Source: Eledone cirrhosa (taxonomy: Eukaryota). From it: a stretch of 64,000 nucleotides of DNA. The DNA lies in NCBI GenBank assembly GCA_964016885.1, contig OZ024754.1, positions 14,632,001 through 14,696,000 of the forward strand, in the 5' to 3' direction. A program made the position numbers and the translations under genes. The notes beneath the pieces are model-generated. The model did no database searches, was not told the origin of the DNA, and saw only the letters and a program-made list of their open reading frames with translations. This document shows, piece after piece, positions 1 to 64,000 of the stretch (positions within the stretch are counted from its first letter, which is position 1; every line of letters starts with the position of its first letter).

Positions 1-246
1 ATTTCAAAAATTTTGCATCTAATAACTGCATATACACATGTACAGATACAAAGCATATACACATGCACACATACAACTCAAAACATACACATCCATACAT
101 ACAATAACATCCATATCTACACATGCAGACATACATATCTACCTAGTTGATGTTGTGTAAATTCCAATGTGAGAGTCTTGTATCTATGTTAGAAACCGAC
201 TCTCTCTCTATTGGTAAAACTTTGTGAAATTATAAAACCAGAAGAA
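1..246 (+). mobile_element. 3' end (ORF terminus and 3' UTR) of R4/Dong-like non-LTR retrotransposon, followed by (CATA)n
   Basis: Closely similar to 4585-4830; both end ...GAAATTATAAAACCAGAAGAA then (CATA)n. Confidence 0.8.
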
Positions 247-260
247 CATACATACATACA

Positions 261-869
261 TGGTGGCTGCCAACTCGCTTTCGAGTACGGCCACTATTTT
301 ATATCCATGTAGGAGAACCCCTACCGATGCGCTGAACGAGTGTGACTTTTTAGTCCAGCCAGCGACTTGAAAACTCTGGTACAAACACTACACTTGTGAC
401 AATTATTGACACATAGTGCTGGGCCCATGGAATCCATGTGACGACAAATGCAGAGAGATCTCCAGATATAAAGCAATGCCTGTGCCGTGAAGCTTTTATA
501 GGGAGCAAAGGCACTGCACAAAGCCAGTCCCACTCTCTTAACCAAGATGATATTTACCAAAAAGAAGAACAAGTCAACATCATTGGATACCATCAGGGTT
601 GCAGGTGTTATATCAGAGTTTTCCTTCTCCTAGAATTCTGCCTTGACAAAGGCTGAGGGGTCATCTCTCCCGGTGATTTTGGATGGCCATTGACTCTTAA
701 GAGCTCCTTTGCCCTTTGACAGGTTTTGTTTTTAGTCCTGCAGGATGTCCAAAGTCACCCTCCTCACCAAGAAACCTTGGTGGGGTTCCCAGTTTAGTCG
801 CCAACGACCCGACCATGTGACAGGTTGTACTGGGATACATGTTACCAGTAACATCAACTGGTGACCTGA
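261..869 (-). mobile_element. Non-autonomous RTE-like element (5' UTR-like part joined to C-terminal C2H2 zinc-finger remnant)
   Basis: Minus strand encodes CSVCTRVFKSLAGLKSHTRSAH, the C2H2 type seen at RTE ORF ends; (CATA)n on both sides; second copy at 42969-43425. Confidence 0.6.
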
Positions 870-1261
870 CATACATACATAGGTACATACATACATACAT
901 ACATACATTCATGTATACTAACATACGTAATAAACTGTTTTGGTTAAGGCCACGAATCACAACTGGAATCGAACTCAAAACCTTACGATCGTGAGTAGAA
1001 CATGTTAACCACTAAGCTATTTAAAATCTATGTACGTACCTATGTACATTTATACATGATGACTGCTTCCTTTTATGAGGCCAACCGATAGGTCTCACTC
1101 TCAGAAACTTGCTGAAGAGGTGTCAAAGAGAATGTTAGGAAGTAGCTCCACAGAACACAGACTAAACAAAATCTTACTGTAGTTGATGAGACCAAGAGAA
1201 AGGTTATGGCGGAGAAGATGATGGAGAACAACCGAAATATTCTGAACCAGCTGGGAACCTC

Positions 1262-1458
1262 GATGCTGATGATGATGATGATGAGGAGGAGGGGGGGGGT
1301 GATGATGGTGGTGATGATGATGATGTTGTGATGATGATGATGATGCTGATGATGATGAAGATGATAATGCTGATGATGATGATGATGATGATGTGATGTT
1401 GATGATGATGATGGTGATGGTGATGGTGATGATGATGATGATGCTGATGATGATGTTG

Positions 1459-1507
<49 letters not shown>

Positions 1508-1705
1508 AGTGATGATGATGATGCTGATGATGATTCAGGAGGAGGAGGTGGAGGGGGAATGATGATGATGATGATGCTGATGATGATAATAACGAAGGGG
1601 GTGATAACAATGATGATGATGATGATGATGGTGATGGTGATGATGATGATGATGAGGAGGAGGAGGAGGAAGAGGAGGAGGGGTGGGGGTGGGGGATGAG
1701 GATGA
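1262..1705. repeat. (GAT)n/(GGA)n microsatellite
   Basis: Read directly. Confidence 0.95.
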
Positions 1706-2149
1706 TTTACTTTATTAATGCCTGCAACATACCCTGAGTATTTATTGGAGACACGTGCCTGGTACATACATATCTATATATACCTACTTACATCCATTAC
1801 ATACATATACACACTTACATACTATATACATACATATATACATACATATATACATATATACATATATACATACATATATACATACATACATATATACATA
1901 CATACTTACATCTATTACAGACATATATATATATACACACATCCATTACATACATGTATATATACATACAAACATTCATACGTACGTACACACTTACATA
2001 CGTAAATACATACATACGTACATATATATACACACACACATACACATGGACACATACATATATATACATAGACATATATAATACAATTATGTGGGTTATG
2101 TATGACATCCATAACTGTCCTTGTGTATTTCATTGACATCTCACTAGAG

Positions 2150-2531
2150 CAGGATTGCAGCCCTCCTCTCGTCGCAGTATGACTTCAGTCCTCCTCTCGT
2201 CGCAGTAGGACTGCAGCCCTCCTCTCGTCGCAGTAGGACTGCAGCCTTCCTCTCGACGCAGTAGGATTGTAGCCCTTCTCTCGCTGCAGTGGACTGCATC
2301 CATCCTCTCGCCGCAGTAGAATTGCAGCGCACCCCTCGGCACAGTAGGATTGCAGCCCTTCTCTCGCCGAAGTAGGACTGCAGCCCTTCTCTCGCCGAAG
2401 TAGGACTGCAGCCCTTCTCTCGCCGAAGTAGGACTGCAGCCCTCTTCTCCTCGCAGGAGGACTACAGCCCTCCTCTTTCCACAGTAGGACTGCAGCCCTC
2501 TTCTCTCTGCAGTAGGACTGCAGCCCTCCTC
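2150..2531. repeat. 28-bp minisatellite (CGCAGTAGGACTGCAGCCCTCCTCTCGT), about 13 copies
   Basis: Read directly. Confidence 0.9.
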
Positions 2532-2621
2532 TTATACAAGACTTTCTAGCATCTACTTTCTCCTCCGTTATAATAACTCCTTTTCCACACCACTGTCATT
2601 ATCCTCACGCCACAAGATACG

Positions 2622-2688
<67 letters not shown>

Positions 2689-2870
2689 CACCACTACTAC
2701 TACTACTATTGCCATCACCACATCACTATCATCATTACCTTAAATCGACCGACAACACCAACACCATCAACACTTTCCTCTCTCCAATACCATCACCACA
2801 AACTTCAACCCCACCACTGATACTACTACCACCACCACCACCACCACTACCACCACCACCACCAAACCAC

Positions 2871-2901
<31 letters not shown>

Positions 2902-2914
2902 ACCACCACCACCA
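2622..2914. repeat. (CTA)n/(CAC)n microsatellites
   Basis: Read directly. Confidence 0.9.
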
Positions 2915-2918
2915 TTAC

Positions 2919-4830
2919 CGTAAAGATGTGTTAAGTTATTCTTGGGCTACTATCCTAAAGTTGAAAACAAAGAAGGAGGACTCTGTTTTCACTGATAAAA
3001 TAGAATACCACAGGGGTATATTTCAAGGAGACAGTCTCTCTGTGATACTATTTATCCTGTCATTAAACCCCTTGTCCTTTCTGCTCAAGAAATGTGAAGG
3101 ATACATCATTGGCTCACAAGATGACAGAAATACGAACTTAACCCATAATTTCTCAAAGGATATAAGAGTTTGGCCAAGATAAATGTTCATATATTACTGT
3201 AAAGCGGGGAAAAACAACAACCCAGTCTAGCAACATTGTCCTCAATGGCCTAACTGTTTCACCGATATCTGATGAGGACTGCTACAGATACCTGGCGATA
3301 GATGAGAACTTATCCTATAATAGTATCTGTAATAAGGAACGCGTAACCAGGGAATATTACACCCGATTAAGAGAAATATGGACATCAGAACTCTCTGCGC
3401 ACAATAAAACTGGCGCACAATGTGTTTGCTGTGCTTGTCCTAACACCAACGTTTGGAATACTCGATTGGACGATAGACGAAATCCGAGCAATTGATGTTA
3501 AAATACTAAACAACACCGGAAACTTCCACATCAACAGTGACATAGACCGCCTCTACTTGAAACGTAAGCAGGGTGGCAGAGGCCTAACATCTGTCCAAAC
3601 AGCATTTGAATGTCGCATCATATCCCTTGGACAACATCTACGAACCGCGAAGCGTAGGAGTCCGTCTCTCGAGCAAGTCTATCTGCATGAGACAGATAAG
3701 ATCATGAGAGTTGGGAAGGAACTCCTTGAAATATATTCCCTGCGTGATAATCAAAAACTCACATCCAGGGAAGTTGCTCAGCAATACCGCAGTGAATCCA
3801 TGGATGAAAAACTACATACTTATCAGCAAAAAATCATGGATGGGTATGTTGCTAGGAAGCTCCAGAGTGAGAGTAATATAGATAAGGAAAGTAGTCAATC
3901 TTGGACCAACAACCGCTATATTGGCTCCCGCTTTTGCAATCCAAGAACAGGAAATCAACACAAGATGCTTGATTCACAAAAGAGATAGGGATGCAGGCAA
4001 AACACATAGATGTGACAAGTGCAGACTCTGCAGAATTAACATCGAAGATATCACCCATATGATAAGCAGCTGTCCAAAGATTTCATCGCGGTACTATCTA
4101 CCTATGAGTCATGATGTAGTGGCCAAAACACTGTACAATGCAGTTCGTAAAAAGATAGCCCCGATAATAAACACATTAAAAGCTACAGCATAATATGTAC
4201 ATTACATAATATGAAAGAGTACTGGTGGAATGTTCCAGTAAAAACCCCAATAAAATGCAGGCATAACAGCCCAAATATAATGATATGGGACAGGGAAAAG
4301 AAGGCATGCACAGTAGTGGAAGTTAGCTGCCCAGCAGATGCCAATATAATATCAAAGATTAGCGAAAAGGAGAATATTTATGCAGAACTGATGAGAAATC
4401 TGCAGATACTCCACCCTGATTACACCTTCAGATTTATGCCTGTGGTTATTGGGACACTGGGATATGTTAGTAACTGCCTCAATACAAATCTTGAGAAGCT
4501 AGGCTTCACAGGAACAGAAAGAACACAACTAGTTAGGAAACTACAAGTACAATCCATTAATGGAACAGTAAAATTATGTAAAACATTCCAAAAATTCTGC
4601 ATATATACATGTACAGATACAAAACATATGCACATGCACAGATACAACTCAAAACAATCACATCCACACATACAATAACATCCATACCTGCACACACATG
4701 CATGCATACAGACATGCATACATATCTACCAAGTTGATGTGTAAATTCCAATGAGAGAGTCTTGTAACTATGTTAGAAACCGACTCTCTCTCTATTTGCA
4801 AACACTTGTGAAATTATAAAACCAGAAGAA
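2919..4830 (+). mobile_element. 5'-truncated, frameshifted R4/Dong-like non-LTR retrotransposon (RT, CCHC knuckle, restriction-like endonuclease)
   Basis: RGIFQGDSLS RT motif; RLYLKRKQGGRGL; CRLC..EDITH.ISSC..HD.V knuckle; PNIMIWD..VVEVSCP..K...Y RLE; the catalytic xxDD segment is missing after LTHNF; several frameshifts; (CATA)n tail 4831-4862. Confidence 0.9.
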
Positions 4831-4832
4831 CA

Positions 4833-4863
<31 letters not shown>

Positions 4864-4865
4864 GT

Positions 4866-4927
<62 letters not shown>

Positions 4928-6138
4928 GCATACATTGTGTTTAGAGACAGAAGAAACTATTTGATCTTACTATTAGTCATGTGCAGCAAGAATGAGACTT
5001 GTAAATATGAATTGACATTACAGGCGCCCATATATGTCAAATTGTTTTAACTGTTTGAGCAGACACTAAAGAATTTGAAAATCTCAGTGAGACTTCGAAA
5101 AGATTTAAATTGTAGGTTCCACTTAAATCAATTCGTCAGATGAATACGAGCTCACAGAGAGGTTTTCGGCAAATAACTCAGAAGATTTCTTGAATGCATT
5201 TAACCAAGGCGTTTCAAATTTCTTTAGAATGTACAGCCAAAGGAAAAGTGTAATACCATAAGTATAAATATTGAAGTGGACAGGAGGTATGTACACGTAC
5301 ATTTGATCCGTATTGAACCGTAACTCCTGGTGGAGCCGTAGCGAGACCGTAGTGATATGAGCCGTTTTTAGAGCTTTTTGTTTTTAACTTGGCGGAACAC
5401 ATCTCCTCTCTAGATTTAAACACAGCCAATTTCTTCAAGAGAGAGGGAGAGAGAGAGTAAGATGGCTAGCAAGAGAGAGCGGGGAGGGAGACAGAAGAAG
5501 AATCTACCTCAGTACTGGTACGAATTTGAACTGAGAGCGCAGAGAGCCGCAACGAATATCGCAAAGCACTCTATCCGATGTTCTAGTGACTCTACCAATT
5601 TGCTGCCTTATGTATCTGATCTGCTAAGAAATATTTATTATATAGATCGTTCTCCAAATGTATTTTACTGTCATACTGCTAACTCTTATATACTGTTGTC
5701 TTATAATGAACACATTGCAGAATGTGATAATTTATAAACTACGTCTTGGAACATCTTTGACTATTTAAGGTATGCTGGGCTAACAACCTCAAAGTGGTGC
5801 TGTATTATGTATGGTCATATAACTCTTGATGGAATCGTAGTTAAGTACGGCATGTCTTGAGCATTCGAAACCTGGTGGAGCTCATCCCACGATTTCTTCA
5901 ATAGAAACTGAGAGAGAGAGAGATGGGAGAGAGAGAGAGGGAAAGAGAGAGAGGAGAGAGAGTGAGAGAGAGGGGAGAGAGAGAGAGAGAGAGGAACAAT
6001 CAACTCAAGTATAGGACTAGCGATATCCAAAAGATTAAAAGAAATGTTGAATGAGGCGGGATTTGAACAAATATTGAGTCATTTAATTCGACACATTAAC
6101 GACTCTCAATTCGCTGCCTTCACTAATACTAAAACAAA

Positions 6139-6309
6139 CCGTATTTCCCGGCGCCGAAGACGCTTCACCCTCGAGGATGCACCCTAATTTTGACAACCAA
6201 AAATTTGAAAAAAAAATAACAAACAACCTTCGGCCTTCAGGACGCATGGTAGATTTTTTAGACTTATTTTAGGGAAAAAAAGTAGTGGCTTCGACGCCGG
6301 GAAATACGG
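6139..6309. mobile_element. Tc1/mariner-pogo type MITE
   Basis: TIRs CCGTATTTCCCGGCGCCGAAG / CTTCGACGCCGGGAAATACGG; TA on the right flank. Confidence 0.8.
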
Positions 6310-6484
6310 TACTTAAAAAATGGTCGGACTAAGGAAATAACGCCTCCATTAGTCTTTCATTTGCCGGTGTTCTCTGCCGATTGCCATTCCTGACTGAAGA
6401 AACAACGGGAAATAAAGTATTTTGCTCAGGATCCAGGAACCGAACCGATGATTTTATAATTGTGAATCCAACAGGAGGCTACGT

Positions 6485-7965
6485 GCCTTCAAATAAATAA
6501 TTGTTTCTACTTTAGGCACAAGGCCAGCAATTACTCAGTGCATTACTGGTACTTTATTTTATCGACCCCGTAAGGATGAAAGGCAAAGTTAACCTCGGCG
6601 GGATTTGAACTCAGATCATAAAGGACCGTAACTCTTTGCTGCAAAGCATGTCGTCCGTCCCTCTACCGATACTGCCAATCCACCGCCCTATTAAATAAAT
6701 AATACAAAATATATGCCTTCAAATAAATAATTGTTTCTACTTTAGGCACAAGGCCAGCAATTACCCAGTGCATTACTGGTACTTTATTTTATCGACCACA
6801 TAAGGATGAAAGGCAAAGTCAACCTCGGCGGGATTTGAACTCAGATCGTAAAGTGACGTAACTATGCCTCCAAATAAATAATACAAAATATATGCCTTCA
6901 AATAAATAATTGTTTCTACTTTAGGCACAAGGCCAGCAAATACCCAGTACATTACTGGTACTTTATTTTATCGACCACATAAGGATGAAAGGCAAAGTCA
7001 ACCTCGGCGGGATTTGAACTCAGATCGTAAAGTGACGTAACTATGCCTCCAAATAAATAATACAAAATATATGCCTTCAAATAAATAATTGTTTCTACTT
7101 TAGGCACAAGGCCAGCAAATTACCCAGTGCATTACTGGTACTTTATTTTATCGACCACATAAGGATGAAAGGCAAAGTCAACCTCGGCGGGATTTGAACT
7201 CAGATGGTAAAGCGACGTAACTATGCCTCCAAATAAATAATACAAAATATATGCCTTCAAATAAATAATTGTTTCTACTTTAGGCACAAGGCCAGCAATC
7301 ACCCAGTGCATTACTGGTACTTTATTTTATCGACCACATAAGGATGAAAGGCAAAGTCAACCTCGGCGGGATTTGAACTCAGATCGTAAAGTGACGTAAT
7401 TATGCCTCCAAATAAATAATACAAAATATATGCCTTCAAATAAATAATTGTTTCTACTTTAGGCACAAGGCCAGCAATCACCCAGTGCATTACTGGTACT
7501 TTATTTTATCGACCACATAAGGATGAAAGGCAAAGTCAACCTCGGCGGGATTTGAACTCAGATGGTAAAGCGACGTAACTATGCCTCCAAATAAATAATA
7601 CAAAATATATGCCTTCAAATAAATAATTGTTTCTACTTTAGGCACAAGGCCAGCAATCACCCAGTGCATTACTGGTACTTTATTTTATCGACCACATAAG
7701 GATGAAAGGCAAAGTCAACCTCGGCGGGATTTGAACTCAGATCGTAAAGTGACGTAACTATGCCTCCAAATAAATAATACAAAATATATGCCTTCAAATA
7801 AATAATTGTTTCTACTTTAGGCACAAGGCCAGCAATCACCCAGTGCATTACTGGTACTTTATTTTATTGACCACATAAGGATGAAAGGCAAAGTCAACCT
7901 CGGCGGGATTTGAACTCAGATCGTAAAGGGACGTAACTATGCCTTCAAATAAATAATACAAAATA
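6485..7965 (-). repeat. Full tRNA-derived SINE followed by a tandem array of about 181-bp SINE-derived units (about 8 units in total)
   Basis: Repeated GTTTCTACTTTAGGCACAAGGCC...GGATTTGAACTCAG; B box GTTCAAATCC on minus strand. Confidence 0.9.
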
Positions 7966-8309
7966 TAATGAAAATAAATTACTTCAAGTATATAATAAAT
8001 AAATACTCTCCTAAATATAATCTGAGTTTTGTTACAGTTTCTATGAAGTCGACGAGATTATTGGTATTGTTGTTGGTTGTTGTCGTTGTTGTTGTTGTTT
8101 CTACTGAATTCAAAGCAAAAGCGTACCACTTGTAGTGTGAGATGAAGGATTGTGTGTATGAAATGTGCTGCAGACACAGGAAATGTGTGGTGGTATCTCA
8201 CAGCATGTTACTGCTCTAAATAGAGTCACCTGTAATATGTGTAGATAACTGATGAGGGGAGGTGGGGAAACATTTACGTATTTCGTACAGTGAACGACTG
8301 ATAATGATA

Positions 8310-8336
8310 GTACACTAATGATGGTAGCGATGATGA

Positions 8337-8368
<32 letters not shown>

Positions 8369-8568
8369 ATGATGATGATGGTGGTGGTGGTAGTGGTAGT
8401 GGTTGTAATGGTAGAGGTGGTGTTATGATAGTGCACTAGTGATGATGGTGATGGTGATGGTGATGATGATGATGATGATGATGATGGTGATGGTGACGGT
8501 GATGATGATGATGATGATGGTGGTGATGGTGGTGATGATGGTGATGGTGATGGTGGTGATGATGATGG

Positions 8569-8599
<31 letters not shown>

Positions 8600-8697
8600 G
8601 GTGGTGGTGATGATGGCGGTGATGATGGTGGTGATGATGGCGGTGATGGTGATGGTGATGGTGATGATGGTGATGGTGATGGTGGTGATGATGATGG

Positions 8698-8728
<31 letters not shown>

Positions 8729-10200
8729 GATGATGATGGTGATGGTGATGGTGATGATGATGATGATGGTGGTGGTGATGATAATGATGATGGTGGTGAT
8801 GATGGTGATGGTGATGGTGGTGATGGTGATGGTGATGGTGATGATGGTGATGATAATGATGATGGTGGTGATGATGGTGATGGTGATGGGGATGATGGTG
8901 ATGGTGATGATGATGGTGGTGCTAATGGCGATGATAATGATAATGATAATGTTAGTAGTTGTAATGTTACGATCGTGCACTAGTGATGATGGTGGTAGTG
9001 AGGGTGGGAGTGGTGGTGGAGTGATAGTGGTGTGATGGTGGTGGTGGTGTTGAGAATGTATTGATGGTGATCATGATGATAGGCGTGGTGTTGAAGCGAT
9101 AATAAATGTAGAGGTAGTGGTGGTGGTGGTGGTGGCAGTGTTGGTGGTAGCAGTGGTAGTAGCAAAGATAGTGGTGGTGGTGGTGGTGGTGGTAGCAGTG
9201 GTGGTGGTAGCAGTGGTAGTAGCAAAGATAGTGGTGGTGGTGGTAGCAGTGGTGGTGGTAGCAGTGGTAGTAACAAAGATAGTGGTGGTGGTAGTGGTAG
9301 CAGTGGTGGTGGTGGTGGTGGTTTTGGTGGTGGTAGCAGTGGTGGTGGTGGTGGTGGTTTTGGTGGTGGTATTGGTGTTGCTGTGATAGTGGTGGTGGTG
9401 GTGGTATTGGTGGTGGTTGTGGTGGTGGTATTGGTGGTGGTTGTGGTGGTGGTATTGGTGGTGCTGTGATTGTGGTGGTGGTGGTGGTGGTGGTATTGGT
9501 GGTGGTGGTGGTGGTGGTGGTGGTATTGGTGGTGGTTGTGGTGGTGGTATTAGTGGTGCTGTGATAGTGGTGGTGGTGGTGGTGGTATTGGTGGTGGTGG
9601 TGGTGGTGGTGGTGGTATTGGTGGTGGTTGTGGTGGTGGTATTAGTGGTGCTGTGATAGTGGTGGTGGTGGTGGTGGTATTGGTGGTGGTGGTGGTGGTG
9701 GTGGTATTGGTGGTGGTTGTGGTGGTGGTATTGGTGGTGCTGTGATAGTGGTGGTGGTGGTGGTGGTATTGGTGGTGGTGGTGGTGGTGATATCAATGAT
9801 AGTGGCAATAGTGGTGGTAGCAGTAGTGGTGGTAATAGTGACGGTGGTAGCTGTGGTAGTGGTAATAGTGTTGATTGTAGAAGTGGTGGTGGTGGCAGTG
9901 GTGGTGGTAGTGTTGTTGATGGTGGTGGTGGTGGTGGTGGTGGTGTTGATATCAATGATAGTGGCAATAGTGGTGGTAGCAGTAGTGGTGGTAATAGTGA
10001 CGGTGGTAGCTGTGGTGGTAGTAATAGTGTTGATTGTAGAAGTGGTGGTGGTGCTGGTGGTGACAGTGGTGGCAGTGGTGGTGGTAGTGTTGTTGATGGT
10101 AGAAGTGGTGGTGGTGATGTTGTCGTTGTTGGTGGCGGCGGTGGTGGTGGTCGTCGTCGTCGTGGGGGTGATGTGGAGGGCGGGGGTGGTCGTTAAGGTG
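8310..10200. repeat. Compound (GAT)n/(GGT)n trinucleotide repeat tract
   Basis: Read directly. Confidence 0.95.
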
Positions 10201-10558
10201 GGGTGGGTTTGAGGGTGGTCGTGAGGGTGGTATACATTATTCAAAATAAGAGAACAGTAATTACGGTACCTTTTTGAGGGGGAGTATTGTTTTGAACTCA
10301 TTCTCAAATCAAAATGTCTGAAATATGTTTCTCTTCTAGAGAAAGATGGGAATTAAGAATCACGTGAAGTAATTATTAAAAGCTAAAATATGGCGGATTG
10401 GTGGAATTGTTAAAGTGTCGGAAGAAATATTTTGAAGTATTTCCGACGATGACCGGAGTGATAAGAAGGAAAAGATCCTAGATAATCGAAGTTTTAAGTA
10501 TCTTTACATAAACTGTTGTAATCAAGAAAGTATTGAATTTATTATTAACATTCGTCGA

Positions 10559-11270
10559 GGGCGGTGGAGTGGCCAGTATCGGTAGAGGGTCGGACGCCGT
10601 GCTTTGACGCAGAGAGTTACGGCCCTTGCCATTCTGAGTTCAAATCCCCGCCGAGGTTAACTTTGCCTTTCATCCTTACGGGGTCGATAAAATAAAGTAC
10701 CAGTAATGCACTGGGTATTTGCTGGCCTTGTGCCAAAAGTAGAAACAATTATGGGGTCAATAAAATAAAGTACCAGTAATGCACTGGGGTAATTGCTGGA
10801 CTTGTGCCAACAGTAAAAACAATTATGAGGTCAATAAAATAAAGTACCAGTAATGCACTGGGTATTTGCTGGCCTTGTGCCAAAAGTAGAAACAATTATG
10901 GGGTCAATAAAATAAAGTACCAGTAATGCACTGGGGTAATTGCTGGACTTGTGCCAACAGTAGAAACAATTATGAGGTCAATAAAATAAAGTACCAGTAA
11001 TGCACTGGGGTAATTGCTGGACTTGTGCCAACAGTAGAAACAATTATGAGGTCAATAAAATAAAGTACCAGTAATGCACTGGGGTAATTGCTGGACTTGT
11101 GCCAACAGTAGAAACAATTATGAGGTCAATAAAATAAAGTACCAGTAATGCACTGGGGTAATTGCTGGCCTTGTGCCAAAAGTAAAAACAATTATGAGGT
11201 CAATAAAATAAAGTACCAGTAATGCACTGGGGTAATTGCTGGCCTTGTGCCAAAAGTAAAAACAATTATT
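10559..11270 (+). mobile_element. tRNA-derived SINE with its 3' tail amplified as about 60-bp tandem units
   Basis: Head GGCGGTGGAGTGGCCAGTATCGG, B box GTTCAAATCC, then about 9 copies of ATAAAATAAAGTACCAGTAATGCACTGG...TTGTGCCAA.AGTA.AAACAATTAT. Confidence 0.9.
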
Positions 11271-11480
11271 AACATTCGTAACGCTTTTGTTCTAGCCAGA
11301 GCCCTCGTTTGCTTTTAAAATGTTGGGGATAATCCAACATCTGTTGATTCTTAAAGGAGCATGTTAGCATAGCTTATGGTGCCTTTCCTAGACCCTACCA
11401 CAAGTAAAATTTTACGCTAATTAAATTTTATATATTCAAATGAAGTTCAGATATGAAAAAATAAGCTTAAAAAGAATTTT

Positions 11481-11652
11481 CAGTATCGGTAGAGGGTCGG
11501 AAGCCATGCTTTCCAGCATAGTTACGTCCCTTTACGATCTGAGTTCAAATCCCGCCGAGGTTGACTTTGCCTTTCATCTTTACGGGGTCGATAAAATAAA
11601 GTACCAGTAATGTACTGGGTAATTGCTGGCCTTGTGCCTAAAGTAGAAATTA
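11481..11652 (+). mobile_element. tRNA-derived SINE copy
   Basis: B box GTTCAAATCC and same body and tail as other copies. Confidence 0.85.
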
Positions 11653-12389
11653 TTATAACAAATAAACAAAAGATAAAACATAGACGTTTGAATAAAAAAA
11701 CCTAAAGCAAATTTATTGTCTTTTAGAACTTTCTAAATGTATCTTGCATCATTGCTGTCAATAAATAATTTAACAACTTCTTCACAATTAATCTTTTTCA
11801 AAACATCTCTATGAAGGTGGCATATTAGAATATGATTCAACCTTTGCTGAGACATGGTCGATCACAGCCAAGTTTTGAGCCTCCACACAGCGCGAAAAGA
11901 CCTTTCAGCTGAGTTGAGCTTTTTTTAATTTTTAGCAAAAGGATGTAAATATCGAACAAACAAAATTCAATACCGATTGCAACTTAGGGTCTATATATAT
12001 TCATATAAATATATGCACGTAAAAAAACATGTAAAAATATGTATTATACATATGTATGACTTGTTAGTGGGATATCCTTTATTTTTTAATTGGGAAAAAG
12101 TAGGGAGGGGACAAAAGATCGTATATTTCCCGTTCCTGAAAAAGTTGGTACTACCCTGGTACGACCCTGAAACAAGGCCCTTGGCTCTAGCAGATGTTAT
12201 ACCGACACTATACCAAAAGACCGCGCCATAGACAATGGCCAAAGATGTTTTATTTATTGTTGGCGGGTTTTCTGAGTGTATTATGTATTATTTACGTTTA
12301 GGGCATTCGATGATTACTTTGCTTTTGTCTGGCTGTGTCTGCTTTCGGAATATTGTGTGTTCGACGTTTGACGGTCCTACATGCTTCTT

Positions 12390-12465
<76 letters not shown>

Positions 12466-12469
<4 letters not shown>

Positions 12470-13218
12470 AGTATGCATGTATACGTGGTTGCCTTAACAC
12501 CGTATGGCATAAATTCAGGCTGTTCAGTTTGTTTACAAACGAACAAAGCGACGTTAGCGCCGCTAAACTGATACGTGCATATATGTATGTGTACCTGTAT
12601 GCATATGTATATATATATGTATATATATATATATATGTGCATGCTACTGTACGTCTGTATACATATATGTATGTACGTATACATGCATACTTACATTTAA
12701 GTAAGTGCCATACTAAGAGTGAGAAATGAAATTTCGTTTTCATTTTGTTTCAATTTATCGTTTTCGGTATGCCTGACCGATTTAACTCACTCAATATGCA
12801 AATTAGGCTGCTCAGCCGTTAATTTTCATAAGGAAAGTATATACTTTCGAACGTTCAACTATCTGGCAGATGGGTAAACGGTGCTGATGATAGCTAACAA
12901 GCTTGAAACTAGTACATCGTTCCTGTGTCAGTGTTGAACAAAAAGGTGACGTGGTTGCCTTAACACCGTATGGCATAAATTCAGGCTGTTCAGTTTGTTT
13001 ACAAACGAACAAAGCGACGTTAGCGCCGCTAAACTGATACGTGCATATATGTATGTGTACCTGTATGCATATGTATATATATATGTATATATATATATAT
13101 ATGTGCATGCTACCGTACGTCTGTATACATATATGTATGTACGTATACATGCATACTTACATTTAAGTAAGTGCCATACTAAGAGTGAGAAATGAAATTT
13201 CGTTTTCATTTTGTTTCA

Positions 13219-13222
<4 letters not shown>
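12466..13222 (+). mobile_element. HHR element, family I/H: about 1.6 tandem 466-nt monomers with short 5' inversion, (TA)n-flanked
   Basis: 12483 repeats at 12949 (period 466); 12466-12486 is the reverse complement of internal sequence; homologous to 31740-33053 and 44192-44712. Confidence 0.8.
12877..12921 (+). ncRNA. Minimal type I hammerhead ribozyme motif
   Basis: AACGGTG-CTGATGA-T AGCT AACA AGCT T-GAAA-CTAG-TA-CATCGTT. Confidence 0.9.
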
Positions 13223-13287
<65 letters not shown>

Positions 13288-13348
13288 AAGAAGCATGTAG
13301 GACCGTCAAACGTCGAACACACAATATTCCGAAAGCAGACACAGCCAG

Positions 13349-13395
<47 letters not shown>

Positions 13396-13397
<2 letters not shown>

Positions 13398-13638
13398 CGA
13401 ATGAAAAGTGTTAAGGTACCAGGTGGACCATAACGCACCAAAGTACTCAATACTTAGGGTAGAAGAGTGGGTAATAGGAGTAAGTAAGACCCCGACGGCT
13501 GAGCTCAAGCCGTTTCGACGGCTAATTCGATTTACGCGAAACTTGTTTTATACCATTTTTATTCCCATTTCAGGGGCAACTTCCTTTCAAATTAGCCGTC
13601 GAAACGGCTTGAGCTCAGCCGTCGGGGTCTTACTTACT

Positions 13639-13641
<3 letters not shown>
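13396..13641. mobile_element. Family A fold-back element in (TA)n, carrying a 3'-half HHR
   Basis: Inverted arms with GAAACGGCTTGAGCTCAGCCGTC-GGGGTC; related copies at 18474, 23636, 41337, 62067 and a fragment at 31342. Confidence 0.8.
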
Positions 13642-13691
<50 letters not shown>

Positions 13692-13768
13692 ATAGTCTAT
13701 ATATGTGTATGTATATTTAGGGTAGATATTGATAGTGAATAGACTGCAGCAATAAAGCTCTTATTTAC

Positions 13769-13810
<42 letters not shown>

Positions 13811-28105: not shown

Positions 28106-29015
28106 TGTCTTACTCCAAATCAACGTCGATCAAACAGTCGTATGGTCAAATACTTTCCAGCTCTGGACATCCCATCTTTTTTTTTTAAGGTAAGGAATGT
28201 TTATGTGACCCCGTTGCCTAATGTCTGGTTCAATTTCTTTCTATAGCGATGGTGTGTGATTTAAAGAATATCTGACTGATGTTTCTAGCAAATCAAGTGA
28301 CCACGTAGAGGCTTTTTCGTTGGCTCGTAATAAACATCAAATTAATTGTAACTGCCGACATTTATATGATAGATGAACACAACCTGCTCTTTTCTTGGAG
28401 GATTCCCGACCTATCCTATTTCTATGGAAACAATCCTGTCTGTTTATATTTCAATTATGAAGATGTGAAATACAAACTACGCAGATTTTAACATTAACTC
28501 GAAACAAACAAGAATTTACATAAGGGAGTAGTGACCGTTGCCAACACTCAACCAGAATAATGGCAAACGTATAAACAATGTCAGTGTAGGCATCCCAGAA
28601 CAGAGAGAATGTTAGGATATAAGGAGAAAGTGGTTCACCTGGCAAACAGCTATTAAGTCTCTTAAGTACCTATATGTTATTTATGTAGAGACTGAAGTAC
28701 GTAAGGTATTTGAAATCAGTTTATCCAACTAAACAACCGACCAGGTTAGCAGACATCAACGGAGAAGAATTACCAATATAAAAAACGTCAACAGTTGGAT
28801 ATATTTTCGAACAAATGAGGTATTATAGAGTTCTAGTTGTGATGTTATTGTAAATTGTTTTCTCTTGGAAGAAACGCATTTACTTGGTTAACACACACAT
28901 CTATGAAAGAAGCATTAAGACAGATGTTACATATTTATCATACGTATTTCTGTGACACCTGTGATGTTGTATATATACATATATATATATATTTATATAT
29001 ATATATATGTGTGTG

Positions 29016-29091
<76 letters not shown>

Positions 29092-29219
29092 TGTGTGTGT
29101 ATGCATAATTCAAAGCACATAGTTGCTATCTGGGAGATATGAAGTACTATTCCTCAGAGGGCCCGATGGCAATTTCTTTTTTCATCTTCAAGGGTCTTCA
29201 CCATATTTTATAACCTATA

Positions 29220-29274
<55 letters not shown>

Positions 29275-29280
<6 letters not shown>

Positions 29281-30035
29281 GTGAGGTTTTTTTTACAAAA
29301 TGAAAAATAACCGAGGTGTCCTACACGAGGGAAAGTATAAAGAAAAAGAGATGAAATCGAAAATGCAACTGGAGTCTTATTTTTTTTAAAATATATATAT
29401 TTATTTGGTTCCTTTACCGGTTTCGCAGTTCTTCTGCTTTTCAAAAGGTGAGTTGAGATGGAGGGTCTGTGGTTTTTCTCACATCTGGTTGGTCTCTGAA
29501 TGTTACTTGTTTTATATGGAAAAAGTGGCTCGAAATGCCAGGTTTTTCGAGAAGTAATTTGATTGGTTTGTCAATAATTATAATAAATTTCGCGCCAGTT
29601 CGCGTTACAATAGTTCTTCAAATAAGAGGGGGGGGGTTGTCACTGGTTGTTTTTTCATATATGAGTGTTTGAATTTCTTTTTTTTCAAGTAAAAAGAAAT
29701 TCAGACACTCATATATGAAAAAACAACCTGTGACAACCCCCCCCTCTTATTTGAAGAACTATTGTAACGCGAACTGGCGCGAAATTTATTATAATTATTG
29801 ACTAACCAATCAAATTACTTCTCGAAAAACCTGGCATTTCGAGCCACTTTTTCCATATAAAACAAGTAACATTCAGAGACCAACCAGATGTGAGAAAAAC
29901 CACAGACCCTCCATCTCAACTCACCTTTTGAAAAGCAGAAGAACTGCGAAACCGGTAAAGGAACCAAATAAATATATATATTTAAAAAAAAAATAAGACT
30001 CCAGTTGCATTTCGATTTCATCTCTTTTTCTTTAT

Positions 30036-30036
<1 letters not shown>
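29275..30036. mobile_element. Family C palindrome (about 340-bp arms, centre about 29685) with U3-A8 HHRs at 29411-29448 (-) and 29924-29961 (+)
   Basis: CCTT-TTGAAAA-GCAG AAGAA CTGC-GAAA-CCGG-TA-AAGG; (TA)n on both sides. Confidence 0.9.
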
Positions 30037-30121
<85 letters not shown>

Positions 30122-30209
30122 CACACACTTAAACCTTGTTTGTAAATAACATTATTCTTTCTGCACCTTCTGTTTAACATGTGCGGCACCACACTAATAC
30201 ATATCACTA

Positions 30210-30249
30210 TCTTTTGATAATGCATATAAATGCGGAAACCGGTAATAGA
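30210..30249 (+). ncRNA. U3-A8 variant hammerhead motif in a different sequence context
   Basis: TTGATAA-TGCAT ATAA ATGCG-GAAA-CCGG-TA; stem I imperfect. Confidence 0.65.
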
Positions 30250-30442
30250 CAATAATTAAATATATAAATAGATAAATAAATGCCATTGTTAAATAATAAA
30301 TAAATCAACTAATACCTTAACACTTCACACAAAGTAAAACATTTATTTCGTTTTAATCATTTTCTAACCCAGAAAAAAGAGACACACAAAAAAAGGAAAA
30401 AAATATTCTTTTCTTCCTCATAATCGTCTCTTTCTCCCCTGT

Positions 30443-30523
<81 letters not shown>

Positions 30524-30527
30524 AATA

Positions 30528-30860
30528 TAAATTAGCGAGAATGCTATTACGGCTTAGGAATTAACGAAAAACAACTTCCGAGATGTGTGGCAAGCGCTCA
30601 ATGATTCAGATGAACCAGAGCTACAACATACGTTAAAGGCCAAACGCACTGAGATGATGGTTAAACAATCATCCTCACAGCCAAAGAAACGACCAAGTAA
30701 TTTGGGTCAAACAAATGAAAATATATGTAATTGAAAATTTACCCGGACCCCTGGATGGTTGGTAAAATCCAGTATTTGGGTTTCTGCGACTCCTAAATCA
30801 AGTACTGTCCGCTTACATAAATAATGTTAGGCTTCTGGTACGATGATTGAACAAGGAAGC
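30528..30860 (+). repeat. Unclassified interspersed repeat, diverged inverted homolog at about 42585-42932
   Basis: Shared AAATTAGCGAGAAT..GGCAAGCGCTCAAT.ATTCA..CACTGAGATG.TGGTTAAAC..CTTACATAAA..ATGTTA. Confidence 0.65.
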
Positions 30861-31653
30861 CACTTTTTCAACAGGTTGTGTAATAGTATTGCCAGAATTA
30901 ATAACAGAATACAATCAGTGCTTGGTTGGTTTTCGCTTCTGTGTCTTTTATATCGGTTAATAGAATACAATAACCATTACACAGTCACCCAAACACGAAC
31001 ACACATCAAACAAAACACTATAAACACACGCAAACTCATGTGCAGAGAAGACAAAAAAAAAAAAAAAATAAACAAACTAAATAAAGATGGCGTAGACATA
31101 CAATGCAACGGGAGGAAACATAATAGCACCACTGACGATGTTGCAGATGTGCAACGAAAGAACTTTGTTAGACTATATATATGTGTTTGTGTCTATATTG
31201 TATCTGTATTTTTGACCGTTGGTCAGTCAATGGTAACATTGAGGACCGAATATATTAAATTAACCGATATAAAAAACACAGAAGCGAAAACCAACCAAAC
31301 AGTGAGTGTGGTCTGTTATTAATTCTGGCAATAGTATTACACATCTGGTGCGTTATGGTTCACCTGGTTTCTTACCACACTTTCTTTGTTATAAACATAT
31401 ATATATATATGTTGGTGTGTGTGTGTGTAAGTGTGTGTGTGTGTGTGTGCATGTGCATGTGTGTGTGTGTGTATGTGTATAAGATAACTAAGTTAGTAAA
31501 CCTATAGAATACTTGTCTTATGCTGGTTGAAGTTTGAAACCTTAGATAGCATTCATTTGCGTTGAGATTCATATGTGAGAACACATATCTGAGGAGCTTC
31601 CGATTCCATAGTGAAGAATTAACATGATTCGATATACATACATATATCTACCA

Positions 31654-31739
<86 letters not shown>

Positions 31740-31743
<4 letters not shown>

Positions 31744-33049
31744 AAATAACGAAACGAAATTAAATTTCGTTTCGTTTATAACTCACTTTTGTATGACTGA
31801 CGCTTAAACAATTAAGTTAAAAATGTACATCCACATATGTATACTGAAATACTAGTATGCATATGAATACACACACGTATACATATGTAGATGTACCGAG
31901 TTTTTCACTGGTCACTTTACTGTGAGTGTCCAGCTATTCTGTATGTAAACACACAGACAAACCGGTTTTTAGAGTCATACTGGTTTTTGAGGAAACACCT
32001 TTCCTCTATTCTCCAGAAAGCCAGACAAGGAATATTGAACTAGTTTCGATGTTGTTACATCTCATCAGCAATATTTACCTATCTTCCGGCCCTTCTAGAG
32101 AATCGTAAAAGCACATATCGTTATATGCTTTTTCTATGAAAATTAGTAGTGGGAAGACTAATTTGCATAGAGCGTGAGTACGTACCGGTTCAACGGAGAC
32201 GATAAAAACAAATAACGAAACGAAATTAAATTTCGTTTCGTTTGTAACTCACTTTTGTATGACTGACGCTTAAACAATTAAGTTAAAAATGTACATCCAC
32301 ATATGTATACTGAAATACTAGTATGCATATGAATACACACACGTATACATATGTAGATGTACCGAGTTTTTCACTGGTCACTTTACTGTGAGTGTCCAGC
32401 TATTCTGTATGTAAACACACAGACAAACCGGTTTTTAGAGTCATACTGGTTTTTGAGGAAACACCTTTCCTCTATTCTCCAGAAAGCCAGACAAGGAATA
32501 TTGAACTACATATGTATACGTGTGTGTATTCATATGCATACTAGTATTTCAGTATACATATGTGGATGTACATTTTTAACTTAATTGTTTAAGCGTCAGT
32601 CATACAAAAGTGAGTTACAAACGAAACGAAATTTAATTTCGTTTCGTTATTTGTTTTTATCGTCTCCGTTGAACCGGTACGTACTCACGCTCTATGCAAA
32701 TTAGTCTGCCCACTACTAATTTTCATAGAAAAAACATATAACGATATGTGCTTTTACGATTCTCTAGAAGGGCCGGAAGATAGGTAAATATTGCTGATGA
32801 GATGTAACAACATCGAAACTAGTTCAATATTCCTTGTCTGGCTTTCTGGAGAATAGAGGAAAGGTGTTTCCTCAAAAACCAGTATGACTCTAAAAACCGG
32901 TTTGTCTGTGTGTTTACATACAGAATAGCTGGACACTCACAGTAAAGTGACCAGTGAAAAACTCGGTACATCTACATATGTATACGTGTGTGTATTCATA
33001 TGCATACTAGTATTTCAGTATACATATGTGGATGTACATTTTTAACTTA

Positions 33050-33053
<4 letters not shown>
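31740..33053. mobile_element. Family I/H: 466-nt tandem on minus strand (31740-32508) fused to an inverted copy (32506-33053); HHRs at 32031-32075 (-) and 32787-32831 (+)
   Basis: 31891 repeats at 32357; AATATTG-CTGATGA-GATG TAACAA CATC-GAAA-CTAG-TT-CAATATT; (TA)n on both sides. Confidence 0.9.
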
Positions 33054-33111
<58 letters not shown>

Positions 33112-33112
<1 letters not shown>

Positions 33113-34789
33113 TAGCTGAGCTACCCGGTGATTCCTGGGTATTTTATTAAAGTTACACTATTTGACTATTGAAATATGATTGCTGAATTTTAACTAAAGT
33201 AGGAATTATAGCAGAATATTTATTGCCGTTTGTTTAAAGCAAATCGTGTAGATCAAAATATTATTAGTTTTGTCCAGTGGTAATTTTTTTAATACTGCTC
33301 CTTATTACAGTAAGCATATATAATGCTTCACACATGGAATAATCATTAGGTATGTCGTCAGTGAAAAGGCCAAGACCCCAAAAATAAATTTAGATTTTAT
33401 TTATCCGTTTTTTTTTCTTTTGCACAATCAGAACCTCTCAAAATTCAAACAAAATCTGAAGGTTATTTTAAAAAGCATAAATTAAAAAAAATAAATAAAT
33501 AGATTTACCATTGGTTTATAAATGAATGAAGAATTTACTTACTCATTTCTGTAATTCAGGAAAGTTTATTTAAATGTGTATAAGTGTGGTAAATATATAC
33601 ATATACACCAGGAATCAAACTCCCACTGTTAGTTCCTCCATCTCTCCCGATCTCCCCATCACTCACTATTATGAGCAAATGGGGGCCCACGCGCGGGCCG
33701 CCCAGCAGCCCAGGCGGTCGGAATAGAGGATGGCGAGGGAGACGCGCTGGAAAATCCATTCCGGCTTGCGAGGCTCACCCCTGTGGATAGCCAACTCTGT
33801 GCCGATGGTGGTGAGTTGGGAGGTAGCCCTAGAGCCAAGGACACCAGAAGTCTCCATTGCTATGGGATCACCAACAAACCTGTCGGAGAGCGACCGATAT
33901 TTTGAGAGTTTACGCTCCTTAGCCCAAAGTGCGGCAGAGCCTGGGTTAACTAAAATTTTTACACTGTAGCTTTCACCAACTTTTACCTCTATGGCAGTAG
34001 GATCTTGTTTGAGGGAGATTTGTTTTCTATTTCTTTTAGGTACACCAACAGTTATAGTGGCTTCCATGACATACACACACAAGCATGTGTGTGTGTGTGT
34101 AAGACTGTTCGCTGTTTGAAATGGATTTGGCTAATATTTCTAGTAGATCAAGGTGTCACATACAACCTTTCCTTTTTGCTTCATATATACATAGATGAAA
34201 TAGTAGACTGGTATATATATGTCTCTAACTTAAGTACGGTGATAAACAAACATGCACTCACACAGACTTATCTCTAATTTAAGAACGCCAAGACACACAC
34301 ACGGCCTCATTACGACTTTTGTGAAAGAGAGAGAGAGAAAGAGAGGTAACGTTAAGAAAGGAGTTAGTTAAGAACCGTTTAAAAAATAAATAAATAAAAG
34401 TTAGTTATCGAACTATGCTATCATTTTTCTGTTTTCTTTCTCGCTCTTCCCTAATCCACTTCTCTCTTTTTTTGGCTCTCTTTCTCTTTTATCTCCTCTC
34501 TTTCATCTCCTCTCTCTCTTTCTCTACAGAATGAAGAACAAAAAAAAAACAAATAAGTTGTTGCCTCGTTTTGGAAGACTGAGTTGTGGGAAGAGAAAGG
34601 AGAGTAGTGGAAGGGAGGGTTTAATGTCCCCATGGGTTCCATTATTGATTTTAATTGAAATCCAGTTAGCCAGTCCTGTTCCTGAATATTAGTTTAAAAT
34701 GTGTATAAAGTTTCATCAGGATCAGATCAATGGTTTAGACGCCAACTGGTAACACACAGACAGACAGAAATTACCATTTATATAGTAGA
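33112..34789 (-). mobile_element. Non-autonomous Helitron (TC...CTAG, between A and T)
   Basis: Minus strand starts A|TCTACTATATAAATGG..(CTGT)n and ends CCCAGGAATCACCGGG hairpin..AGCTAG|T. Confidence 0.75.
33680..33950 (-). pseudogene. C-terminal restriction-like endonuclease fragment of a CRE-type non-LTR retrotransposon
   Basis: GSAALWAKERKLSKYRSL..PIAMETSGVLG..GEPR..WIFQRVSLAI matches the K..KY / PIAxETxG / QRxSxAI pattern. Confidence 0.75.
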
Positions 34790-34801
34790 TATATATGTAT
34801 A

Positions 34802-35063
34802 TAATGAAAGAATGAAGAATAACACGCATACGCTATACTGTAGGGTTTATTCCAAGCATTAACATATGTTTCATTGACTAGTATGTGATTGGATGCGTCT
34901 TAAAATAACTATCTGCAATGATGTTGTGACTCCCGATTTTAAATACTTCGCATACAAGTCAAATTATCAGATAGCGATTATACCAGTCAACGAAACATAT
35001 GTTAATGCTTGGAATAAACCTTATGGTATAGCTTATACTTGTTGTCCTTCATGTTTTCATTAT
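34802..35063. mobile_element. Fold-back element with 3'-half HHR
   Basis: Arms about 34802-34885 and 34980-35063; GAAA-CATATG-TT-AATGC then AATAAA. Confidence 0.6.
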
Positions 35064-35399
35064 TAAAAATTCCAGGAACTGCTTACATAGGAAATATCCG
35101 AAATCGGCCATCCGAACGCCACAACTAAGTAAACATCTTGTTGAGTCAGTTGAGTCAACCAACGCCGCTCGTTAAAACCCTCCACAGTACAGATTACTCG
35201 TAACCTCTCCTGGATTACCTTAAACGATACCCCCTTTTACTTCAATATATATGTATATCTATATATATATATATATATATATATATGAGGGTCATAAAAT
35301 TCTCATCTAAGCACACAACAGACAAAAACAAGATGGTGTAGGAACGAACAAAGGAGAGACACAATATATATGTATATATGTATATATATATATATATAT

Positions 35400-36916
35400 A
35401 ATTATAAAGAATTAATATCTAGTAACATATATATACATACAGATGCATATCAATGCTAGCAAATATATAGGTTTGCCTTAGTAACTTTGTGGTTCAATGC
35501 ATGGGGTTGCAGAACAATAATATGAGAGACGTAAAATAAGAAAATTATAAAATTAACTTACTTAATAAAATATCACTTCCAACTAATTAGTTTCTGAAAT
35601 GGAATAAATATACTTTACGAAGAAAGCATAGAGAATCATTTCGTCGTCAGGGAAGACTATTCTCAGCTAAGTATCCAGGCAAAGCGTGGACTCTGGATCT
35701 TATTCAAAAATAATTCAGTGGATAGAAAATAGCAAAGCGTGGACTGAATTCCTAGCCATTGAGAAAATCACTGCCTCTGCGTCGGTGGCAAATTCAAAAA
35801 GAATCAATCACGTGACATCGAGGTCATTCAGTGGAAAGTGGTTTGCTAATAAGACAGCGGCCTGCCTGCTACCATAGCAGCAGTCTTGGTCAATATTGCT
35901 CGACAAATAATTTGGAGATAATTATAAAGAATTAATATCTAGTAACATATATATACATACAGATGCATATCAATGCTAGCAAATATATAGGTTTTGTCTT
36001 AGTAACTTTGTGGTTCAATGCATGGGGTTGCAGAACAATAATATGCTATGGTAGCAGGCAAGCCGCTGTCTTATTAGCAAACCAGTTTCCACAGATTAAC
36101 CTCGATGTCACGTGATTGATTCTTTTTGAATTTGCCACCAACGCAGAGGCAGTGATTTTCTCAATGGCTAGGAATTCAGTCCACGCTTTGCTATTTTCTA
36201 TCCACTGAATTATTTTTGAATAAGTTTCCAGAGTCCACGCTTTGCCTGGATACTTAGCTGAGAATAGTCTTCCCTGACGACGAAATGATTCTCTATGCTT
36301 TCTTCGGAAAGTATATTTATTCCATTTCAGAAACTAATTAGTTGGAAGTGATATTTTAGTAAGTAAGTTAATTTTATAATTTTCTTATTTTACGTCTCTC
36401 ATATTATTGTTCTGCAACCCCATGCATTGAACCACAAAGTTACTAAGGCAAAACCTATATATTTGCTAGCATTGATATGCATCTGTATGTATATATATGT
36501 TACTAGATATTAATTCTTTATAATTATCTCCAAATTATTTGTCGAGCAATATTGGCAAAGACTGCTGCTATGGTAGCAGGCAGGCCGCTGTCTTATTAGC
36601 AAACCACTTTCCACTGATTGACCTCGATGTCACGTGATTGATTCTTTTTGAATTTGCCACCGACGCAGAGGCAGTGATTTTCTCAATGGCTAGGAATTCA
36701 GTCCACGCTTTGCTATTTTCTATCCACTGAATTATTTTTGAATAAGTTTCCAGAGTCCATGCTTTGCCTGGATACTTAGCTGAGAATAGTCTTCCCTGAC
36801 GACGAAATGATTCTCTATGCTTTCTTCGGAAAGTATATTTATTCCATTTCAGAAACTAATTAGTTGGAAGTGATATTTTAGTAAGTAAGTTAATTTTATA
36901 ATTTTCTTATTTTACG

Positions 36917-36924
<8 letters not shown>
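35400..36924. mobile_element. Family G: inverted pair of partial tandem arrays of a 522-nt monomer; HHRs at 35576-35655 (-), 36269-36348 (+), 36791-36870 (+)
   Basis: CTTCC-CTGACGA-(GAAATG..TATGCTTTC TTCG GAAAGTATA..CATTTC)-GAAA-CTAATTAG-TT-GGAAG; period 36791-36269 = 522. Confidence 0.9.
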
Positions 36925-37007
<83 letters not shown>

Positions 37008-37116
37008 GTTATATTTGGGGAGGGTCATGTTGTTATTTTATTTCCCTATAGTTAATTTAGCTGGTGATCGATGGTTATGATTGATTGACCAACAGTTAAA
37101 AATATATATATATATT

Positions 37117-37320
37117 TACTACCTCGCTCAGAACGCGGATGTAGCCATCGGTGTTCAGCTTGAGGCCCTCAGGGAAGAAGTGAGGTGGCATGACGTCACC
37201 TTCACTGCTGATGACACCTAAGACCAATGTTGTCGCTGGAAACTTTGTCTGCATGACTCTGGGCACGTCTTTGGATGAGACAGCGAGCCACCTGTTGTTC
37301 TGGGAGTTGATCTTCTGGTC
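37117..37320 (-). pseudogene. Internal fragment of a Tc1/mariner-superfamily (maT/DD37D-like) transposase
   Basis: Hand translation DQKINSQNNRWLAVSSKDVPRVMQTKFPATTLVLGVISSEGDVMPPHFFPEGLKLNTDGYIRVLSEVV. Confidence 0.8.
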
Positions 37321-37562
37321 TTATTTGTCCTCCCGGCGCGGATTCCAAGAAGAACTCCGTGTCTCTTCCACAAATTTGGAGGTTCAAAATTATTCATAAT
37401 CAATTATTCTGAAAATAAATAATGGAAATATAGTCACTGTTTTTATGAAGACAAGAGTGACAACGGAAGTAAAAAAAATTTGCATAAAATTAGAAGTTGA
37501 AAATTGCGAACAAATATCGTCCACACCCATTTATATTGATATATATATATATATATAGTCCC

Positions 37563-37603
37563 TCGTAGTTCTTTCGTCACGCACCTGTGACATCATCAGT
37601 GAT
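37563..37603 (-). ncRNA. Hammerhead motif, family B-like
   Basis: Minus strand CTGATGA-T GTCAC AGGTGC GTGAC-GAAA-GAAC-TA; stem I weak. Confidence 0.7.
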
Positions 37604-37839
37604 ACCATCACTGTATACAAAGTACAAGTAAATATATGTGTGCTATAGTGAGGTGCAACATTTTTGCCATTAGCTTCATGAAATTTAAAAGCCAATGAAA
37701 GAAACAAGAAACGTAGTTATCGTTACACCCTTCCAGACGATGTTTAGATCGGTCAAATGATTAAAAAGTAACTTTCTAATAAACACAATCATACAAATTC
37801 AGACAGACTTATACACACTTGAAGGTGTGTTTTTATAAC

Positions 37840-37966
<127 letters not shown>

Positions 37967-38337
37967 ATGTATATATGTATGTGTCCCTGAGACGTCTATA
38001 GATATATTTCTGCATATCTTTGTGTGTTTTCACTAAAAACGTTGTGAGAAAACAAAACAAGGGAAGAGAAAAAATAATATGAAAACAAGAATAGTAATAA
38101 CATATCCAGGTCCCGATAACTCCGTATCTAAACATGACTTGAGAGAAATAAATATTTCCAACTTCATTCATTTATATTTGATCTTCCTTTCATCTCCGCC
38201 ATAAACACGTTTCCCTATTCTTTGCTATCTTTACTCATATCTTTGTTTGTAATATTTGTTTGTTTGTACTTACATTAGTGCTCAGGAATATGTTTTTGCA
38301 TACATTATATATATATATATATATCGCTCTCTCTATC

Positions 38338-38483
<146 letters not shown>

Positions 38484-38608
38484 GAGATAGATAGATAGAT
38501 AGGTATGTATGGTATATATGTGTTTATATATATATATATATAGGACACTGATGAGGTCACTCTAAGTCCTGCATCACAATTGGATGATGAAAACGGGTCT
38601 CTCTCTCT

Positions 38609-38708
<100 letters not shown>

Positions 38709-38719
38709 TATATATATAT

Positions 38720-39097
38720 ATTGTTATACTTTGGGAGGGTCATGTTACCAATAAGAAACACACGCACCAGTTGCTTTCACTTCAATTTATTATAATAAAT
38801 TTATAAATTTAGGAATTTATAAATTTCCGGTTGGTTGGTTGGTTCCACAACCAGATGGTTGTTTATATATTCTGTGACCTCTTCAGTGACTGGGGATTCT
38901 TTTCTTTGTTTTTGTGCCTCTCCCTTGTTCTGTCCTACGCCATCTTGTATAAATTTATAAATTTATTATAATAAATTGAAGTGAGAGCAACTGGTGCGTG
39001 CGTTTCTTATTGGCAACATGACCCTCCCAAAGTATAACAATATCGGTTTCAACACACGTTTTCAGATAAAGAATCTTGCTAAACAAATTCAGAAACG

Positions 39098-39100
<3 letters not shown>
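38720..39100. mobile_element. Family B fold-back copy with internally deleted HHR
   Basis: Arms 38720-38825 and 38948-39041; only the AGTCA-CTGAAGA-GGTCACAG half remains at about 38871-38891. Confidence 0.8.
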
Positions 39101-39152
<52 letters not shown>

Positions 39153-39180
39153 CACATATAAAAAATATGAGGAAATAATA

Positions 39181-39245
39181 GACTGCTGTTTCGCCGTTCT
39201 GTGTGCAACGTTCTGCATCGTTGTGAGGCTGATACGGCTTATCAA
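39181..39245 (-). ncRNA. U3-A8 hammerhead core without recognisable stem I
   Basis: Minus strand TTGATAA-GCCGT...ACGGC-GAAA-CAGCAG-TC. Confidence 0.45.
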
Positions 39246-39510
39246 GAGACCCCGCTAAAAAAAAGGGCTGCTTCTTCGATGCGTTGGTAGCAAGTGAGAA
39301 CATCTCTAGCGACGGAGGGAGGAATTAACACGAGATACAGTGGTGAAAAAAAAGGAGTTTCATTCGAGAGGTGGGGGGAGAAAGTAACACGTGATACACT
39401 GGGTAGTAAGGTGTACATTGAGCGAATAACGTATTTGCTAGAAAAAGCAGTTAGTACACTCCTGGGTTAACTCGACCATAGGGAGGTTTTGGACAATATA
39501 ATATTGAAAG

Positions 39511-39544
<34 letters not shown>

Positions 39545-39800
39545 GCGTGTGTATGATGTCCGCCTTAACACGTTTTGCCCGATGACCGAAAGAGCTATAA
39601 TAATCGAAATAATTAAAATAATTAGAGCTATTTATCAAATTATATCTATATAAATATATATATATATATATATATGTAGGAGGTGAGTTTTATTGTAGCA
39701 CAATAAAGTATGCAAATATCGGGTAAGTAGCACTCAACAGTTTATAGGACTGGAGTACCACTGCTTGCAAGTGTTTTTTAAGCATCATATCACGTCTCCC

Positions 39801-39871
39801 TATTTTATCTGATGAGAACGCAAATATCATCCCATGATGATATTTGTTTTTGGAATGCGCATAATAAAATA
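39801..39871 (+). ncRNA. Hammerhead motif with GGAA in place of GAAA
   Basis: TATTTTAT-CTGATGA-..GCAAATATCATC CCAT GATGATATTTGT..-GGAA-TGCGCA-TA-ATAAAATA. Confidence 0.75.
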
Positions 39872-39897
39872 CATGGAACCTTTTTAACCATCTTTTG

Positions 39898-40553
<656 letters not shown>

Positions 40554-40592
40554 GATATTAACAAATGGAAACTATATTTATAAAACCATATT

Positions 40593-40656
40593 TATTTCAT
40601 TATACATATTTCAATACACCAAGTTAAATTACGGTGTGTTTTCATCAGATAAAATA
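40593..40656 (-). ncRNA. Hammerhead motif
   Basis: Minus strand TATTTTAT-CTGATGA-AA ACACC..GGTGT ATT-GAAA-TATGTA-TA-ATGAAATA; homologous to 43571-43890. Confidence 0.8.
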
Positions 40657-40899
40657 TAATATAGATCAGTTTTATAAATAAATATTGACATACCCTTAAA
40701 GAATGCAACCATTACTGTTGGAATCTCCCGGATAGCCGATTGCTTCAAGACGCTTATATATATATATATAAAGATGTTGAGTATATGTTGGTTGTTCCTC
40801 AGTGAAATAACAACCCAACCAGGAACTGGGCATATCAGAGTATTGACAATATTATACACCTCATCAACATATGTACTTGTCTATACCACACTAATTCGG

Positions 40900-40954
40900 A
40901 CTGCCTGAAGAGGTCACAGCCAAAGATGGCTGTCACTGAAATATATATAGCAGT
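40900..40954 (+). ncRNA. Hammerhead motif
   Basis: ACTGC-CTGAAGA-G GTCACAGCC AAAGAT GGCTGTCAC T-GAAA-TATATA-TA-GCAGT, then AATAAA. Confidence 0.9.
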
Positions 40955-41007
40955 AATAAACGAAGCTAAATTTTAAACATTTGACTTTTTATTTAACTTT
41001 ATTTTAT

Positions 41008-41095
<88 letters not shown>

Positions 41096-41336
41096 GAATA
41101 ATCGAGTATCGAAAAATCGGCGCACGAGTTCACGATAAACAAAATTCGAAATGAGCGGCAGAGGGCTCAATAATTCAGATAAATCAGAGCTGTAACTATC
41201 GTTAAAATACCGACACACATAGAACATGTCTAAAATCAACCATACGACCGAAAAATTACGATCTGGAAGATTCGGGACACTCAGATAAAATATCAATAAA
41301 TCAATAAATCAAATGAATGTATATATATATATATAT

Positions 41337-41564
41337 AACGAAGGAAATGTGGTAAGGAACCAGGTGGACCATAACGCACCAAAGTACTCAATACTTAGGG
41401 TAGTAGAGTGGGTAATAGGAACCAGTAAGACCCCGACGGCTGAGCTCAAGCCGTTTCGACGGCTAATTCTGGACCGGAATTCTGGTCCAGAATTAGCCGT
41501 CGAATTCTGGTCCAGAATTAGCCGTCGAAACGGCTTGAGCTCAGCCGCCGGGGTCTTACTGGTT

Positions 41565-41568
<4 letters not shown>
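41337..41568. mobile_element. Family A fold-back element
   Basis: Inverted arms; pivot contains repeated GAATTCTGGTCCAGAATTAGCCGTC. Confidence 0.85.
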
Positions 41569-41652
<84 letters not shown>

Positions 41653-41837
41653 CGTCTTGAAGCAATAGGCTTCGAATCCCATAAGAGGCTTGGTACTCAT
41701 TGTTTGTCTCTTTCTGAGGATAGATATTTCCCAACAGGATGCCCTACCTGGCACCAACCATTTTCGGTATCCCTTACACGACGCAAGATATACTCAGTAC
41801 GCACACATACAGACTTGCCTCTCACATGAATACGCAG

Positions 41838-41868
<31 letters not shown>

Positions 41869-41881
41869 TATATATATATAT

Positions 41882-41917
<36 letters not shown>

Positions 41918-42037
41918 GGGAGAGAGAGATGCACATATAAATACAAATGCACAAACATATATAAATAAATATGTACATGCATACCTATATATATTTATTT
42001 ATTGTATATTCTTCACATACATTTATACATAATAATA

Positions 42038-42314
<277 letters not shown>

Positions 42315-42360
42315 TATGGAATACTGTTAGCTTCTCGCTACAACAATTTCTATACTTTTC

Positions 42361-42409
<49 letters not shown>

Positions 42410-42938
42410 ACCACTCTGTCGAGAGCTTCATTCGATTTGTGATATTTTGCATTTTCGCAATATTATACACAGATGAATTCATTCGCCTAATTTAGGTGTT
42501 GCCTCCCTTGCTGAACCCCACGTGGGGTCAGTTACAGACACATCTATGTGGTCTTTAGAACTGAATCCCGTTGATAACGCGTACTCCTAGTTCAGTCAGG
42601 ATACGAGAAACTTAACATCCTTTATGTAAGTGGACAGTAAATGACTTACGGAGCCGCAGAAACCCCAACACTGGACTTTACCATCATTTCAGGGGTCCGG
42701 TGAGTATAAAACATTTATGCTTTCATATATTTTTATATCTGTATATCTGTTTGACCCGAAATAGGAGATCGAATCTTCGCTGTGTGGATAATTAGTTTAA
42801 CCACCATCTCAGTGTGTTGTACAACGTAAGTTGTAAGCTCTAATTCTTTTGAATTATTGAGCGCTTGCCTCACAATTCGAAAGTTTTTTTTCGTTATTTC
42901 ATAGGCTGAAATTCGATTCTCGCTAATTTTTACTTGTA

Positions 42939-42968
<30 letters not shown>

Positions 42969-42969
<1 letters not shown>

Positions 42970-43418
42970 GGTGGCTGCCAACTCGTTTTTGAGTACGGCC
43001 ACTACTTTATATCCATACCGATGCGCTGAACGAATGTGACTTTTTAGTCCAGCCAGCGACTTGAAAACTCTGGTACAAAGACTACACTTGTGACCATTAT
43101 TGACACATAGTGCAGGGCCCATGGTACCATGTGATGACAAGTGCAGAGAGATCTCCAGATATAAAGCAATGCTTGTGCTGTGAAGCTTTTATAGTGAGCA
43201 AAGGCACTGCACAAAGCCAATCCCACTCTCTTAACCAAGATGATATTTACCAAAAAGAAGAAGGGCAAGGGAGCTCTTAAGAGTCAATAGCCATCCAAAA
43301 TCACCGGGAGAGATGACCCCTTAGCCTTTGTCAAGACAGAATTCTAGGAGAAGGAAAACTCTGATATAACACCTGCAACCCTGATGGTATCCAATGATGT
43401 TGACTTGTTCTTCTTTTT

Positions 43419-43425
<7 letters not shown>
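42969..43425. mobile_element. RTE-derived element with inverted 5' part
   Basis: 42969-43262 matches 261-569; 43261-43425 is the reverse complement of about 552-716. Confidence 0.75.
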
Positions 43426-43476
<51 letters not shown>

Positions 43477-43570
43477 GAGGTTATATTTAATTTGTTGGGA
43501 TTCAACAAGCTTAACATTTTTTTATAACTGATATAAAGCACTCAACAAGGTAGTGGAGTAAATACATGAT

Positions 43571-43890
43571 ATATTAATAAATGGAAACTATATTTATAAA
43601 ACCATATTTATTTTATTATATATATTTCAAGAGCGACCAAGGTAAATTATGGTGCGCTTTCATCAGATAAAATACAGATTTGTTTCATAAATTAATATTG
43701 ACATACCCAGAATTCCAGCGAATTTCAACCGTTGAGGTTGTCTTTTTTCTGGGTATGTCAATAACTATTTATTAAACAAATCTGTATTTTACCTGATGAA
43801 AGCGCACCATAACTTACCTTGGTCGCCCTTGAAATATATTTAATAAAATAATTATGGTTTTATAAATATAGTTTCCATTTATTAATATAT
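43571..43890. mobile_element. Palindromic element with HHRs at 43609-43674 (-) and 43785-43850 (+)
   Basis: TATTTTAT-CTGATGA-AAGCG C ACCA..TGGT CGCT CTT-GAAA-TATATA-TA-ATAAAATA. Confidence 0.85.
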
Positions 43891-44062
43891 TGTATATATA
43901 TATATTTATATATACATTTATTTATTTTATATTCTTAACACATACATATATACATAATTATATGCATATATATATATGTATATATATGTATACATATATT
44001 TATACATATATACATATTATTATGTATATATGTATATGTTAAGAATATACAATAAATAAATG

Positions 44063-44712
<650 letters not shown>

Positions 44713-44968
44713 ATATATATATATATGTGTGTGTGTGTGTATATATATATCTACACCCACCACACACACATACAACCACATATATATATATCCATCTGTG
44801 TATATGTGTGTGTGTGGAGTGGGGGGGGGGGGGTGTTATAACCATTCTGTTTTTCCTGGAAGCAATCTGAAGATATGGCAGTGTAAGAATGCAGTCAGAA
44901 TTTCTAGAGGAATGCCTGGTTGCTAGGAGAGCGTAAACCGCACTGTTTGTGGGTATATACCGCTAAGA

Positions 44969-47900
44969 TGGTGTGGTGGCGTGGTGGTGTGGTGGTGTGA
45001 TAGTTTGGTGGTGTGGTGGTGTGATGGTATGGTGGTGTGGTGGTGTGATGGTGTGGTGGTGTGGTGGTTTGGTGGTGTGGTGGTGTGGTACTGTGATGGT
45101 GTGGTGGCGTGGTGGTGTGGTGGTTTGATGGTTAGGTGGATTGGTGGTATGATGGTTTGGTGGTGTGGTGGTGTGATGGTGTGGTGGTGTGGTGGTGTGG
45201 TGGTATGGTGGTGTGGTGGTTTGGTGGTGTGGTGGTATGGTGGTTTGGTGGTGTGGTGGTGTGATGGTGTGATGATGTGGTGGTTTGGTGGTGTGGTGGT
45301 GTGATGGTGTGGTGGTGTGATGGTGTGGTGGTGTGGTGCTGTGGTGGTGTGGTGGTGTGGTGGTGTTGTGGTGTGATGGTGTGGTGGTGTGATGGTGTAT
45401 GGTATGGTGGTGTTCGTGGTGTGATGGTTTGGTGGTGTGATGGTGTGATGGTATGGTGGTGTGCTGGTGTGATGGTGTTGTGGTGTGGTGGTATGGTGGT
45501 TTGGTGGTGTGGTGGTGTGATGGTGTGGTGGTGTGGTGCTGTGATGGTGTGGTGGTGTGATGGTGTGATGATGTGGTGGTTTGGTGGTGTGATGGTGTGA
45601 TGGTGTGGTGGTGTGATGGTGTGTTGGTGTGGTGCTGTGATGGTGTGGTGGTGTGATGGTGTGAGGGTGTTGTGCTGTGGTGGTTTGGTGGAGTGGTGGT
45701 GTGGTGGTGTGGTGGTGTGATGGTGTGGTGGTTTGGTGGTGTGCTGGTATGGTGGTTTGGTGGTGTGCTGGTGTGATGGTGTGATGGTGTGGTGGTTTGG
45801 TGGTGTGGTGGTGTGATGGTGTGGTGGTGTGGTGCTGTGGTGGTGTGGTGGTGTGGTGTTGTGGTGGTGTGATGGTATGGTGGTGTGATGGTGTGGTGGT
45901 GTGATGGTGTGAGGGTGTTGTGCTGTGGTGGTTTGGTGGAGTGGTGGTGTGGTGGTGTGGTTGTGTGGTGGTGTGGTGGTGTGGTGGTGTGGTGATATGG
46001 TGTTGTGATGGGGTGGTGGTGTGGTGGTGTGGTGGTGTGTTGGTATGGTGTTGAGATGGTGTGGTGGTGTGATGGTGTGGTGGTGTGATGGTGTTAGGGT
46101 GTGGTGCTTTGGTGGTTTGGTGGTGTGGTGGTGTGGTGGTGTGATGGTGTGGTGGTTTGGTGGTGTGGTGGTGTGATGGTGTGGTGGTATGATGGTTTGG
46201 TGGTGTGATGGTGTGTTGGTGTGGTGGTGTGGTGGTGTGGTGGTGTGATGGTATGGTGGTGTGGTGGTGTGATGGTATGGTGGTGTGGTGGTGTGATGGT
46301 GTGGTGGTGTGGTGGTTTGGTGGTGTGGTGGTGTGGTACTGTGATGGTGTGGTGGCGTGGTGGTGTGGTGGTTTGATGGTTAGGTGGATTGGTGGTATGA
46401 TGGTTTGGTGGTGTGGTGGTGTGATGGTGTGGTGGTGTGGTGGTGTGGTGGTATGGTGGTGTGGTGGTTTGGTGGTGTGGTGGTATGGTGGTTTGGTGGT
46501 GTGGTGGTGTGATGGTGTGATGATGTGGTGGTTTGGTGGTGTGGTGGTGTGATGGTGTGGTGGTGTGATGGTGTGGTGGTGTGGTGCTGTGGTGGTGTGG
46601 TGGTGTGGTGGTGTTGTGGTGTGATGGTGTGGTGGTGTGATGGTGTATGGTATGGTGGTGTTCGTGGTGTGATGGTTTGGTGGTGTGATGGTGTGATGGT
46701 ATGGTGGTGTGCTGGTGTGATGGTGTTGTGGTGTGGTGGTATGGTGGTTTGGTGGTGTGGTGGTGTGATGGTGTGGTGGTGTGGTGCTGTGATGGTGTGG
46801 TGGTGTGGTGCTGTGATGGTGTGGTGGTGTGATGGTGTGAGGGTGTTGTGCTGTGGTGGTTTGGTGGAGTGGTGGTGTGGTGGTGTGGTGGTGTGATGGT
46901 GTGGTGGTTTGGTGGTGTGCTGGTATGGTGGTTTGGTGGTGTGCTGGTGTGATGGTGTGATGGTGTGATGGTATGGTGGTGTGGTGGTGTGATGGTGTGG
47001 TGGTGTGGTGGTTTGGTGGTGTGGTGGTGTGGTACTGTGATGGTGTGGTGGCGTGGTGGTGTGGTGGTTTGATGGTTAGGTGGATTGGTGGTATGATGGT
47101 TTGGTGGTGTGGTGGTGTGATGGTGTGGTGGTGTGGTGGTGTGGTGGTATGGTGGTGTGGTGGTTTGGTGGTGTGGTGGTATGGTGGTTTGGTGGTGTGG
47201 TGGTGTGATGGTGTGATGATGTGGTGGTTTGGTGGTGTGGTGGTGTGATGGTGTGGTGGTGTGATGGTGTGGTGGTGTGGTGCTGTGGTGGTGTGGTGGT
47301 GTGGTGGTGTTGTGGTGTGATGGTGTGGTGGTGTGATGGTGTATGGTATGGTGGTGTTCGTGGTGTGATGGTTTGGTGGTGTGATGGTGTGATGGTATGG
47401 TGGTGTGCTGGTGTGATGGTGTTGTGGTGTGGTGGTATGGTGGTTTGGTGGTGTGGTGGTGTGATGGTGTGGTGGTGTGGTGCTGTGATGGTGTGGTGGT
47501 GTGATGGTGTGATGATGTGGTGGTTTGGTGGTGTGATGGTGTGATGGTGTGGTGGTGTGATGGTGTGGTGGTGTGGTGCTGTGATGGTGTGGTGGTGTGA
47601 TGGTGTGAGGGTGTTGTGCTGTGGTGGTTTGGTGGAGTGGTGGTGTGGTGGTGTGGTGGTGTGATGGTGTGGTGGTTTGGTGGTGTGCTGGTATGGTGGT
47701 TTGGTGGTGTGCTGGTGTGATGGTGTGATGGTGTGGTGGTTTGGTGGTGTGGTGGTGTGATGGTGTGGTGGTGTGGTGCTGTGGTGGTGTGGTGGTGTGG
47801 TGTTGTGGTGGTGTGATGGTATGGTGGTGTGATGGTGTGGTGGTGTGATGGTGTGAGGGTGTTGTGCTGTGGTGGTTTGGTGGAGTGGTGGTGTGGTGGT

Positions 47901-50900
47901 GTGGTTGTGTGGTGGTGTGGTGGTGTGGTGGTGTGGGGATATGGTGTTGTGATGGGGTGGTGGTGTGGTGGTGTGGAGGTGTGTTGGTATGGTGTTGAGA
48001 TGGTGTGGTGGTGTGATGGTGTGGTGGTGTGATGGTGTTAGGGTGTGGTGCTTTGGTGGTTTGGTGGTGTGGTGGTGTGGTGGTGTGATGGTGTGGTGGT
48101 TTGGTGGTGTGGTGGTGTGATGGTGTGGTGGTGTGATGGTTTGGTGGTGTGATGGTGTGTTCGTGTGGTGGTGTGGTGGTGTGGTGGTGTGATGGTATGG
48201 TGGTGTGGTGGTGTGATGGTATGGTGGTGTGGTGGTGTGATGGTGTGGTGGTGTGGTGGTTTGGTGGTGTGGTGGTGTGGTACTGTGATGGTGTGGTGGC
48301 GTGGTGGTGTGGTGGTTTGATGGTTAGGTGGATTGGTGGTATGATGGTTTGGTGGTGTGGTGGTGTGATGGTGTGGTGGTGTGGTGGTGTGGTGGTATGG
48401 TGGTGTGGTGGTTTGGTGGTGTGGTGGTATGGTGGTTTGGTGGTGTGGTGGTGTGATGGTGTGGTGGTGTGGTGCTGTGATGATGTGGTGGTTTGGTGGT
48501 GTGGTGGTGTGATGGTGTGGTGGAGTGATGGTGTGGTGGTGTGGTGCTGTGGTGGTGTGGTGGTGTGGTGGTGTGGTGGTGTGATGGTGTGGTGGTGTGA
48601 TGGTGTATGGTATGGTGGTGTTCGTGGTGTGATGGTTTGGTGGTGTGATGGTGTGATGGTATGGTGGTGTGCTGGTGTGATGGTGTTGTGGTGTGGTGGT
48701 ATGGTGGTTTGGTGGTGTGGTGGTGTGATGGTGTGGTGGTGTGGTGCTGTGATGGTGTGGTGGTGTGGTGCTGTGATGGTGTGGTGGTGTGATGGTGTGA
48801 GGGTGTTGTGCTGTGGTGGTTTGGTGGAGTGGTGGTGTGGTGGTGTGGTGGTGTGGTGGTTTGGTGGTGTGCTGGTATGGTGGTTTGGTGGTGTGCTGGT
48901 GTGCTGGTGTGATGGTGTGGTGGTTTGGTAGTGTGGTGGTGTGATGGTGTGGTGGTGTGGTGCTGTGGTGGTGTGGTGGTGTGGTGTTGTGGTGGTGTGA
49001 TGGTATGGTGGTGTGATGGTGTGGTGGTGTGATGGTGTGAGGGTGTTGTGCTGTGGTGGTTTGTGGAGAGGTGGTGTGGTGGTGTGGTTGTGTGGTGGTG
49101 TGGTGGTGTGGGGATATGGTGTTGTGATGGGGTGGTGGTGTGGTGGTGTGGTGGTGTGGTGTAGAGGTGTAGTGGTGTGGTGGCATGGTGGTGTGGTGTA
49201 GAGGTGTAGTGGTGTGGTGGCGTGGTGGTGTGGTGTAGAGGTGTAGTGGTGTGGTGGCATGGTGGTGTGGTGTAGAGGTGTAGTGGTGTGGTGGTGTGGT
49301 GTAGAGGTGTAGAGGTGTAGAGGTGTAGTGGTGTGGTGGTGTGGTGTAGAGGTGTAGTGGTGTGGTGTTGTGGTGTAGAGGTGTAGTGGTGTGGTGGTGT
49401 GGTGGTGTGATGTAGAGGTGTAGTGGTGTGGTGGCATGGTGGTGTGGTGTAGAGGTGTAGTGGTGTGGTGGCGTGGTGGTGTGATGTAGAGGTGTAGTGG
49501 TGTGGTGGCATGGTGGTGTGGTGTAGAGGTGTAGTGGTGTGGTGGCGTGGTGGTGTGGTGTGGTGTAGAGGTGTAGTGGTGTGGTGGTGTGGTGTAGTGG
49601 TGTAGTGGTGTGGTGGTGTGGTGTAGAGGTGTAGTGGTTGGGTGGTGTGGTGTAGAGGTGTAGTGGTGTGGTGGTGTGGTGGTGTGGTGTAGTGGTGTGG
49701 TGGTGTGGTGGTGTGGTGGTGTGGTGTAGAGGTGTAGTGGTGTGGTGGTGTGGTGGTGTGGTGGTGTGGTGGTGTGGTGTAGAGGTGTAGTGGTGTGGTG
49801 GTGTGGTGGTGTGGTGTAGAGGTGTAGTGGTGTGGTGGTGTGGTGTACAGGTGTAGTGGTTGGGTGGTGTGGTGTAGAGGTGTAGTGGTGTGGTGGTGTG
49901 GTGGTGTGGTGTAGTGGTGTGGTGGTGTGGTGGTGTGGTGTAGAGGTGTAGAGGTGTAGTGGTGTGGTGGTGTGTGTAGAGGTGTAGTGGTGTGGTGGTG
50001 TGGTGTAGAAGTGTAGTGGTGTGGTGGTGTGGTGTAGAGGTGTAGTGGTGTGGTGGTGTGGTGTAGAGGTGTAGTGGTGTGGTGGTGTGGTGTAGAAGTG
50101 TAGTGGTGTGGTGGTGTGGTGTAGAGGTGTAGAGGTGTAGTGGTGTGGTGTAGAGGTGTAGAGGTGTAGAGGTGTAGAGGTGTAGTGGTGTGGTGGTGTG
50201 GTGTAGAGGTGTAGAGGTGTAGTGGTGTGGTGTAGAGGTGTAGAGGTGTAGAGGTGTAGAGGTGTAGTGGTGTGGTGGTGTGGTGTAGAGGTGTAGTGGT
50301 GTGGTGGTGTGGTGTAGAGGTGTAGAGGTGTGGTGTAGAGGTGTAGTGGTGTGGTGGTGTGGTGTAGAGGTGTAGTGGTGTGGTGGTGTGGTGTAGAGGT
50401 GTAGTGGTGTGGTGGTGTGGTGTAGAGGTGTAGTGGTGTGCTGGTGTGGTGTAGTGGTGTAGTGGTGTGGTGGTGTGGTGGTGTGGTGTAGAGGTGTAGT
50501 GGTGTGGTGGTGTGGTGTAGAGGTGTAGTGGTGTGGTGGTGTGGTGGCTTGGTGTAGAGGTGTAGTGGTGTGGTGGTGTGGTGTAAAGGTGTAGTGGTGT
50601 GGTGGTGTGGTGGTGTGGTGGTGTGGTGTAGAGGTGTAGTGGTGTGGTGGTGTGGTGTAGTGGTGTGGTGGTGTGGTGTAGAGGTGTAGTGGTGTGGTGG
50701 TGTGGTGGTGTGGTGTAGAGGTGTGGTGGTGTGGTGTAGAGGTGTAGTGGTGTGGTGGTGTGGTGTAGTGGTGTGGTGGTGTGGTGTAGAGGTGTAGTGG
50801 TGTGGTGGTGTGGTGTAGAGGTGTAGTGGTGTGTTGGCGTGGTGTAGAGGTGTAGTGGTGTGGTGGTGTGGTGGTGTGGTGTAGTGGTGTGGTGGTGTGG

Positions 50901-52086
50901 TGTAGAGGTGTAGTGGTGTGGTGGTGTGGTGTAGAGGTGTAGTGGTGTGGTGGTGTGGTGTAGATGTGTAGTGGTGTGGTGGTGTGGTGTAGAGGTGTAG
51001 TGGTGTGGTGGTGTGGTGGTGTGGTGTAGTGGTGTGGTGGTGTGGTGTAGAGGTGTAGTGGTGTGGTGGTGTGGTGTAGAGGTGTAGTGGTGTGGTGGTG
51101 TGGTGTAGAGGTGTAGTGGTGTAGTGGTGTGGTGGTGTGGTGTAGAGGTGTAGTGGTGTGGTGGTGTGGTGTAGAGGTGTAGTGGTGTGGTGGTGTGGTG
51201 TAGAGGTGTAGTAGTGTGGTGTAGAGGTGTAGTGGTGTGGTGGTGTGGTGTAGTGGTGTAGTGGTGTGGTGGTGTGGTGTAGAGGTGTAGTGGTGTGGTG
51301 TAGAGGTGTAGTGGTGTGGTGGTGTGGTGTAGTGGTGTAGTGGTGTGGTGTAGTGGTGTGGTGGTGTGGTGTAGAGGTGTAGTGGTGTGGTGGTGTGGTG
51401 TAGAGGTGTGGTGGTGTGGTGTAGAGGTGTAGTGGTGTGGTGGTGTGGTGTAGAGGTGTAGTCGTGTGGTGGTGTGGTGTAGAGGTGTGGTGGTGTGGTG
51501 GTGTGGTGTAGTGGTGTGGTGGTGTGGTGTAGAGGTGTGGTGGTGTGGTGTAGAGGTGTAGTGGTGTGGTGGTGTGGTGTGGAGGTGTAGTCGTGTGGTG
51601 GTGTGGTGTAGAGGTGTGGTGGTGTGGTGTAGTGGTGTGGTGGTGTGGTGTAGAGGTGTAGTGGTGTGCTGGTGTGGTGTAGAGGTGTAGTGGTGTGGAG
51701 GTGTAGTCGTGTGGTGGTGTGGTGTAGAGGTGTGGTGGTGTGGTGTAGTGGTGTGGTGGTGTGGTGGTGTGGTGTAGAGGTGTAGTGGTGTGGTGGTGTG
51801 GTGTAGAGGTGTAGTGGTGTGGTGGTGTGGTGTAGAGGTGTAGTCGTGTGGTGGTGTGGTGTAGAGGTGTAGTGGTGTGCTGGTGTGGTGTAGTGGTGTA
51901 GTGGTGTGGTGGTGTGGTGTAGAGGTGTAGTGGTGTGGAGGTGTAGTCGTGTGGTGGTGTGGTGTAGAGGTGTGGTGGTGTGGTGTAGTGGTGTGGTGGT
52001 GTGGTGGTGTGGAGGTGTAGTGGTGTGCTGGTGTGGTGTAGTGGTGTAGTGGTGTGGTGGTGTAGTGGTGTGGTGGTGTGGTGGTG
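44969..52086. repeat. 7.1-kb GT-rich satellite: 8-mer (GGTGTGGT/GGTGTGAT) block with higher-order repeats to about 49150, then a 29-mer block (GGTGTAGAGGTGTAGTGGTGTGGTGGTGT)
   Basis: Read directly; marker GGTTAGGTGGATTGG at 45130, 46378, 47074, 48322. Confidence 0.95.
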
Positions 52087-52111
52087 CGATTGTGAATTTT
52101 CACTGGTAATA

Positions 52112-52300
52112 ATAATTGTTTCTACTTTAGGCACAAGGCCAGCAAATAACTAGTGCATTACTGGTACTTTATTTTATCGACCCCGTAAGGATGAAAGGCA
52201 AAGTCAACCTCGGCGGGATTTGAACTCAGACCGTAAAGGGACGTAACTATGCTGGAAAGCATGGCGTCCGACCCTCTACCGATACTGCCAATCCACCAAC
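52112..52300 (-). mobile_element. tRNA-derived SINE
   Basis: Full-length body; CACTGGTAATAATAAT occurs on both sides (52101 and 52321), consistent with a target-site duplication. Confidence 0.9.
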
Positions 52301-52377
52301 CTTGCCAATCCACCAACCTTCACTGGTAATAATAATGATGTTTATTAGCCACACAGAGCTGACACGAAGAACCTATT

Positions 52378-55161
52378 AATGGTACCACAACACCACCAAC
52401 ACACCACCATACAATGGTACCACGACACCACCAACACACCACCATACAATGGTACCACAACACCACCAACACACCACCTTACAATGGTACCACAACACCA
52501 CCAACACACCACCTTACAATGGTACCACAACACCACCAACACACCACCTTACAATGGTACCACAACACCACCAACACACCACCATACAATGGTACCACAA
52601 CACCACCAACACACCACCATACAATGGTACCACAACACCACCAACACACCACCATACAATGATGCCACAACCCCACCAACACACCACCATACAATGGTGC
52701 CACAACACCACCAACACACCACCATACAATGGTGCCACAACACCACCATACAATGGTACCACAACACCACCAACACACCACCATACAATGGTACCACAAC
52801 ACAACCATACAATGGTACCACAACACCACCAACACACCACCATACAATGGTACCACAACACCACCAACACACCACCATATAATGGTACCACAACACCACC
52901 AACACACCACCATACAATGGTACCACAACACCACCAACACACCACCATACAATGGTACCACAACCTCACCAACACACCACCATACAATGGTACCACAACA
53001 CCACCAACACACCACCATACAATGGTACCACAACACCACCAACACACCACCATACAATGGTACCACAACACCACCAACACACCACCTTACAATGGTACCA
53101 CAACACCACCAACACACCACCTTACAATGGTACCACAACACCACCAACACACCACCTTACAATGGTACCACAACACCACCAACACACCACCTTACAATGG
53201 TACCACAACACCACCAACACACCACCATACAATGGTACCACAACACCACAAACACACCACCATACAATGGTACCACAACACCACCAACACACCACCATAC
53301 AATGGTACTACAACACCACCAACACACCACCATACAATGGTACCACAACACCACCAACACACCACCATACAATGGTACCACAACACCACCAACACACCAC
53401 CATACAATGGTACCACAACACCACCAACACACCACCTTACAATGGTACCACAACACCACCAACACACCACCATACAATGGTACCACAACACCACCAACAC
53501 ACCACCTTACAATTGTACCACAACCCCACCAACACACCACCATACAATGGTACCACAACACCACCAACACACCACCATACAATGGTACCACAACCCCACC
53601 AACACACCACCATACAATGGTACCACAACACCACCAACACACCACCTTACAATGGTACCACAACACCACCAACACACCACCATACAATGGTACCACAACA
53701 CCACCAACACACCACCATACAATGGTACCACAACACCACCAACACACCACCATGCAATGGTACCACAACACCACCAACACACCACCATACAATGGTACCA
53801 CAACACCACCAACACACCACCATACAATGTTGCCACAACACCACCAACACACCACCATACAATGGTACCACAACACCACCAACACACCACCATACAATGG
53901 TACCACAACAGCATCAACACACCACCATACAATGGTACCACAACACCACCATACAATGGTACCACAACACCACCAACACACCACCATACAATGGTACCAC
54001 AACACCACCAACACACCACCATACAATGGTACCACAACACCACCAACACACCACCATACAATGGTACCACAACACCACCAACACATCACCATACAATGGT
54101 ACCACAACACCACCAACACACCACCATACAATGGTGCCACAACACCACCAACACACCACCATACAATGGTACCACAACACCACCAACACACCACCATACA
54201 ATGGTACCACAACACCACCAACACATCACCATACAATGGTACCACAACACCACCAACACACCACCATACAATGGTGCCACAACACCACCAACACACCACC
54301 ATACAATGGTACCACAACACCACCAACACACCACCATACAATGGTACCACAACACCACCAACACACCACCATACAATGGTGCCACAACACCACCAACACA
54401 CCACCATACAATGGTACCACAACACCAGCAACACACCACCATACAATGGTACCACAACACCACCAACACATCACCATACAATGGTACCACAACATCACCA
54501 ACACACCACCATACAATGGTACCACGACACCACCAACACACCACCATACAATGGTACCGCAACACCACCAACACACCACCATACAATGGTTCCACAACAC
54601 CACCAACACACCACCATACAATGATGCCACAACCCCACAAACACACCACCATACAATGGTGACACAACACCACCACACAATGGTGCCACAACACCACCAA
54701 CACACCACCATACTATGGTACCACAACACCACCAACACACCACCATACAATGGTACCACAACACCACCAACACACCACCATACAATGGTGCCACAACACC
54801 ACCAACACACCACCATACAATGGTGCCACAACACCACCAACACACCACCATACAATGGTACCACAACACCACCAACACACCACCATACAATGGTACCACA
54901 ACACCACCAACACACCACCATACAATCGTGACACAACACCACCAACACACCACCATACAATGGTGACACAACACCACCACACAATGGTACCACAACACCA
55001 CCAACACACCACCATACAATGGTACCACCACACCACCAACACACCACCATACAATGGTACCACAACACCACCAACACACCACCATACAATGGTGCCACAA
55101 CACCACCAACACACCACCATACAATGGTACCACAACACCACCAACACACCACCATACAATG
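52378..55161. repeat. 35-bp minisatellite (ATGGTACCACAACACCACCAACACACCACCATACA), about 80 copies
   Basis: Read directly. Confidence 0.95.
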
Positions 55162-55251
55162 GGCTTTCGTGTGAATTTCAAACAAAAGTATCTTCCATTT
55201 AAAAAAGCCACGATCACCTTGACCAATCTGTAGTAAAGGAGGAGGAGAGGG

Positions 55252-55357
55252 TGAAGAAGAAGAAGAAGAAGAAGAAGAAGAAGAAGAAGAAGAAGAAGAA
55301 GAAGAAGAAGAAGAAGAAGAAGAAGAAGAAGAAGAAGAAGAAGAAGAAGAAGAAGAA
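55252..55357. repeat. (GAA)n microsatellite
   Basis: Read directly. Confidence 0.95.
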
Positions 55358-55429
55358 GGTAACAATGATGTTACCTGAAAGAAAGCCGAAACTATTTTTT
55401 TTTGTTAGTAAATAAGAAGCAGAAAGAAA

Positions 55430-55908
55430 AGGTATTAAACTCAGGACCGACGTACAGGGTCATAACTCTATCCTGCAAAGCATGGCGTCTGTTACACAAC
55501 TGATATTACCAATGCACTGCCAATAGTAATAGTTGTTTCTACTTTTGGCACAAGGCCACCAATGACCCCAGTGTATTACTGGTACTTTATTTTATCGACC
55601 CCGTAAGTATGAAAGGTAAAGTTAACCTCGGCTGGATTTGAACTCAGAACGTAAAGGGCCATAACTCTATGCCGTAAAGCATGGTATCTGACGCTCTACC
55701 GATACTACCAATCCACTGCCAATAATAATAATTGTTTCTACTTTTGGCACAAGGCCAGCAATTAACCCAATGCATTACTGGTACTTTATTTTATCGACCC
55801 CGTAAGCATAAAAGGCAAAGTTAACCCTCGGTTGGATTTGAACTCAGAACGTAAAGGGCCATAACTCTATGCCGCAAAGCATGGCGTCTGTGGCTCAACC
55901 GATACTGC
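55430..55908 (-). mobile_element. Tandem tRNA-SINE copies
   Basis: Same SINE body repeated. Confidence 0.85.
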
Positions 55909-56221
55909 ATAGCGAAAGATTTGCTCGAGGTGAAGGTGTTAATAAAACCAAGACGGTATATATTTCCATGCGTATGTGATGAAAGATCTAGAAAGTGATC
56001 TGCTTGTACACACTGTTGAGCTTCTAGCTACTAGAGATTGCACGCACCGTTTAATGGCACCCGGTATACTTACATGTAATGTCTTCAATGAGGCAATCAC
56101 CCTGTCTTAATTATCATCACCTTACTGCTTGTTATTTTTAAGATATGTATATGCACATGCATATATATATATATATATATATATGTGTATGCGCGCACAT
56201 GTGTATCTATATGCATACAAA

Positions 56222-56258
<37 letters not shown>

Positions 56259-56380
56259 CACAACATACACATATATATATATGTATGTATATACATATAT
56301 ATACATGTATATATGCACATACACAAGCATATATATATATATATACACATACACACATACACAAGCATATATATATATAT

Positions 56381-56420
<40 letters not shown>

Positions 56421-56520
56421 ATGCATACATATTTTCATATATGTATACATAAATATATGTATGTATGTACATGTATGTATGTGTATATATATATATATAT
56501 ATATATGCTTGTGTGTGTGC

Positions 56521-56573
<53 letters not shown>

Positions 56574-56703
56574 AATGTGAATATTCACACGCAACTATTT
56601 TTATTTTTATACCTTGTCCCATATACTATATTTATTTCGTTGTTTTTTTCAAACTATCAATATCATATATATATATATGTATGTGTGTGAGTGTGTGTGT
56701 ATG

Positions 56704-56738
<35 letters not shown>

Positions 56739-56995
56739 GTATGTCTGTGTATGTATGTGTGTGTGTGTGGGGGGGGGGGTAGTTCTACGTCAGGTGAAAT
56801 ACAATCAATTCATGAAAAACAACAACGTACCGAACAAACCTTTTAGCTGCGAATTCTTGAACGTCATTCTAGTTGGAGAGCGGCATTTTGTGCAGAATCA
56901 AGCATCGCCATTTCTCACTGTAATATCTTTTAATCAGTTGTGCAAGATAAACCAAAATCCATTAAAAGAAAGACTAAAATCTATAATTTATATTA

Positions 56996-64000: not shown

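What the first reader, a model, noticed from the sequence alone, without database searches (positions are those of the whole stretch)
31740..33053. Two diverged subfamilies keep the same 466-nt monomer length and a fully covarying ribozyme
Seen: the tandem period is 466 here (31891/32357) and also 466 at 12466-13222 (12483/12949). The two share only patches such as ATGCAAATTAG.CTGC.CA and GAAA.GAAATTT. Their HHR stems differ in sequence but still pair: stem I AATATTG/CAATATT versus AACGGTG/CATCGTT, and stem II GATG/CATC versus AGCT/AGCT. CTGATGA, GAAA and the CTAG loop are fixed. Inference: selection on RNA structure, and possibly on unit length, in a non-coding replicon.
Basis: partly seen in the sequence, partly recalled or inferred. 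Interest (0 to 1): 0.8.

Follow-up and report, generated by a model that had tools for sequence, protein, structure and literature searches.

The report
Retrozymes carrying a Penelope insertion signature
This is one of about 28,000 genomic copies of a small non-coding, ribozyme-bearing repeat that is likely copied from RNA circles by a Penelope-type retrotransposon enzyme; its folded RNA shape is conserved, but the shared 466-base length is a coincidence.

Summary
Both loci show a 466-nt period and a type I hammerhead. Families A and B are collinear homologues (about 61% identical) that fold alike, with compensatory changes in stems I and II and in a helix outside the ribozyme. Two claims fail. 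Covariation is not full: the stem II base pair is G-C in A but a fixed U·U in B. Length is not conserved: B units run 454–573 nt (8 of 33 genome-order spacings are 466), and an equally abundant family C, closer to B than A is, has 420–453-nt spacings. Exact hammerhead matches: A 7,785, B 10,122, C 10,116. Stronger evidence lies in the insertion ends. Copies sit in (TA)n as head-to-head pairs, and in 43 of 44 scored pairs one arm ends at fixed site 1 and the other at fixed site 2, 60–70 nt downstream. This is the one-sided 'tail' of Penelope-like elements, also seen on Neptune-like elements here. The 5' ends are scattered and not enriched at the cleavage site, which fits a circular or uncleaved template. 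Verdict: a new non-LTR retrozyme family, likely mobilised by a Penelope-like enzyme. Partner element, expression and cleavage are untested or unidentified.

The parts
31671..31740 (.). (TA)n target tract, left
31736..32508 (-). Family A left arm, 1.65 units; its 3' end is at fixed site 2 (monomer position 302)
31736..31804 (-). One-sided 'tail' of about 70 nt between site 1 and site 2, present on this arm only
   Evidence: (inverted arm starts at 31805)
32038..32503 (-). One full 466-nt family A monomer, cleavage site to cleavage site; predicted branched fold, z -9.3
32015..32086 (-). Type I hammerhead; predicted GUU cleavage between 32038 and 32037; 1-bp stem III with palindromic CUAG loop
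32506..32508 (.). Head-to-head junction of the two arms with 3-nt microhomology
32506..33057 (+). Family A right arm; its 3' end is at fixed site 1 (monomer position about 230, in the loop of a small predicted hairpin)
32776..32847 (+). Type I hammerhead; predicted cleavage after 32824
32694..32701 (+). ATGCAAAT motif conserved in A, B and C (octamer-like, name recalled); also one arm of a predicted hairpin; function untested
33054..33111 (.). (TA)n target tract, right
12483..13224 (+). Family B main arm, period 466, ending at site 2; hammerhead core at 12884 with U·U stem II base, predicted GUA cleavage after 12914
12462..12486 (-). Family B short inverted arm (about 20 nt) ending at site 1
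44177..44714 (.). Older C-type head-to-head insertion with a degenerate hammerhead on the minus arm; ends at site 1 (44187) and site 2 (44714)

Best explanation
This is a non-coding tandem repeat family with one type I hammerhead per unit, inserted head-to-head into (TA)n tracts with two fixed end sites, and it is likely a non-LTR retrozyme reverse-transcribed from an RNA circle by a Penelope-like (probably Neptune-type) enzyme supplied in trans. Shown: hammerhead motif, homologous branched fold with covariation, TA targets, two fixed 3' ends (one per arm), scattered and mutually independent 5' ends joined by short microhomology, and young arrays whose units are identical across both arms. Inferred: a multimeric transcript is cut by paired hammerheads (the palindromic stem III suggests dimeric cleavage) and monomers ligate into circles. 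A GIY-YIG/RT protein then nicks both strands of a TA tract; one strand primes at site 1 and the other at site 2. Each cDNA runs around the template for a variable distance, and the two are joined end to end. Some arrays later grow by DNA-level block duplication. Unit length drifts freely as long as the helices are kept.
For: End sites: A about 224-233 and 301-303; homologous sites in B and C at about 247-255 and 305-311. All 36 of 36 head-to-head pairs scored had one end of each kind. Of 8 further pairs, 7 did and 1 had an arm ending elsewhere. Frangieh 2024 (PMC11167929) shows that a Penelope-like RT starts at two internal RNA sites that define the genomic 'tail'; Craig 2021 (10.1101/2021.04.23.441226) says the tail is usually on one end of an insertion with an inverted 5'-truncated copy. 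Neptune-like RT+GIY-YIG elements in this genome show the same TA ends and one-sided tail (L163, L175), and one carries a hammerhead with a U·U stem II base and a palindromic loop. 5' ends: 2 of 64 (A) and 0 of 30 (B) lie within 4 nt of the cleavage site, against 1.2 and 0.6 expected, so RT does not stop at the cut. Array C1:30.83 Mb has 18 identical units over both arms sharing 16 differences from the window copy. Covariation.
Against: No autonomous element with a terminal repeat homologous to A, B or C was found in 110 GIY-YIG loci (from 150 scored of 10,596 candidates). The matches there were recognisable A/B/C copies, and the three I inspected were separate insertions bounded by their own TA tracts. 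Cleavage, transcription and circles were not observed. Homogeneous arrays and read-through of the cleavage site also fit an uncleaved multimeric template. In PMC11167929 hammerhead cleavage was dispensable for insertion in vitro, and start sites did not differ between strands. In Li 2026 only 1 of 9 retrozyme dimers cleaved in vitro. About 30% of single-family MFE pairs are broken in the other family (32 of 105, 34 of 104), partly through misalignment.
Confidence: 0.8

Rival explanations
1. Same Penelope-type mobilisation, but the template is an uncleaved linear multimeric transcript of an existing array. The hammerhead serves another step, and no circle is needed.
For: Read-through of the cleavage site and identical units also follow from a homogeneous multimer. 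Cleavage was dispensable in vitro for the anole element (PMC11167929).
Against: The hammerhead is kept with compensatory changes across A, B and C. Arrays copied from linear transcripts could only shorten per generation, yet 12- and 18-unit identical arrays exist. Related retrozymes accumulate as circles (PMC7229834).
Confidence: 0.2
2. Unit length is selected at 466 nt.
For: A is tight (53 of 54 distinct monomers 461-471) and the youngest-looking B variants are 464-468 despite 36 balancing gap columns.
Against: Only 8 of 33 B spacings read from the first 100 listed places are 466 (range 458-538). 0 of 14 C spacings are 466 (420-453). B sub-lineages differ by 6-15 nt outside the microsatellite, and one array has two 508-nt units.
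Confidence: 0.04
3. A DNA-level satellite or rolling-circle DNA element; the fold and ribozyme are inherited relics.
For: Long arrays (31, 40 and 49 units) show 3-, 7- and 8-unit higher-order blocks typical of DNA duplication.
Against: Those long arrays still end at site 1 and site 2 in TA tracts where the ends were seen. Copies are dispersed in thousands, with variable 5' ends. Compensatory changes point to selection on RNA.
Confidence: 0.04
4. An autonomous viroid-like RNA replicon (RNA-to-RNA) that occasionally integrates.
For: Highly self-paired, hammerhead-bearing, non-coding unit.
Against: Within each arm the hammerhead motif lies on one strand only. About 28,000 genomic matches carry a retrotransposon end signature.
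Confidence: 0.03

Closest known systems
Animal non-LTR retrozymes (Cervera and de la Peña 2020, PMC7229834; Li et al. 2026, 10.64898/2026.07.22.740005)
   Same: Tandem non-coding units with one type I hammerhead each, self-paired fold, thousands of copies, several families per genome. The palindromic 1-bp stem III and the U·U at the stem II base are both described in axolotl retrozymes.
   Different: The sequence family is new to my searches. Head-to-head architecture, TA targeting and the two fixed end sites are not described in those main texts ('tail' 0 occurrences in each). No homologous autonomous terminal repeat was found here, unlike 21 of 57 Xenopus families.
Penelope-like elements with GIY-YIG endonuclease (Neptune, Poseidon; Frangieh 2024, Craig 2021)
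   Same: Inverted 5'-truncated partner arm, tail on one end only, two RT start sites, AT-rich or (TA)n targets, type I hammerhead.
   Different: No ORF. The tail is 60-70 nt rather than 30-40. The whole unit is a short, apparently circularly permutable structured RNA.
Rfam Hammerhead_HH9 (RF02275)
   Same: Core, stem I bulge and loop 2 layout align over 77 of 77 positions.
   Different: 36.5 bits against a gathering score of 52; stem III is shortened to a palindrome.

Membership tests
Non-LTR retrozyme | Type I hammerhead in every tandem unit | tested here: met
Non-LTR retrozyme | Short non-coding tandem units, dispersed in many copies | tested here: met
   frames of 140 aa or more over the units were microsatellite-type or unremarkable
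Non-LTR retrozyme | Highly self-paired predicted monomer | tested here: met
   z -9.3 and -8.0
Non-LTR retrozyme | Expressed as linear and circular RNA | tested here: inconclusive
   no RNA holder listed; laid contigs of unknown kind
Non-LTR retrozyme | Self-cleavage, more efficient as a dimer | not testable with these tools
   only the palindromic stem III duplex was computed, about -6.7 kcal/mol
Non-autonomous Penelope-like element | [quoted passage not shown] | tested here: met
   43 of 44 pairs
Non-autonomous Penelope-like element | Inverted, 5'-truncated partner arm; microsatellite target | tested here: met
Non-autonomous Penelope-like element | Autonomous RT+GIY-YIG elements with the same target in the genome | tested here: met
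Non-autonomous Penelope-like element | Homology to the terminal repeat of a specific autonomous element | tested here: inconclusive
   none found in 110 GIY-YIG loci out of 10,596 candidates
Viroid-like RNA replicon | RNA-to-RNA replication with both polarities | not testable with these tools
   no RNA data

The most novel reading that the evidence does not exclude
The retrozyme circle is a minimal, protein-free landing platform for a dimeric Penelope-type RT-endonuclease. Its conserved multi-helix scaffold assigns site 1 to one strand of the TA break and site 2 to the other, and both cDNAs roll around the RNA independently. Thousands of insertions would then record strand-specific twin priming on circles, directly linking retrozymes to Penelope enzymes and defining a portable RNA module for mobilisation in trans.
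Probability: 0.45. Interest if true: 0.62.

Novelty: new member of a known kind. Interest (0 to 1): 0.4.

Why it matters
The kind of element is known, and the headline claim (conserved 466-nt length) fails. What is useful is the insertion signature. The link between animal retrozymes and Penelope-like elements has rested on co-occurrence and terminal-repeat similarity. Here the retrozymes show the Penelope two-start-site tail with near-perfect one-per-arm asymmetry, and copying that runs through the cleavage site. That gives a direct test of how Penelope enzymes prime both strands and of whether circles are the template, with three diverged families marking which helices matter.

Tried and rejected
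Length selection: rejected. RNA evidence: no RNA holder listed; four runs of unknown kind were laid as contigs, all covering the unit, which says nothing on expression. A DNA search of the own genome with family B returned nothing, probably because the words are too common; patterns were used instead. Partner search: no homologous terminal repeat in 110 GIY-YIG loci. A pattern for hammerheads with a different stem II returned 464 matches, the listed 100 mostly mutated B/C/D copies; C and D monomers from those loci are therefore biased toward a broken stem II pair. Run-off at the cleavage site: rejected. Other Rfam hits (microRNA models, sraA) are chance matches to hairpins. The bacterial promoter scan is not applicable and gave chance-level counts. 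Earlier scan findings: none returned. Literature searches: (0 papers); none described this family. Supplements were not read and could list it. The host looks octopus-like to me from recalled repeat motifs; no call shows this.

Full report
Observation. The window is AT-rich, microsatellite-dense DNA from a 3.0-Gb genome. The period is 466 at 31741-32508 and at 12483-13224, with one mismatch between neighbouring units in each. The first locus is a head-to-head pair between two (TA)n tracts: a minus arm 31736-32508 and a plus arm 32506-33057. Both arms hold a type I hammerhead (Rfam HH9, E 3.2e-7, below gathering). I call this family A and the 12.5-kb one family B. They are collinear homologues: 306 of 502 columns identical, 36 gap columns on each side.

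Copy number. Exact hammerhead patterns give 7,785 matches for A, 10,122 for B and 10,116 for a third family, C; the reversed-pattern controls gave 0. These are hammerhead counts, not insertion counts. Mean identity is 0.61 for A-B, 0.61 for A-C and 0.79 for B-C.

Length. Distinct monomers held: A 461-471 in 54 of 55 (the other, 591 nt, includes part of a neighbouring B-type copy); B 454-573 in 41 (one is a mis-binned C unit); C 407-462 in 28 of 29, plus one of 529. From the first 100 places listed in genome order I read off by hand 33 B spacings under 600, of which 8 are 466 (range 458-538), and 14 C spacings, 420-453, none 466. B varies both in an internal TA-rich hairpin and, by sub-lineage, in the 125-140-nt left segment; 466 belongs mainly to the 125-nt variant. 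The match of 466 with 466 is therefore a coincidence within a lineage whose units drift from about 420 to over 500.

Structure. Monomers fold at z -9.3 (A) and -8.0 (B) into similar branched shapes. On a 16-sequence alignment, RNAalifold finds 22 of 72 pairs with a double change. With the TA hairpin left out and the structure taken from one family only, double changes that keep pairing were 15 (null 7.3±2.6, P 0.007) for A to B and 18 (7.5±2.7, P 0.001) for B to A. However, 32 of 105 and 34 of 104 pairs were broken, partly by sequence-only misalignment, and B to C was not significant for double changes (3 against 1.1). For stem I, stem II and one outside helix that brackets the TA hairpin, 10 of 18 pairs change on both sides and 93% of cells pair, against 21-52% when slid; these are few independent events. 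The stem II base pair is G-C in A and U·U in B and C, so covariation is not full. A U·U at that place and a 1-bp stem III with a palindromic loop that cleaves as a dimer are described in axolotl retrozymes (PMC7229834; parts 2-3 of 6 and passages read; PMC4209133, passages).

Ends. A arms end in TA tracts at monomer position 224-233 (site 1, in the loop of a small predicted hairpin) or 301-303 (site 2) in 55 of 57 ends. B and C end at the homologous positions. All 36 head-to-head pairs scored had one end of each kind. One search added 7 more and one exception whose arm ends at 115, giving 43 of 44. Two further irregular loci (L033, L089) did not meet the TA-end filter and are not in that count; none had the same site twice. 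All three window loci fit, including a 20-nt inverted arm on B. The 5' ends are spread around the unit, show no evident relation between arms, mostly share 0-9 nt of microhomology, and are not enriched at the cleavage site (2 of 64 and 0 of 30).

Arrays. Young arrays are identical across both arms: 18 of 18 units at C1:30.83 Mb, 12 of 12 at C2:210.04 Mb. Arrays of 31, 40 and 49 units carry internal 3-, 7- and 8-unit blocks, which points to later DNA-level duplication.

Partner. GIY-YIG gives 10,596 candidates, 150 scored. Long frames carry RT and, in one case tested, GIY-YIG; the Neptune label rests on the recalled Zn-finger linker and RT motif. Two such elements are head-to-head, end in TA and have a tail on one arm only (L163, L175), and one family has a hammerhead with U·U and a palindromic loop. 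None of 110 loci had a terminal repeat homologous to A, B or C, so the partner is unidentified.

Known context. Frangieh 2024 (PMC11167929, parts 1-3 of 4 read) shows two internal RT start sites that define the Penelope tail, cleavage and extension of both strands, and no need for ribozyme cleavage in vitro. Craig 2021 (12 of 21 passages seen) describes the inverted copy and the one-sided tail. Li 2026 (parts 1-3 of 5 read) argues from co-occurrence and terminal-repeat similarity that retrozymes are non-autonomous Penelope-like elements. 'Tail' does not occur in the main text of either retrozyme paper; supplements were not seen.

Verdict. A real, structurally selected non-LTR retrozyme family, likely mobilised by a Penelope-like enzyme (0.8). 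The circle step is inferred (about 0.65). Length conservation is refuted. New member of a known kind; the residual interest lies in the end signature.

Noticed in passing
window 35398-36926: An unrelated head-to-head repeat of period 522 between TA tracts, with a hammerhead-like core (36274, 36796). Its two arms end at different unit positions about 126 nt apart, probably another tailed family.
   Followed up: partly
window 13952, 25662-25875, 31132, 37599: A repeat family with a hammerhead-like core directly before a TA run; an inverted pair at 25.7-25.9 kb.
   Followed up: no
window 18888, 19224, 40254: Further hammerhead-like motifs resembling Penelope terminal-repeat ribozymes (resemblance recalled).
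   Followed up: no
window 12325-12392 and 13285-13352: The family B insertion is flanked by two inverted copies of another 68-nt sequence, both facing the same TA tract.
   Followed up: no
L050:2131-2895: Another tandem family of period 310 with a U·U stem II base and a palindromic CGCG loop.
   Followed up: no
L163:1775-5062: An uninterrupted 1096-codon frame with an RT match in an apparently full-length Neptune-like element with a one-sided tail of about 40 nt; no canonical hammerhead was detected in its terminal repeat.
   Followed up: partly
window 32694, 32161, 12796, 44492: ATGCAAAT is kept in A, B and C about 100 nt upstream of the hammerhead: a possible internal promoter element or a hairpin arm.
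   Followed up: no
window 32802 and 32813: Within family A a compensatory A-U to U-A swap in stem II defines two sub-lineages.
   Followed up: partly
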